A stretch of 64,000 nucleotides of DNA from an uncultured Fibrobacterota bacterium. GTDB taxonomy: Bacteria; Fibrobacterota; Chitinivibrionia; Chitinivibrionales; FEN-1185. Below are positions 1 to 64,000 of the stretch, one piece after another. The notes beneath the pieces were generated by a model. That model saw only the letters and a list, made by a program, of their open reading frames with translations. It was not told the origin of the DNA and did not search any database. Location: positions 64,001-128,000 of the forward strand of contig CAVWBU010000049.1 of the NCBI GenBank assembly GCA_963753345.1, written 5' to 3'. The position numbers were made by a program, and so were the translations under genes. Within the stretch, counting starts at the first letter, position 1, and every line of letters starts with the position of its first letter.

Positions 1-1200
1 GCGCGGGAGCAGGGTCTTCACGAGACTCACGGGCCAGCGCTCGAGCGCCTCGGGCATCAGGGTGTGGTTGGTGTAGGCGAACGTGCGCACCACAATGTCC
101 CACGCATCGTCCCACAAGAGCCCGTTTTCGTCGATAAGCAGGCGCATGAGCTCCACAATGGCGATTGCGGGGTGCGTGTCGTTGAGCTGGATGGCCACCT
201 TGTCGGGGAAGTTTTTGAAATCCTTGTTGTTCGAGAGATAACGCCGCATGATGTCCTGCAGCGACGCGGACGTGAAGAAATGCTGCTGCTTGAGCCGCAG
301 CTCCTTGCCGGAATGGTTGTTGTCGTTGGGGTAGAGCACCTTGGAGATGTTCTCGCTTGTCAATTTATCCTGGCACGCGCCGATGTAGTCGCCGCTGTTG
401 AAGTAGTCGAACTTGAACTCGTGCGCGGCGCGCGCGCTCCACAGGCGAAGGGTGTTCACCGTGTTGTTGCCGTAGCCGGGCACCGGCACGTCGAACGGCA
501 GCGCGATCACCTCCTCGGTGTCGACCCACGCCACCTTCTGTTTGCCGTTCGCGTCGGTATGGTACAGGGTCTTGCCGTAGTATTTGATGTGGGCCTTGTA
601 CTCGGCGCGCTCCATCACCCAGGGGTTAACCTGCTGGAGCCACTGTTCCGGATACTCGGCCTGGTGGCCGTTCACGATGCGCTGGTTGAAAATCCCGAAT
701 TCGTACAGGATGCCGTAACCGACCGCCGGCAGCTCGAGCGTGGCCATGGAATCGAGGAAGCATGCGGCAAGCCTGCCGAGGCCGCCGTTGCCGAGTCCCG
801 CGTCAACCTCCTGGTCGATGATGTCTTCGATGTCGAGTCCCAGGTCCTTCATGGCGCTTGCGCTGGGTTCGCGCATTTTGAGGTTCATGATGTTGTTCGA
901 CAGGAGCCGCCCCATCAGAAACTCCATCGACATGTAGTACACGCGCTTGACGTTCTGCTCGTGGTACAGTTGCTTGGAGGTGATCCACCGCTCGATGAGC
1001 CGGTCGCGCACAGTGTAGGCGAGGCTCAAAAACTCCGCGTACGCGGTGAGCGAGTACTTGTCTTTTGCGAGGTTGTATTCGAGGTTGTTGAGAAACCCGA
1101 GCCGCACGTTCTCCCGCGCCATCCCCTTGAAATGGACCGACCAGTTCTTGTTGTCCTTGTCCGGGATCCTCGTGACGGTTTCGGTGATCGCTTTCTGCAT
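1..1200 (-). CDS. glgP: Glycogen/starch phosphorylase (N-terminal part; runs off window start)
   Basis: Manual minus-strand translation from ATG 1200: MQKAITET...YYMSMEFLMGR...DAGLGNGGLGRLAACFLDSMATL...IQLNDTHP, hallmark phosphorylase motifs. Not in the ORF track because it is open at the window edge. Confidence 0.95.
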   Translation of the reverse strand, partial: MQKAITETVTRIPDKDNKNWSVHFKGMARENVRLGFLNNLEYNLAKDKYSLTAYAEFLSLAYTVRDRLIERWITSKQLYHEQNVKRVYYMSMEFLMGRLLSNNIMNLKMREPSASAMKDLGLDIEDIIDQEVDAGLGNGGLGRLAACFLDSMATLELPAVGYGILYEFGIFNQRIVNGHQAEYPEQWLQQVNPWVMERAEYKAHIKYYGKTLYHTDANGKQKVAWVDTEEVIALPFDVPVPGYGNNTVNTLRLWSARAAHEFKFDYFNSGDYIGACQDKLTSENISKVLYPNDNNHSGKELRLKQQHFFTSASLQDIMRRYLSNNKDFKNFPDKVAIQLNDTHPAIAIVELMRLLIDENGLLWDDAWDIVVRTFAYTNHTLMPEALERWPVSLVKTLLPR

Positions 1201-1305
1201 GTCGGGCCTCTTCTATGGGGCGAAATGGAGGAATGGGGTTTGGGCTAAATCGTAGGTACAAAATAATTCATGAGGGATGGATTAAATAATCAAGAATATC
1301 CAGGA

Positions 1306-1457
1306 GGGGGAGGTGTCCCCCTGGCCCCCGGCTTCCGTCGCCGCAGGTCTATAATGTCAATTTCGAGCGGCGACGGTGATCCGGGGGCACACCCCCTGGT
1401 GGGTAGCCCCCTTGACGGAGCGGCGGCAAACCAGAAACATTGTTGCGGGGGCACCCA
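1306..1457 (+). repeat. Family-1 structured intergenic repeat, copy A
   Basis: GGGGG-aggtgt-CCCCC hairpin, long variable stem, ACCCCCT, then TGGGTAGCCCCC...GGGGGCACCCA stem; homologous to copies at 21164, 38244, 53854 and 60561. Confidence 0.85.
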
Positions 1458-1621
1458 GAAACATAGTTTTCCGCCGCGGCTGGGCTACCGCGTTTCGCTT
1501 CCCTGCTACGCTATTCATGCCGGTCTTAATCGTTCCCCAAAAAGCAACGTTTTTTGATCGTGCCTGTTGACCTTTCATCATTGGCGAGGTAAATTTACCA
1601 TAGAGACGCAAGGAGGAACCG

Positions 1622-2453
1622 ATGCCGGATATTTTCGCCTACAGCGACAGCCGCCTGTTTCTTAAGGACTACTACGCCGAACACAAGAAGGCGCATCCTT
1701 CCTTTTCGTACCAGTATTTCGCGAACAAGGCCGGGCTGAAGTCAAAGACATTCATCTACAAGGTCATCGCGGGCCAGAAGACGCTTTCAAAGGGTGCGGT
1801 GTTTGCCGTGGCCCAGGCAATGGGGCTTAACAGGAAAGAAACCGAGTATTTCGAAGCCATGGTACATTTCACGCAGGCAAAGACCGGACGGGAGCGCGAG
1901 TTCTATTTTAACCACCTGCAGGCGTTCGGCAAGCATCACACTTCCGCGCAGCTTCGGCAAGACCAGTTTACGTATTTCTCAAAGTGGTACTATCCGGCCC
2001 TGCGCGAGCTTGTCGCGTTTCTCGACTTCAAAGACGATTTCAAGATACTTGCCCGAACACTCAACCCGCCCATTACAACACCTCAAGCCAAAAAGGCAGT
2101 TCGCCTGCTGCTGGACCTGGGCCTGATAAAACGTATGGCCTCGGGGCGATACTTCCAGACCGATAAATCGATAACCACCGGTGATCAGGTTCGGTCGCTT
2201 GCCGTCGCCGCTTTTCAAAAGGAGAACCTGCGGCTTGCCACAGAATCCATCGACCGCCACAAGCGGCAGCTCCGGGACATCTCCACCCTGACCGTCGGCA
2301 TCTCCGAAGCCGGGTTCCAGCGTGTAACGCGAAGAGGTCGCCGCGTTCAGAAAGCGGCTGGCCGAAATGGTTGAGAAAGATGATCCTGTCGATAGAGTGT
2401 ATCAGATAAATTTTCAGGTGTTCCCGCTCTCAACACCGCCCAGGAAGGGATAA
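1622..2453 (+). CDS. TIGR02147-family protein (frameshift near 2330)
   Basis: IFAYSDSRLFLKDYY...FSYQYFANKAGLKS, FSKWYYPALRE; the C-terminus continues in another frame as EEVAAFRKRL...DRVYQINFQVFPLS* (TAA 2451-2453). RBS AGGAGG. Confidence 0.9.
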
Positions 2454-2456
2454 CCT

Positions 2457-4269
2457 ATGCGCAGCAAACTTTTTATCGCCGTCCTTTGCCTCACCCTGCC
2501 GTTTATGGCATGCGTAAAGAATATTGCGGGCGGAAGCACCGAGACAACTAATCCGGCCGTCTCCGCCATGCTCTACAATCCCGGCGGGTCGCCTGCGGCG
2601 CATGCAAAAGTAAGATTCTATCCGATCAATTATAATCCCCGCACAGGCGGCCTGGCCAAGACACTGGCGGCGGTCGTGGACTCAACCACCACCGATGCTA
2701 GCGGTAATTATACTGCCAAGCTCGACACCGGCACGTACAACGTGCTCGCCGCCGGCGACAGCGGCGTCGTGTACCAGGACTCGATAACCGTTGTCAAAGA
2801 CTCAACACGTTCACCCGCCCGCGGACACGCTGAAAGCGCCGGGATCGATCCGAGGAGTAATTCGGCTGCAACCGGGTGATGATGCAAGGACAGTGTTTAT
2901 CCTGTTTATGGGGACAAATACTTGGGGATACGCCGGAAGACTGCCATTGGCAGTTTACCGTTGCAAACATGGCGGAAGGAACGTACAGGGTGAGGATTTC
3001 TGACGACGTTGGATGCGTATGTGCCGAAGGACACGGTGCTGAGCGTGACGTGCAGGGAAGACGGATTCGCTGCCGCATGATATTGTGCTGCAATATACGG
3101 GGATTCCGGTGCCGAGAGGGTTGAAGATCTGCTATGATACATTGAAGCAGATCGTGACGTTGACGTGGAACAGACCAACAACTGGAAGGAAAATCGCCGC
3201 ATACAACATTTACAGAAAGGAACAAGATTCTAGCTTCGCAAGGATCAGAAGCAATGTCCAAGATACCACTTTTTCAGATAGTACTTTACGAGCAAGCGCC
3301 ATTTACGAATATAGAATCGCGGCTGTCGATACGCAAAATACCGAAGGAACACAAAGTCCATCTATAACAATGAACTTTCACAACCGTTTTAACCTAGTCA
3401 CGAGCACGACTGCTTTTGGCAGAAGGCAAGAGCATAGCAGCGTAGTTTTTGATAACAGAATGTGGGTTTTCGCCGGAACTGACGGGTATAATTTGAAGAA
3501 TGATGTTTGGTATTCGACTGATGGCAACTCTTGGACGCAAGCAACGGACTCCGCCAGCTTTGCCAAAAGGCGAGGTCACACATCAGTTGTCTTTAATAAT
3601 AAAATGTGGGTCATTGGAGGTCTCGCCGACAATGGAACGGGGGGCTTTGATGATGCGAGTGATGTTTGGTATTCTACGGATGGCATTTCGTGGATACAGG
3701 AGGCAGCTTCGCCAGATTCCATTTTCTCCGGAAGAGTTGCCCATGCAAGTATTGTCTTTGACAACAAGATTTGGGTCATCGGCGGGTCTGCCAGTAGCGG
3801 CCTTCTGAATGATGCTTGGTATTCCACTGATGGGATTTCTTGGATAGAGGCTACAAATTCAGCCGCCTTTGATAAAAGACTTGGTCATCGCCTTTTTGTT
3901 TTCAAGAATAAAATGTGGCTCGTAGGCGGGAATGACAACAGCGGATTCAAAAACGATGTTTGGAATACACAAGATGGCGTTACTTGGAACGAGGTCTCTA
4001 ACTCAGCTAGTTTCGATGCGAGATATGGATTTGCTGCCGATGTCTTGGATAGCACAATTTGGCTTGTCGGCGGGTACGGCATGCCTGGTGGCACGCTTGG
4101 TCCATTTGATGACGCATGGTATTCTGAAGATGGCGCCCTGTGGAGACAATTCAATATCCCCCCAAATCTCACAGCGAAATTTAACCAATCGTCAGTTGTT
4201 TTCTCAAATGAACTATGGATTATCGGGGCAAATAATTCGGGTGCCAGTGACGTTTGGGCTCTAAGATAG
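2457..4269 (+). CDS. Lipoprotein with carboxypeptidase-regulatory-like, FN3-like and Kelch-like repeat domains (several frameshifts 2800-3085)
   Basis: Lipobox FMAC followed by AGGSTETTN, typical of TIGR02147-linked lipoproteins. ORF pieces 2457-2879, 2791-3003 and 3085-4269 join; repeats of R..H.SVVF.NKMWVIGG...NDVWYSTDG. Confidence 0.8.
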
Positions 4270-4303
4270 CTGGGTCGCACTATCCATGTCGCCTTGACAA
4301 ATG

Positions 4304-4339
4304 CTGAAGAGCCGGAAGGATTTCTCCTCCCGGCTTCAT
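4304..4339. terminator. Hairpin between convergent genes
   Basis: TGAAGAGCCGG...CCGGCTTCA inverted repeat between stops at 4269 (+) and 4366 (-). Confidence 0.5.
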
Positions 4340-4365
4340 GCAAACGCAGCCGCAATTCCTGCAAG

Positions 4366-7300
4366 CTATTTCTTCTTGTTCAGTTTATCAAATTCCTTTT
4401 TCAAAGATAGCATTTGGTTCTGCTGCTCCTTTATGGCTTCGATAAGAACGGCGACCATGTTGGGATAATTTACGCCCAACATGCCCTTTTCTGATTGGGT
4501 AACCAACTCTGGAAGAACATGCCTTACTTCTTGGGCGATTAGCCCATAAGTTGAAACACCCATGTTTGCTTCTTTCTTCCAATCAAAAGCGACTCCTCGT
4601 AATTTCATTACTTTACCAAGCGCATGTTCTATCTTCCGAATATTCTTCTTGAGTCGCTTGTCAGAAGGGGTCTTGATAATATTCCCACTACTATCACACG
4701 ACAGAGGAGCGGCACCAGAATTCAAATTGCTGGCATGAATCGTGCCATTTACGTCTAATTTCTGCACCGGGTTCGTCAAACCTATTCCTACGTTTCCTCC
4801 GATTTTCACCATAAGCAGGCTACTGCTTGTATTATTGAGTACCTGAAACGGATCGGGGACCGAGGCGACAAAGTCCCAATGGCTGTTTACGGTGTGTCCT
4901 GATTTTGAATTGAATCCGGCCTGTACGCCATTATTGAAGGTCTGTGCGAAACCCGTGATTTGAACACCGGTGGCGTTCCACGCGCCGCCGCCACTGTCGC
5001 TCCATCTGAACGTGTTTGTCTTTTCCCAGTTGCCAGTCCCAGTCTGGCTGAATTGTCCACTGAATTGAAACGTATTCTGATCAACACGCGTAATGACATA
5101 GACGCCATTATAGCTGTTTGGCCCGGAAATTGTAACTTCATTGCCCGTTGACAACCCGTGGTTGTTCGAGGTTGCATTTACAAGGTTGGTGCCCCCGTTG
5201 GCAAATGCAGTGATGGAACCGGTCACGACCGTCTCGATTTGCACTCTGTAATTGGTGTTCCCGTTTTGTCCGGTATAAATACCGCTCGCGGTCATGTCAT
5301 TCAGGCCGGGTCCGGTAAAGGTGGGAGCATTAACCTGAGAGATCGGCACCACATTGGTCAACCCGACATTGCCAATCACATTGAACCGATTGTACACTGC
5401 GCTGTTGGCCCCTGGGGCATTATCCCTGTAATCATTCCCATAAACCATTCCCACATCTGCGGTGGTGGCGATGTTAATACAATTTATGAATCCCGTGGAA
5501 TTGTGTTGGAAAAGACAACCATGAATTTGGATGCGTCCGGCAGTTGCGTTCACCCCTGCGGTTATCGCCTGTGTGTAGTCAATGAAGACAAAATTTGCGA
5601 TCTTAAGACAACCAGGGATTTGCCATAGTATAGTGTTGCCTCCAAGCCAACTCTGGAACACCCCCGTATTCAACAAGAGTATCGCCCCTCCATGATTCCC
5701 GCTGGAGTCGCCGAATATGCAATGGTTTCTATTATAGACGTTTGGACTATTTACATTGCCAACGTTCCCGCATGTGATTCGGACATTGCTTAGTTCCATT
5801 TCCGCTACTGCGCCGGTTGGGGCAGGAATATCCACGTAAATTCCGCAGTCCGCCATATCGAATTGTATGTTTGTTCCGAACAAACCTTGTACTGGACCAG
5901 TCGTTGAATCACTGCTAATCCAAATACCGTTATGTGCGAAAATGGCAAAAAAATCCTTGATTATCAAAAAGTTGGCCTGCTGTATTATTATTGCCGTCAT
6001 GTTTTGCACGAGGTAAGTATACCAGTCTTTTCTCTGTTGATCGGAGGAAGTCCAATCGAATTCGTTGAAATATGAGGGATTAAAAAACACTTTTTCAATT
6101 ATAGTTACGTCTCCCATGTTGTCGACGAGAATGCCGGTTTGCAATGGGAATCCATAAATGTTGTAAAGGTGGTTGCGTCCGCCAACGGCTTGGGCTACCA
6201 TAGAAATTCCCTGGTAGGGGTTTACAAGCGTCAAATTCATGGCTCTGTTGTCGCAACCTTTCCCACTATATCGGGGGCTAGTGTTTGCCTGGAATTCTAT
6301 GCAATACGGATAAGGTTGAACGTTAAACGAAGTACCCTGGGTAGCACCACTAAGATACTGGACCGGATAAAAAATAGTCAATCCCTCTATGACACTTGAG
6401 CCGTTAATAGCGCCCACTTGGGGGTCATTGATGCCGCCTGATAGGATTATGAACGACGGGCCTCCGGAGCTACCGAAGTTCGACAGGCATAACAAAACTG
6501 GCCCCTGGGGAGTTCCTTTGATCCAGAAGTTTTTCATCCATACCGGTGGTGCAGACCTCATCCCACGCAGTATTACATTAGAAGGCACTAAGATAGAGGC
6601 GGAATTGTTGTTGAATACATAGTACCCGTTAGGAACATACACCACACCGCCACCCTCCGCGGACGCAGCCGAAAGGGCATTATTGAAGGCTAAGGTATTG
6701 TCCACGGTTGTTGCAGCAGAAGTTACCTTCCAGGAAACATTGCCCGGTAGAGCGGAGTAGTTGTTAAACGAACCATTAATCGTGATTGTACCATCTACCA
6801 CAGTTCGCACGGTATACGCTCCGCAATTCTGGTTGTTGTGAATCCAAAGAGTGTCACCAGAAGAAACATTTGACATTGTTATGCTTGAGTCTGTTAGGGT
6901 ATTCGCTGAAGAAGAAGAAATTGTTCCAGACAAGCTCCATACTTTGACAAAAAGCGGTATTGCCCCATAATCAAGCACATTATACACTTTCTGTGTCGTC
7001 GCGACCCTATTGAACCCCGGATACCCCGTCCCGTCGTCGATCCTAATGTTTCCATTAACTTGAAGTGCCTCTTGGGGAGTTGTCGTCCCAATTCCTACTT
7101 TTCCCCCAGAATCCAAACGCATTTTGCAAGTTCCGTTAAGACGAAAATTTATTCCATTCTGGCCCGAACCAAGATTGTCAATAAGAGTCGCATTGCTATC
7201 TATTCCCCCTCGAGCTGATCCACCCTGAGCGACCATAGTAACGGCATTCGAATTGTCGGCAATAATTCCAATCGAAGATAGTTTGCCACTGTTATTCCTT

Positions 7301-7542
7301 TGTACAACCAATTGGTAGCCGTCCGCATCATTTTGAACCTTTAGGTTTTCATTGCCCAAGAAGCTGGTTGCGCCAATTTTGACTGGGCCAGAAAAGGCTC
7401 CTGAACCGGCAACGTCAAGTTTCGAACCCGGCGATGTCGTTCCAACGCCGACGTTTGTCCCGTCGTCCAGAATTTGGCTGTCTGTCAAATGTTGAACAGT
7501 TGTCGTGTCGCTGGCTTTTTGGATTTTGTTTACCGTTGCCAT
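4366..7542 (-). CDS. Tail-fibre/tailspike-like protein with pectate-lyase-3-like beta-helix and C-terminal peptidase S74 intramolecular chaperone domain
   Basis: GxGTTxP..KLDVxG repeats, YNVLDYGA...DNTLAFNNAL...GGGVVYVPNG, and C-terminal SDKRLKKNI...GLIAQEV...VNYPNMVAVLIEAIKEQ. RBS AAGGAG. Confidence 0.8.
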   Translation of the reverse strand: MATVNKIQKASDTTTVQHLTDSQILDDGTNVGVGTTSPGSKLDVAGSGAFSGPVKIGATSFLGNENLKVQNDADGYQLVVQRNNSGKLSSIGIIADNSNAVTMVAQGGSARGGIDSNATLIDNLGSGQNGINFRLNGTCKMRLDSGGKVGIGTTTPQEALQVNGNIRIDDGTGYPGFNRVATTQKVYNVLDYGAIPLFVKVWSLSGTISSSSANTLTDSSITMSNVSSGDTLWIHNNQNCGAYTVRTVVDGTITINGSFNNYSALPGNVSWKVTSAATTVDNTLAFNNALSAASAEGGGVVYVPNGYYVFNNNSASILVPSNVILRGMRSAPPVWMKNFWIKGTPQGPVLLCLSNFGSSGGPSFIILSGGINDPQVGAINGSSVIEGLTIFYPVQYLSGATQGTSFNVQPYPYCIEFQANTSPRYSGKGCDNRAMNLTLVNPYQGISMVAQAVGGRNHLYNIYGFPLQTGILVDNMGDVTIIEKVFFNPSYFNEFDWTSSDQQRKDWYTYLVQNMTAIIIQQANFLIIKDFFAIFAHNGIWISSDSTTGPVQGLFGTNIQFDMADCGIYVDIPAPTGAVAEMELSNVRITCGNVGNVNSPNVYNRNHCIFGDSSGNHGGAILLLNTGVFQSWLGGNTILWQIPGCLKIANFVFIDYTQAITAGVNATAGRIQIHGCLFQHNSTGFINCINIATTADVGMVYGNDYRDNAPGANSAVYNRFNVIGNVGLTNVVPISQVNAPTFTGPGLNDMTASGIYTGQNGNTNYRVQIETVVTGSITAFANGGTNLVNATSNNHGLSTGNEVTISGPNSYNGVYVITRVDQNTFQFSGQFSQTGTGNWEKTNTFRWSDSGGGAWNATGVQITGFAQTFNNGVQAGFNSKSGHTVNSHWDFVASVPDPFQVLNNTSSSLLMVKIGGNVGIGLTNPVQKLDVNGTIHASNLNSGAAPLSCDSSGNIIKTPSDKRLKKNIRKIEHALGKVMKLRGVAFDWKKEANMGVSTYGLIAQEVRHVLPELVTQSEKGMLGVNYPNMVAVLIEAIKEQQNQMLSLKKEFDKLNKKK

Positions 7543-7984
7543 AGTTCGTCTCCTTTGTTAAAGGACTCCGCGAGACGCTCATTAGTCTCAATTGTTAAAT
7601 TTTGCTCCATATTCTCGCCTTCATCATCTGCACGACGTTGATGTGGTTATCCACTTGATCATTGTACCCCTTGACGGCAACCTCGAAATGTTCTTTCGCC
7701 TGGTAGACGGCAGTTTTGCCTGCACCGCCTGTTGGCACACCACGTCCGGGTTTACAGTGTTTTGGCTTTGCTGCATAAAACCTCACTTTCCTTGACATTT
7801 GGTTTTGTGTGTTATTTCAAATGTGAACGCAAATGATACACGGGCCTGACCACGAGCGTATTCCGCAAATGTCAAGCAGCCAGTGGTGCATGGGGAGGGA
7901 GGTTTGTCGAATCAAAGCTTGACAAAGGACACTCTCAATATACAATCGCCGGGGGGGGCATTGTCAAGACAAAACTGGGGATAT

Positions 7985-8051
7985 TTGGGCGTGCGTTCCG
8001 GCTTGCTGTTGCAGGCTACTCCGCAACTTCTCAGTACAATTCCCGCCTAAC
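7985..8051 (-). repeat. Short element sharing family-2 termini
   Basis: Reverse strand reads GTTAGGCGG...GGAACGCACGCCCAA, the same ends as family-2 repeats, but the interior is short and different. Confidence 0.4.
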
Positions 8052-8080
8052 AAAAGAAAAGGCCGCGATCCTCCGCGGCC
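8052..8080 (-). terminator. Rho-independent terminator of hsp20
   Basis: Minus strand GGCCGCGG-AGGAT-CGCGGCC followed by TTTTCTTTT. Confidence 0.7.
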
Positions 8081-8111
8081 CTGCGTCTGCTTCCTCAACA
8101 ACCTGCGCTTC

Positions 8112-8552
8112 TTATTCGACCTTCACCTCAATCGCCTTGGGCTTTGCGGCCTCGGTCTTCCTGAGCGTCAGCTCAAGCAGGCCGTTTGCGTACTTTGCCT
8201 CGACGTGGTCCGCGTCAACGTGGTCGGGAAGCGCGAACTCTCTGCGGAACGAACCGAATCTCCTTTCAAAGTGGTAGTAGCGGTTCTTGTCCCGTTCGGT
8301 CTTCTCTTCCTTCTTCTCGCCGCTGATGGCGAGGACGCCGTTCTTCACCTCAACGGTGATGTCCTTCTTGTCCAGCCCTGGCATGTCCGCCGTGATCTTG
8401 TACGTGTCTTTTTCCTCAACGATGTCGACACGGGGATAGTTGACCAGAGAAATGTCCCGGTCCCATGCGTTGAAGATGCCGTTGCCCAGAAAATCGTCCA
8501 GCAGATTGGACAGGCTGGTGACTGGTGTTTCGTACCTTACGAGCGCTGACAT
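8112..8552 (-). CDS. Hsp20/alpha-crystallin small heat-shock protein
   Basis: PRVDIVE...ADMPGLDKKDI...ERRFGSFRREFALP...AKYANGLLELTL; RBS AGGAGG. Confidence 0.95.
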   Translation of the reverse strand: MSALVRYETPVTSLSNLLDDFLGNGIFNAWDRDISLVNYPRVDIVEEKDTYKITADMPGLDKKDITVEVKNGVLAISGEKKEEKTERDKNRYYHFERRFGSFRREFALPDHVDADHVEAKYANGLLELTLRKTEAAKPKAIEVKVE

Positions 8553-8587
8553 AACTCCTCCTTGTTAAGGTTTGGTGGTTTGACGGT

Positions 8588-8773
8588 TCATATATTCCCG
8601 AGAAACTCCTCCACGGTCGCGCACGTGTTGAGCATGATCGAGAGGTTGGTTATTTCGTCCTTGCTGATGATGGCCTCGCGCTTCGGTCTTCCGCCGAGAA
8701 ACGGTATGTAATCGGGCCTCATGACGTCTTCGAGCTTCACGGACCTTTTGTCGACCACATTCTTGTTTTCCAT
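8588..8773 (-). CDS. Small hypothetical protein (61 aa)
   Basis: GGAGG RBS, coding-like codon use, lies between a sigma-54 promoter and hsp20. Confidence 0.7.
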   Translation of the reverse strand: MENKNVVDKRSVKLEDVMRPDYIPFLGGRPKREAIISKDEITNLSIMLNTCATVEEFLGNI

Positions 8774-8825
8774 ACGCAGCCTCCGTTCACTTGTCCCAAA
8801 ATCTTGTTTTCGCTTGATAAGAAAG

Positions 8826-8840
8826 GCAAGGCCTGTGCCA
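8826..8840 (-). promoter_or_regulatory. Sigma-54 (-24/-12) promoter
   Basis: Minus strand TGGCAC-AGGCC-TTGC, matching the consensus, about 50 nt upstream of the 61-aa ORF. Confidence 0.8.
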
Positions 8841-9051
8841 ATGAAAAAGGTGTTGAAATTGACGAGATTTCAGGGGTGATAAAGCAAGGTGTTTGATGAT
8901 GGAACATCAGTCCAAAGTTTATTGTATGATTATGAAACGTCTTTGGTATGATGCACGAGGTGATTGATCTGCGCATTAGTCAATGATTGATCCGTTCCAC
9001 CGCCAAACGATCTGCGGTCACCGACATTCAATTAAGCACCCATCGCCCGCC

Positions 9052-9221
9052 CGCGCGTTAGGCCGGACCGCAGGGGGCGCAAGAGCGCATTGTCGGCCGA
9101 CCCTCGCCGCAGGCGACTCGGGCGGTCCGGCAACGAGGCGAACAGCCGACGACCCTTGGAAGCACCCGAAGGGGTGGCCCGGAGGGAGGGCCGGCCCGAG
9201 TGCAGCGAGGGAAACGCCCAA
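9052..9221 (+). repeat. Family-2 structured repeat, copy 1 (carries 27-bp insert 9150-9176)
   Basis: CGCGTTAGG..GGACCG...CAACGAGGCGAACAGCCGA...GGAGGGAG...CGCCCAA; homologous to seven other copies. Confidence 0.9.
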
Positions 9222-9272
9222 TTCTTCTTTCAACCTCACTTGTCCTTGCGTATTCTCTTATTTTTACTTCTC

Positions 9273-9932
9273 ATGAAAGTTATTAAAGAATATTCCTGCT
9301 ACCTCTTCGACGCCGACGGAACGCTCCTGGACACCACGGAGCTCATTCACCAGTGCTTCATCTTTACATGCAGGAAATACGGCGGCTTTGAAATTTCCCG
9401 GGAGCGCGTGACCGAGAATATCGGCCTTACGCTCAGGCGCCAGACGGAATTGTATCTTGGTCCGCTCACCGACGACAGGTATAAGACCATTGGCGGCGAC
9501 CACATGAAGTACCAGCTGTCCATTTACCCGCAATACCTCCGGCTTTTTCCCGGCGTGGCAAAGGGCCTTGGGCTCTTGCGCTCGCGGGGAAAGCACTGCG
9601 CCGTGGTGACCTCACGCAGGCGGGAGACGCTTGAACTGTACCTCAGGGAAACCGGGATCCTCGGATATTTTGAGGCGCTGATAACGCCGGAAAGCACGGT
9701 GAAGCACAAACCCGACCCTGAGCCCGTGCTCGCAGCGCTGTCCCAGCTCAAGGTCACCGACAAGGGATCGGTCCTGCTGGTGGGGGATTCCGGGTTCGAC
9801 ATCGAATGCGGGTCGCGCGCGGGCGTCGATACCGCGTATGTCAACAGGAGTCACAACGACTCTTTGACACTTGCGACGCGTCCCACCTATGTGATAGACG
9901 ATTTCATGCAGATCTGCGCGGAAACGGCATAA
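9273..9932 (+). CDS. HAD-superfamily hydrolase (PpaX/Gph-like)
   Basis: LFDADGTLLDT, VVTS, KHKPDPEP and VGDSGFDI motifs; start trimmed to ATG 9273. Confidence 0.9.
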   Translation: MKVIKEYSCYLFDADGTLLDTTELIHQCFIFTCRKYGGFEISRERVTENIGLTLRRQTELYLGPLTDDRYKTIGGDHMKYQLSIYPQYLRLFPGVAKGLGLLRSRGKHCAVVTSRRRETLELYLRETGILGYFEALITPESTVKHKPDPEPVLAALSQLKVTDKGSVLLVGDSGFDIECGSRAGVDTAYVNRSHNDSLTLATRPTYVIDDFMQICAETA

Positions 9933-9952
9933 CGTTGTATATTTAACCCTTC

Positions 9953-10672
9953 ATGGTCACCTTCTCCTTCATCAGCAAACGTTACGGTTCGCATTCCGGC
10001 CTCGCGGTTGACAATGTCTCCTGCATCGTGGAGCGCGGCGAATTTTTCGCCCTGCTCGGGCCCAACGGCGCGGGAAAAACCACGCTCATCAAGATGCTGC
10101 TCGATTTTGTCAAGCCTACAAGCGGCGGTGCATCCATCAACGGAGTTTCGAGCGCTTCCCCTGCTGCGCGGGAGGGCGTTGGCTACCTCGCCGAAAACGT
10201 TCGCGTGCCCCTGCACCTGTCGGGCAAAGCCTACCTGCGCCGCCAAGCCGAACTGTGCGGCATGTCCGCGGCCGGTGCGGCCGGGACAATCGCCGAAGTC
10301 CTGGAAATCGTTGGCATGGCCGGGAAGGAAAATGCGGCGATGAAGACCTATTCCAAGGGCATGCTGCAGCGCATCGGGCTTGCCGCGGCCATGATACCGG
10401 GCACAAAGCTCCTGGTGCTTGACGAACCGGTGAGCGGCCTGGACCCGCTCGGTATCCGCGACGTGCGGCGCATTATGGAAGGACTCAAGCGGAAAGGCGT
10501 GACCATCATCCTCAATTCACATTTGCTGTCGGAGGTTGAAAAGACCTGCGACACTGCCGCCATCATCGACAAGGGGAGAATCGTCCTCAAAGGCGCGATA
10601 TCGTCCATTGTCCGCGAGGGCGAGACGCTCGAAGACGTGTTCGTGCGCGTGATCGAAGGGCAGCATGCGTAA
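9953..10672 (+). CDS. ABC transporter ATP-binding protein
   Basis: GPNGAGKTT, YSKGMLQR, LVLDEP, NSH motifs. Confidence 0.95.
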   Translation: MVTFSFISKRYGSHSGLAVDNVSCIVERGEFFALLGPNGAGKTTLIKMLLDFVKPTSGGASINGVSSASPAAREGVGYLAENVRVPLHLSGKAYLRRQAELCGMSAAGAAGTIAEVLEIVGMAGKENAAMKTYSKGMLQRIGLAAAMIPGTKLLVLDEPVSGLDPLGIRDVRRIMEGLKRKGVTIILNSHLLSEVEKTCDTAAIIDKGRIVLKGAISSIVREGETLEDVFVRVIEGQHA

Positions 10673-11473
10673 TTTCTTCCATATTGTAAAGTATACGGTT
10701 GTCGACATCATCCACCAGAAGAGCTTTCTCGTGCTGCTCATCGTGAGCATCGGGTTCGTAATGTTGCTCCGCGGCTGCTACTCGGGCAATTACACGGTGA
10801 ACGGCAGAACGGTCGACGGTTTGACGGTCGCGTGGCACGCGTCCATCGTCGCGTTTCACGTTGTGGCTGCCGGTGTGCTGCTTATTGCCGCAATCTTTTC
10901 CATGAATCTGCTGAGGCGCGACCGCGAAGACGGGACCGCCCAGTACATGCTGTCCAAGCCTCTGCCCCGCATCACCTATGTGTTCGGCCGCGCGATCGGC
11001 GTGTGGCTTGTTTCATTCGCGTTCATGTTCGCGCTTCACCTCACCATTTTTATCATCACGCTCGCCAGCGCGGGCGGGACCATGCCCGGATACCTTGTCG
11101 CGTCGTGTGTGTGCTCCGCAAACGTGCTCTTTATGGTCCTGCTCGTGTGCCTGATGTCGCTTTACATGCCGGATTTCGCCGCGGCCCTTGCGGGATTGGG
11201 CGTGGCGGCGGTGAGCTACGCGGCCGACTCTTTTTTCCATGCCGCGCAGACCAGGCTGGTGCAGGCCATGATGCAGAACCATCCCCTGAACGCTCCGCCG
11301 TGGGCAATGGCCTGGCCCAAGGTATGCTCGCTGCAGGATTGCGCGGTTACCTTGATAAACGGCAAAGCCTTTCAGCCGATCGGGCCCGTCCATCCCGGTG
11401 ATCGTGATGGCCTTTTACGTAATGTGCTATCGCGGCCGGGCTGGTTCTGGCGTTCGAGCGCAGGGAAATCTGA
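10665..11473 (+). CDS. ABC-2 type permease (frameshifts near 11395-11445)
   Basis: Multi-TM protein with DREDGTAQYMLSKPLPR; likely true end AFERREI* (TGA 11471-11473) in another frame. Confidence 0.8.
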
Positions 11474-11495
11474 CACTTCCGGCAAAGGACACAGC

Positions 11496-12668
11496 ATGAA
11501 GACCCTCTATTTCGACCTCGTGTCGGGCGCAAGCGGCGACATGATCCTTTCATCGCTGATCGACACCGGCGTGCCCGTGGACTGGCTCCGGAGGCAACTC
11601 GCCAAACTGAGGATTCCCGGCTTCACCATTGACGTGGAAAAGCAGAAGCGGAGCGGGATTTCCGCCTCGCATCTTGTGATGAAGTGGGACGCGCCGCGCA
11701 CCTACCGCCACCTCCGGGATTTACTAGGCATGATCAAATCTGCGGGCTACGGCGCGGGCGTGTATTCCCGGTGCGAGTCGGTTCTTATGCGGCTGGGAAA
11801 AGCCGAGGCAAAGGTGCACGACATGCCGCTTGAAAAAGTCCACTTTCACGAGGTGGGCGCGGTGGATACGATTGTTGACGTCGCGGGAATCTGCCTGTGC
11901 CTGGAGAAACTCGCTGCAGACGAGGTGGTTTTCTCGTCGCTCACCGACGGCAGGGGCACGGTGAACACCCAGCACGGCGTGATGCCGGTGCCGGTGCCCG
12001 CCGTGGCTGCCATGGCACAGGGGTTCGATCTGCGGATACTTGACATTCAGGGAGAGCTTCTCACGCCAACGGGGTGCGCCGTTCTCACCGCGCTGGGCAG
12101 GCAAGTCACAACCGGCGTATCCGGCACGGTGCTCTCCACCGGCTACGGCTGCGGCGACAAGTCGTTCAAGGAAACACCGAACGTTCTCCGCGTGTTTCTA
12201 GTCGAGCGGGATATATCCTCGCCGGCCGGCCGCGTGTGCGTCCTGGAATCGGACATGGACCACATTTCGGGCGAGATCATGGCCGATGCGGCCGGAAGGC
12301 TCATGCGCGAAGGCGCGCTCGATGTTTCGTGGCTGCCGGTGTTCATGAAAAAGGGAAGGCCCGGCTACAGACTCACCGTGCTGTGCGCGCCGGACAAGCA
12401 GCAGGAACTCGTCGACGCCATTATTATTCACACACGCACGCTCGGCGTGCGCATGCGCATGGAAGACCGAGTTGTGGCGGAAAGAAAGCAGGGTACTGCC
12501 AAACTCCGGGGGCAGGGTATTGAGGTGAAGGAATGTTCGTACAAGGGGCACTCGTTTACAAAGCCGGAATACGAGGCGCTGGCGAGGATAAGCGAGAAAA
12601 CCGGGACGCCGGTTGTCGAGCTTATGGAGGAATACCACGAAGGGATAAGGCGGCCGCGGCGGCGTTGA
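11496..12668 (+). CDS. larC: Nickel pincer cofactor biosynthesis protein LarC
   Basis: MKTLYFDLVSGASGDM, VHFHEVGAVDTIVD, HGVMPVPVPA, GELLTPTG, MKKGRPG, KPEYE; own ATG with AAGGA upstream. Confidence 0.9.
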   Translation: MKTLYFDLVSGASGDMILSSLIDTGVPVDWLRRQLAKLRIPGFTIDVEKQKRSGISASHLVMKWDAPRTYRHLRDLLGMIKSAGYGAGVYSRCESVLMRLGKAEAKVHDMPLEKVHFHEVGAVDTIVDVAGICLCLEKLAADEVVFSSLTDGRGTVNTQHGVMPVPVPAVAAMAQGFDLRILDIQGELLTPTGCAVLTALGRQVTTGVSGTVLSTGYGCGDKSFKETPNVLRVFLVERDISSPAGRVCVLESDMDHISGEIMADAAGRLMREGALDVSWLPVFMKKGRPGYRLTVLCAPDKQQELVDAIIIHTRTLGVRMRMEDRVVAERKQGTAKLRGQGIEVKECSYKGHSFTKPEYEALARISEKTGTPVVELMEEYHEGIRRPRRR

Positions 12669-12811
12669 GAGGGCGCGGCGGCGGCCGGCATGCCGGGACA
12701 CAACCCTTGTTTGCCTCCCTCGTGATATAGTATTTTACCCAATCCGCTCAAACGATACTCAGGCATTTTTCCCGTTGTTGCTATAAATCAATATCCTGAA
12801 AGGTGGATTCG

Positions 12812-13975
12812 ATGAGGTATCTGTTTACTTCTGAAAGTGTGTCGCAGGGACATCCGGACAAAGTTGCCGACCAGATCTCCGATGCGGTGCTCGACGCCAT
12901 GCTCGAGCAGGACCCGTATTCCCGCGTCGCGTGCGAGACGCTGGTGACCACCGGCCTCGTGGTGGTGGCCGGCGAAATAACGAGCAAGGCGATTGTCGAC
13001 ATTCCCGGCGTGGTCCGCCGCACGATTTCCGAAATCGGCTACAACGACCCCGGCCTCGGGTTTGAGTCGAAAAGCTGCGGCATTCTCGTGACACTTGACA
13101 AACAGTCACCCGATATCTCCCAGGGAGTCACCGCGGGAAAGGGACTTCACAAGGAGCAGGGCGCGGGCGACCAGGGCATGATGTTCGGCTATGCCTGCGA
13201 CGAGACCAAGACCTACATGCCGCTCGCCATTCATCTTGCGCACCGGCTGGTGGAATACCTCACGTTCGCGCGGGAAAAGAAACTCATCAAGTACCTGCGT
13301 CCCGACAGCAAGTCGCAGGTGACCGTTGAATACGAGAACGACAAACCCGTGCGCGTCCATACCGTGGTGCTTTCCACCCAGCATGCGCCCGATGTTTCGT
13401 ACCAGAAAATCAGGAAAGACATGATCGAGAAGATCATCAGGAAGGTGATCCCGGCAAAACTGCTTGACAAGAAAACAGTTTTTCACGTCAATCCCACGGG
13501 ACGGTTTGTGATCGGCGGCCCTCACGGCGACAGCGGCGTTACGGGCCGCAAAATTATCGTCGACACGTACGGCGGATACGGCGGCCATGGCGGCGGAGCT
13601 TTTTCGGGCAAGGACCCCACCAAGGTTGACCGGAGCGCCGCGTACGCCGCGCGCTGGATCGCCAAGAACCTTGTGGCGGCCAAGCTGGCGAAAAAGGTGA
13701 GGATACAGGTGTCGTACGCCATCGGCGTCGCAAAGCCCATTTCGATTTATGTGGACACCTACGGCACCGGCATCATGTCCGACGACAAGATAAGCAGGAT
13801 CGTGGAAAAAGTGTTCGACCTCCGTCCCGCCGCCATCATCGAAAAGCTCAAGCTGCGGCGGCCCATCTACCGCGAGACCGCCCGCAACGGCCATTTCGGC
13901 CGCGAGCTCCCGAATTTCACATGGGAGAAGCTTGACATGGTGGCAAAAATCAGGAAAGCCGCGAAGCTCAAGTAA
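12812..13975 (+). CDS. metK: S-adenosylmethionine synthetase
   Basis: [38 protein letters not shown]. Confidence 0.98.
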
Positions 13976-14040
13976 GGCGGTTTTGTTGAGAATGAAGTGA
14001 GGGCATAGAGCGATCTATGCCCTTTCTTATAGGAAAAGCC

Positions 14041-14117
14041 TCTCGCAAAGATCGCCACGGTCGCAGAGAATATAAAAAGGTATTTTACCTTTTGCGCTCC
14101 TGGCGTTCTTGGCGAGA
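14041..14117. repeat. Imperfect palindromic REP-like element
   Basis: TCTCGCAAAGATCGCCA...TGGCGTTCTTGGCGAGA terminal inverted arms. Confidence 0.6.
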
Positions 14118-14159
14118 TATTTTTTAGAGTAGACTTCTGAAATCAAGGAGAATCGCTCT

Positions 14160-15743
14160 ATGGACAACCGCCCGTCCGTCGTTCTCACCGGCAACGACCT
14201 CACGGTCGAGGACATCGTGGCCATCGGCATCGGCGACAAGCGCGTCACCATCGATCCGGCGGCGCTTTCCCGGTGCAAGGAGTCGCGCGACTTTCTCGTC
14301 CGTGAAGTGGAGGCGCGGCGCATCATCTACGGGGTGAACACGTCGTTCGGCCCCATGTGCAACAAGATCATCGCCGACGCCGACATCGAGACGCTGCAGG
14401 TCAATCTCATCAGGAGCCATGCCGCGGGGCTCGGCGATCCCATCAAACCCTACATCGCGCTGGCCGTGCTCGCCGTGCGGCTCAACACGCTTGTCAAGGG
14501 ATTTTCCGGCGTGCGCATCGAACTGGTGGCGCTCATGGCGGAAATGGTGAACGCCGGCATCGCGCCCTATATTCCCGAATGCGGCAGCGTGGGCGCGTCG
14601 GGCGACCTGGTGCACCTGGCGCACACGGCGCTCGCCGTTATCGGCGAGGGAAACGTGTTTTACAAGAAGGAATTCATGCCCGCGCGTGCGGCGTTTGCGA
14701 AAGCGGGGCTCGCGCCGGCGCGCCTGAGCTACAAGGAAGGGATCGCCATCATGAACGGCACGAGCGCCATGACCGCCATCGCGGCGTTTGCGCTGTTCGG
14801 CGCAAAAAAACTGCTGCGTCTCGCATGCGTCAACGCGGCGTTCGCCATCGAGATCTTCGGCGGCATCGACGACGCGTTCGACGAAGACCTGCACGAGGTG
14901 AAGCCGCATCCGGGTCAGAAGGCCGTCGCCGCGATCATCCGCAGGCTGTACGGCGGCTCGAAGAACATCACCCTCCGGAAAGACATGCACGAGATCATCC
15001 GGCGCCAGCAGACCGACGGCCGCGTGTTCGAGACGAGCATCAACGTGCAGGACGTGTATTCCATCCGGTGCGCGCCGCAGATCCTCGCGCCCGTGAGCGA
15101 GGCCATCGAGGCCGCGGCTCGCACCATAGAGATCGAGGCGAATTCGTCGAACGACAATCCCATCATCATTCCCCAAAAGCAAAAGATCATCCACGGCGGC
15201 AATTTCCACGGCCAGAGCGTGGGCTTTGCCATGGACATGCTGTGCATGGCCGTCGCCGAGTTGTGCACGCTGTCGGAGCGGCGGCTCAACAAGCTGCTTG
15301 ACAAGAGCCTCAACGAGGGCCTGCCCGAGCATCTCATTCCGGGGACCGTGGGCCTCACCATGGGGTTCATGGGCGCGCAGTACCTGGCCACCTCCACCAC
15401 GGCGGAAAACAGGCAGCTCGCGAACCCGGTGAGCACGCTGTCAATCTCGTGCAACGCGTCGAACCAGGACGTGGTGAGCATGGGTACGGTCGCGGCGCGC
15501 AAGGCGTTCAAGGCGGTGAGCAACGCCAAGCACGTGCTCACGCTCGAGACCCTCGCGCAGATGCAGGCGCTCTCCTTTCGCAATGCGGCGACCATGGGGC
15601 GCGGCACCACCAAGGTGTACAACACGCTCAAGCCGCATTTCTCGGTCTACGACAACACACGGGTGTTCCACGACGACCTGGTGAAATTCAGGAAGCTGCT
15701 GTTTTCAAGCCAGTTGTTTGATGACTTGGAAGTTTATTATTGA
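14160..15743 (+). CDS. MIO-dependent aromatic amino acid ammonia-lyase (HAL/PAL/TAL family)
   Basis: IYGVNTSFG, GSVGASGDL (MIO-forming ASG), QDVYSIRC, NDNP, HGGNFHG, NQDVVSMG. Confidence 0.93.
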   Translation: MDNRPSVVLTGNDLTVEDIVAIGIGDKRVTIDPAALSRCKESRDFLVREVEARRIIYGVNTSFGPMCNKIIADADIETLQVNLIRSHAAGLGDPIKPYIALAVLAVRLNTLVKGFSGVRIELVALMAEMVNAGIAPYIPECGSVGASGDLVHLAHTALAVIGEGNVFYKKEFMPARAAFAKAGLAPARLSYKEGIAIMNGTSAMTAIAAFALFGAKKLLRLACVNAAFAIEIFGGIDDAFDEDLHEVKPHPGQKAVAAIIRRLYGGSKNITLRKDMHEIIRRQQTDGRVFETSINVQDVYSIRCAPQILAPVSEAIEAAARTIEIEANSSNDNPIIIPQKQKIIHGGNFHGQSVGFAMDMLCMAVAELCTLSERRLNKLLDKSLNEGLPEHLIPGTVGLTMGFMGAQYLATSTTAENRQLANPVSTLSISCNASNQDVVSMGTVAARKAFKAVSNAKHVLTLETLAQMQALSFRNAATMGRGTTKVYNTLKPHFSVYDNTRVFHDDLVKFRKLLFSSQLFDDLEVYY

Positions 15744-15759
15744 GAATTAGAAGAAGATA

Positions 15760-15906
15760 TGGGCGTTCCCCCGGTTGTGAAACACAACCGGGGTCGGTCT
15801 CCCTCCGGGCTCGGCTGTTCGCCTCGTTGCCGGACCGCCCTATGCCTATCGGCCGGGTCGGCCGGCAATTCGCTTTGGCTCACCCTCCGGTCCACCTAAC
15901 GCGCGC
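15760..15906 (-). repeat. Family-2 repeat, copy 2 (no insert)
   Basis: Reverse complement GCGCGTTAGGTGGACCGGAGG...CAACGAGGCGAACAGCCGAGCCCGGAGGGAG...GAACGCCCA. Confidence 0.9.
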
Positions 15907-16024
15907 AAACAGGAATCTATTCTGTCAAGTGGTAATACTTGCGCAATGCGAAAATCTTGTTGATCAGCGCAGAAAATCCTGATTCGTCAAGCCTGCGGGG
16001 ATTGTGGAAGATTCCTGCTGCCAA

Positions 16025-16162
16025 GCGCCAGGCAGGACTGGAGGCCGCGCTGGAGCGCGGTGCTGCCTGACCACGGCCCGCAGGGCCCTCGTGGCAGGCA
16101 GCCCCGAGGCCGTAGGCCGAGACCGGAAGGAGGGCCGCCGTCGTCTTCTGCGGGGCGCCCAA
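16025..16162 (+). repeat. Family-2 repeat, copy 3
   Basis: GCGCCAGGCAGGACTGGAGG...GCCGAGACCGGAAGGAGGGCCG...GGGGCGCCCAA. Confidence 0.85.
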
Positions 16163-16266
16163 CTCATTTCTTTCCAATTCTATTCTGCAAAAAAAGTCCC
16201 TTTATCACCGTTTTCTATCTTATTTTTAATACAATGGCGAGGGCTGCCATTCCACAAGGAGGAACC

Positions 16267-16803
16267 ATGTCAGGCGCGAAGAAGACACTGATTGCCGGAT
16301 GCTGCATTGCGGGGCTGCTTGCGCTGCCGCTTTCGGCGCAGCAGATGGTCGACAACTGGAAGATCACGCCGGCCACGGATGGAAGCACGCTGGCCATGGC
16401 GATATCGAATCCGGCCACTCCTCTCAACATCGAAGCGGAGATGGACTATTCGGTCGCGAACAACGGCGTGCCGTCAAAGGCGACGGTAAAATTCAAGACA
16501 GGCGTTCAGCGCGCCATGACGCCTGAGGAAGTGGATTTTTACTGGTCGAATCTCAAAGGCCCCAACGCTTTCTGGAATTATATGCAGGGACAGGGAAAGA
16601 CCAACAGCTTCACCTCGAACACCGACCAGATTCCCTTCAGCTTTCTCGGACGCACGGTAAGGGTAATTTCGAACGAAAACAATTTATACATCGGCACGCT
16701 GGCCCAGAACACCAATACACCCGATTGGTTCTCGCTCGACATCAAGGGAAACCGCGTCTTGTTCTGGCGGAAAGCGGTGAAGGAAATTCAACAGCTCAAG
16801 TAG
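16267..16803 (+). CDS. Exported protein of unknown function, paralog 1
   Basis: RBS AAGGAGG, signal peptide ending LSA-QQ; shares SNP, FK.GVQRAMTP.E and VKEIQ.LK with 19256 and 20447. Confidence 0.85.
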   Translation: MSGAKKTLIAGCCIAGLLALPLSAQQMVDNWKITPATDGSTLAMAISNPATPLNIEAEMDYSVANNGVPSKATVKFKTGVQRAMTPEEVDFYWSNLKGPNAFWNYMQGQGKTNSFTSNTDQIPFSFLGRTVRVISNENNLYIGTLAQNTNTPDWFSLDIKGNRVLFWRKAVKEIQQLK

Positions 16804-16820
16804 GGTTTTTTGAAATTGAC

Positions 16821-16860
16821 AAAAAGAAAGCCGCCGAGTCGATCCGGCGGCTTTCTTTTT
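16821..16860. terminator. Bidirectional intrinsic terminator
   Basis: AAAAAGAAAGCCGCCG-loop-CGGCGGCTTTCTTTTT between convergent genes. Confidence 0.9.
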
Positions 16861-16886
16861 GCGCGCTTTGCGCGCGGAAAACGGGC

Positions 16887-18305
16887 CTATCGGGCCGGAA
16901 GTCGGCCGGCCTTATTGGCCGAGTCGCGCGGAAGCTGGGCAACCTGCGCCTGCATCTCCTCAACGCTGCACGCGACGGGAAACTCCGACTGGTAGGCCTT
17001 GACGGTTTGCGCGGCATCGTCGCGCCGTTTCTGTGCCAGTTCGATTTTCACGAGCATGCCGTACTCGCGCTCGCGCCATGCGCCCACCGGATATGACGCA
17101 AGATAGCTGCGAATTCCTTGTTCTGCTTCCCCGTAACGGCCGAGCTTGGAAAACAGGATGCTGTTGCTTCGGTGAAGCACGGCCTCGCGCACGAGGCTGT
17201 CGTTCGTGGCGGCGACGGCCTTTCTATAGGCTTCGAGCGCGCTTTCCCAGCGGCCCGTCTTGCTGTAGCAGAGCGCAAGATCGCAGTACGCGACGTCTTG
17301 GTCAAGCGAATGGCGGGAGAGATAGTTGACAATAGCGACTATCGTGCCGTCATAATCGCCCCGGCGGATGAGGTGCCGGACCGCGGCATAGGCCTGCTGT
17401 GCGGAAGCGAGGTCGTCCGCCGAGGACCTGGAGCTCTGGTGGGCATCCGTGCCGCGGGGCGGCGCGAGTGGAAAGGCCCACGGGCCCAGTGCTTCGAAAT
17501 CTTCGGCCAGCTGCATGTGCAGCAACCGGGGCAGGGGTCCTGTGCTCAGGGAGCCGCCCGCGCCGTCCGCAAGGCAGAGTTCGCCGCAGGACACGGCTGT
17601 CTGGCCGCCGGTCCGGCTGCTGCGGACCGTCACCGTTCCCTCGATGACCGAAACGCGCACTTCGTCGCCAGTGCGGTCAACCGAAAAATGAGTCCCCGTG
17701 GCCACAGCCGTAACCGTTCCGCAGCGGACCGCGATGGTGTCGTAGAGCCTCTTGTGCGCTGCGATTAGAACGGCGCCGTGTCCAAGGTCGAAATGCACGA
17801 CCCGCCTTTCGGGCCGGCTGATCACAACGCTCGAATTGGGGCATACCTTCAAAGCGCACATCCTGTCGAAAACGACAATGCTATCTCTTGCCGACGTTGA
17901 AATCGCACCATCCTGTGATGCCGGAGCGGCTGCAGCGGGCAAAGAATGGTTTCTGTTCTGCAGACCGAACACATAATACACCGAAGCAACCGCCGCGAAA
18001 ACAAGCACGGCCGCCGCTGCCAGGAACCTGAGCGGCGGTCTTTTCGACGGAAATTCGAGCATCCGCGGCGGCCGGCTGCCTAGCGCGAGGCCGCGGTCGA
18101 TGGCGGCCATTGCGGCGGCGCTGTCGAAACATGAATCCGCCGGTGCAGGACGTTTGAGGAGCGCGAGCGTGGCACGCGCTTCGCGGTACGCGCGTCCGCA
18201 GCGCCCGCATACCGCAACGTGCGTCTCCACGGCGAGCCTTTGCTCTTTGTCAAGAAGACCGTCGCACAGCAGATACACCTGACGTTCGGTTACGTTACAT
18301 TTCAT
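16887..18305 (-). CDS. Anti-sigma factor: zf-HC2 + TM + FecR domain + TPR
   Basis: HVAVCGRC zinc-finger, one TM helix, FecR-like VATGTHFSV...VSVIEGTVTV, C-terminal TPR-like helices. Confidence 0.85.
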   Translation of the reverse strand: MKCNVTERQVYLLCDGLLDKEQRLAVETHVAVCGRCGRAYREARATLALLKRPAPADSCFDSAAAMAAIDRGLALGSRPPRMLEFPSKRPPLRFLAAAAVLVFAAVASVYYVFGLQNRNHSLPAAAAPASQDGAISTSARDSIVVFDRMCALKVCPNSSVVISRPERRVVHFDLGHGAVLIAAHKRLYDTIAVRCGTVTAVATGTHFSVDRTGDEVRVSVIEGTVTVRSSRTGGQTAVSCGELCLADGAGGSLSTGPLPRLLHMQLAEDFEALGPWAFPLAPPRGTDAHQSSRSSADDLASAQQAYAAVRHLIRRGDYDGTIVAIVNYLSRHSLDQDVAYCDLALCYSKTGRWESALEAYRKAVAATNDSLVREAVLHRSNSILFSKLGRYGEAEQGIRSYLASYPVGAWREREYGMLVKIELAQKRRDDAAQTVKAYQSEFPVACSVEEMQAQVAQLPRDSANKAGRLPAR

Positions 18306-18306
18306 A

Positions 18307-18879
18307 TCATGCAACTTCCATCATCCCGCTTTTCTTGAGTTGCTTCGTGACAAGCTTGCGTCCCTTGAACAGTATGGCCTTTATCGCATTTTCGCTTTTC
18401 CCGGTCTGCTTTGCAATGTCCTCAAGGCTTGCGTCTGCAAAGTAGAACATCGAAAAGATCTCCCGGCTGATTTCCGGCATGCCCTCGATGACCGACACCG
18501 CCTTTTCAAACATACGCCGGCGGTCGATGCCCGCCTCGACGTCCTGGTCGCCGGCGAGAACCTGTTCGGGCACATCGTCGAGCCCCGTTGTCTTCCGGTG
18601 TTCGGTCTCCCTGGCAAGCACCGTGAACGTAACGTTGACGGTTATCCGGTAGAGCCAGGTGCTGAACTTGCAATGCCCCTTGAAGTCGCCTATTTTCCGG
18701 ATGACGCGCATCGCCACTTCCTGGAAGATGTCCTGCGTCAGCTGGGGGTTCCTGGTGATGCGCGTAGCGACCGCGTGTATCATCCCGCTATTTGCAAAGA
18801 GCAGTTCCCGAAGCGCCTGTGGGTCACCATTCCGGCTTTTTGCCACAAGGTCGCTCTCGGGAAGAGTACCTGCATTCAT
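18307..18879 (-). CDS. ECF RNA polymerase sigma factor
   Basis: DIFQEV...FKGHCKFSTWLYRITVN; region 4 SLEDIAKQTGKSENAIKAILFKGR. Confidence 0.95.
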   Translation of the reverse strand: MNAGTLPESDLVAKSRNGDPQALRELLFANSGMIHAVATRITRNPQLTQDIFQEVAMRVIRKIGDFKGHCKFSTWLYRITVNVTFTVLARETEHRKTTGLDDVPEQVLAGDQDVEAGIDRRRMFEKAVSVIEGMPEISREIFSMFYFADASLEDIAKQTGKSENAIKAILFKGRKLVTKQLKKSGMMEVA

Positions 18880-18884
18880 CAATA

Positions 18885-19015
18885 AGACCCCGAACAGGAG
18901 GAAAAGTTACCCGGATAGTGAAAAGTCTTGATACTGGTGTCCTAAATATATGATCTTCATGGCAGATGCGGCATGCAAAAAAACCGGAAACCGCTTGCCT
19001 GTGACTGCCGTCTAA
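18885..19015. promoter_or_regulatory. Divergent ECF-type promoter candidates
   Basis: Minus strand GTAAC-N17-GTCT (18910-18885), 5 nt before the sigma ATG. Plus strand GGAAAC-N17-CGTCTAA (18986-19015), facing paralog 2. Confidence 0.5.
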
Positions 19016-19255
19016 CTGGTAGTTGAAGGTAAATCGCCCGCTCCAAAGAGAAAAAAGAGGTCGCCGACAGAATCGGGGGAAGAATCAATGGGAAAATTGT
19101 ATATTTTCTTCAGTTTTCTTGATCTTCAACATTCAATTTGACGACTTAATATATGGATCACGTAATCAGCAGTTGAAGAGTGTCCGCTGCCAGGGGCGAG
19201 GGGCTTTAAGCTACCATTGTACCAAGACCGGGCAATTTTAAACAAGGAGAAGAGC

Positions 19256-19795
19256 ATGATGCGAGTCCTGAAGAAATCGGTTTTCGCTGTGTGCGCTGTC
19301 GCTGTCATCGGAGCGCAAGGGGTGTCCGGGCAGCAGGCTTTTGACAACTGGGCAATATCTCCTGGCCAGGACGGTAAGTCAGTCACCATGACCTATGCGA
19401 ACCCGGGTACCTACCTGAAGATCGAATCGGACCTGGTTCTTTCCGTTGACGCCGCCGGAGCGGCGACCAGCGGAACCATTCATTTCAAAGACGGCGTTCA
19501 GCGCGCCATGACCCCGGGAGAGGTGGCGTTTTACTTTACGGAATACAACGCCGGCGGCGCCTACTGGGACTTCCGGGAGAAACAGGGGACGCTCACCAAA
19601 TTCGACTTCAACAGCGACGCGATCCCGCAGGGTTTCGCTGGCCAGCAGGTGCGGGCGGTGTCCAAAGCAGGGAAGCAGTACATCGGCGTCATGAGTCTGC
19701 TGCCGGCCTCGCCGGACTGGTTTTCGCTCAACATCAGGGGCAACACGATGCTTTTCTACAAGAACGCGGTGAAAGAGATACAAGTTCTAAAATAA
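19256..19795 (+). CDS. Exported protein of unknown function, paralog 2
   Basis: RBS AAGGAG, signal peptide; FKDGVQRAMTPGEV, PDWFSL, AVKEIQVLK. Confidence 0.85.
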   Translation: MMRVLKKSVFAVCAVAVIGAQGVSGQQAFDNWAISPGQDGKSVTMTYANPGTYLKIESDLVLSVDAAGAATSGTIHFKDGVQRAMTPGEVAFYFTEYNAGGAYWDFREKQGTLTKFDFNSDAIPQGFAGQQVRAVSKAGKQYIGVMSLLPASPDWFSLNIRGNTMLFYKNAVKEIQVLK

Positions 19796-19810
19796 ATTCT
19801 AAGATTTGAG

Positions 19811-20067
19811 TTGGGTGTTTCCCTCGCTACGCTCGGGCCGGTCTCCTTCCGGGCCACCCCTTCGGGTGCTTCCAAGGGTCGTCGGCTGTCCGCCTCGTTG
19901 CCGGACCGCCCCGATGGCCTTCGGCCGGGCACCCCGTCGGGTGCTTCCAAGGGTCGTCGGCCGGCAAAAGGCAAGAGACACAATGATGAAGCGCGAAGCG
20001 CTATTTCCATGCCTTGGGGAACGAAGTGACAATTCGCTCTGGCTCACCCTGCAGTCCACCTAACGCG
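19811..20067 (-). repeat. Family-2 repeat, copy 4 (two 27-bp inserts plus a ~62-bp insert)
   Basis: Colinear with copy 2 once 19855-19881, 19930-19956 and 19968-20032 are removed. Confidence 0.9.
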
Positions 20068-20116
20068 GCGCAGAAGATCACCGCCAAATTTTATATCCGG
20101 CTTTCGCTTCTTTTAT

Positions 20117-20174
20117 CCCTTGTCAAATCGGAGAGGTCCGTGCTGAGCGAGGTCAAAGCGGGCCGGGGGTGAGG
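20117..20174 (+). repeat. Degenerate CCCTCTCC...GGAGAGGG...GGGGTGAGG REP-like element
   Basis: Ends GGCCGGGGGTGAGG like 33654 and 38495; extra GTGCTGAGCGAGGTCAAAGC inside. Confidence 0.45.
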
Positions 20175-20293
20175 TCAAATGAAATAGAACGATTGGTTTA
20201 GGAGATTAAAGGATAGAATAATTCCGAAAAGTCAAATCACCAGGTATCGCTTTTATCTGGGGATTATACAACAGGGCAATGCTCCATTGCCCT

Positions 20294-20423
20294 GCGCCAG
20301 GTCGGACTGAAAAAATGGTCCCGCTAAAGCGGGATTACCGCCTGACCACGGCCCGAAGGGGTAACGAGGCGAACAGCCGAGCCTGAAAGGAGGACCGCCG
20401 CTGCTTTAGCAGCGGGGCGCCCA
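20294..20423 (+). repeat. Family-2 repeat, copy 5
   Basis: GCGCCAGGTCGGACTG...AACGAGGCGAACAGCCGAGCCTGAAAGGAGG...GGGGCGCCCA. Confidence 0.85.
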
Positions 20424-20446
20424 TTTTACTTGAATTTGATCGATTC

Positions 20447-20998
20447 TCACTTCATCACCTGAATTTCCTTCACCGTATTGTTTGTAAACTGAAGCGGGCC
20501 GCAGCAGGCGCCGTCAACGGCCAGCGAATATCCCTCTCCCATGCCTGCCAGCTTGGCCAGTTTTCCAACATACTGCTTTCCGTCGTTGAGGATCAGCCGC
20601 GCGGTTTTCCCGAATACATCGGCAGGCAGCTTGTCGCTTGCAAGCGTGTACGATGCCGTTTTCCCGTGCTTGCCGTAGTAATCCCACACCGCCACCTGCC
20701 CTCCGGATTGTTCGAAATGCAGCGCAAGTTCGCCCGGTTTCATCTGGCGCTGGACGTTGTTTTTGAACGTTACGGTGCCGGAAGACGGCGTGCCGTCGGC
20801 ATTGACGGAAAATGCGAATTCCGCTTCAATGCCTAAATACGATTCAGGATTGCTCACGGACATGGCGGTGATCCGGCCGCCGTTGTCCGTTACCAGCTTG
20901 AGCCCTTCAAACGTTTCTTCGCCGGCAAAAGAAGCTGTCGGAAACACGATCAATGCGCACAGCGAACTTAGCCCCCATGTCAATAATAGGTTTTTCAC
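20447..20998 (-). CDS. Exported protein of unknown function, paralog 3
   Basis: AAGGAGG RBS and GTG start, signal peptide ending SFA; SNPESYLGIEAE, FKNNVQRQMKPGEL, TVKEIQVMK. Confidence 0.85.
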   Translation of the reverse strand: MKNLLLTWGLSSLCALIVFPTASFAGEETFEGLKLVTDNGGRITAMSVSNPESYLGIEAEFAFSVNADGTPSSGTVTFKNNVQRQMKPGELALHFEQSGGQVAVWDYYGKHGKTASYTLASDKLPADVFGKTARLILNDGKQYVGKLAKLAGMGEGYSLAVDGACCGPLQFTNNTVKEIQVMK

Positions 20999-21163
20999 GA
21001 TGACCTCCTTCTTACTTAGGAAAATACAATGCGCGCGAATTATCCGGTACGCCTCTATCATTTTCGCCCAATGAGACCGAATTCGAGGGGTCACAAGGCG
21101 GCCGTGTTTTTTGGGATGGTGTGAAATAAGAAAAAGACTCGCAGGAAAATAGAAAGACGTGGT

Positions 21164-21313
21164 GGGGGAAGTGTCCCCCTAGGGTTCAGCCAACCGGCGC
21201 AACGTCAGGCTCAAATGCGAATGTTGCCAGTTGTCTGAACCCATACCCCCTCGTGGGTGGCCCCCAAGTGTGTTGGTTTGCAAGAAAGAAACCTCTGCCG
21301 CGGGGGCACCGAG
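21164..21313 (+). repeat. Family-1 repeat, copy B
   Basis: GGGGGAAGTGTCCCCCT, GGGTTCAG...CTGAACCC stem, TACCCCCTCGTGGGTGGCCCCC...GGGGGCACCGAG. Confidence 0.9.
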
Positions 21314-21415
21314 AAAGCGGGTTGAAAGTTGAAGGTATGAGAAGAATTCCTCACAGGCTTGCAAAGATGTTAGTTGGCGCAAGAAAGAAAATGTGACAGA
21401 ATTGATTTCCCCTGC

Positions 21416-21611
21416 CGCGCGTTAGGGGCGACTGGAGGCTGCGCTAGAGCGCGGTGCCGCCCGGACCCGCCGCGCTGCGCGGCATAGGGCCGTTGCGGCC
21501 CGAGGCCAAAGGCCGACGACCCTTGGAAGCACCCGAAGGGGTGGACCGAAAGGAGAACCGACCCCATGTAAATTCGCACAGTCGGGCGAATTCACATGGG
21601 GTAACGCCCAA
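21416..21611 (+). repeat. Family-2 repeat, copy 6 (27-bp insert 21517-21543)
   Basis: CGCGCGTTAGG..GACTGGAGG...; enlarged last hairpin CCCCATGTAAATTCG...CGAATTCACATGGGG; ends CGCCCAA. Confidence 0.9.
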
Positions 21612-21634
21612 ATCTTTATTCTTGTTTAAAAAGT

Positions 21635-22540
21635 TTATATTCTGGAGTCTTGCCAGAAATCATAAAAATTAAACCACTCGTACGGCTTTGCCTTGACAGC
21701 CTGCTCAAGGATTCCAACGTACCGTTCCACGGCGGTAAAAATATACTTGTCACGGTTTTCGGGCGTATTGCCTTCGAAAAGGATGGGGGCATAGGCCTTG
21801 AAGATATATTTCCTGAGGCCGGACTTGGTTACCATAATGGGAATGACTGAGGCGCCGGTCGCTGCCGCGACCGCAAACGGGCCGAGCGGAAACCACACGT
21901 CCTCGCCCAGAAAATTGTGCTTCTGCGCCTTCTGGCCCGGCGCAACGCGGTCGCCGTGCATGCATACAAGACCGTTTCCCTTGAGCGCGTTGCGAACCGC
22001 CATCACGAGGTCGAGCCCTCCTTCACCGACGGGAATCACTTTGGTCCTGCGGCCGTCAAGGGCCTTTTGGAACAGTTCCTTCATTTCGGGCCTTTCGGCG
22101 TCCATCATCAGATAATAGACGTCGGCGTTGAGCCGCTCCGAAAGAAGATTGCCCGCGATTTCCCAGTTTCCCGCGTGCGCGCCCAGGAGTATGGCGCCGG
22201 AGCCCCTTGCCGCCGCGGCCGCGATGAGGTCTTCGCGCTGGGATTCAAATCTGAAAAACGACTGCTTCCCGGTGAGGAATGCGTATCTGTCAATCATACT
22301 GGTACCAAAGGAAAGACAGTGCCGGAAGCGGTGCCACAGGGAGGTGCGCAGGCCGAGGTGGGACCGCAGCGCCCGGACCGCGAGCGCCGATTGTTTGTCT
22401 GCCAGTGCGTAGAACATGCTCACAAAAAGGAGCAGAACATAGGCCGGCACCACGCCGAAAAGAGAAATGAGCCGGACAAATATTTTGGTGCCCAGGGTGC
22501 TTCCCCGTGATTGCCCGTTCCACTCCGTGGGAGAGTTCAT
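21635..22540 (-). CDS. LpxL-like acyltransferase (type found in aryl polyene/flexirubin clusters)
   Basis: N-terminal WNGQSRG, GAHAGNWE (HxxxxE), HGDR, PYEWFNFYDFW. Confidence 0.88.
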   Translation of the reverse strand: MNSPTEWNGQSRGSTLGTKIFVRLISLFGVVPAYVLLLFVSMFYALADKQSALAVRALRSHLGLRTSLWHRFRHCLSFGTSMIDRYAFLTGKQSFFRFESQREDLIAAAAARGSGAILLGAHAGNWEIAGNLLSERLNADVYYLMMDAERPEMKELFQKALDGRRTKVIPVGEGGLDLVMAVRNALKGNGLVCMHGDRVAPGQKAQKHNFLGEDVWFPLGPFAVAAATGASVIPIMVTKSGLRKYIFKAYAPILFEGNTPENRDKYIFTAVERYVGILEQAVKAKPYEWFNFYDFWQDSRI

Positions 22541-23418
22541 GGAGCGGTCGTCCCTTGCCAGCGTTTCTGGAATTCGGCAGTTGAATTCTGTCTGCGCTGC
22601 TGGTCTGTTTCGAGCTTAAGATACGCTTCAAAGGAGGTTTGAGCCTGCTGCCGGTCGGGAATTGCGGTTGAGTACAGCATGGAAAGCTCCAGCGCCGAGA
22701 GCGTGGCCGCCAGCCTGAGGTTCGCCTGATCGGCCACAAGGTTCGCCTTTGCGCTTTGTCCGCCGGCGAACAGATCCATTTCGCGCCGGTAGTGCCGTGC
22801 CGCTGCCGCAAAATCCTTTTTTTCCGCCGCTATCCTTGCCAGCAGAAAGTTCTCGACGGGCAGCGCGGTGTCTATGGAAAGCGCCATTTCGAAGTACTTC
22901 TGCGCGAGTGCCGGATTCCTCATCTCGTAATACGACAGGAGCCCGAGGTTGTGGCATGCCATGAAATTCTTCGGGTCCACTGCCAGAATCTTCTCGTAGG
23001 CCGCCTGCGCCGATGCGAAATCTTTCTTCTCCGTAAAGACACGTGCCAGGTTGTAGAGATGTTCCGGCATCCCCGGCGACGCCTTGATCGCTTCCTGAAC
23101 GTAGCATTGAGCCGAATCAAGATACGCCGGAGAGCGCTCGGCGCGGTAGCGGTCGAAAAAGAAGCTGCCGATTGCTTCGAGGATCTTTGCGCGTTCCTTT
23201 GGATTCTTCTCGGCCGCGAGCGCCTTTCGCGCTTCGCCGAGGTCGACGGCAACCGGACCTTGCCGGTCGTAACCGCCGACGCCCTGCCGGACGTCGACAG
23301 CCGGGAGCGGCGTTCCAAAATAGGAATGGTTGCCGTTTGCCGCGACCATCGCGATGGCCCATATCCCGAACGCGAGCGGGTAAAACCCGCTGTCGCGGTT
23401 GACAATGGGTATCTTCAT
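22537..23418 (-). CDS. Tetratricopeptide repeat protein
   Basis: N-terminal hydrophobic segment; TPR-like YNLARVF...YEKILAVDP...HNLGLL. Confidence 0.85.
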   Translation of the reverse strand: MKIPIVNRDSGFYPLAFGIWAIAMVAANGNHSYFGTPLPAVDVRQGVGGYDRQGPVAVDLGEARKALAAEKNPKERAKILEAIGSFFFDRYRAERSPAYLDSAQCYVQEAIKASPGMPEHLYNLARVFTEKKDFASAQAAYEKILAVDPKNFMACHNLGLLSYYEMRNPALAQKYFEMALSIDTALPVENFLLARIAAEKKDFAAAARHYRREMDLFAGGQSAKANLVADQANLRLAATLSALELSMLYSTAIPDRQQAQTSFEAYLKLETDQQRRQNSTAEFQKRWQGTTAP

Positions 23419-25016
23419 TTCCGTACCACCTCGTACACCACCGTGGGCGGATTGTTGAGCGCATAGGCGATCTTGAACCGGTCAAAATGGCTGCGAATGG
23501 CGGGAAAAAGGTATTCCCGCGACGTGCCGGTCCATGCGAAATTGTCGAGCACCACGTACGAAACGTGCGCGTCGTCTATTGTCTCCATGATTTTGTTGAC
23601 GTCGTGCGAATACGGGTACATGACGCCCGGATGTTTTGACCGGATAAAAAACAACTCGGCCTTCCTGTTCATGACCACGGCGCCGGGAGGCGTGTTGACG
23701 CGTATCCAGTCGGCGCAGCTGTAGAAATTTTTCCAGTCCGGGCCCAGCGCCGTTTCCCTTTTGGCGTAGGAAATCTGGAAGTGGACGTTCGACAGTACAA
23801 TGAGAACCGCGGCGATCCACACGATCGATCGATTGAGCCGGGAGGGATGCGCACAAGGCAGGGTGATGGCGGCAAACCTGTTGCGTATTTTCGCCCCCCC
23901 TTGATCGTGGAAGAGGGCAACCACGCCCTCGATGCCGAAAAGCAGGAAAAAATACAGAAATGGAATGACTCCCGCAACGAAGCGCTCGCTTGACCATTGC
24001 GTCTGCCACATGAGAATGATGCCGAAATACATGAATACATACAGTGACAGAAATTTCATCGGCCCGAACAAGCTGCGCAGCCATCCCGCAAAAATGAAAA
24101 GGAGGAATGCGGCGGTGATGAGGGCCTGCGCTCCCTTCGGGGTGGCGGGAGGCAGCGAGATGATCGATCTTTGAAGGATAGTGGAGCCGTAGGCCTGGAT
24201 ATTCTGCAGGATGCGCTGCACCATTTCCCCGAAGGTAACGAACCCCGCATCGGGATTATAGGAGTTTCGCAGCACGATATGGATGAAATACCCGCCGCCG
24301 CCCGTCGTGGCCATATGGAACGCCGCCACGGTGACTACGAGCACAACGGCGTGCGCGATCATGTATCGGTACCGTTTCGTCAATAAATTCGTGAGCAGCC
24401 ATGATGCGCTGAAAGCCAGGCCGATGCTTCGGCATTGGAGGGGGAGCACCGACACAACGGCGGTGACTAGGAACAGCCACCGGTCGTTCGGCCTGGCGAT
24501 GCTCAGCTCGTAGAGGTACAATGCGAGGAGTGAAAAAAGCAAAAAAGGGGCTTCGCTCATGAGGGTGGAGCTGAACTGCGCAAGCGTTGCGCACGCGGCG
24601 CACAGCGCTACGATCGGCAGTAAAAGGTTTTTTGAATACAGCCTGAAGAGATAATATGCCAGCAGCGTTATCAGGGCGCCGATGAGGGATTGAACGATTT
24701 TTGCCGCTAAAATGCTGGAAGAAAAAATCTGGATAAACGACAGCATGAGCGGGAAGACGATCGGCGTTGATTTTTCCGCAGGCAAATCCGGGTACTGTAT
24801 CTTGTGGTACCCCTTGCCGTCGTGGATGGCTTTTCCCAGCAGGTAAAAGCACGCGTCATCGCCGTTCGTCGACAGATCCGGCGTGAACTGCCAGGCAAGC
24901 AGTGCGAGCTGGGCAATAATGAGAATTCTTACCCAGGTTGATTGCGAAAGTGTCGGAAGACCTCGCGGGGGCCTTTTTTCCACTTCTTTCTTAACGGGTG
25001 TGCCTTTTCTATCCAT
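23415..25016 (-). CDS. GT-C fold (ArnT/PMT-like) membrane glycosyltransferase
   Basis: NGDDACFY acidic motif after the first TM, MSEAPF, many TM helices, ERF, DWIRVNTPP. Confidence 0.75.
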   Translation of the reverse strand: MDRKGTPVKKEVEKRPPRGLPTLSQSTWVRILIIAQLALLAWQFTPDLSTNGDDACFYLLGKAIHDGKGYHKIQYPDLPAEKSTPIVFPLMLSFIQIFSSSILAAKIVQSLIGALITLLAYYLFRLYSKNLLLPIVALCAACATLAQFSSTLMSEAPFLLFSLLALYLYELSIARPNDRWLFLVTAVVSVLPLQCRSIGLAFSASWLLTNLLTKRYRYMIAHAVVLVVTVAAFHMATTGGGGYFIHIVLRNSYNPDAGFVTFGEMVQRILQNIQAYGSTILQRSIISLPPATPKGAQALITAAFLLFIFAGWLRSLFGPMKFLSLYVFMYFGIILMWQTQWSSERFVAGVIPFLYFFLLFGIEGVVALFHDQGGAKIRNRFAAITLPCAHPSRLNRSIVWIAAVLIVLSNVHFQISYAKRETALGPDWKNFYSCADWIRVNTPPGAVVMNRKAELFFIRSKHPGVMYPYSHDVNKIMETIDDAHVSYVVLDNFAWTGTSREYLFPAIRSHFDRFKIAYALNNPPTVVYEVVRK

Positions 25017-25232
25017 CGATTAAAAATATAAGGTGATTTCCCGGTGCGTAAGAGGAAAATGAACCTGCATGTTTCTTCTAGGGGAACGTCGATGCCATGA
25101 CGAAATAGCCTTCTCCAATTGACTGAGAACAGGGAAAACGGTATTTTCTCAAACTCCTTCGCCTGAAGCACGATGGAGTGTGGACATCCACCGAGGTCCG
25201 CTGTTTCGAGTTTCCGTAGACTGAAGGGATTC

Positions 25233-25832
25233 ATGGACGATAGAAACAGAACACGCGGTTTCGGGGTTTTCGAAAAGTACCTTTCATCGAGACGGGCGCA
25301 CGTCGCCGACAAGCTCATTCCTTATGCCCTCCGGAAGGGTTCGCTCCTCGACATCGGATGCGGTCCTTATCCGTATTTTCTCACGCACACCGAATTCAAC
25401 ACGAAAGTCGGGATCGACCAGGAGTGCCAGGGCTCCTCCATGAATCTGAAGGGCATTACAATTCGTCAATGGGACGTCGGCAAGAATCTCAAGCTTCCCT
25501 TTGAAAACGCCTCTTTTGATGCGGTGACGATGCTCGCGGTAATCGAGCATCTCGAGTTCGATCACCTAGTTTCCATCCTTGATGAGATCCACCGGCTCAC
25601 AAAACCCGGGGGCTGTCTGATTATGACCAGCCCGTCGTTCTGGACCGCCCCGATCCTATTCGCTCTCTCACGGATCGGCGTTATCAGCAAGCTCGAAATC
25701 GACGATCACAAGCATGCATATTCCTTGTCGGAATTGTCTCTTATTATCGGTAAATCCCGTTTTTCTACGGGTTCCCGCGGCATGGGACATTTCGAATGGG
25801 GAATGAACATGTGGGTAAGAGTGACAAAGTAA
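25233..25832 (+). CDS. Class I SAM-dependent methyltransferase
   Basis: LLDIGCG, LPFENASFDAVTMLAVIEHL, RLTKPGG. Confidence 0.9.
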   Translation: MDDRNRTRGFGVFEKYLSSRRAHVADKLIPYALRKGSLLDIGCGPYPYFLTHTEFNTKVGIDQECQGSSMNLKGITIRQWDVGKNLKLPFENASFDAVTMLAVIEHLEFDHLVSILDEIHRLTKPGGCLIMTSPSFWTAPILFALSRIGVISKLEIDDHKHAYSLSELSLIIGKSRFSTGSRGMGHFEWGMNMWVRVTK

Positions 25833-26013
25833 TTTTCCCGGCGCAGCCTTCCCGATCTGCCACAAGCCGCAAACAAAAGCCTGCCGCGTGTCCCGAAAGG
25901 AAAGCCTGAATTTAAGTTGACAAAGGTCTACAAAACATTATATTAATTGTAATGGCTTGTGTATGGCAGGAACAATCGAGCCGATATAACTTTTTCATAA
26001 AGGGGGCGCATTT

Positions 26014-27825
26014 ATGAGAAGGACTGGAAGATCAATATTTTGGCTTTCGTTGATTGTATCGGCGTGCATCGTCCAGGCTCAGGTGTCGACGGGTTTGGTT
26101 GCCCAATACCACTGCGATGAAGGAAGGGACAGCATACTCCACGACAGCGGGCCGTATGCAAACAACATCGCGCTTCATAATGTATTATGGGCGGCGGGTA
26201 AGAGCGGTTCCTGCCTCGTTTTCAACGGGATTAACAGCTATGGAATGGTGACGGCCCAGTCGGGCACGTCGCTTGATTTCGGCGCCGGCGATTTTACGGT
26301 TGCGCTGTGGATCAACACCACGTCACCGTCAAACGCCAGTCACAAGGAGAACATCCTCTCAAAAGGAGACCCTTTCAATACGGGCGTGACGCTCTCCATT
26401 GAGCATGGGATTACCTATGCATGCGTGGGGAGCACCGGATTGGCGGGTTTCAGCTGGTCGATCAAACCGGTAAACGACGGGAGTTGGCATTATTACGTAT
26501 GCGTGAGGAAATCGGGGATTGTTTCGGTATACAACGACACGGTGCTTGTAAGCAGCTACTCATTTTCAGGAAGCGTTACCGTGTCGACGGCAATGTTCCT
26601 TGGAAGGCATGGAGCCGCGGCCGAAGAATATTATAACGGCATGCTCGACGAGATCTCACTGTATTCCCGGGCGCTGTCGTCTTCCGAAATCAGCGCGGGC
26701 TTCCGGTCTGTTGCCATTTCAACAAGCGTGCCCGTGCTTATTCCCATCCCCTCTCCAACCGAAAACCGCCAGCCCACGTTTGCCTGGCATCATGTTTCTT
26801 CGGAGAATTCGTACACCGTCAACATCGACACGAACAGGCAATTCCAATCGGTCCTTATCCACGTTCCGGTGAGCGACACCGTGTTTGTGCCTCTGACGCC
26901 GCTTCCGCTTGGCACGATATACTGGTACGTCGCGTGCAACGATACGCCGGCGGGGAGATATTCAAGCGTCGATTCGGTTGTCCTTGTTGCCCACGATCCT
27001 TATCCTACGGTGTTAATCCCGGTTGCGCCCGACCCGACCGTTGAAAGGAGACCGCGGCTGGCCTGGCACAAGGTTTCGGCCGCCACGCAATATACGTTGA
27101 ACATCGCCGATAATATCGTTTTTTCATCGCCGATTGTCTCGATCCAGCTCAGCGACACTTCGTTTTCACCGCTGAGCGATTTGCCTCTTGGCACCATATA
27201 TTGGGAGGTCAAATCGGACACAAGCCTCAGATTCGCAACAAGCTCATTCACCATTCAGCCGGATTCGATTCCCCTATTGTACAGGTTCAATGGCGCCACG
27301 GTGTTCCAGACCCGGCCCGCGTTCAAATGGCACCCTGTGAGCAGCGCCGCCTCGTACACGCTCCAGGTCGACACGGTTGTGGGCTTTGCCAATCCGGTGT
27401 ATATCATGCCGACGCAAGACACCATGTTCGTACCGCTCATCGACCTCGCGGCGGGGGGCACCTACTTCTGGAGAGTTTCCTGCAGCAGGAACGCATCGCT
27501 CTTCTCGCCCGAGGACACGGTGAGGATTTCCCCAACACCCGTTGTAATTGCTGATAAGAAAATCGGAGATGCGGGCGCCGCCGCCGCCATTCGCCTGGTT
27601 GAGCGCGGCAGCAATCAATATCTGTCGGTGAGAATTCCCGCAGCAAAAGGGTGCATTCTTGTAACGCTGCTGTCCGTTTCGGGGAGAACGCTTTTTCATT
27701 CGGCAATGCAAAACGTGCAAACGCTGGACATCCCGCTAGAATCGAAAATCACGAGCGGCGTTTATATCGTTCGGGTTACAGCGGGCGTCAAGACGTATTC
27801 ATCGAGGGTGTTTTTGGACAAATAA
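26014..27825 (+). CDS. Secreted LamG/concanavalin-like protein with three FN3-like repeats and C-terminal sorting-type domain
   Basis: Signal peptide; DFTVALWI...NDGSWH...GMLDEISLYSRALS; three P.F.WH.VS.A..YTL...YW repeats; SGVYIVRV. Confidence 0.85.
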   Translation: MRRTGRSIFWLSLIVSACIVQAQVSTGLVAQYHCDEGRDSILHDSGPYANNIALHNVLWAAGKSGSCLVFNGINSYGMVTAQSGTSLDFGAGDFTVALWINTTSPSNASHKENILSKGDPFNTGVTLSIEHGITYACVGSTGLAGFSWSIKPVNDGSWHYYVCVRKSGIVSVYNDTVLVSSYSFSGSVTVSTAMFLGRHGAAAEEYYNGMLDEISLYSRALSSSEISAGFRSVAISTSVPVLIPIPSPTENRQPTFAWHHVSSENSYTVNIDTNRQFQSVLIHVPVSDTVFVPLTPLPLGTIYWYVACNDTPAGRYSSVDSVVLVAHDPYPTVLIPVAPDPTVERRPRLAWHKVSAATQYTLNIADNIVFSSPIVSIQLSDTSFSPLSDLPLGTIYWEVKSDTSLRFATSSFTIQPDSIPLLYRFNGATVFQTRPAFKWHPVSSAASYTLQVDTVVGFANPVYIMPTQDTMFVPLIDLAAGGTYFWRVSCSRNASLFSPEDTVRISPTPVVIADKKIGDAGAAAAIRLVERGSNQYLSVRIPAAKGCILVTLLSVSGRTLFHSAMQNVQTLDIPLESKITSGVYIVRVTAGVKTYSSRVFLDK

Positions 27826-28035
27826 GAAATCGGACGCACGAGGGTTTGGAACGGGCATAAGAAGCGTTTTACAAATCCGCGGCGGCAATTCGCCCGAAGG
27901 CATCTCGATGGGCCGGGTTCCGCCTCCGTCGGCGTTTATCGCAGGGGCAACCGTTCTTCTGCGGCAACGGCAGAGCGGCGTTGCGAACAAAGGCGGCGGC
28001 AGGTCTGAAGCGTATTCGCGCCAGTCTAGCCGCCG

Positions 28036-28431
28036 TCACTTCAAATACCCCTCAAGTATCTTCCTGTCCGGCGGCAGCCATTCAAGCCCCTTCGCGCTTT
28101 CCCCGTCCACCCACCTGATCTCCTGGTGCTCCTTCGCAAAAAACTCGTCCCGTCCCGCCCTGCACACAAACGGAATGAGCGTCACCAATTTGTCCGGATA
28201 TTCGAACGTCACCTCTTCAAGTCGTGCCTTCACGGTTATTTCCGCACCCAATTCCTCCATAATTTCCCTGACTATCGCGGCCTCCGGCGTTTCTCCCTTG
28301 CGCACCTTACCTCCCGGGAATTCCCAAAACCCCGCATGGGACTGGCCGCTCCCGCGCTGCGCGGCAAGGATTCTGCCGTCCTTTTCGATGATCGCGCAGG
28401 CCACCAGGACAGGAGTATTGGTTCTCGTCAT
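28036..28431 (-). CDS. NUDIX hydrolase (MutT/NudG-like)
   Basis: WEFPGGKVRKGETPEAAIVREIMEELG Nudix box. Confidence 0.92.
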   Translation of the reverse strand: MTRTNTPVLVACAIIEKDGRILAAQRGSGQSHAGFWEFPGGKVRKGETPEAAIVREIMEELGAEITVKARLEEVTFEYPDKLVTLIPFVCRAGRDEFFAKEHQEIRWVDGESAKGLEWLPPDRKILEGYLK

Positions 28432-28549
28432 TTTCAAAAAATATGTCGTGTGCCCCAGCAGACAAAATTCAAATCCCGAACCGGAAAACGTAACGTATAT
28501 TTTATCTCTCTCGTTAACCATCGTCTCATCCTCCGTAACGGCAAGGCCT

Positions 28550-30547
28550 ATGAACACCGCGTTTTCCCGGTATCCCGCAGCGATGAAAAAGGAGGAATTC
28601 CTCCCCGTGGCGTACCGCTGGATGTATTTGTCAAGAAAGCTCGAAGAAAGGATCGTCGAGCTTTACAAGAAGCGGTACGTGAAGGGAACCGTGACGCTCG
28701 GCATCGGCAACGAGGCGACGGCCGTGGGCATGAGCGCGCCGCTGCGGCCGAAAAAAGACGTGCTCGCGCTCATGCAGCGCGATTTCGTTGCGCACCTGAT
28801 CATGGGCGAGACGCCGTACCGCCTGCTGTGCCAGTACATCGCCAATGCCGACAGCCCCACGCACGGACGCGAGGGGAACGTGCACCACGGCAACGCGGCC
28901 GAGCGCCGCTTCCCCATGATAAGCCATTTGTCGAACATGCTGTCACTTATTGTGGGCGGAACCTGGAGCGCGCGGAAAAACGGCGAGGATGCGGTCGGGC
29001 TCGCCGTCATCGGCGACGGCGGCAGCAGCAAGGGCGAATTCCACGAGTCCATCAACATCGCGTCGGTGCTCAAGGTGCCGGTGCTGTTCCTTATCCAGAA
29101 CAACCACTATTCCTATTCAACGCCCACCAAACTCCAATACGCGTGCGAAAAGCTCTCGGACCGGGCCGGCGGATACGGCATCAAGGGAAAAACCATCGAC
29201 GGCACCGACGTGTGGGAAGTGTATTCGGCGGTGTGCGCCGCGCTTGACGAAATGACCGCCACGTCGCTTCCGTACATTCTCGAATGCATGACGCTGCGTC
29301 TCGAAGGACACGCCGTGTACGACAAGGCAGAATATGTTACCAAAGAGGAGCGTGACGAGTGGCTCACCCGCGAGCCGCTGATGCAGGCGCGGCGCGCGCT
29401 GCTTGATAGCGGATGCGCCGAGGCGGCCGTTGCCGGCATCGAGCGGCAGGCGGAGGAAGAAGCCGAGGCTGCGGTGCGGAAGGCGCTTGTGCCGCCCAGG
29501 CCGGACCCGGTGATAACCGCGGGCGCGGTGTTCGCGGAAAGCAAGCCGTTCCCCGTGTGCAAGCCGTTTTTTGCCGGGAAGGTTAAGTTCATCAACGCGG
29601 TGACGCTTGCGCAGGACTACCTTCTCGCCAACGAACCTTCGGCCGTGCTCCTGGGACTGGACATCGGGCCGTACGGCTCCGCGTTCAAAACGTGCAAGGG
29701 ACTCTTTGACAAGTACGGAAGGGGCCGCGTGATGGACATGCCGCTCGCCGAGTCGGCCATTGCCGGGTTCGCGCTTGGCGCATCGCAGACAGGCTCGCGT
29801 CCCATCATCGAATTCCAGTTCGCCGATTTCTCGACCGAAAGCGTCACCCAGCTCGGGCTCAACGCCGGCACCTGGTATTTCCGCAGCGGCAGGGAAGCGC
29901 CGCTGCTCGTGAGGCTTCCCTGCGGCGGCGGCATCACGCTCGGCGCGTTCCACTCCGGCGAGTTCGAGGGACTGTGGTCGAGGTTCTGCGGCGTCAAGCT
30001 TTTGTATCCCTTTACGCCGCAGGAAATGTTCGAAGCGCTCGTGGCAGGTTTCTACGACCCGAACCCGTGCCTTGTGTTCGAGCACAAGCTGCTGTACGGA
30101 AGCGCCAAGGGGTCGGACATCGACTTCGACGGCGACCTTTCGAAAGTCTGGAAGGAGCGTCAGTACGCCGCCGGGACGGATTGCACCGTGGTGGGAATCG
30201 GCGCCATGCTCGACGTTGCGATGGCGGCCTGCGGGGATCTGGGCGGCAGCTTCGACATCTTCAACCCATTCGTCCTCAACCCGCTGAAGCCTTCACAAAT
30301 AATACAATCGGTGAAGAAGACGGGCCGGCTGTGCGTGGTGCAGGAAAGCACGGCAAGCGCAGGACTCGGCGACAGGATTATTTCCACGGTGTGCAGGGAA
30401 TGTTTTTCCTTTTTGAAAAGAGCGCCCGTCCTCGTGAGCGCGCCCGATATGCCGGTGCCGTTTGCGCCCGAGCTTGAAACGCTGTACCGGCCGGGCCGGG
30501 ACCGGGTGAAAGAGGCCATTTCAACATTGACAGGAGATTCACGGTGA
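28550..30547 (+). CDS. Fused E1 alpha/beta ThDP-dependent 2-oxoacid dehydrogenase
   Basis: GDGGSSKG...IQNN ThDP motif, RLEGHAVYD loop; beta part DMPLAESAI, EFQFADF, GAFHS, FEHKLLY. Confidence 0.93.
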   Translation: MNTAFSRYPAAMKKEEFLPVAYRWMYLSRKLEERIVELYKKRYVKGTVTLGIGNEATAVGMSAPLRPKKDVLALMQRDFVAHLIMGETPYRLLCQYIANADSPTHGREGNVHHGNAAERRFPMISHLSNMLSLIVGGTWSARKNGEDAVGLAVIGDGGSSKGEFHESINIASVLKVPVLFLIQNNHYSYSTPTKLQYACEKLSDRAGGYGIKGKTIDGTDVWEVYSAVCAALDEMTATSLPYILECMTLRLEGHAVYDKAEYVTKEERDEWLTREPLMQARRALLDSGCAEAAVAGIERQAEEEAEAAVRKALVPPRPDPVITAGAVFAESKPFPVCKPFFAGKVKFINAVTLAQDYLLANEPSAVLLGLDIGPYGSAFKTCKGLFDKYGRGRVMDMPLAESAIAGFALGASQTGSRPIIEFQFADFSTESVTQLGLNAGTWYFRSGREAPLLVRLPCGGGITLGAFHSGEFEGLWSRFCGVKLLYPFTPQEMFEALVAGFYDPNPCLVFEHKLLYGSAKGSDIDFDGDLSKVWKERQYAAGTDCTVVGIGAMLDVAMAACGDLGGSFDIFNPFVLNPLKPSQIIQSVKKTGRLCVVQESTASAGLGDRIISTVCRECFSFLKRAPVLVSAPDMPVPFAPELETLYRPGRDRVKEAISTLTGDSR

Positions 30548-31866
30548 GCAACGACGTTTTCAGAATTCCGCTGTACCTGCCGTCGCAGGCGGCCGCCGAA
30601 ACCGAAGCGACCATCACCAAGTGGAACTTTTCGGCGGGCGATGCGTTCACAAAAGGCCAGATCCTCGGCGAAATCGAGAGCGCCAAGGCCTCGTTCGATT
30701 TCGAGGCGCCCTGCGACGGGACCGTGGTGAGGCTCATTTCAGTCGAGGGCGACACGGTGTCGTTCGAAGAGCCGGTGATGGAAATCGAGACGAGCGACGT
30801 GTCGATGAAAAACGCCATCCCCGCAGCTCAGGCGGCAAAGGCCGCGCCGCCCAGGCCGGCGCCGCGGCCAGCGGCCGCGGCTTCTTTCGCGGACAGCGGG
30901 CGGCAGGTGAGCATCCTGGGTATCGGTGGGTATCTGCCCGACCGTGTGGTTTCCAACAAGGAACTGCTGCGCGAGTTCCCGTCGGTCACCGAAGAGTACA
31001 TTTTCGGGGTCACCGGCATTCGGGAGCGGCGGTGGGCCAGGGACGGCGAGAAACCGTCCGACATGGCCTTTCATGCGTCAAGCGAGGCAATCCGCCGATC
31101 CGGGCTCGACCCGAAGGACATCGGCGGCATCATCGTCTCCACCGAGACGCCCGACATTACCATGCCGTCAACCGCGTGCATCCTGCAGGATATGCTCGGC
31201 CTGCGCGGGATTCCCGCCTTCGACCTCAAGGCCGCATGCTCGGGCTGGCTGTACGGCCTCACCCTGGCCAAGGGCCTCGTGCTTTCGGGCGTGGCCGACG
31301 ACATCCTGGTGACGGGCGTGGAGATGCAGTCGCAGCTCCTTGACAAAACAGACATGGGCACCTACTTCCTCTTCGGCGACGGCGCCGGCGCCGCCGTGGT
31401 GTCGGGCAGGCGGCCCGGCCACGCCATGAAACAGTCTATTCTCAAGGCCGATTCCAAGGGACTGCCGCTTGCAAGGCGGGCGGTTCCGGGCTTCAAGATA
31501 CCCTTGGGCTTGGAGAATCTCAACCCGTGGATACGGCTCGACGGCCATGCGCTGTTCCGCTTCGCCACCGGCGGGTTCGCCGCAATAATCCAGGACGTCA
31601 TTGCCGGCAGCGGCTGGAACCCGGAGGACGTGGGATGGGTGGTGCCTCACCAGGCCAACGCGCGCATCCTCAAGGCGGCGGCGCAGAAATGCGGCGTGCC
31701 GTTCGAGCGGTTCTACATCAACATCGACCGCCTCGGCAACACGTCGAGCGCGAGCATCCCGCTCGCACTGATGGATTTGCAGAAGGACCTCAAGTCAGGT
31801 GACAAACTCGTTTTATGCTCGGTCGGGGCGGGCGTCACCATTGCGGCGCTTACCGTGGAATGGTAG
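30544..31866 (+). CDS. Lipoyl domain fused to beta-ketoacyl-ACP synthase III (FabH-like)
   Basis: Lipoyl domain with EIESAKA lysine motif, Ala/Pro linker, then KAS III with AACSG, FGDGAGA, PHQAN and GNTSSAS. Overlaps the E1 stop (GTGA). Confidence 0.92.
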   Translation: MSNDVFRIPLYLPSQAAAETEATITKWNFSAGDAFTKGQILGEIESAKASFDFEAPCDGTVVRLISVEGDTVSFEEPVMEIETSDVSMKNAIPAAQAAKAAPPRPAPRPAAAASFADSGRQVSILGIGGYLPDRVVSNKELLREFPSVTEEYIFGVTGIRERRWARDGEKPSDMAFHASSEAIRRSGLDPKDIGGIIVSTETPDITMPSTACILQDMLGLRGIPAFDLKAACSGWLYGLTLAKGLVLSGVADDILVTGVEMQSQLLDKTDMGTYFLFGDGAGAAVVSGRRPGHAMKQSILKADSKGLPLARRAVPGFKIPLGLENLNPWIRLDGHALFRFATGGFAAIIQDVIAGSGWNPEDVGWVVPHQANARILKAAAQKCGVPFERFYINIDRLGNTSSASIPLALMDLQKDLKSGDKLVLCSVGAGVTIAALTVEW

Positions 31867-31920
31867 AGTGGGGAAGGGTTTTAGGAGCGACCGGTAACGT
31901 CTAAGCCCATTTCATATTTT

Positions 31921-32013
31921 GTGTGCCACGAGCATCCTTGATCGTGGCGATGGTTCATGGTCTCGTTGAAAATCAAACGGTCAAGAGCACTGTCGTGGAC
32001 GACAGTGGCACAC
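31921..32013. repeat. REP-like element with terminal inverted repeats
   Basis: GTGTGCCAC...GTGGCACAC ends; internal hairpin CACTGTCGT-GG-ACGACAGTG. Confidence 0.6.
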
Positions 32014-32058
32014 GTTCTTTGATTTCTGTTCGCTCAGGCCACCCGTCCGTGTGTTGTT

Positions 32059-33338
32059 CTATCTGACAATATCAACCCTCCTGACCTCGCTTGCGGTTTC
32101 GGACCGCAGGCTGACCCAATACAATCCGCTTGCCGTCGTTCCGTGGTTCCACACGCATTTCCGGAGGCCACTACCAGTCGCACCTTCGAACAGCGTGGCA
32201 ACGTTACGGCCGTCTGCGGTAAACACTTTGATACTTGCCTTTTGCGATACTCCGGCATTGAACAAAACAGTTGTGACCCTGCTCGCGCCATCTTTTTCTA
32301 TTACTAGTTTTTTTGCGGCCTGGGACTGAAATTGTTCGCGATTCTTTTTCAATGCAGCATTTACTTCGGCGAGCGGCCGGCGGTACAGGGTGCCGGACGA
32401 CAGGGTGCCCGACCATACGGTTGCGTAAAGATATGCGGTATCAACGGCAATCGAAACGGTGCTTGTTTCCGGCGACATGCTGATGTCTGTCCAGGAAGCG
32501 CTGTCTTTGGGTGAAGCATACACACCGCTATCAGTCGCCGTGAATAGCGTCGTCTTACTTAGGCACATGTCCTGAACATTGCGATTGATCGTGAAGGAGT
32601 TCCACGTTAGTCCGCTGTCTTTGGAGTATGACAATCCAGAATATCCCCATCCCGATGAAGATCCGGGAGATAGATTATTCACCCAGACGGTTTTCTGATC
32701 AGTAACCATTCTGGTATTGTCAATATAGTTCTTTACCATATTTAGACCGTAGTTCGCCTCCTGCCATGCTAATCCATCGTTACGGAGCGTGAAATGCCGG
32801 CAGAACCTCCAAGCAAGAGAATATTTCCGACAATGCAAGCGGACCAAGGACCGTAGATCGACCCAGACCCCGAAAATAAATCATAATTTGTATTGAGAAT
32901 TTTCCATGTTTGGCCGTTGTCTACAGACAAGAAGTACCTGCTGCTAACGAGTAGAATTCTGTTGTCCTGAACCGAAAGGGCAAAGTATAGGCCGAAGTAC
33001 ACATTATATTCGCGACTCGGGGTGCCGACTACATTCCAACTTGTCCCATGGTCGGTGGAAGCAACCAGACCGGAATCTCCGGTCGCATATATTGTGGTGC
33101 CATTCCCAGCCAAATTGCTGAAAGTCTTCATTCCTACTACATTTTGCCAAGTATTCCCGTTATCTCCTGATCTGAGAACTCCGTTTGTTGTGCTTGCAAA
33201 TACAAAGGAACCTGCAACGGCAACTCTCGTGACTCCTGTATCCGCAATTTGCCAGCCGGCAAAGCTTGTGAATGGGCTGGACAGCACTCCAACAAGGCAC
33301 CCCGCACCAACTACGCGGAAAACCAATTCCTTTTTCAT
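32059..33338 (-). CDS. Secreted BNR/Asp-box beta-propeller protein with C-terminal sorting-type domain (frameshift near 32780)
   Basis: AGGAGG RBS, signal peptide; SGDNGNTW, STDHGTSW, SVDNGQTW and SKDSGLTW Asp-boxes; ASGLYWVSL. Confidence 0.8.
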
Positions 33339-33653
33339 GAAGCACCTCCTGTTTTTAGGGTTCATTCTAGCACAATCAAATTGTTTTTACGGCGTGCAAA
33401 ACATCACTTTCGCTACTGCCAAGTAACAAGATCAGTTTAGTTTCGCTGCTTGTTGTCAAGGAGCGCCCCCAAGAAACACATATTCCACCTACAATATAAT
33501 AATCCCATCCTTTACTTACAAAAACAACCTGTATGTACATTCTTGGTATTACCAGACACCCAAAACCGCCATGGGCTTGAACGGATACAGAATTTTCACT
33601 TCACAACCGCCGCTCCAAGGGTGCGCGCTTGTGTTAATCCATCTCCATATTTT

Positions 33654-33685
33654 CTCCCTCTCCCGTGGGAGAGGGCGGGGTGAGG
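33654..33685 (+). repeat. REP-like palindrome
   Basis: CCCTCTCCC-GT-GGGAGAGGG-CGGGGTGAGG; related copy at 38495. Confidence 0.65.
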
Positions 33686-33838
33686 TTGTTCCGGTCTTGC
33701 CGTAATCCCACCCACGCCGCACCCCGTGAAGCTCCCAAAGGCATTTCAATTTATTGATTATTATTTGTTGCAATCGATTGTCAGGTGGATACTATATCAA
33801 TACAAAAAATTATATATTTTGTTTTGTCAGGTAATCTT

Positions 33839-34546
33839 ATGACCAACGCCGGACACGAAGGACACAGGGCCAGGCTCAGATCGCGTTTTGAGAAAAACGA
33901 ACAAGAGCCGCTTGCCGGATACGCCGACTACGAAATCGTCGAGGTCCTGCTCACCTTTGTAAATGCCCGCAAAGACACCAAGCCGCTCGCCAAGGAACTC
34001 CTCAAGCGATACAAGACCGTGTACGGACTGCTCCACGCCGACCCCGGCGATCTTCTCAAGGTGCCGGGCGTGGGCAGGCGGACGTGCGAATTGCTCGCGC
34101 TGGTGCGGGAGGTGGCGGCGCAGAGCCTGCGCGAAAAACTCGAACGCCAGCCGCTGCATCACCGCAAGGACGTTGAGGAATACCTCAGGTTTCACTTCGG
34201 CGGCAGGGGCGACGAATATGTTGCCGTCATATACCTTGACAACGGCAACAACGTGATCACCACCGAGATCGAGTGCGTGGGCACGGTGAACCAGTGCGTG
34301 GTGTACCCCAGGGACATCATGCAGAGCGCTTTCCGGTGCAAGGCCGCCAAGCTGATCCTGGCGCACAATCATCCCGGCGGCAGCGCGAGCCCCTCGGAAT
34401 CCGACTGGAGCATCACGCAGCGGCTTTTTGAAATATGCAGGCTGCTCGACATAGAGCTGCTCGACCACCTGATTGTCGCGCGCGACACCACCGTGAGCCT
34501 CCGCGAGCTTCCGCGGTGGCCTTCCCCGCCCGGCCGCCCGCTGTGA
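33839..34546 (+). CDS. radC: RadC/UPF0758 JAB-domain protein
   Basis: HEGHRARLR, HhH VPGVG, GTVNQCVVYPR, AHNHPGG...PSESD, LLDHLIV. Confidence 0.93.
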   Translation: MTNAGHEGHRARLRSRFEKNEQEPLAGYADYEIVEVLLTFVNARKDTKPLAKELLKRYKTVYGLLHADPGDLLKVPGVGRRTCELLALVREVAAQSLREKLERQPLHHRKDVEEYLRFHFGGRGDEYVAVIYLDNGNNVITTEIECVGTVNQCVVYPRDIMQSAFRCKAAKLILAHNHPGGSASPSESDWSITQRLFEICRLLDIELLDHLIVARDTTVSLRELPRWPSPPGRPL

Positions 34547-36945
34547 ACCGCATTGCCGCGGCCTTCGCCTGCGCCGCGTGCATGGCCGCCGTCGCCTGCG
34601 CCGGAACGATCCGCGGAACCGTGACGAGCGCGCAGTCGGGCAAGGCGCTATCCGGCGCCGTGGTGACCATTGCCGGCTCACGGCGGTCCGCACAAACAGA
34701 CAGCGCGGGTTGCTACAGGTTCGATTCGCTCCCTTCCGCCGCCTACACTCTCCGTTTCTCGCGCGGCGGCTACGATTCCCTTGTTGTAAATGATGTCTAC
34801 GTGTCGGGCGACGCCGAAAAACGCTGCGACGCGGAGCTTTCGCCCCGCAGCGCACGGGTCGACCGCATGGTGGTGCGCGGCACGTCGTTCCGCCGGCCGC
34901 CCGACATGACGTCGTCGACCAAGGTGATTTCGGCCGACGAGCTCCTGCGCGCGCCGGGCGCGCTCGAAGACGTTCAGCGCGTGGTGACCATGCTGCCGAG
35001 CGTGACCTCGGGCGGCGACAACACCAACGAGATCGTGGTTCGCGGCGGCGTGCCGGGCGAAAACCTGTTTCTGCTTGACAACATAGAAATACCCAACCTC
35101 AACCAGTTCGCGCAGGAGGGGACGGGCGGCGGCGTGATCTCCCTTGTAAACCAACTTCTTGTCAAGGGACTCACCTTCAACGCGGGAGCGCCGCCTGCCC
35201 AGTACGGCGGCACGGCATCCAGTGTTCTGGACGTCAAGATGCGCGACGGCAACGGCGATATCGTGCTCGGCGGCGTGGACCTGGGGGTTGCAGGCGCGGG
35301 CGTGCATGTGGAAGGCCCGCTTTTTTCCAAGCAGGCGAACTTCATGTTCTCGGCCACCAAGAGCTACCTCGATTTCGCCGCGCACACGATGTTCAACAAC
35401 CAGGCGGCGGCCATTCCCGAGTACTGGGGGCTGGAAACAAGGGTGGCGCACAACACCGCCGACCACAGGATTTACGCCGATGCAGTGTACGGCAACAGCG
35501 GGATCACCATCGATTCCTCGGACGTCCTTTACGGAACGCGCGGCTCGACCATTGCGTCGGGCGGGAATGTGTACGCGGGCGGCATCACGTGGGAACAGTT
35601 CGTGACGAAAAGGCTTTCCACGAGCGTTACCGTGTCGGCCGTGGGCAACACGTTCGACCGGCTCGAATACACGGGGGCCGACACCTTCTTCAAGAACGCG
35701 TCGATAGAGCAGGAGCAGGAATGCAAGGCGCAGGCGTCGCTGGAGTTCGACAACGCAGACAGGCTCCTGATAGGAGCGTTTGTCAAGAGGGCCGATTTCA
35801 GTATCAACATATGGGGAAAGCCCGATACCCTTAAGCGGTACAGCGGCCCTGCCGACACCGAGGGCGTCATCGTGCTCGACAGCGCGGGCGGGCCGGTTGC
35901 CTGGCAGCAGTCGGTTGCGGAGCGCGATGTGGGATACAAGTACGGCGGGTTCGTGTCGGGCATTATACGTCCCGCCGACCGCGTGCGCGTGGTGCCGGGA
36001 ATCCGGCTTGATGCATTTTCCATCACGCACAGCCTGTGCCTGTCCCCGCGTCTGAGCGCCGCATGGGCGATACTGCCCGAGCTCGAGGCCACCTGCGCGC
36101 TCGGGGTGCAGTACCAGGACCCGGACTACGCGGCGCTGGCCGCGTCGGCGCTCAACAAGAAGCTGTCACCCAAGAAGGCGGAGACCGCCGTCGCCGGGCT
36201 GGAATATCAGTTCGCACAGTCCGGAATCAAGTGCATCGCCGAGGCGTTTTACAAACGCTACACCGGCCTGCCGGTCGATTCGGCGCTCCTGCGGACGCGC
36301 ACCAGTGCCGTGGACACGTTCGTCCCGTCATACAATCTTCTTTCAATCGGGCAGGGGAAAAGCTACGGCCTGGAACTGTTCGCGCAGAAAATGCTCACCA
36401 AAGAATTCTCGTGGAGCGCGGCGTATTCGCTGTCGAAATCGGAAGACGCCGACCCGCGTCCCGGCCATGAGGGACAATGGTACCGCGCCGATTTCGATTT
36501 CATCAATTCGCTCACCCTCACCGGCGGCTGGAAAAAGGAGTTGCTCGGGTACGGCTGGTACAAATCACTGCACAATCACCTGTGGTTCAAGATCCTTTCG
36601 CCCGTCATGCCCATCGCCGACCGCAACGAGATTTCTGCCAAGTGGCGCTATCTCGGGCCGCGGCCGCACACCTCGCCGGTGTACGATTCGACCATGCGCC
36701 GGTGGTTCGTAGACAACACGGCGCCGCTGAACAACGACGTATACGGAGAGTACCACACGCTCGACATCCGGTGGGAACGCAGATTTGGCTTTGGTTTTCT
36801 GCAGATGATGTACTATTTTGATTTACAAAATGTGTACAATCGGAAGAACATCTGGACAAAGCTCTACACCGACGGGAGCCCGGACCCCGCGAGTGTCTAC
36901 CAGCTGTCGTTCTTTCCGGCGGGAGGTATCATAATTGGTTTTTAG
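34543..36945 (+). CDS. TonB-dependent outer membrane receptor
   Basis: Carboxypeptidase-regulatory N-domain, plug (VVRGGVPGENLFLLDNIEI...PAQYGG..SSVLDV), barrel ending in F. Confidence 0.9.
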   Translation: MNRIAAAFACAACMAAVACAGTIRGTVTSAQSGKALSGAVVTIAGSRRSAQTDSAGCYRFDSLPSAAYTLRFSRGGYDSLVVNDVYVSGDAEKRCDAELSPRSARVDRMVVRGTSFRRPPDMTSSTKVISADELLRAPGALEDVQRVVTMLPSVTSGGDNTNEIVVRGGVPGENLFLLDNIEIPNLNQFAQEGTGGGVISLVNQLLVKGLTFNAGAPPAQYGGTASSVLDVKMRDGNGDIVLGGVDLGVAGAGVHVEGPLFSKQANFMFSATKSYLDFAAHTMFNNQAAAIPEYWGLETRVAHNTADHRIYADAVYGNSGITIDSSDVLYGTRGSTIASGGNVYAGGITWEQFVTKRLSTSVTVSAVGNTFDRLEYTGADTFFKNASIEQEQECKAQASLEFDNADRLLIGAFVKRADFSINIWGKPDTLKRYSGPADTEGVIVLDSAGGPVAWQQSVAERDVGYKYGGFVSGIIRPADRVRVVPGIRLDAFSITHSLCLSPRLSAAWAILPELEATCALGVQYQDPDYAALAASALNKKLSPKKAETAVAGLEYQFAQSGIKCIAEAFYKRYTGLPVDSALLRTRTSAVDTFVPSYNLLSIGQGKSYGLELFAQKMLTKEFSWSAAYSLSKSEDADPRPGHEGQWYRADFDFINSLTLTGGWKKELLGYGWYKSLHNHLWFKILSPVMPIADRNEISAKWRYLGPRPHTSPVYDSTMRRWFVDNTAPLNNDVYGEYHTLDIRWERRFGFGFLQMMYYFDLQNVYNRKNIWTKLYTDGSPDPASVYQLSFFPAGGIIIGF

Positions 36946-38227
36946 ACCCGAGCTCTCGTGGGAATTTCTGTCGGCCGACGAAATAGAGGCGCGCTCGGTG
37001 CGCGGGGTGCGCAACCATGTCCGGCATGTCAAGGAAGTGTCGCCGCATTACCAGAACGCGCTGTTCGACGTGTTTCCCGAGGACATCAAGACGGCCGACG
37101 ACATCCGCAAGCTGCCGTTCACCGAAAAATCGGAGCTGGTGGAAGACACCGCCATGTTCCTCGGCGTGGTGCCGGAGCAGGTGGTGGAAACCGTGGTGAC
37201 GAGCGGTTCCACCGGAAAGCCTCTGGTGTTCTCGATGACGGCCAACGACATCGACCGGCTCGCCTTCAACGAAGCCCTTTCGTTCCATGCCGCAGGTGTG
37301 ACCCCGCAGGACCGGGCGCAGGTGCTCGTGTCGCTCGACAGGCTGTTCATCGCGGGCATGGCGTACTACCGCGGGCTCACGCTCCTGGGCGTCAACACGG
37401 CGCGCATCGGCGTTCTGCCCTTCGACATGCAGAAGCATTACATCGACCTTCTCAAACCCACGGTCGTGGTGGGCGTGCCGTCGTTTCTGCTCAAGCTGGC
37501 CAGGGAACTGGGCAAACTTTCCTTTGACCCGAAAAACGCCTCCATCCGGAAAATCTTCTGCATCGGCGAAAGCATCCGCGGCCAGGACATGGAGCTCAAC
37601 GTGGTGGGCAAGGCGCTCGAGGAGCTTTACAATGCGAAAGTGTATTCCACGTACGCGTCCACCGAGCTTTCCTGCGCGTACTGCGAGTGCGCGTCGCAGT
37701 ACGGCGGGCACGGCCACCCGGAGCTCGTGTACACCGAAATCATCGACGAAAACGGAAAGCCCGCAGCCGACGGCCAGCCCGGTGAGCTCGTCGCCACGCC
37801 GCTCGGCGTCGAGGGCGTGCCGCTCGTGCGCTACAGAACCGGCGACATCACGTTCAAACTCCCGGGAACGTGCGCCTGCGGCCGCAACTCGCTCCGCGTG
37901 GGCCCGATTCTTGCCCGTAAAGGGCACATGATAAAGCTCAAGGGCACCACCGTATACCCGCTCGCCATCACCAACGTGCTCGATTCGCTCGACGGCATCG
38001 ACGACTACATCATCGTCATCGAGGACGACGAGTCGCTCTCGGACCGCGTGGCGATCCATGCCGCCACCATGCCGTCGAACCTGGTTAACATCGGAAACCA
38101 ATTACGCGCGCAGGCGCGGGTGCAGATCCCGGTGCTCGTTTCCAACACGGCCACCATCCAGCATTTTAGGGGACAGTGTGCGAAGAAGGTGCGGGTGGTT
38201 GATAAGAGGAAGAGGAGAGCAGGATAG
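36935..38227 (+). CDS. Phenylacetate-CoA ligase (PaaK)-family aryl-CoA ligase
   Basis: LPFTEK, TSGSTGKP, YASTE, PLVRYRTGD, CACGR, GTTVYP; GGAGG RBS and TTG start. Confidence 0.9.
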   Translation: MVFRPELSWEFLSADEIEARSVRGVRNHVRHVKEVSPHYQNALFDVFPEDIKTADDIRKLPFTEKSELVEDTAMFLGVVPEQVVETVVTSGSTGKPLVFSMTANDIDRLAFNEALSFHAAGVTPQDRAQVLVSLDRLFIAGMAYYRGLTLLGVNTARIGVLPFDMQKHYIDLLKPTVVVGVPSFLLKLARELGKLSFDPKNASIRKIFCIGESIRGQDMELNVVGKALEELYNAKVYSTYASTELSCAYCECASQYGGHGHPELVYTEIIDENGKPAADGQPGELVATPLGVEGVPLVRYRTGDITFKLPGTCACGRNSLRVGPILARKGHMIKLKGTTVYPLAITNVLDSLDGIDDYIIVIEDDESLSDRVAIHAATMPSNLVNIGNQLRAQARVQIPVLVSNTATIQHFRGQCAKKVRVVDKRKRRAG

Positions 38228-38243
38228 TAATACATTTCTTGGT

Positions 38244-38387
38244 GGGGGAAGGCTCCCCCTCGCTGCGGCCCGGCGCTCATACTTTCAAAGTTCAGGTAAT
38301 TCCGCGCCGGTCCTCCGCTACCCCCTCCTGGGTGGCCGCCTTGACAAAGTAGCTGCAAAACATGCATCGCTGCGGCGGCACCCAGGA
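38244..38387 (+). repeat. Family-1 repeat, copy C
   Basis: GGGGAAGGCTCCCC, CCGGCGC...GCGCCGG, TACCCCCTCCTGGGTGGCCGCC...GGCGGCACCCAGG. Confidence 0.9.
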
Positions 38388-38494
38388 GCTATAGTTGAAA
38401 AGAAGTCGGGTTGTGCGTTTGCTTTGTCAATTCTTTTCTGCAGCGGTACCACGAGATAACTGTTGACGGATGATAGGATGATGTTTTATTTTGG

Positions 38495-38539
38495 CTCCCC
38501 TCTCCAATCGGAGAGGGACGCCCAAAGGGCGGGGTGAGG
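38495..38539 (+). repeat. REP-like palindrome
   Basis: CCCTCTCC-AATC-GGAGAGGG-A-CGCCC-AAA-GGGCG-GGGTGAGG. Confidence 0.6.
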
Positions 38540-38592
38540 TCGGACGATTCGAAGAAACATAACCCTTCGGCTGAATATTTTTCCTTTGACGC

Positions 38593-38627
38593 TTTCAACT
38601 TCCAACTTTTAACCTTCAACTCTCAAC
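38593..38627. repeat. Degenerate heptamer tandem repeat (NNYCAAC)x5
   Basis: tttcaac ttccaac ttttaac cttcaac tctcaac. Confidence 0.7.
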
Positions 38628-38639
38628 GCTATTTCCCTC

Positions 38640-39835
38640 ATGCAACAACCGGAAAAATCATTGGACAATAAAGCCCCCCGCGTCATCGCCATCATCCCCA
38701 CCTACAACAACGCGGGCACCATCGAATCAGTCATATCGGAAACAAACAAATATCTGCCGGACGTTATTGTTGTCAACGACGGCTCAACGGACGATACGAA
38801 GAATATCCTGCAATCAATCAATGCCTCAAACAGCAGAATCATCATTGTCAATCTTGAGGAGAACAAAGGCAAGGGCTGCCGCATTGCGTGCGGGATTTGA
38901 AAAGGCCCAATGCGCTCGGCTTTACGCACGCGATAACGCTTGACGCTGACGGCCAGCATTATCCGAGCGACATTCCGGTGTTCCTGGAGAAAATCGCGGA
39001 CGATCCGGCAGCGCTGTGGATCGGCAGCAGGGTGCTTGTCAGGGAGGAAACAGGGGAGCCGGCGCGGTCGGCGGCCGGCCGCAGGTTCGGGTCGTTCTGG
39101 TACAAATTCATCACCGGCATTGACATTCGCGACACGCAGTGCGGGTTCCGGGCATATCCGCTTTCCGCGGCGCTCAATCTCAAATGCGAGGGTGACCGGT
39201 ACGAATTCGAGCAGGAGCTGCTTGTCAAGGCCGCATGGAACGGAATCCCGGTGAAGCCCGTTCCGGTCCATCTGTACTATGCTCCCCAAGACGCCGCGGT
39301 GTCGCATTTCCGGCCCGTGCGCGATTTTCTGCTGATTTTCCGGGTGAATTCCAGGGCAGTGATGATCAGGCTGTTTGTTCCCATGTCCATCGTCACGATG
39401 CCGGGTGCAACGTGGCCGCAGAAAATGGCCGCGCTCCTCAGGCACGAATTGCAGGCGCATTCCACGCCGAAGCGCGCCGCATCGTCGCTCTCAATCGGGG
39501 TATGCATGGGTATCCTGCCGATCTACGGATTCCAGGTGCTCACGCTCGTGCCGCTCTCGATAGCGCTGCGGCTCAACAGGCCGCTGGCATTCCTCGGCGT
39601 GAGCATATCCTCGCTGCCGTTTCTGCCGTTCATCATCGCGGCGGCGGTCGCGATTGGAAAGCTGGTGGTGCCCCGGGCGTGGAGCGCAGGGTTTGCGCAC
39701 AGCAGGTTCGCTCCGCTCATTTCAGGCGGGATCGACTGGTTTTTCGGGAGCATTATACTTGCGTTCGCGGCGGGGGGAATATGCTGGTTGGTGAGCTATG
39801 CGGCGTTCAAGGGCATGCGCAAGGAGAGAAAGTGA
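38640..39835 (+). CDS. GT2 glycosyltransferase with C-terminal DUF2062 (frameshifts near 38880-38910)
   Basis: IIPTYNN, VNDGSTD, NKGKG, DADGQH, DTQCGFRAYP, SHFRPVRDF; hydrophobic C-terminus GILPIYGFQ. Confidence 0.85.
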
Positions 39836-39976
39836 TGAAACGCTCCGGAGCACAGTTTCCATCGCATGATGAGATGTATCATAAAATCTTTCCTGCTTGA
39901 CAAGGACAACGTCAGTCCTTATATTATCTTCCAGTCTGCTTTTCCTTTCCAGTCACTTTCGATAGAGGAGTTCTTC

Positions 39977-41468
39977 ATGAAACACCTCGCTGGTGTGCGT
40001 TTTGTCATGATGATCCTGCTTGCCGCATTCACCGCGGTTCCCGCGTCATCCTTTGCAAAGTCCAGCCGGCCGGCTGCGATGCAAACGCCGGTTCCGCATT
40101 TCTTCAAATCGTTTATGCGCAACTATGGCGCCCATGAAAAACATTTCCGGTCTTTCTGAGGGGAGAACTCTTGGCAAGAGGGTTGCGGCCCAGGCCCTTG
40201 CATGGAAGCAGATCGGGTCGATACAGTACAATAATTCCAATTACAGCAGCATCGGCGCGCCGGTATGGGAATTGTCGAGCCGCGATACCACCGAGTACGA
40301 TGCCGACGGAAACGTGGTCCTTGATAAGACATCAAGCGCAAATTCAGGATGGAATACCGACAGCCTTACCTACATTGACTCGATGGTCTATTCAGGAGGA
40401 AAGCTGACCGAAGTGTTCTATTATTATAATTTCATGCTTGGCAGCGGAAGTTCCGTCACAAAGTCCTACTATGCCATTTCTTACCTCGCTGGTGGAAAAG
40501 TGCTGCTTGAAATAGGGTATACGTGGAACGATACGAAAAAAAACTGGGCACCATACTTCAAAGACTCGATCATTTATTCCAGTGCTCCAATTCCCCAAAC
40601 GAATACCTTTGAAGCTACCAATCTTTTGGCGTACTATCAGTCCCGGTTCGACACCATCTCCGGGTTGTGGAAAAGCGCGGGATATATGCAAAGGGTGGAT
40701 GCGGAGTGCAATGCCTATACGCTTTCGCTGCAAGGGAAAACACCGCCCGAATACGGACCAGTGGACAGCCTTGTCGACGAGAAGTTCATTATGACTTTTA
40801 ATTCCACGGTCTGGACCCCCAACACCACGGTCCAGGAACGGGACCAGCTGCTCGACCCGAAGACCAAGACGTTTTACGATTGCTACAAGTATGTCTATAC
40901 CTATAACACCGCGGGCTTTGAAACCGGCTATCAATACTTTACCTTCGATTCGTCGGCAGGAGCGCTTTTCTGCTCCTACAGAAATCTATACTATCCGGAT
41001 TCCCACGGCAACGATACGCTGGAGGTCGATTACTACTATACTTCGGGGGTCGTCTCGGATTCGTCTTTTTACCGGTACGCGCGCACGTACGATGCCTACG
41101 GCAACAACACCCAGGTTATTGAGTCTTACTTTGATTCCTATACCGATGCTTGGATTCTTTCATCCAAGACGATAAATCTCTTTGCTCAGATCAACTCGTC
41201 GGTGATTTCACTGAAGCAATTCGAGTCGAAGCGGAATATTTCAGTCACCAAGAACAGCGGCCGGCTATGTTTTTCAGGCCCGAACATTACCTGTCTCATG
41301 CTGTACAATGCATCGGGAAGGCTCTTGGCTTCCGTCAAGCAGAAGGAGGCATCGTCACTCGTGCTTGACCTGCCGGGGCAAAAAGCGCGGCTGGTTGCGG
41401 GCGTGTATGTTGCAAGGCTTTTGTATGACGGGAAAGAGACTTCAATACCATTGACAATAGGGCGATAG
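39977..41468 (+). CDS. Secreted Tyr/Thr-rich protein with C-terminal sorting-type domain (frameshift near 40130)
   Basis: GAGGAG RBS, signal peptide ending SFA; YDADGN/YDAYGN-type repeats; LYNASGRLL...AGVYVARL. Confidence 0.75.
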
Positions 41469-41558
41469 GCGGTTTTGATTTCTTCGGAACACAGGCTGGG
41501 TCTGCGCTGAGGGGTTAGTCGGGGGGCAGATATCCTACCTTCTGTGTTTTTGCCTTCT

Positions 41559-41593
41559 TTTCAACTGTCAACGGTCAACCGTCAACTTTCAAC
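41559..41593. repeat. Heptamer tandem repeat (NNTCAAC)x5
   Basis: tttcaac tgtcaac ggtcaac cgtcaac tttcaac. Confidence 0.75.
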
Positions 41594-41599
41594 TATTTC

Positions 41600-42733
41600 T
41601 TACGGCGCCACTCTCTCCACAAACACCTGCTTCCCGTTCTTTATCTTCAGGATCACCGCGGACTTGATCGGATTTCTCTTTTCGTCAAATGTGATGGTTC
41701 CCGACACGCCCGCCACAGAGCCGGTCCGTATCGCCTCCTTGACCGCGTCCGGGTCCAGGCTCCCGGTTTTTCCGATCGCGGAAAGCAGGATCACGGCCGC
41801 GTCGTAGGCGAGCGATGCCAGCGCGTCGGGTTCCGCGCCGTAGGTTTCCTTGTACTTTTTCACGAAATTCCTGACGACCGCGCTCGTGTCGTCCTTGGAA
41901 AAGTGGTTCGAAAACACGCAGCCTTCAACGGCCGCTCCGCCGATCTTCACGAGCTCGGGCGAATCCCAGCCATCGCCGCCGCCCGTGGGGACGATAAGCC
42001 CTATCTCACGGGCCTGCTTCATGATCATGGCGTCGGCCGTGTAGTAGTTGGGGCAGTAGAGAAATTCGGGCGCAGCGGCCTTGATATTGGTGAGCTGGGC
42101 CTTGAAGTCCACGGTGTTTGCTTCGTCGGTGAACGCCTCGCGCGCGACAATGGTTCCGCCGTATTCGGAGAACTTTTTCGCGAACACCTCGGCGAGGCCC
42201 TTGTTGTAGTCGTTGCCATTGTCAAACAGGATTGCGGCTTTCTTCGCCTTGAGCGTGAACGCGGCGTATTTGGCCATCACCGTGCCCTGGAACGGGTCGA
42301 TAAAGCACGCGCGGAACACAAAGTCGCCCGCCTCGGTGACTTTCTCGTTGGTGGAGGCCGAGGAAACCATGGGCACGCGCGATTCCTGACAAAGGGGAGC
42401 AATGGCGAGCGAGTTTTTCGAGGCCACCGCGCCGACGAGCCCGACGATCCTGTCGCGGCTGATGAGCTTCTGGCAGGCGTTGGCCGCCTTTTCGGACTGC
42501 CCCTCGTCGTCTTCGTACACGGCGCGCACGGGCATGCGGGTGCCGGCGATCTCGATGCCGCCGTCCTTGTTTGCTTCCGCCACGGCAAGCCGCATGGCCT
42601 GCCGAGACGATTGTCCGTATGTCGCCGTGTTGCCGGTAAGCGGGAACAGTCCGCCGATGACGATTTCCTTTTTCGAGGGCGAGCAGCCAACCGCAATTAA
42701 TAGGGCAAGAGCAAGAAGAATGGTCTTCTTCAT
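41600..42733 (-). CDS. Branched-chain amino acid ABC substrate-binding lipoprotein (LivJ/K-like)
   Basis: Lipobox AVGC; LTGNTATYG, FRACFIDPFQG, GGDGWDS, LAYDA. Confidence 0.93.
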   Translation of the reverse strand: MKKTILLALALLIAVGCSPSKKEIVIGGLFPLTGNTATYGQSSRQAMRLAVAEANKDGGIEIAGTRMPVRAVYEDDEGQSEKAANACQKLISRDRIVGLVGAVASKNSLAIAPLCQESRVPMVSSASTNEKVTEAGDFVFRACFIDPFQGTVMAKYAAFTLKAKKAAILFDNGNDYNKGLAEVFAKKFSEYGGTIVAREAFTDEANTVDFKAQLTNIKAAAPEFLYCPNYYTADAMIMKQAREIGLIVPTGGGDGWDSPELVKIGGAAVEGCVFSNHFSKDDTSAVVRNFVKKYKETYGAEPDALASLAYDAAVILLSAIGKTGSLDPDAVKEAIRTGSVAGVSGTITFDEKRNPIKSAVILKIKNGKQVFVERVAP

Positions 42734-42875
42734 GGCATGATCCTTTTGGTTGCAAAATTTTCCAGTATCAAAATAAATGTGTCGGGAGATGAAAAGTATA
42801 TGAAATAATCGGCAAAAGGGAGGGATCTGTTTTTCTTTTAGAATTGTAAATGGAGATGGTACTTGTGAAGTTTTT

Positions 42876-42932
42876 GGTGGGGGAAGTTTACCCCGTCGGG
42901 TACTTCCAAGGGTCGTCCCCCTCGCTCCGGCC
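42876..42932 (+). repeat. Truncated family-1 repeat with 27-bp insert (42889-42915)
   Basis: GGGGGAAGTT[27 bp]TCCCCCTCGCTCCGGCC; removing the insert restores the GGGGG-N6-CCCCC hairpin. Confidence 0.85.
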
Positions 42933-42962
42933 TCTTTACAGTACTTTTCCCTCTCTACTTCT

Positions 42963-43544
42963 TCAACCGCCCGCCTGCGAAAAATCATAATGTCTGTCGG
43001 CCGGGAAGGCATCTTGCAGACCGAAGTCCATGGCGGCGGTGTTTTCTTTATGATTGAGATACCATATTTTTGCATCAAACAGGAATTCCTTTGCCAGATC
43101 CGCCAGCATAAGCAAAATGGAATTTACTTTCGTGTCTTTTTCCACAGAAGCATAGCTGATATAGAACTCCAACTCATCTGCGGCCACTTCATGAACAATG
43201 CCGAAGACATCTTCAAGACTCTCACCGATTTCGAAACCTCTTTCCCCAAGCGCATCATCTCCCTGTGGGCAGCTGAGAACAGGAGCTATTTCGAGACCAA
43301 GGCTTTGGACGATTTTCCATATTATTGCGCGTTGCGCATCCTTCTTTACACTCATGTAAAGATAGAAAGCCCTGGTGAGGACGTTATCGCTTAATGCGCC
43401 TTTCTCTTCAAAAAAACCTACCGCCTCCGTCGCCCGCTTTGCCGCCGAAGTCAGGATTCTGGAAACCTGCGGATTTTTGTCGAGTTTTGCACCGAGGATC
43501 ATTCTCGAAGAGATGTGGTTTTTGAGCGAAGCGGTGCGTTCCAT
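42963..43544 (-). CDS. Hypothetical protein, possibly degenerate ferritin/rubrerythrin-like
   Basis: GAGGA RBS; two E..A..FY-like helical halves, but no ExxH motifs. Confidence 0.6.
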   Translation of the reverse strand: MERTASLKNHISSRMILGAKLDKNPQVSRILTSAAKRATEAVGFFEEKGALSDNVLTRAFYLYMSVKKDAQRAIIWKIVQSLGLEIAPVLSCPQGDDALGERGFEIGESLEDVFGIVHEVAADELEFYISYASVEKDTKVNSILLMLADLAKEFLFDAKIWYLNHKENTAAMDFGLQDAFPADRHYDFSQAGG

Positions 43545-43615
43545 AAATTTTTCCTCAGGTACAGGTGATTTCCAGATGAACGCTTAACCATTAACACAAC
43601 TTAATGAAAACAACT

Positions 43616-43630
43616 GCAACAACTATGCCA
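43616..43630 (-). promoter_or_regulatory. Sigma-54 promoter
   Basis: Minus strand TGGCAT-AGTTG-TTGC, about 70 nt upstream of ATG 43544. Confidence 0.7.
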
Positions 43631-43814
43631 TCATTTTACCGACAGGTGTCTGGCCATTCGCTGCACGCATCCGGACAAAAATGATGGCCGTATTGCGGCA
43701 AGGAGCCCGGACAGCGGCTGCTGCCGGGAAAAAGCAAATCCGGAAATGGAGAAAGAAGACAAGAATGGTGAGAACGCCGCGGACGATTGTTCTCAAGGGG
43801 AAAAGCGCTGGATG

Positions 43815-44183
43815 TCAGAGAATCCCCATCGATGCGAAGATTTCTTTCACTTTGTAAGGTGAAATAGGTTTTTCAAGAAAGCAATCAACCCCGAACGAAG
43901 ACACCTTTTCTTTGGTCTTGTCGTCACCATAAGCGGTCATGACGATGATCTTGCAATCCTTTTGAATCGCTCGCGCAGATTGGATGACCTGGTATCCATC
44001 GTTATTTGAGGTTCCGCTGAGTCTGAGGTCGGCTATGACGGCTTGGTATGCGTTCTTCTGGAGGAGATACAATGCTTCATCGAGAGTTTGCGCTGTTTGA
44101 GTTTGGACATTCGGACCCCTGAGGACTTTGGAAAATGCAAAAAGAATCGCTTCCTCGTCATCAACTATGAGAATATTCGACAT
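43815..44183 (-). CDS. Single-domain response regulator
   Basis: MSNILIVDDE, ADLRL, MTAYG, EKP. Confidence 0.9.
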   Translation of the reverse strand: MSNILIVDDEEAILFAFSKVLRGPNVQTQTAQTLDEALYLLQKNAYQAVIADLRLSGTSNNDGYQVIQSARAIQKDCKIIVMTAYGDDKTKEKVSSFGVDCFLEKPISPYKVKEIFASMGIL

Positions 44184-44421
44184 TTCCTGGCCCATCCGAT
44201 TTTTCTTCCTAAAAAATATCTGCTGCACATGGACAGAGAGCATTGAAGAACCCCGCAGCAAGCTGCGAGGACCACGCTACGGTCGATAAATACACCTGGA
44301 AGTAGAGGCGCAAGCCAATCTTCCATCCCTATGGAAATAAAAACATACTTATAGCCCCTCGCAAACCCCGATACAAGCTTTGAGGAATGCGCTCGCTATG
44401 GGGTTCACACTATCTACGTTC

Positions 44422-44436
44422 GCAAAATCCTTGCCA
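44422..44436 (-). promoter_or_regulatory. Sigma-54 promoter candidate
   Basis: Minus strand TGGCAA-GGATT-TTGC. Confidence 0.5.
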
Positions 44437-44894
44437 CGATTTCTTGTGCCGAGTTAGTGGAAATCGGGTTGTAAAGCCCGGTCATGGCTGATCGATTTCC
44501 AGGAATTCCCACTCTTGGGAACCAGAGTTGTTACGGATAGGAAAACCACCACCTCCAGCGGTCCAGCGCTGCACTCCACCGTATAATCGTGCTGGTACAC
44601 TTATTGCCGATATTATTCCAGGAAGAAGATGAAAACATCCGCTTTTCTTCCGGATCGAATGGCATTTTACGCGGAACTGGCACGCAAGCTAATGGCATTC
44701 TGCCGCAAGCACGGAATTAAGTGCGAAATGAATGCATCGGACAAAAAATCCATCCGCACGCCGAGACCTTGACAACAGGAAGTGACTCAACAGCGTTCAC
44801 CAGCCGCATTGCAAAACGCGGCGATGGGTGACGTTTGAGCACATCGGGCCGCGGTGAGTACATGCGCCAAATGCCATATGCCGGCCTGTATTCC

Positions 44895-47198
44895 CTACCC
44901 CTGTTGCGCAGGCAAATACCTATTGAGCATTTTCGCAAGTTCGGATATGCTGAAGGGCTTGCGAATGCTTGCGGTGAAACCGTATTCACCCGGATTTGCC
45001 ATAACCGGGTCTTCGGTATAGCCGCTTGCCACAAAGCAAGGTGTTGTGGTATTCACCTTCCGGATTTCTCCGATGGCTTCTTTTCCTCCCATGCCGCCGG
45101 GAACGGTGAGGTCGAAAAGCATCCCGGCAACTTTCCGGTTCGCCCTGGTTTCCGCCAGGAAATAATCGACCGCTTCCCTTCCGTTTGTCGTGCAAATTAC
45201 TGTATAACCAAAAGACCGGAGCGTGGATCCGACCGCTTCCCTGATCACGTTTTCGTCATCCATGATCAGGAACGTGCCGGTTCCCGCATGATCCGCCCCA
45301 TGCTGTTCAGGGGGGGATGAAATCGCATCGGTGTTGGCCGGCATTACAACATGGAACGTACTGCCTTTGCCGGGTTCGGATTCCACATCAATACAGCCGC
45401 CGTGCCGATAGACAATTGAATGGCAGATGGCAAGTCCGAGGCCATGCCCCTTTGCTTTTGTCGAATAAAACGGATCGAATATGCGGGGCAGAACCTCTTT
45501 GGAAATGCCGAAGCCATGGTCTTTAATTGAAATCCTGACATACTTGCCCGCGGGAAGCGTCGGGTGTTCCTTTTCAACCAGACGGATATTTTTTGCCGAA
45601 ATTTCAATCGTGCCGCCGCCCGGCATCGCCTGCTGGGCGTTGATGACGATATTATCGACGACCTGACCGATCTGCCCCCTGTCAAAATCGCACCACCAGA
45701 GGTCTTCCGGCGCATCGAACGTGCATGAAACGTTCGAACCGCTGAGAGCGAATTGTGAGGTTGCCCGCACAAGAGGAAACACGGGTCCCGCTTTCCGGAC
45801 CGGAAAGCCGCCTTTTGCAAACGTCAACAATTGCTGCGTGAGGCCGCGGGCTCTGTCGATTGTTTCAATTGCCCTCGAAAGGTACTGTGTGCTGTTGGCG
45901 CGAACGGAATCCGCTTTCGCAAGTTCGATGTAACTGTAAATGCCCGCCATAAGATTGTTGAAATCGTGAGCGATGCCGCCGGCCAGTACGCCAAGGGATT
46001 CGAGATTCTGGTTCCTGTGCGTGGCATCAATAAGCTTCTGTTTTTCGGTGATGTCCCGGAAAACGATCACGACGCCGATGATGGTGCCGCTTTTGTCTTT
46101 TATCGGCGCGGCGCTGTCGGCAATGGTTTTTTCGGTCCCGTCTCTTGAAACAAGGAGCGTGTGATTTGCGAGCTCAACGGCGCTTTCGGCCGCCAGCACT
46201 TCCCGAAACGGGTCTTCTTGAGGTTCCCGGGTAATATCGTTGACAATGTTGAATATTGAATTGAGCGGTTTTCCCTGCGCTTCGTCCTGACGCCAGCCGC
46301 ACAGTTTTTCGGCCGCGGCGTTCACGATATCAACCCTGCCTTGAGCGTCGGTGGTGATGACGCCGTCGCCGATGCTGAGAAGCGTAACGGCAAGCCGTTC
46401 GCGTTCCGCGGCCAGGGCATCCGCATTGCGTCTGCGCTCCGTGATGTCGCGATTGATGGAAATCACGCGCTGGGGCGTGCCTGTTGTATCGAATTCCGGC
46501 ACAAGGCGCCAGTTGAAAAAACGCAAGCCCTTGTTGCCCTCAAATGAATATTCCCGCTCGTAGGGCTTCCCGCTGTCCAGGACTTTTCGGACGCCTTCTT
46601 CCCACATTCGGCAAATTTCTTCCGGAAACCCGAGTTCACGATTGGTCTTGCCCATGAATTGATCCGCTGGGGGTTTGAAGACATCATTGACATTTTTTGA
46701 TACGAAAAGGTGGCGTCCCTCGCGGTCGACCCGACGGAGAATATCCGGCAGACCCTCCACAAGGGCCCGAAGCGATTCCTCGCTTTGCGCCAGTCTGGTC
46801 GATGCATCCCGGAAATGCTTTTGCGATTTGACAAGTCTGCTGATAAATTCAAAGAACAGTACGAAGACAAAGAGCCCTTCCGTCCGGTTAACGATATCGA
46901 GAAGCGGCAGGTTTGGGGCGTTGGGAACATCTGCCGTCAAGAGTGCGCCGGTGAAACTGGCCAAAATAATCGTAATAAGTATAATGGCGCCGTAAGAATC
47001 ATTTTCCGCGCGATATATGAGAATCAGAGGAATCAGGTACAGAATCCAGTGAATCGCGCCATAGGGCGTCGATGCGTCAATAAGAAAAACTATGGCAATG
47101 CATGCAAAAGACAAAATGAACAGATTGCGGTCGGAAGACATCTTCTTTTCAATAGCCAGCACAAGCGCCTTGAGGTCCATATTTTTCCCCACCTTCAT
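44895..47198 (-). CDS. Hybrid sensor histidine kinase (TM, 2 PAS, HisKA, HATPase, REC)
   Basis: AGGIAHDFNN, NAQQAM, FDPFYSTK..GHGLGL, C-terminal MDDE...DLT...SGY...KPF. Confidence 0.95.
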   Translation of the reverse strand: MKVGKNMDLKALVLAIEKKMSSDRNLFILSFACIAIVFLIDASTPYGAIHWILYLIPLILIYRAENDSYGAIILITIILASFTGALLTADVPNAPNLPLLDIVNRTEGLFVFVLFFEFISRLVKSQKHFRDASTRLAQSEESLRALVEGLPDILRRVDREGRHLFVSKNVNDVFKPPADQFMGKTNRELGFPEEICRMWEEGVRKVLDSGKPYEREYSFEGNKGLRFFNWRLVPEFDTTGTPQRVISINRDITERRRNADALAAERERLAVTLLSIGDGVITTDAQGRVDIVNAAAEKLCGWRQDEAQGKPLNSIFNIVNDITREPQEDPFREVLAAESAVELANHTLLVSRDGTEKTIADSAAPIKDKSGTIIGVVIVFRDITEKQKLIDATHRNQNLESLGVLAGGIAHDFNNLMAGIYSYIELAKADSVRANSTQYLSRAIETIDRARGLTQQLLTFAKGGFPVRKAGPVFPLVRATSQFALSGSNVSCTFDAPEDLWWCDFDRGQIGQVVDNIVINAQQAMPGGGTIEISAKNIRLVEKEHPTLPAGKYVRISIKDHGFGISKEVLPRIFDPFYSTKAKGHGLGLAICHSIVYRHGGCIDVESEPGKGSTFHVVMPANTDAISSPPEQHGADHAGTGTFLIMDDENVIREAVGSTLRSFGYTVICTTNGREAVDYFLAETRANRKVAGMLFDLTVPGGMGGKEAIGEIRKVNTTTPCFVASGYTEDPVMANPGEYGFTASIRKPFSISELAKMLNRYLPAQQG

Positions 47199-47391
47199 AG
47201 GTTAGACGAAGATGAAGCGCTTCGTGTTACAGTGCAGGGCCGGGATGCGTCAAGTGCGTAATTGACAAATGTGCAGAAGCACATCGTCACGGAATCCATT
47301 GAAGAACTCCGCCCGGTAGTGTCAAGATTCCTTTGGTGAAATTGTCCTCTTATTATCTGCATTCGCATATCGTACCAGTAGGGGTTCAATT

Positions 47392-47568
47392 ATGAATACA
47401 TTTGCCAAAACGATTGTAGTGGCGTCATTCGGTTTTCTGGCAAGCCAGATGTTCGGCTGCGCATCTTCCACCAGCCTCACCGATGTTTGGCGCGATCCAG
47501 GGTATCAGGTTCCGCCAAAACAAGAAGGCCGAGAATTTGCGGGAGGTAATCAGGAACCTGGGGTATAA
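47392..47568 (+). pseudogene. Truncated lipoprotein gene remnant (58 aa)
   Basis: Manual translation MNTFAKTIVVASFGFLASQMFGCASSTSLTDVWRDPGYQ... with signal peptide and lipobox, stopping abruptly. Confidence 0.45.
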
Positions 47569-47665
47569 ACCGGAATATTGATTCCACGGTTGCGGCGACC
47601 GGCGAAGATCGGGCGATACGGACAGGCGCGGCGGCAACCCGGATTCGGCAGAGCCGGTCCCGGGG

Positions 47666-49000
47666 TCAGGTTTCGCCGCCGGTCTTCGTAAGTTTCCTGT
47701 ACAGCGACGAAAGTGAAATGCCGAGAATCTCGCTGGCTTTGTACTTGTCGCCTGCGCACTTGTCAAGCACCCCTTTGATGTGAAGCGTTTCCATCTCCCC
47801 GAGGGTCACCAGCGAAACATCCTTGCCGCCCTGCGGCGGGGCAAACGCGCCGGCGCTCAGGCCCGGGAAGTGCGCGGGGGTAATTTCCTGTCCGCGGGCG
47901 AGCAGGAACGCCCGTTCCAGCATGTTCCTGAGTTCCCTTATGTTTCCCGGCCATGCGTAGCCGGCGAGAAGCTGGACCACGGGGGTTGACAGGGGCAAGT
48001 GGGGATAATCGAAGCTCTTGAGGATCCGATCGCATAATTCGTGGACATCCTCTTTTCTTTCGCGCAGCGCGGGCAGGCGCACGGGAAAAACACAGATGCG
48101 GTAGTACAGGTCGTTCCTGAACCTCCCGCTTTCGGTCTCCTTGAGAAGGTCGCGGTTTGTCGCACATATCAATCTGAAATCGCTCTTCCTGAGATTGTTC
48201 TCTCCGATTCTCCGGAAAGATTTTTCCTCGATGGTCTTGAGGAGCTGCGTCTGGACCTCCATATCCATATCCCCGATTTCATCGAGGAAGAGCGTGCCTC
48301 CGTCGGCAACTTCAATAAGGCCTTCCCGGTCCTTGATGGAAGACGTAAACGCTCCCTTTACATGGCCGAACAATTCGCTCCGCAATAGCTCGCCCTTGAG
48401 GCTGGAACAGTTTACTTCGACAAAGGCCTCGGATTTCCTGTCGCTGTGGTTATGTATCCATTTTGCGAGCACGCCCTTGCCGGTGCCTGTTTCACCGAGA
48501 ATGAGGACGACCGTGTCGTTTGCCGCGGCAACTGCCGCGTGCTCCATGACCTCGGTGATTGCCGGGGCGGTTCCGAAATATGGTTCGTCCTGTTTGACAA
48601 GCCTGGTCTGAACAAGCGCCAGCTTCCGAAGCGACCCTATTTCGAGGGCCTTCTGCAACGAGGCGAGCAGATCGGTCATTTCGACAGGCTTGGTGAGGAA
48701 GTCTTCGGCGCCGTTCTTGGTGGCCTTCACCGCCGTGGGAATGTCGCTGCTGCCCGTTATCACGATAACCGGAAGGTGGGGATGTCCCTGCTTAAGTTCC
48801 GGAAGCCAATCGAGGGAGTAACCGTCCGGCAACTTGAGATCGAGCACGATGGCGTCGAACCGGTCTGCCGCAACCGCCTTCTTTGCGTCCGCAAGGCTGG
48901 CGGCGCTTTGTGTTGCAAATCCGTTCTTCACAAGGTATCGTTCGTAGGCGAAAAGAGAGGCTTCATCGTCTTCGACAAGAAGGAGCTTGTGGTTTCTCAT
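47666..49000 (-). CDS. Sigma-54-dependent response regulator (NtrC/AtoC family)
   Basis: REC domain, GETGTGKG, SELFGHVKGAFTS, LFLDEIG, WPGNIREL, Fis-type HTH. Confidence 0.96.
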   Translation of the reverse strand: MRNHKLLLVEDDEASLFAYERYLVKNGFATQSAASLADAKKAVAADRFDAIVLDLKLPDGYSLDWLPELKQGHPHLPVIVITGSSDIPTAVKATKNGAEDFLTKPVEMTDLLASLQKALEIGSLRKLALVQTRLVKQDEPYFGTAPAITEVMEHAAVAAANDTVVLILGETGTGKGVLAKWIHNHSDRKSEAFVEVNCSSLKGELLRSELFGHVKGAFTSSIKDREGLIEVADGGTLFLDEIGDMDMEVQTQLLKTIEEKSFRRIGENNLRKSDFRLICATNRDLLKETESGRFRNDLYYRICVFPVRLPALRERKEDVHELCDRILKSFDYPHLPLSTPVVQLLAGYAWPGNIRELRNMLERAFLLARGQEITPAHFPGLSAGAFAPPQGGKDVSLVTLGEMETLHIKGVLDKCAGDKYKASEILGISLSSLYRKLTKTGGET

Positions 49001-49174
49001 GGTTTTTCAGGTTCCGGGGAAAAGTGGGGGACGGATAAGGCGCAATTTTCACGATCTTACGGAACGCCGGAATTCTTCGCAACGTAACATTAATATAAAT
49101 GCCTCCCACGAATCTCCCGAAGATAAATGCATTTGTTGCCTGCAAAACTAAACGAGCGGAAAACCTTTTATGAT

Positions 49175-49310
49175 TCACCTATCAGGAGCAGGAAATTCCA
49201 GACACCTCCCGTAAAAGTCCTTGTTCTCCTCGCCTTCGACCCACGTGGTTTCGCCGTGCTTGTCGACCACGCTCTTGACAATGGCAAGGCCGATGCCGGT
49301 TCCGATGAAT
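49175..49310 (-). pseudogene. Histidine kinase HATPase C-terminal fragment
   Basis: GTGIGLAIVKSVVDKHG..WVEGE only; no upstream kinase domains. Confidence 0.65.
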
Positions 49311-49601
49311 CCCACAGCGAGCGCATTCCTCGAAGCTTGCTTCGGGGTTAGCGAGCGACTGTTAAGTATGTCTCTTTCCATAGAGATGGAAGATTCCTCG
49401 CAGGCGGTTCGCGGCGGTTTTGGGCGGGCTTGTCATAGTCAATGCGGCGTCGGATGTTTTGCGGATAAAAATTCTTTGCTTTGCAGAGGTCTGCTTGAAA
49501 ATCAATTCATGCGTAGAACGGATGCAAGGACAATTAGAATAGAAAGTCCCGAGGATAACGCCGAAAGGAGAAAAGGCGTGGCTCCATTCACCTAGTGGTG
49601 T

Positions 49602-50210
49602 TTAAGACGAGGGACGTGGTTTCTTGTCGCGTTGGGGGTGCTTCTTGAGGTACTCCTCGAATGATTGAAGATATTTCGGGTTTCCCGGAACCACCACGTG
49701 AGTTTCTGCATAACGCCGCGCGAGAGCGTGGACATCACCCATATAGAGTTTGTCGCCGTTGACAAATCTGTCGGCAAGGCCGCCCAGGTAATCGGCACGC
49801 TCCTTAGCATCGTGGTACGCCTTCTGGAGCACGGTACGCGTTGAATCGTTGCCGTTTTTGTAAAAGTCTGCAATTGCCCACGTCAAATGCCAGTAGTTGA
49901 AACTCCAGTAAACAGAGTCAATACGGGAAAAATAAAGGTCGCTGATCCTGGCCGCCTGACTCGGCGTTATCACCTGATCGCGGATTGCCCATACTCCCAG
50001 CACGCACCCAATTGTTCCCTTGTCGATTTCCATTTCTGCAATCTTTAGCGTCTGATCGATGTCCACTCCCTCAAGTAAAACCTTTGAACGGTCATGCGGG
50101 AACCCCAGGCATCCCGTCAAACCCACGACTGCCGCAACAAGAACGAAGAGCTGCAGAAGAATTCTTGGAGCCGTGCGCACACGAACTGTCCCGCGGCGCG
50201 GCGTGTTCAT
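49602..50210 (-). CDS. Hypothetical lipoprotein
   Basis: Signal peptide with LTGC lipobox. Confidence 0.75.
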   Translation of the reverse strand: MNTPRRGTVRVRTAPRILLQLFVLVAAVVGLTGCLGFPHDRSKVLLEGVDIDQTLKIAEMEIDKGTIGCVLGVWAIRDQVITPSQAARISDLYFSRIDSVYWSFNYWHLTWAIADFYKNGNDSTRTVLQKAYHDAKERADYLGGLADRFVNGDKLYMGDVHALARRYAETHVVVPGNPKYLQSFEEYLKKHPQRDKKPRPSS

Positions 50211-50329
50211 AATGAACCCCTTTCCCGGTTCAACAATAGGAAAACAGCGGCGTACAGCAATTTCTCTCCTGCCCGCGCCATTAAGGTGAAAATGCGGCGG
50301 CAACAGACCCGCCACACCGCGACCTCAAC

Positions 50330-50755
50330 CTAGAACGTAAACAAGATCAGCGGCGCCGCGGCAAACACAGTGTGCCCGTAGGCGGTGTAGCGCGCGGTTT
50401 GAGGCACGCCCTTGTCAAGCGACCCTTCGATGCTTATCCATAACGCAGAAGCAATGACACAGGAGCCGACGATCCGGTGAATGACCCTTACCACCGGAGG
50501 AAGGTCGTCGTTTGTAAACAGGATGGTCGCTCCCAATCCGGCCTGAGCGCCCAGGAGGCACAAATTCGTAATTGCCCCGGCTCTTGTTCCGGTTTGCTGG
50601 GCAGTCTGCAGCATTCGTACGTCGGAATAAATTCCCGTGGCTTCAATGAAAGGAACCGCGCACAAATGAACCACACCTTTCCAAGAATGAATCTTCCCGA
50701 AAGAATTTCCGAATGCCAAAAGCAGCACCATGGCACACGGAATCAAGCCGCGCAT
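50330..50755 (-). CDS. Hypothetical membrane/secreted protein
   Basis: AGGAGG RBS, signal peptide, hydrophobic helices, terminal F. Confidence 0.7.
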   Translation of the reverse strand: MRGLIPCAMVLLLAFGNSFGKIHSWKGVVHLCAVPFIEATGIYSDVRMLQTAQQTGTRAGAITNLCLLGAQAGLGATILFTNDDLPPVVRVIHRIVGSCVIASALWISIEGSLDKGVPQTARYTAYGHTVFAAAPLILFTF

Positions 50756-50879
50756 TGATCCTCCTTTGTTTACGTCTGCTCACTCGCGCGCCTCGGGACC
50801 TGTAATCTTCTCTACACGCGATTTTTGGAAACGCCCGGCTCTTGCTCTTGATGTATTGGCCGGGCGTTCCATCGTATCT

Positions 50880-51627
50880 CTATTTCTCCTGTGCTTCCAT
50901 GTGGTGATGAGGATGCTTGCCCCATCCTCCCAGCACGAGGCGGATGTAGGCGCCGTTTTGCATGATCGACGGCAGGCCGGTTACGGTTGTACCTCCCGAA
51001 TACCACTTCTTTCCCGAATAGAGATCGACCAGGTATCCCGCCCTGAGGCCAAAGGAAAAGCCCATTGTTCCATCCTTACTGGCAAGAAGGTAATTGGAGC
51101 CCAGGCCGATATCAAACAGGGGAGTGGCCTGCCACACCATGGAATTGGGTTCCGTTGAGTTGAGGAGATCCGGCAGTGCTTTTGTGTTGCTCCGGAAGTT
51201 CATGCAATTAAGGCCGACTCCGCAGCCCAAGGTAAGGATACAGGTCGACGGGCATGGCAGGCGGCAACACGTTAAAGCCTGCATCGGCAACGATCTCTCC
51301 CATGCCCAGCGAGGTGCGCAGCCCCGCATTGAGATTGTCTCCCCAGATCCTGGCCATGATATGGTGTTCCATGATGAACCTGTCCCAGTCTTTATAGCTG
51401 CCCAAAGTCAGCGTCCATGCTTGTGCCGGGAAACGTGAATAGCCCAGCGATCCAAGATAATTGTTGAGGTCGCCGAAACCGATCCAGGAGAACCCGGGAC
51501 TGATGTACCTGAAATGGTGGGTGGGTTTCATCATCATCATCGAGTCATTGTCCATGGTGTGAGCGGGCGTGCTTGCAAATGAAACCAGCAGAACAAGTGC
51601 GGTGAGAATGTGTGCTGTTGTTTTCAT
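50880..51627 (-). CDS. Putative outer-membrane beta-barrel protein (frameshift near 51225)
   Basis: AAGGAG RBS, signal peptide; LYPYLG joins CGVGL; FSFGLRAGY, GAYIRLVLGG amphipathic strands. Confidence 0.7.
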
Positions 51628-51944
51628 AATTGTCTCCTTGTTGATAAAAAAGATTGTTTGCGTTTTAACATTGAGGGGGCTGCCTCTGCGACCGATGCGC
51701 CCTGTATTCTTATTGAGGGAAACTCCTTTTTGATGAATGGAATGCGTCAATCCACTTTTATCCGCAATTCTCATACCATCACAAAAGCAGGAGTGCACAC
51801 TTGGCGAGGGTTGGAATGTATGAGGAAATTCTCATTTATGGGAAAATGGTTTTTCAAGAATGGAATTGGGTGTACAGAAGTCAAACCCGCGAGGTGAGAT
51901 TGTATGATGCGTCACGTCGGCCGCAAAGCGATCTTTCTCGCTTG

Positions 51945-52799
51945 TCACTTTTCCTTCCTGTCGTACCGTTTGGGCAGCGCGATGATGGTGTCGATCACCC
52001 TGTATTTCAGCGCCTCTTGGGGTGAAAAGTATACTTCCGATGTGTCAATAATCATGGATTCCGGGATGTCGGTCATGGACCGCCATTCCTCCAAGTCAAG
52101 GTCCTTGGCGACTGCGTCGTAGGTGTGGTCTTTGCCGGAAAGGCGCAGGTCCTGGCCGTGAAACATAAAGACCGTGTTTCCGTAAGCGGCCCGCAGGCCC
52201 GTGGCCGCCGCCAGGATCCTCACGCCCGATGAGGCGCAGAAGCCCGAAGCATAAATGTTGACTCGTGCGCCAAGGCTCCGCATAACATTGCACACGGCTT
52301 TTGCGTCGGCGATGTTGCCGCCCGAGGAGCACAGGTACAGGTTGATGTCCCTGGTGTCGCCGGCGCCGGCCAGGAGAAGTAGCTGTTTCGCGAGCCACGA
52401 ACAGGTGAGTTCGTTGATGTCGTTGCTGAAATAGATCTTTCGCTGTTTAAACAGCAGCGTGTCGAGCGGGGGAGCGTTGTAGATTCCCTTTTCGATTCTG
52501 GTTTCGAGTCCCTCGTCCTCGCCGGCGTCGGCGGAAGCGGCCTGCCTCCTCGACTGCAGGACAAAGGAGGCAAGCAGAATTGCGGCGGCGATCACCAGCA
52601 CGGCTGCGACCATCCGGAGGACGGAATTGACAAAGGCGAATGCCGCATGCCGCGAAGCGCGCTCCCCGTTTGGAGAACCGCACGGTTCCCTGCACACCAT
52701 GCCGTCCGGCGCCGCCATGGAACACTCCCCGCACAGGCCTTTGCCGCAGCGTTTACAGATTGCGAGTGCCGGCGATTGAGGATGGCGGTAGCAGTTCAT
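51945..52799 (-). CDS. ClpP-family protease with N-terminal B-box-like zinc finger and TM helix
   Basis: CxxHP...CxxCGKGLCxxC; hydrophobic segment; RKIYF, INLYLCSSGG, CASSG, FMFHG, YFSPQEALKYRVID. Confidence 0.85.
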   Translation of the reverse strand: MNCYRHPQSPALAICKRCGKGLCGECSMAAPDGMVCREPCGSPNGERASRHAAFAFVNSVLRMVAAVLVIAAAILLASFVLQSRRQAASADAGEDEGLETRIEKGIYNAPPLDTLLFKQRKIYFSNDINELTCSWLAKQLLLLAGAGDTRDINLYLCSSGGNIADAKAVCNVMRSLGARVNIYASGFCASSGVRILAAATGLRAAYGNTVFMFHGQDLRLSGKDHTYDAVAKDLDLEEWRSMTDIPESMIIDTSEVYFSPQEALKYRVIDTIIALPKRYDRKEK

Positions 52800-52802
52800 G
52801 CT

Positions 52803-53750
52803 TCAGCAGAATCCTTTCTCCGTGAGCCATTTCTGCGCGTCAAGCGCGGCCATGCAGCCGCTGCCCGCGGCCGTGATTGCCTGGCGGTAGCGGAAGTCCT
52901 GCACGTCGCCGGCCGCGAATACGCCCTCCACCGAAGTCTGGGCCGTGCCGGGGTGCGTAAAAATGTATCCCGCCTCGGTGAGCCTGAGCTGGCCGGCCAG
53001 AAACTCCGTGTTGGGTCGGTGGCCTATCGCCTCGAACGCGCCGCGCACCTCGAGAGCCGAGGTTTCGCCCGTATGCGTGTCCCTGAGTTTGATGCCCGAC
53101 AGCGCTTTGTCGCCCACGAATTCCTCAACGACCTTGTTCCACAGGATTTCGATCTTCCCGTGCCCGAGGGCGCGCTGTTGCATGATGGTGCTTGCGCGAA
53201 GGGAATCGCGCCGGTGAATCATGTAGATTCTGGAGCCGAATTTTGCGAGGTGGAGCGCCTCCTCGACCGCGGTGTCCCCGCCGCCGATCACGGCAAGCGG
53301 TTTGTTGCGGAACACGGGAAGCGCGCCGTCGCACACCGCGCAGGCCGAGATGCCGCGCCCGAAGAACTTCTTCTCCGATTCCAGGGGAAGGCGCCGCGCA
53401 ACGGCGCCGGTGGCGACGATGAGCGAGCAGGCCTGATAGGTCCCGCCGCCCGCAGAGGTGATGGTGAACGGCCCGGCATCGAGCTTGACGGATTCGACAT
53501 CCTCGGTGACGAACCTGACGCCGAACCGGCTCGCCTGTTCGCGCATTTCGGCCATGAGTTTCTGGCCGCTTATCCCGTCCTTAAAACCGGGGAAATTCTC
53601 GATGTCGGTGGTGAGCATGAGCTGGCCGCCCGGAATCCCGCCCGCCTGGAACCCTTCGATAAGAAGCGGCTTGAGGTTCGACCTGGACGCGTAGATCGAC
53701 GCGGTAAGGCCCGCAGGCCCGGAACCGATGATGATGAGATTTTCGGACAT
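52803..53750 (-). CDS. trxB: Thioredoxin reductase
   Basis: GSGPAG, ENFPGF, CAVCDG, GGGDTAVEEA, HRRD, AAGDV..YRQAITAAG. Confidence 0.97.
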   Translation of the reverse strand: MSENLIIIGSGPAGLTASIYASRSNLKPLLIEGFQAGGIPGGQLMLTTDIENFPGFKDGISGQKLMAEMREQASRFGVRFVTEDVESVKLDAGPFTITSAGGGTYQACSLIVATGAVARRLPLESEKKFFGRGISACAVCDGALPVFRNKPLAVIGGGDTAVEEALHLAKFGSRIYMIHRRDSLRASTIMQQRALGHGKIEILWNKVVEEFVGDKALSGIKLRDTHTGETSALEVRGAFEAIGHRPNTEFLAGQLRLTEAGYIFTHPGTAQTSVEGVFAAGDVQDFRYRQAITAAGSGCMAALDAQKWLTEKGFC

Positions 53751-53853
53751 TTGTTTCCTTCTGCAGACGTTTTTTACAAGACAAAAATACAAAGGGGAAA
53801 TGCGGTGAGGTCGAAGAATCGATTACAATTCAGCTTTAATAAAGTCTTCATGT

Positions 53854-54000
53854 GGGGGAAGGCTCCCCCTCGCTTCAGCCCGGCGCGCTTCCAAATAGCA
53901 ACGCAGGCCAACTACGCGCCGGTCTTCCGCTACCCCCTCCTGGGTAGCCCCCAAGTAAGTTGATTTGCAAGAAAGAAACTTCTGCTGCGGGGGCACCTAG
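53854..54000 (+). repeat. Family-1 repeat, copy D
   Basis: GGGGGAAGGCTCCCCCT, CCGGCGCG...CGCGCCGG, TACCCCCTCCTGGGTAGCCCCC...GGGGGCACCTAG. Confidence 0.9.
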
Positions 54001-54004
54001 AAGA

Positions 54005-54124
54005 GTTGTTGAAAAGTTGAAACGTTGAAAAGTTGAAGCGTTGAATAGACAAAAGTTGAGTGGTTGAGGAGTTGAGAAGAAAAGACATGAACAAGTTGGC
54101 GATTGACAGTTGGCAGTTGACAGT
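54005..54124. repeat. GTTGA-based 7/8-mer tandem repeats
   Basis: gttgaaaa gttgaaac gttgaaaa gttgaagc gttgaata ... gttggcg attgaca gttggca gttgaca. Confidence 0.75.
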
Positions 54125-54186
54125 AAATTTTAGGCGGATGCCAATTGGCGCAAGAGGGGTAAATTGACAGAATAGATTCCCTCTGC

Positions 54187-54328
54187 CGCGCGCCAGGCCG
54201 GACTGGAAGGTGCGCTGGAGCGCATTGCCGCCTGATCCCTAGCCGAAGGCGGTTGGGACAGGCGGCAACGAGGCCGAAAGGCCGAGCCTGGAAGGAGGGC
54301 CGCCGCCGTACTGCGGCGGGGCGCCCAA
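54187..54328 (+). repeat. Family-2 repeat, copy 7
   Basis: CGCGCGCCAGGCCGGACTGGAAGG...CAACGAGGCCGAAAGGCCGAGCCTGGAAGGAGGGCCG...GGGGCGCCCAA. Confidence 0.9.
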
Positions 54329-54514
54329 GTATTTTTTAGAATTGGTCATTATTTATTTGACCCTTTTCCCCCTTTTCCGCGACAATATAATAAGGAATAG
54401 GGAATCAGGACATAATCCAGGCGCGCGTGCCTCTGGTATTGACTTGCCACAGATAGTAGTTGTATACTCCATGGTATATAGACTGTTCCAATAACCCAAG
54501 CAAAGGAAACAGCC

Positions 54515-55907
54515 ATGAACAGCGTTAAAACCATCATTGCCATGGCCTGTGCCATGACTATTGCCGGTTCTTCCGGGGCGGCCACCATCTTTTCGGATAA
54601 TTTTTCGGACACCAATGCGTCCAAACTCAACTGGAACGCGCTGGCGGCGCAGGGATTTACGGCAACCTACCGGGAGGAGCGCTTGTGCTCAAGAACCCCG
54701 ATGCCACCTACAGCGCGTTTTACATGCATCTGTTCACCGGTACCAAGCCCTCCACGTTCAGCCTTTCGGCGACGTTTACCATAGCCGATTCCTCGGTAAA
54801 CGGCGCCGGCCTCATGTTCTGCCTCAACTCAACGACCGTTTCGGGTTACGCGACGCTGCTCGGCAACACGCAATATCTCTTTCTGCGTTAAGTACACAGC
54901 GTCCGCGCAGCCCGACCTAAAGGACAAGTTCAGCCCATTTATCAAGCAGCTTCCCGCCACGAACACAATCCTGGTCAGCAAGACGGGCAGCGTATTCGAC
55001 GTGTTCTGCAACGATCATTACATAACGCAGGTTCAGCGACGCGACCTTCGCAAGCGGCGACATCGGCATTCTCGTTCCTCAAAAGGCGACCATCAAGGTG
55101 GACAACGTGCTCATGACCGACCAGGCGACACCCCCACCCCTGTCGGCCTGCTATGCCGATTCCTTTCTGACAACCGCGAGCGACGCGTGGTCGAGCCCCT
55201 CTGCGGGTGAGGCCACCTTCGGCGGCGGGCAGCTGGTGCTCAACAACACCGACGCGGTTTATTCGAGCACCATCTACACCGACGGGATTAATCCGAAGGG
55301 GTCCATCAAGGCCGTGGTGTCGCACAAGAGCGGCGCCGGGGCCTACGGCGTTGCTTTTGTGGAAAGCGATTCGAACAGGGTGACGCCGTTCGCGTTTTGC
55401 GTCGACTCATCCCGCCACTACTCGATTGTCAACCCCGACAGCCCCACCATAAGCTCGCATATCGCGGTCGGGATCGTCTACGGCGGCCTCGGCACCGACA
55501 CCATCGAGGTCCTTCAATACGCCAAGAAATGGGTCTTTCTGATAAACGGCGGCGTGCAGGACTCCGTGCCCATTCCCGCCGATTTCCGCGTGGATGGGTT
55601 CGGGCTCTACGCGAGCAAGCAGACGTCGATGGCGTGCAGTTACTTTGTGGCCGGCGGCGACAGCACCGGCGCGAGGTGCGCCGCCCTTCCGGTGATATCA
55701 CGGATTCCCGCGCCTGGACTTAGATCCGCTGTGCCGGTTTTCGGCAGGGGGAGCACGGTATACGACGTGCGGGGAAGAAGGGTCGGTGTTTTTGACCGCG
55801 CAACATTCGGCAGGTCGAATTTTCCGGCCGGTCTTTACTTTGTGGTGCCTGCGGGCAGGAAAGTGGGAACCATGGGCGCGCTGCCGGTTCTAAAGACGGG
55901 TAACTGA
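54515..55907 (+). CDS. Secreted protein with two lectin/jelly-roll-like domains and C-terminal sorting-type domain (multiple frameshifts)
   Basis: AAGGA RBS, signal peptide; duplicated FSDNF/YADSF...L.N.DA.YS units; VYDVRGRRV...AGLYFV. Confidence 0.65.
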
Positions 55908-55926
55908 AGTCCTGCGGCAATAGATG

Positions 55927-55960
55927 AAAAAAGCCCCGGTCAGTTGTGCCGGGGCTTTTT
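55927..55960. terminator. Bidirectional intrinsic terminator
   Basis: AAAAAAGCCCCGG-loop-CCGGGGCTTTTT. Confidence 0.9.
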
Positions 55961-55981
55961 CTTTTCGCGCTATTCGGCTTC

Positions 55982-56164
55982 CTATGTTTTTGCCATCGCC
56001 TTGAGGCATTTCATGCACACTTTCATGTGGCGTGACGTGCCGTTCACCTTTGTCTTTATGGTGCGAAGATTGGGGAAAAAGATTCTCTTGTTGACGTTGT
56101 GCGCGTGCGACAGGGTATTACCGGATTCCGGATGTTTTCCGCACACTTCACATGTTTTCGACAT
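55982..56164 (-). CDS. rpmB: 50S ribosomal protein L28 (CxxC type)
   Basis: CEVCGK..GNTLSHAHN..KRIFFPNL...VCMKCLK; AGGAGG RBS. Confidence 0.97.
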   Translation of the reverse strand: MSKTCEVCGKHPESGNTLSHAHNVNKRIFFPNLRTIKTKVNGTSRHMKVCMKCLKAMAKT

Positions 56165-56293
56165 AAAAGCCTCCTGATAATTTCGCGTTTGTTCCTTTTT
56201 GCAGGTGACTAATATAGATTATCCTCGTTTTATTATTCAAGGAAATTGGTTGGGGCTTTGTTAATATTCGTGAATCAATTAAGATAGAAAACG

Positions 56294-56439
56294 TGGGCGC
56301 CCCGCCACGCTGAAGCGTGTCGGCGGCCCTCCCTCCGGTCTCGGGCTCGCCCTCGGGCCGCCTCGGCCCTATGCCGCGAGTACGCGGCCGGGTCCGGGCG
56401 GCATCCCGCTCTAGCGGGACCTCCGGTCCGGCCTGGCGC
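56294..56439 (-). repeat. Family-2 repeat, copy 8
   Basis: Reverse complement GCGCCAGGCCGGACCGGAGG...CGAGACCGGAGGGAGGGCCG...GGGGCGCCCA. Confidence 0.85.
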
Positions 56440-56615
56440 CGGGCAGAAGACTATTGCCGATTTTATCTCATTGGCCGTTGGTACCAATTCAGGCCTGAGC
56501 GCAGGGAAGAAGTGAGCTACGGAGTCTTATCTTTATTGCAATCGCGGCGGGGCGTATTTTTTTAGGTGGAGGAATCCCTCGTCAGGATCATGCAAGAAAT
56601 TCCGGAAAAGAAATC

Positions 56616-57206
56616 ATGATAGAAGGCCTCAAGCCGTTCTATAATTCTGTCTTGAAACCTGTTGCGGACATTTTCGCAAAGGCCGGAATTCATCCCCATG
56701 CAATTAGCCTTGGCGGGGTCGTGCTGTCTGTCATTGCAGCGTATTGCTGCGCAAGAGGACATTGGCCGCTCGCCGCGCTGCTGGTGTTCTGCGGGTCATG
56801 CATGGACGGGCTCGACGGGCTCGTGTCGCGTGAAACGGGCAAGCAGACGCGCTTTGGCGCGGTACTCGACTCCGCAGCCGACAGGGTCACCGAGACGGCG
56901 TGGTTTTTCGGGTTGCTGCTTTACTACGCAGCCAACCCGACGCACGGCGAAGCAGGAATTTATCTTGCTTTTCTTGCCCATGCAGGCTCGCAGATGGTAA
57001 GCTATGTGAGGGCGCGCTGCGAGGGCGCGGGCATAGCGTGCAAGGAGGGAATCCTTCAGCGGCCCGAACGCATTGTCATCATCATTGCATGCCTCCTCTT
57101 GGGTCCCGCATTAATGTTGTGGGGACTCGGTATTATCGCCGCTCTCGGATTTGCCACCGCGCTGCAGCGCTGCGGCGCAGCATGGCGCGCCGGCAACAAA
57201 AGATAG
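56616..57206 (+). CDS. CDP-alcohol phosphatidyltransferase
   Basis: DGLDGLVSR...FGAVLDSAADR; SYVRAR; RPER. Confidence 0.93.
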   Translation: MIEGLKPFYNSVLKPVADIFAKAGIHPHAISLGGVVLSVIAAYCCARGHWPLAALLVFCGSCMDGLDGLVSRETGKQTRFGAVLDSAADRVTETAWFFGLLLYYAANPTHGEAGIYLAFLAHAGSQMVSYVRARCEGAGIACKEGILQRPERIVIIIACLLLGPALMLWGLGIIAALGFATALQRCGAAWRAGNKR

Positions 57207-57228
57207 ACAATCGGAGGGATCGTCACCA

Positions 57229-58569
57229 GTGCTTCTCCTGTCGCTCAAGTTCTGGCGGGAATACCATACCAACCCGAAAGCGGCCCTGGAATCGCTGCGC
57301 ATCAACCGGCGCAGGATTTCGTACCCGGTTCTCAAATTTGCCACGTTCGTGCGGATCGTCTTCGATGAATACCTTCAGAACCATTGCATCACGCGCGCCT
57401 CCGCGCTGGCGTTTGCCCTGCTGCTCACCCTCATTCCGCTTCTGGTGTGCATTTCGCTGGTGATGACCAAAGTCATGGACGTGCCGCTGCCGCAAATGGA
57501 GAAGGTGCTGGCGTTTTTCCTCCCGTTCGCGCCCCAGACCGTGCTTGCGCACCTGAGCACATTCTTTACTAATGCGCAGAAGGTGAAGGGGTGGGGCATC
57601 GGCGTGCTCATCATTGTCACGCTGAGCCTGTTCGGCACCGTGGAAGAGGCGCTCAACATCATCTGGAAAGTGCCGCGGTCGCGCTCATTCTTCGTGCGCC
57701 TCCGCACCTTCACCATGGTGATGGTCTACAGCCCTGTTTTGTTCTTCGCTTCGTTTCAGGTGCGTCGCAACATCATGCCCGACATCAAGACGGTCTACAT
57801 TTACTCGCTTGACGTGCTCTCGTTCGTGCTCATCGTGCTGGCATTCACGGTTTTTGTCTGGGTGGTTCCCAACACCAAGGTAAGGTTCAGGCAGGCCGCC
57901 CTGGGCGGCATAGTGTCGGGCCTGCTGTTCGAACTCGAGCGCTACTGCTTTTCCCTGTATGTGAGCTTCAATGCGCAGACGCTCACCATCTACGGCGCGT
58001 TCGGGATCTTTCTCTTCTTTCTCATCTCGCTGTTTCTTGCCTCGTGCTTTGTCCTGTTCGGCGCCGAAGTCGCGTTTGTCGCGCAGAACTTCAGGCCGCT
58101 GCTCCGCGCCAAGAAACGGTGGGAACGGCGGATCAGCGACTACAAGACCTATATGAGCCTCCGCGTGATGATCGACGCCGTGTCCGCGTTTCTCGCGCAT
58201 AAAAATCCGCCCACCCTGTCCCACTTCATGAAGAAGTACGAGATGACCGAAACGCAGGCGCTGGGCATTGTAAACTCCCTGAAGCGGTGGGGGTTTCTCC
58301 ACTCGATAGGCGGCAACAGCAGCGGCAAGGACGCCTATGTGCCCACCCGCGATTTCGCTTCCGTTCCCCTGCGCGACGTGCTCGATGTCATCGAGGACGA
58401 AAACCGCTGCATCCCCACCACGCCCGACGACTTCGCCAGGAATTACGTGGCGGGCATCATCGCCGGCGTGCGCCAGCGGCCCGCGTCGCAGACCGATAAG
58501 TTGACGTTTGAGAAGCTCGTTGAGGAAATCGAGGAGGGGGAACGGAGGTTTCAGAAACCGGGGATTTAG
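57229..58569 (+). CDS. YihY/BrkB family membrane protein with C-terminal winged-helix-like extension
   Basis: RASALAFALLLTLIP, EEALNIIW, PNTKV, IYGAF...LFGAE; GGAGG RBS and GTG start. Confidence 0.9.
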   Translation: MLLLSLKFWREYHTNPKAALESLRINRRRISYPVLKFATFVRIVFDEYLQNHCITRASALAFALLLTLIPLLVCISLVMTKVMDVPLPQMEKVLAFFLPFAPQTVLAHLSTFFTNAQKVKGWGIGVLIIVTLSLFGTVEEALNIIWKVPRSRSFFVRLRTFTMVMVYSPVLFFASFQVRRNIMPDIKTVYIYSLDVLSFVLIVLAFTVFVWVVPNTKVRFRQAALGGIVSGLLFELERYCFSLYVSFNAQTLTIYGAFGIFLFFLISLFLASCFVLFGAEVAFVAQNFRPLLRAKKRWERRISDYKTYMSLRVMIDAVSAFLAHKNPPTLSHFMKKYEMTETQALGIVNSLKRWGFLHSIGGNSSGKDAYVPTRDFASVPLRDVLDVIEDENRCIPTTPDDFARNYVAGIIAGVRQRPASQTDKLTFEKLVEEIEEGERRFQKPGI

Positions 58570-58622
58570 GGGCACGGACCGACATGAAAGTCTTCCCGCC
58601 GCAGATATAAATGGAGGTTCTC

Positions 58623-60410
58623 ATGAAATCATCCCGATTTTCTGCGGCTTTTGCGCTCGCGGCAGTCACACTCCTGTTTCTAACCGTTAATACCCAAGCG
58701 CGGCCGCTCGCATCTTCCGCTTCAATGGGCGGAACATTCTCCTTTGAGATGCACCAGGACACGATGGCGGATAAATATTATGCCGACGTGTTCGGCCCCA
58801 TCCCTCTTAGCGGCGCGCCTGCCGAAACTCTTTTCATTCCGCTTGCAGGCACCTACGCGGCCGGGACCCAGATTGCATCACCCGGCATTCCGTTTGTCAT
58901 CAAATATGTGTACCATGTCGAGTTGATGGATGCGGCCCAGAGTGTGAATGTGGTTGTGGCGAACAATTCCGGGGCAACCTTCGCTGCGCTGACTGTTAAC
59001 GCCGGGACCCTTGGCTCATCCACGATAAATAATCTCCAGCCCAATTCCTCCGGAAATTTGCAGTTCGATGCACGGGCGAAGACCATAGACAGCGTAATGA
59101 CCGTGTCAATCGCAGTCACGCCTTCAACAACCGGTGCGTTTGTCGCGGGAGACAACCTGCGGGTCATTTTTTCGCTCAACGGCCTTATTGCAACCAAGGT
59201 GGTGGCGCTCGATTCGATGCTTGCGGGATATCAGCGCATATTCACCAACGAGTATGCCATCACCGATACGTTGAACGTGGATTACCTGGACATCAGCAAA
59301 GGTTTTTTCAATTACACGGTGTTCAACTATACAGGCCTCGATCTGCAGCTGTCAATCGTTCATCGCAATGTGTGGCTGACGAGTTTCTGCAAAGGCAAAA
59401 TGCCCGCGCTTAACTCCATAACCGATCTCGTCGGCCTTACAATAACCGACTCAAACAATGCCTACGTAGGAGAGGTGACTCCAGGCTCCACTCGTATTGA
59501 TTTTTCCGCCGGGCAGGCCGACAGTTTTTCCAAGACCAATTTGTCCGGCTGCCGTCTCTTCCCGGAGTGGGATTCTGCAATGAAGAAATCCGTCACCAAG
59601 GTCGACTACATTATAAATGCAGGCGTGTACGGAAGGCGGGTGACCCTCTTGGCCGGCGATTCGCTTTCTTTCGTCATCAAGACCGTGATGTTTAAATACC
59701 TTGACATATCCGGAACGGTCATGGAATCCTACCATCTACCGGGCTTTTCTCTCACGTTTGCAGTACCGCCATCCTGGACCGCCGGTTCCGGTCCGAACTT
59801 GTTCGAATACTATATTGCCGTCAACATGCCGAACGGGGCGCTTCTGGACACCCTTGGCACTGCACAAAAAATCTTCGGCACCAAGAACCCCGCTATAAAC
59901 TGCCAATGGCTGGCGAATATCGCTCACGCCGCCAACAACGCAACTGTCAATGAACAGGTGGACATCTCCCCGGTGCTTGGCCCCAAACCGGATTCGATGT
60001 GCTTCACCGAAGAGAACACTATTCCTGCAGGCACGAAGGTTCTACTGGTTAATGACCTGACTGATCCGACAGATTCGTCCTATGCCAAGCACATCGGCCG
60101 CATGACCATCCGCGACAGCATCGCGTTTGCGCCTTCCACCATTGTGGAGTACGACCCCGTGGCACCCTTGTCATTTGCGTGCCAAGCGGCGTTCCCGGTC
60201 CTCCGGTATTCTCTGCCCCGGCAATGCCGTGTGAGCGCCGATTTCTACGACATGAAGGGCAGGCTGGTCTACTCGTATGTCAACAAGAGCCAGGGCCCCG
60301 GTTCGTATGCGCTGAGAATTCCAACGGCACCATGGCCGCACGGCATGTATTGCATGGTTTTCAAAGCGGGGAGTTTTGGGAAGAGGGAGAAAGTGGCGGT
60401 AGTGAGGTGA
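58623..60410 (+). CDS. Secreted hypothetical protein with C-terminal sorting-type domain
   Basis: GGAGG RBS, signal peptide; YSLP...FYDMKGRLV...GMYCMVFKAG. Confidence 0.8.
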   Translation: MKSSRFSAAFALAAVTLLFLTVNTQARPLASSASMGGTFSFEMHQDTMADKYYADVFGPIPLSGAPAETLFIPLAGTYAAGTQIASPGIPFVIKYVYHVELMDAAQSVNVVVANNSGATFAALTVNAGTLGSSTINNLQPNSSGNLQFDARAKTIDSVMTVSIAVTPSTTGAFVAGDNLRVIFSLNGLIATKVVALDSMLAGYQRIFTNEYAITDTLNVDYLDISKGFFNYTVFNYTGLDLQLSIVHRNVWLTSFCKGKMPALNSITDLVGLTITDSNNAYVGEVTPGSTRIDFSAGQADSFSKTNLSGCRLFPEWDSAMKKSVTKVDYIINAGVYGRRVTLLAGDSLSFVIKTVMFKYLDISGTVMESYHLPGFSLTFAVPPSWTAGSGPNLFEYYIAVNMPNGALLDTLGTAQKIFGTKNPAINCQWLANIAHAANNATVNEQVDISPVLGPKPDSMCFTEENTIPAGTKVLLVNDLTDPTDSSYAKHIGRMTIRDSIAFAPSTIVEYDPVAPLSFACQAAFPVLRYSLPRQCRVSADFYDMKGRLVYSYVNKSQGPGSYALRIPTAPWPHGMYCMVFKAGSFGKREKVAVVR

Positions 60411-60454
60411 GGAACGATGGCGATGAAACTGGTGATACAAGTTCAGCACAACTG

Positions 60455-60506
60455 GAGATTGCTTCGCGGAGTTTATCCCGAGTTCTGTCGAGTGGCTCGC
60501 AATGAC
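60455..60506. repeat. GAGATTGCTTCG...CTCGCAATGAC REP-like element
   Basis: ATTGC/GCAAT arms with extra GAGTTTATCCCGAG...GTCGAG interior. Confidence 0.5.
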
Positions 60507-60560
60507 AATCATTCCTTTCAATCTACAAATGCGAATGTTCATTGCAGATCCCACTGCTCT

Positions 60561-60704
60561 CCAAGGGTGCCCCCGCACAGGTGCTTGATTCTTGCAACCG
60601 GCCTCTCTAGGGGGACACCCTGGAGAGGGGAGTGTCGAGGACCGTAGGGCCGAGACCGGGGGAGACGACCCTTGGAAGTACCCGACGGGGTAAACTTCTC
60701 CCCC
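60561..60704 (-). repeat. Family-1 repeat, copy E (27-bp insert 60666-60692)
   Basis: Reverse complement GGGGGAGAAGTT[27 bp]TCTCCCCC...CCAGGGTGTCCCCC...GCAAG...TGCGGGGGCACCC. Confidence 0.8.
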
Positions 60705-60723
60705 GACATTATGTCTTTCAAAA

Positions 60724-61523
60724 TTATCGGGTTGCCTTCTTAAATCCCTTCACACTCTTCGTCATCACCTTATCATTCTCCCCTTATTCTTCAAATTCTC
60801 CTCAACAATCTTTACCAACGCGCTTCCCACAATCGCGCCATCTGCCCCGGCCGCTTTCATGTGACGAACATGATCGGGTGTTGAAATCCCGAACCCGACG
60901 TATAGTGGTTTATTCGTCACTTTTCGGAGCCTCGCAAGCGTGGTATCAACGGTCACATTGAGTTTTCTCTGCACACCTGTCGTTCCCAAACGCGAAACAA
61001 CATACACAAAGCCGGTGACGTGCTTGCATATATATTGCATGCGCTCATTGGGCGTGAGTTCCGAAACAATATATACGGTTTGCAAACCATGCTTTCTCAT
61101 TGCGGCGGAAAGCTCGGCCGATTCCTCGGGCGGCATGTCGGCGACGAGCAGGCTGTCTATGCCGCTATCGGCCGCGCGTTTGCAGAAGGTATCATAGCCA
61201 AGGTGCCGTGCCGAATTTGCGTACATCAATATTCCTATGGGGCAATCGGAATACGCGCGGATATTCCTAATGAGCCTGAAAAAAGACGCGTGCGTCAAGC
61301 CGGCATCTATGGACCGTATCGCGGCGCGCTGGTTGATCGGGCCGTCGGCAACGGGGTCGGAGAAAGGGTAGCCGATTTCAAGGATGTCCGCGCCGCTGTC
61401 GATATATGCCTTGAGAATCGACTCGCTCGTCCGAATGTCCGGGTCACCCGCAACGGTGAACGGGACAAATGCGATTTCGTTGTGCTGCTTGAGCGACTTA
61501 AAAATATTTGAATATCGGTTCAT
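60724..61523 (-). CDS. trpA: Tryptophan synthase alpha chain (frameshift near 60767)
   Basis: AGDP, EIGYPFSDPVADGP, GTTG, VGFGIS, GADGAIVGSA; continuation VMTKSVKGFKKATR* in a shifted frame. Confidence 0.95.
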
Positions 61524-61536
61524 GATATTTTCTCGC

Positions 61537-61571
61537 CGTTAACTGCCAACTGTCAACCGTCAACTGTCAAT
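61537..61571. repeat. Heptamer tandem repeat between trpB and trpA
   Basis: cgttaac tgccaac tgtcaac cgtcaac tgtcaat. Confidence 0.7.
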
Positions 61572-61577
61572 TATAGG

Positions 61578-62769
61578 TTATATCTTCTTTCCGAGGTACT
61601 CTGCCACGTGATAAATGTCCTTGTCGCCCCGTCCAGACAGGTTTATCACCATGATCTTGTTCTTCGCCATTTTCGGCGCGGCCTTGATTGCGTACGCGAA
61701 CGCATGCGCGGACTCCAGCGCCGGGATGATGCCTTCGCATTCGCACAGCATGCAAAACGCGTCCACCGATTCCCTGTCGGTCGCATAGGTATAGCGCGCG
61801 CGGTCGCTCGTATACAAATAGGAATGCTGCGGCCCCACGCCGGAGTAGTCGAGTCCTGCCGACACCGAATGCGTGGTGGCGATCTGGCCGTGAGCGTCCT
61901 GCAGCACATAGGAAAGCGATCCGTGCAGAATGCCCGGGCGCGACATTGTTGTCGGCGTGAGCCGTGTGGCGTGTTTTTTTGTGGCGAGTCCCAGACCGCC
62001 CGCCTCGACGCCGGTGAGCGACACGCGCTTGTCTTCGAGGAACGCGGAAAAAATGCCGATGGCGTTTGACCCGCCGCCCACGCACGCGACGATTTCGTCG
62101 GGCAGCCTGCCTTCTGCGGCGAGTATCTGGCGCCTTGTCTCTGAGCCGATCACGCTCTGAAAATCACGCACCATGGTCGGGAAGGGGTGCGGCCCGAGCG
62201 CCGAGCCGAACACGTAATGCGTGTACGGGCACGAAAGCGTCCAGTCGCGGAGCGCCTCGTTCACCGCGTCCTTGAGCGTCTTGTTGCCGCTTTCGACCGG
62301 GATCACCTTGGCGCCGAGAAGGTCCATGCGGAACACATTGGGCCGCTGTCGCGCCATGTCAACTGTTCCCATGTAGATATCGCATTTCAGCGAAAGCAGC
62401 GCCGCCGCCGTGGCCGTGGCCACGCCGTGCTGGCCCGCGCCGGTTTCGGCGATCACGCGGGTCTTGCCCATGTACGCGCCGAGGAGCGTCTGGCCCAGGG
62501 AGTTGGTTATCTTGTGCGCGCCGGTGTGGTTGAGGTCTTCGCGCTTGATGTAGATGCGCGCGCCGCCGAGTTTTTTGGTCAGGCTCTTTGCAAAGTAGAG
62601 CGGCGTGGGGCGGCCGCAGTAGTTCCTGAGAAGGGAATGGAATTCATTCGTGAACGCCTTGTCCCGTTTCGCGGTATTGTATGCCTTTTCGATGGCCGCA
62701 AGCGCGGGCATGAGCGTCTCGGGCGCGTACTGTCCGCCGAACGCGTCCGAAATATCCTTTTTTTTTCAT
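61578..62769 (-). CDS. trpB: Tryptophan synthase beta chain (frameshifts near the 5' end)
   Basis: MKKKGYFG start at 62769; [41 protein letters not shown]. Confidence 0.96.
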
Positions 62770-62780
62770 GAAATCGCCGG

Positions 62781-63740
62781 TTACTTGATGATTCTGAAGA
62801 ACCTGTTCGCCCTCAGGTGGACGCTGCCGGATCCGGACGGGGCGAACGACCACAGGACGCAGACCGCGCGGCCCTTGACAGATGAGGCCACGACCGGCCC
62901 GAAATACCGCGAATCAAACCCTTTTTGCCAGTCGTCGGCGAGAAGAAAAATACATGATCTGGTAAATGTGTACCCGTACATTTTCTCCCCGTTCCGGATG
63001 AGCGAAAAGGCCAGGAAGACGTCTTTTCCTGTTTGTGAATGCGACAGGTAGTCGCGCATCCTGTCCCAGAAAAACCAGTCGAACTCGTACTGCGCCGGCA
63101 CCGAATCGATCCGGCCTTTGTAAAGAGAGAAATCCCTGGTGTAAAGGGTGTCGGCGGCAGCGCCGTTGACAAACACCAACGGCCGCACCGAGAACCGTTC
63201 GCCCGGATGCTCCTGCCGGATAAGCGCGGCCGCGAAAAAAAAGTCCCGCAGCGGCAGGGAGTCGAGGGCGACCGTTGTCCCTTTCGCGGGCACTACGTAC
63301 AGCGGCATGGAATCGCGCGGCGAGTATTCCGGCGGCAGGGGCTCCTCGCCGGCCGGCAGGGAAGAGCGGGCAACTGTGCGCTTGTTAAGGATGCGGCACG
63401 AGCCCCTGCGTATTACGACGCTGTCGCCGGAAACCGCGGCGACCCGGAGGATCGAGGGCTTCCCGCCGATTACGGGATTGGCGAACACGACCGGACTTGC
63501 TCGGGAGGGGAGAAAAAGCTCCGACAGCGGCCACACCCGGAGCAGCTTGAGCACCAGCACCCGGTCGCCGTCGGCAAGCGCGGGTTCCATCTGGTCGGTG
63601 CGGACCAGCACGGTGTCGAGCACGAACAGTTTGATTGCCGCTGCGCACAGGAGGACAATGACCGCAAACTTGACAATACGGTAAGTGATAACGCGGCCGT
63701 CAAGCGGCGCCGCCCGCTTTCCGTTCACAACAGGCGCCAC
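62781..63740 (-). CDS. Signal peptidase I (S26)-like protein with degenerate catalytic residues
   Basis: Follows lepA; TM then TDQMEPALADGDRVLV, SILRVAAVSGD, DSRYFGPV...VKGRA. Confidence 0.8.
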   Translation of the reverse strand: MAPVVNGKRAAPLDGRVITYRIVKFAVIVLLCAAAIKLFVLDTVLVRTDQMEPALADGDRVLVLKLLRVWPLSELFLPSRASPVVFANPVIGGKPSILRVAAVSGDSVVIRRGSCRILNKRTVARSSLPAGEEPLPPEYSPRDSMPLYVVPAKGTTVALDSLPLRDFFFAAALIRQEHPGERFSVRPLVFVNGAAADTLYTRDFSLYKGRIDSVPAQYEFDWFFWDRMRDYLSHSQTGKDVFLAFSLIRNGEKMYGYTFTRSCIFLLADDWQKGFDSRYFGPVVASSVKGRAVCVLWSFAPSGSGSVHLRANRFFRIIK

Positions 63741-63742
63741 GG

Positions 63743-64000
63743 CTACTCCCTGCTCAATACCGCCAGGAACGCCTCCTGCGGTATTTCCACGTTGCCCACC
63801 TGCTTCATCCGCTTTTTTCCTTCCTTCTGCTTTTCAAGGAGCTTGCGCTTGCGCGTGATGTCGCCGCCGTAGCACTTTGAGGTCACGTCCTTGCGGTATG
63901 CCTTTACCGTGGTGCGCGCGATCACACGGCCCCCGATTGCCGCCTGGATCGCCACCTCGTACTGCTGGCGCGGAATGAGCTCCTTGAGCTTGGAGGTGAT
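63743..64000 (-). CDS. lepA: Elongation factor 4 (C-terminal part; runs off window end)
   Basis: [12 protein letters not shown]...[37 protein letters not shown]. Confidence 0.97.

Follow-up and report, generated by a model that had tools for sequence, protein, structure and literature searches.

A fused E1 gene and a lipoyl–KAS III fusion gene in Fibrobacterota: a candidate machine for starting fatty acid synthesis without acyl-CoA

Gene organization of the locus

The window, a 64,000-nucleotide stretch of a contig from an uncultured Fibrobacterota bacterium, contains two overlapping genes, which lie together with all of their features on the forward strand (+). The first (28550..30547) encodes a putative ThDP-dependent 2-oxoacid decarboxylase/dehydrogenase component of 665 aa. 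It is a fused E1 alpha-beta, since the alpha part E1_dh (PF00676; residues 25-318, ~28622-29503, E 1e-49), the beta pyrimidine-binding part Transket_pyr (PF02779; residues 345-516, ~29582-30097) and Transketolase_C (PF02780; residues 541-653, ~30170-30508) stand on one chain, all three above cut-off in the Pfam profile search. The open reading frame extends over 27908-30547(+), and the Met at 28550 is the most likely start because relatives (L035, L036 and L042) align from residue 1. GDG-x26-NN, presumably the GDG...NN ThDP motif of E1 enzymes, is readable in the translation. The closest solved chains in the PDB comparison were E1 subunits of BCKDH and PDH, mixed and with similar scores, and the score on TIGR03182 was 198 (cut-off 394).

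The second gene (30544..31866), identified from its ORF, Pfam and NF006829 matches, starts with GTG and encodes a 440-aa protein, in which a lipoyl domain (residues 12-81, 30577..30786; Biotin_lipoyl PF00364, E 1e-11) is joined by a flexible Ala/Pro-rich linker of ~25 residues (residues 93-117, 30820..30894; pLDDT < 50) to a KAS III (FabH) domain (residues 121-440, 30904..31863; NF006829, PDB FabH alignments and conservation). The TGA of E1 (30545-30547) and the GTG of the fusion gene (30544-30546) share a GTGA overlap (30544-30547), and an AGGAG ribosome-binding site can be read at 30532-30536, an arrangement that suggests translational coupling of the two genes. The initial annotation had described the same pair, a fused E1 alpha/beta gene overlapping a lipoyl-linker-KAS III gene, and both this layout and the strings that it quoted (EIESAKA, AACSG, PHQAN, GNTSS, EEYIFGVTG and DMGT) were recovered. 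A promoter and terminator scan over 27700-32300 gave a signal no higher than in shuffles.

Lipoyl domain and condensing domain of the fusion protein

Lys48 (codon 30685-30687), which lies in an E-S-A-K motif, is the predicted site of lipoylation; E45-S46-A47-K48 is unchanged in 119/119 close homologues, and the family signature FDFEAPCDG comes after the motif. When solved structures were ranked against the domain, the top 15 were all lipoyl domains of E2 or E3BP and the first biotin carrier came at rank 16; structure prediction modelled the domain as all-beta over residues 6-83. A biotin carrier was rejected on this ranking and on the motif, which is ESAK, ESDK or EGDK and not Met-Lys-Met, taken here to be the biotin-type carrier motif. 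The conserved Cys57 of the FDFEAPCDG signature was also weighed as a possible redox partner for the arm, but the Anthocerotibacter protein has Gln at this position. The linker differs in both length and sequence between homologues. Neither an E3-binding domain (PSBD, PF02817) nor an acyltransferase core (PF00198) was matched in the fusion protein of the window.

The KAS III domain scored 311.8 bits on NF006829 (cut-off 249), and 101.7 and 74.9 on PF08541 and PF08545, both above cut-off, while its score of 284.5 on TIGR00747 lies slightly below the cut-off of 292.1 and was counted against the priming role proposed below. Alignment with PDB FabHs and conservation place the catalytic residues at Cys232 (31237-31239), His369 (31648-31650) and Asn399 (31738-31740). 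Each of them, and Arg374, which we take to be the ACP-docking Arg and counterpart of E. coli Arg249, occurs in 119/119 close homologues, in agreement with the initial claim that the docking Arg is retained. The Cys-His-Asn triad, Arg374 and the Lys48 motif are also kept in the variants of Planctomycetota, Opitutales and the single-chain type described below. Family-specific residues are W235, F275 (tunnel mouth), R312, C425 and V427, and an additional loop (residues 306-340) is low-confidence in the model. In the tree, the operon-type and PSBD-type proteins group by their FabH domains in a single clade (SH-aLRT 96), apart from the canonical FabH of the genome of the window. A complex prediction of the lipoyl domain (1-95) against the KAS III dimer (118-440, two copies) scored 0.00, which speaks neither way.

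Distribution and linkage to E1

Within the phylum, the fusion is present in 58 of 296 genomes, and 29 of 30 loci have E1 as the gene directly upstream, the single exception being a contig end; E1 was also immediately upstream in all compared loci of Fibrobacterota and Planctomycetota that have upstream sequence, the latter phylum sharing the same operon of E1 and fusion. In Opitutales, the protein consists of lipoyl, E3_binding (PSBD) and FabH domains, so that judged by its domains it would be an E2 with its full N-terminal half, whose core FabH replaces. The fused E1 of Opitutales is an orphan gene, unlinked to the fusion gene and 41% identical to the E1 of the window, and the 17 genomes that carry it, of 151 sampled, are precisely those with lipoyl-PSBD-FabH, although kin genomes are not independent and such co-occurrence counts overstate the evidence. 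A further form unites E1_dh, Transket_pyr, Transketolase_C, lipoyl and FabH in a single chain, as in P0144 of Anthocerotibacter panamensis, the P0150 cluster (9 members) and four more. At least three gene layouts of the E1/lipoyl/FabH system are thus found.

The combination of Biotin_lipoyl and KAS III, for which the initial annotation had proposed a search, recurs in hundreds of proteins of several phyla; carriers belong to Fibrobacterota, Planctomycetota, Verrucomicrobiota and Gloeobacteria-like cyanobacteria, with Spirochaetota as a lead only. Its proposed test of co-occurrence with fused E1 likewise turned out positive by adjacency, by shared genomes and by single-chain fusion. A read-through assembly error, named initially as a finding that would overturn the interpretation, is excluded by this recurrence in the phylum and in other phyla, and the E-values, together with conservation in >100 homologues, rule out a chance origin.

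E2, E3 and lipoylation genes

As first reported, the window contains no E2 core and no E3 above cut-off. The sole PF00198 match of the genome is SucB on another contig, and a full E3 (contig C36), lipA and PF03099-family (lipoate-ligase-family) genes, which the initial annotation had suggested looking for, are encoded elsewhere. Its expectation that E2 would be absent was borne out in a part of the carriers: 18 of the 58 fusion genomes, 15 of them ≥ 90% complete, have no PF00198 E2 core, while the core is present in the other 40, where it was checked to be SucB in the present genome only and was counted against the preferred reading. E3 above cut-off was found in four of five E2-less carrier genomes, and none at E<=1e-40 in the E2-less carrier G030. 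The presence of lipA was dropped as an argument, since 76 of 81 genomes of the order have the gene and it does not separate carriers from non-carriers.

These distributions bear on whether the lipoyl domain could lack a carrier role and act in regulation, redox sensing or docking, as an appendage of an otherwise ordinary acyl-CoA-using FabH, with E1 serving another partner. Direct support for such an appendage is nil, and the 18 carriers without an E2 core offer E1 no other lipoyl partner. The E1 and fusion genes are moreover adjacent, perfectly co-occurring or covalently joined, the lipoyl-lysine motif is invariant, and in Opitutales the protein includes a PSBD, which in true E2s serves to recruit E1 and E3. 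An appendage is therefore very improbable.

Proposed mechanism

Taken together, the two genes probably encode an E1 and lipoyl-KAS III machine for fatty acid priming, in which a condensing enzyme would replace the E2 core. E1 enzymes are established to acylate lipoyl domains reductively, and FabH to condense its acyl group with malonyl-ACP. In the proposed cycle, the fused E1 alpha-beta would decarboxylate a 2-oxoacid with the help of ThDP and load the acyl group reductively onto lipoyl-Lys48. The new step would be the second, in which the acyl-dihydrolipoyl arm enters the pantetheine tunnel of KAS III and passes the acyl group to Cys232. His369 and Asn399 would then decarboxylate malonyl-ACP docked at Arg374, yielding a 3-ketoacyl-ACP for type II fatty acid synthesis, and the dihydrolipoyl arm would finally be re-oxidised by the lipoamide dehydrogenase (E3) encoded elsewhere in the genome. 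The net reaction could be written as 2-oxoacid + malonyl-ACP + NAD+ -> 3-ketoacyl-ACP + 2 CO2 + NADH, without an acyl-CoA intermediate. The lipoylation of Lys48, the acyl transfer to Cys232 and the independence from CoA are all predictions from sequence. The CoA-bypass interpretation of the initial annotation is thus supported, with direct lipoyl-to-Cys transfer as its predicted part.

As a first guess, the substrate could be a branched-chain 2-oxoacid, because the genome has a canonical acetyl-CoA FabH and no BCKDH or PDH E2; the other candidate is pyruvate, above all in genomes that have no KAS III besides the fusion. The PSBD missing from the window variant was counted against the preferred reading, as it would bring E1 and E3 to the arm.

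The CoA site and the fate of the acyl group

In the FabH acyl-CoA site, as outlined in the part of the source concerned with it (PMC4606726), the adenine lies between Trp32 and Arg151, and Arg36 touches the pantetheine/phosphate. Three solved FabHs have DEWI..RTG and DR.T at these sites, and canonical FabHs keep W32 in 98/103, R36 in 88/103 and R151 in 90/103. Opposite E. coli Trp32 and Arg36 the protein of the window has Tyr152 and Val156, and at the R151 position it has Met271, changes that the initial annotation had read as W32Y, R36V and R151M. The first two changes hold in 119/119 close homologues, but the third does not generalize: the R151 position is variable (M68/R35/K13, n = 119), so that R151M is no family trait. 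In the fusions, position 32 is occupied by Y or E and position 36 by V, L, I or T. A residue comparison of 34 rows, drawn from the operon type, the PSBD type and P0126, showed both W32 and R36 replaced in 20/20 operon-type and 13/13 lipoyl-PSBD-FabH rows; the single-chain variant keeps both and is changed at position 151.

The same residues help to judge whether KAS III replaces the E2 core in another sense, with Cys232 accepting the acyl group of the lipoyl arm and delivering it to free CoA in a reversal of the FabH loading half-reaction, so that the pair would be a PDH- or BCKDH-like generator of acyl-CoA and not a CoA-independent primer. The loading step of FabH is chemically reversible, many carriers have no PDH- or BCKDH-type E2, and the loss of CoA binding is not uniform, since Arg occupies the R151 position in 35/119 homologues and the single chains keep W32 and R36. 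Nevertheless, His369, Asn399 and Arg374, required only for the decarboxylative condensation of malonyl-ACP, are invariant in all variants, and the adenine and phosphate contacts W32 and R36 are replaced in every operon-type and lipoyl-PSBD-FabH row compared, which makes release to free CoA quite unlikely.

Bulk priming or a specialised product

A canonical fabH also occurs in the genome, within a plsX-fabH-fabD-fabG-acpP-fabF cluster, which raises the possibility that the same machine draws on an unusual 2-oxoacid to start a specialised product and is not a bulk primer of membrane fatty acids. Candidates would be a special lipid, a starter of the aryl or dicarboxylic type, and the precursor of a cofactor, like the 3-oxopimeloyl-ACP made by the KAS III-like BioZ. 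KAS III-like 3-oxopimeloyl-ACP synthases are indeed among the solved relatives of the domain (E 1e-35 to 1e-36), and the distribution is patchy (58/296 and 17/151 genomes). The domain is, however, far nearer to housekeeping FabHs (E 2e-66), and no conserved tailoring or cluster genes surround the fusion in any of three phyla compared. In G074 (94% complete), moreover, the fusion is the only PF08541 match and the only KAS III found, so that the lipoyl-FabH system appears to be the sole KAS III of some lineages. A specialised product is accordingly unlikely.

The neighbours in the window, which encode an LpxL-like acyltransferase, a TPR protein, PMT_2, a methyltransferase, Laminin_G_3, BNR, a TonB receptor and an AMP-binding enzyme, have no relation to the pair and show no conservation, so that there is no wider operon. 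No PP-binding gene adjoins the E1/fusion pair, and its neighbourhood provides no lipid context, the latter being counted against the priming machine favoured here.

Comparison with known systems and implications

Among the closest parallels to the proposed priming machine are 2-oxoacid dehydrogenase complexes with an alpha2beta2-type E1 (BCKDH and Gram-positive-type PDH). The same E1 Pfam families, an E2-type lipoyl domain with Lys at the expected motif and a flexible Ala/Pro linker are common to both, the Opitutales relatives have a PSBD as well, and the genome of the window encodes E3 and lipoylation genes. Unlike in these complexes, the PF00198 core is missing and a KAS III condensing enzyme stands in its place, E1 alpha and beta are fused, the window variant has no PSBD, and the predicted product is a 3-ketoacyl-ACP instead of an acyl-CoA. 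With FabH (E. coli 1HND and T. thermophilus 1UB7), the fusion protein shares a full-length fold and HMM match, the triad and the ACP-docking Arg; it differs by its N-terminal lipoyl domain, loop 306-340, separate clade and changed CoA contacts, with Y or in some cases E for W32, and V or otherwise L, I or T for R36.

Carrier-bound glycolicacyl units offer another comparison, the original work on the Qnc system reportedly dating from 2012. QncN/QncL/QncM and SclQ1-4 supply such units in tetrahydroisoquinoline and scleric acid biosynthesis, and like the proposed machine they lead from a ThDP E1-like enzyme via a lipoyl arm into a carrier-protein pathway and not the CoA pool (PMC6335953). These systems keep an E2-type acyltransferase domain, have a dedicated ACP and use ketose phosphates, and their lipoyl domain is not joined to a condensing enzyme. 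The overall logic of 2-oxoacid to primer is also shared with the Bkd and FabH route of Bacillus and Staphylococcus to branched-chain fatty-acid primers (PMC10026030, PMC11167679); Bkd makes free branched acyl-CoA through a complete E1/E2/E3, whereas the fusion is predicted to skip the CoA step.

The pair on balance appears to represent an undescribed multienzyme class, a 2-oxoacid dehydrogenase-like complex with KAS III as its E2 core and an acyl-CoA-free start of fatty acids, a view held with slightly less assurance than the priming role itself. A lipoyl-KAS III protein was not described anywhere in the literature searched, which mostly excludes subscription journals, so that an earlier description is possible. 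Bacterial fatty acid synthesis is known, as summarized in the pertinent part of one account, to start by FabH with acyl-CoA, by malonyl-ACP decarboxylation or by FabB-type initiation (PMC10869286), and the mechanism, if it holds, would add a further route. A lipoyl swinging arm would here, as the first known example, feed a carbon-carbon bond-forming enzyme and not an acyltransferase, and the mechanism would explain the use of 2-oxoacid primers in organisms without a PDH or BCKDH E2. The automatic names 'beta-ketoacyl-ACP synthase 3' and '2-oxoisovalerate dehydrogenase E1 component' would then need correction, and a compact module of one or two proteins could become available for engineering branched and odd-chain fatty acids from amino-acid precursors. 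Pelagicoccus and Anthocerotibacter are cultured carriers, in which the system is open to direct testing.

Gene organization and domain architecture

The E1 gene, encoding a 665-aa fused alpha-beta 2-oxoacid decarboxylase, occupies 28550-30547 on the forward strand within a longer open reading frame (27908-30547), and its start is placed at the Met at 28550, where relatives align from residue 1. Three domains occur together in this one protein, E1_dh at residues 25-318, Transket_pyr at 345-516 and Transketolase_C at 541-653, which makes it a 2-oxoacid dehydrogenase E1 of the heterotetrameric type with its alpha and beta parts fused; a GDG-x26-NN ThDP motif can be made out in its translation. 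E1 ends with a TGA (30545-30547) that shares two bases with the GTG start codon (30544-30546) of the following gene, and an AGGAG stands seven bases before that start. This second gene (30544-31866, forward strand) encodes a 440-aa fusion of three parts: a domain matching Biotin_lipoyl at residues 12-81 (E 1e-11), a linker rich in Ala and Pro (residues 93-117, pLDDT below 50) and a complete KAS III (FabH) domain (residues 121-440), which scored 311.8 bits against NF006829 (cut-off 249) and 284.5 against TIGR00747, slightly below the cut-off of 292.1. All the sequence strings quoted in the initial annotation could be found in the window, which confirms the observation.

The AlphaFold2 model of the fusion (mean pLDDT 80.5) has an all-beta N-terminal domain and a confident KAS III body with a floppy loop at residues 306-340. 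The first 15 PDB matches to the N-terminal 100 residues were E2/E3BP lipoyl domains (E 2e-11 to 3e-5), and the earliest biotin carrier appeared at rank 16. The gene directly upstream of E1 (26014-27825, forward strand) specifies a protein of 603 aa that looks secreted and has a Laminin_G_3 domain, several repeats of ~90 aa and a beta-rich C-terminal tail; it does not travel with the E1-fusion pair.

Distribution in Fibrobacterota

A word-indexed search returned at least 120 fusion homologues among the matches listed, down to 58% identity, nearly all of them ~440 aa long with PF00364, PF08545 and PF08541, and named as Chitinivibrionales, Chitinispirillaceae or 'Fibrobacter sp.' MAGs. Within the phylum set of 296 genomes, which includes the unpublished genome G253 (a non-carrier), 58 were carriers, 56 with full-length genes and two with pieces at contig ends. 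The carriers belong to several families of the window's order and to one other family, and no carrier was found in the largest family of the phylum (151 genomes). In 29 of 30 loci the gene just before the fusion is E1, the single exception being a contig end. The fusion had been considered a possible read-through error that would be absent from relatives; given its recurrence and the constant position of E1, an assembly artefact was rejected.

Gene layouts in other phyla and association with E1

With each species represented by one genome, a cross-phylum scan gave 80 loci. Planctomycetota MAGs (Thermoguttaceae, Pirellulales, 'Planctomycetaceae') contain the fusion at 54-59% identity, with E1 directly upstream wherever upstream sequence exists. 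A more distant relative (520-535 aa, ~39% identity) occurs in Opitutales (Verrucomicrobiota), including the isolates Pelagicoccus mobilis KCTC 13126, Pelagicoccus sp. SDUM812002 and strain DG1235. The Pelagicoccus protein contains Biotin_lipoyl (6-78), E3_binding/PSBD (138-172) and KAS III domains, as do the representatives P0125 and P0131, and by its domain content is the whole N-terminal half of an E2 with FabH in place of the acyltransferase core. No E1 was found within 8 kb of the Opitutales fusion loci; the carriers contain an orphan fused alpha-beta E1, distant from any E2 and 41% identical to the window E1 over its full length. Among 151 sampled Opitutales genomes, 17 carry this PSBD-type fusion and 17 the orphan E1, and these are the identical 17 genomes with the two genes unlinked (for example at 4.60 and 4.81 Mb in G427).

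When 1.84 billion representatives were searched exhaustively with a profile, proteins of 1124 and 1142 aa were recovered that combine E1_dh, Transket_pyr, Transketolase_C, Biotin_lipoyl and KAS III in a single chain. The isolate Anthocerotibacter panamensis has one of them (WP_218080544.1, on a contig of 4.19 Mb), and the other heads a nine-member cluster (1141-1147 aa); a search for longer proteins added four further single chains (1126-1154 aa). The initial annotation had proposed looking for co-occurrence of this architecture with fused E1, and such co-occurrence was borne out in all three layouts. Three different kinds of evidence, namely adjacency, perfect co-occurrence of the unlinked genes and covalent fusion, argue that the lipoyl-KAS III protein and E1 act together; across related genomes they lack statistical independence.

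The ESM Atlas contains further lipoyl plus KAS III clusters. One of them (858 aa, 130 members, commonest in Spirochaetota) has Transketolase_C, Biotin_lipoyl and KAS III domains and, as a lead only, would be a fourth layout of E1 beta, lipoyl and FabH.

E2, E3 and lipoylation genes

The window genome (94% complete) contains one PF00198 acyltransferase core, SucB, within a sucCD-sucA-sucB cluster on another contig, and its E1_dh genes are the window gene, SucA and one weak match on contig C15 only. The suspected absence of a dedicated E2 extends to other genomes, since 18 of the 58 carriers are without any PF00198 match, 15 of them at least 90% complete. In these 18 carriers the KAS III fusion is the sole possible lipoyl partner of E1, and the pair would need no E2.

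E3 and lipoylation genes, sought elsewhere in the genome, were found: a full-length lipoamide dehydrogenase scoring 437 bits (cut-off 409), two lipA, two PF03099-family genes and GcvH. E3 was also above the cut-off in four of five E2-less carriers examined and was not found in the fifth (G030). lipA is present in 76 of 81 genomes of the window's order and, being near-universal, is uninformative by itself. The two lipA copies in the window genome lie on two contigs (C29:8217-9071 and C30:2018-2872; 357.8 and 356.7 bits) and may reflect redundant assembly or true duplication. In the OGDH/TCA cluster on contig C21 (L002), the lipoamide dehydrogenase after sucB is a 171-aa N-terminal fragment (7663-8178) and citrate synthase (8371-9530) is spread over two ORFs (234 and 152 aa); frameshifts, pseudogenes or assembly errors could account for the fragments.

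Conserved residues and proposed mechanism

E45-S46-A47-K48, Cys232, His369, Asn399 and Arg374 are invariant in 119 close homologues of the fusion. Arg374 is the equivalent of E. coli Arg249, which has a role in ACP docking. The Planctomycetota, Opitutales and single-chain forms likewise retain the lipoyl-lysine motif, the triad and Arg374, and this retention across all variants shows the condensation machinery to be under selection. The lipoyl-domain signature (E/D)S(A/D)K(S/A)xFDFEAPCDG is common to three phyla; its FDFEAPCDG part (window 30700-30726, fusion residues 53-61), with a Cys nine residues past the lipoyl-lysine, is kept in Fibrobacterota, Planctomycetota and Opitutales, and the Cys is replaced by Gln in the Anthocerotibacter single chain.

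In E. coli FabH, according to PMC4606726, the CoA adenine is stacked between Trp32 and Arg151, and Arg36 hydrogen-bonds the CoA phosphopantetheine. Canonical-length representatives (n=103) mostly keep these residues (W32 in 98, R36 in 88, R151 in 90), whereas all 20 operon-type fusions, in which lipoyl-FabH lies beside E1, have Y at position 32 and V at 36, with position 151 variable. PSBD-type fusions (n=13) have E/Y at 32, V/L/I/T at 36 and H/Y/R at 151, and the two single-chain proteins keep W32 and R36 with V or P at 151. Thus, of the CoA-contact changes first noted, W32Y and R36V hold throughout the operon type, but R151M is no family trait (among the 119 close homologues: M 68, R 35, K 13). 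Other fusion-specific residues include W235 (canonical F), F275, R312, C425 and V427, and F275 occupies the position of E. coli Ile155 at the tunnel mouth, as located in PMC4606726.

On comparative evidence, the best-supported reading is the one initially put forward, in which E1 would decarboxylate a 2-oxoacid and reductively acylate lipoyl-Lys48, the lipoyl arm would hand the acyl group to Cys232, malonyl-ACP would be condensed to give 3-ketoacyl-ACP, and E3 would re-oxidise the arm. E1 acylation, malonyl-ACP condensation and E3 re-oxidation are textbook chemistry of the parts. Transfer from the arm to Cys232 is the inference to which the architecture compels, because acyl-lipoyl has no other destination in the E2-less carriers. 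The KAS III domain might instead merely replace E2 and release acyl-CoA, but this main rival is disfavoured by the invariant His, Asn and Arg and by the loss of CoA contacts.

The window E1 scores alike against BCKDH and PDH E1 structures and falls far under the PDH equivalog cut-offs. Branched-chain 2-oxoacids are an attractive substrate in the window genome, since canonical FabH is present and a BCKDH E2 is absent; the system may alternatively make a specialised product. In G074, a 94% complete genome of the same order, the fusion (C12:57620-58966) is the only PF08541 match, which would call for a general primer, for instance an acetyl group derived from pyruvate, and G003 and G076 have only weak KAS III-like matches alongside it; some lineages may have no initiating synthase other than the fusion. 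Weak KAS III-like genes in the window genome lie at C40:62589-62861 (L004; 46.7 bits), within a 590-aa open frame, and at C21:130710-130940 (25.8 bits; PF08541).

Phylogeny of the KAS III domain

IQ-TREE in 'quick' mode was run on 82 KAS III domains, comprising 36 fusion and 46 canonical rows, the latter being a random 45 of 103 representatives (58 left out) and the genome's own FabH. Operon-type and PSBD-type fusions form one clade (SH-aLRT 96). The operon type has support of 100, with Fibrobacterota (support 93) among Planctomycetota rows. Single-chain proteins form their own clade (support 99), weakly joined to the other fusions (support 71), and the genome's canonical FabH, encoded in a plsX-fabH-fabD-fabG-acpP-fabF cluster, is placed elsewhere. 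Many Planctomycetota E1s (L044-L081) share 60-62% identity with the window E1, but those of other Fibrobacterota families (L039-L049) only 54-58%. These identities, together with the placement of the Fibrobacterota KAS III rows, suggest that the operon was transferred between phyla, in one direction or the other, and the tree points to an old lipoyl fusion that has moved between phyla as a unit with its E1. Two canonical-length KAS III proteins, P0141 (333 aa), nested in the Opitutales PSBD-type clade, and P0245 (326 aa), beside Anthocerotibacter, could be truncated gene calls or cases of secondary lipoyl loss.

Relationship to known systems

The fusion is a KAS III by fold, HMM and triad but departs from the family at the CoA site. 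The lipoyl domain, joined in Opitutales by the PSBD, makes it E2-like; being without the defining PF00198 core, it is not an E2. On comparative evidence there is a good chance that the pair represents a new way of initiating fatty acid synthesis. Decarboxylase-dependent priming of branched-chain fatty acids from 2-oxoacids in Bacillus was reportedly proposed by Kaneda and is a conceptual forerunner. The nearest functional precedent documented is QncN/QncL/QncM (SclQ1-4), in which, according to PMC6335953, a ThDP E1-like enzyme and a lipoyl-acyltransferase protein deliver a C2 unit to ACP; that system keeps an E2-type acyltransferase and is without a condensing enzyme. As in the initial annotation, which knew of no characterised example, no description of a lipoyl-KAS III protein was found in full-text searches of mostly open-access articles. 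The E1-fusion pair is filed as a variant built from two known machineries, and databases give lipoyl-KAS III proteins the plain names 'beta-ketoacyl-ACP synthase 3' or '2-oxoisovalerate dehydrogenase E1 component'.
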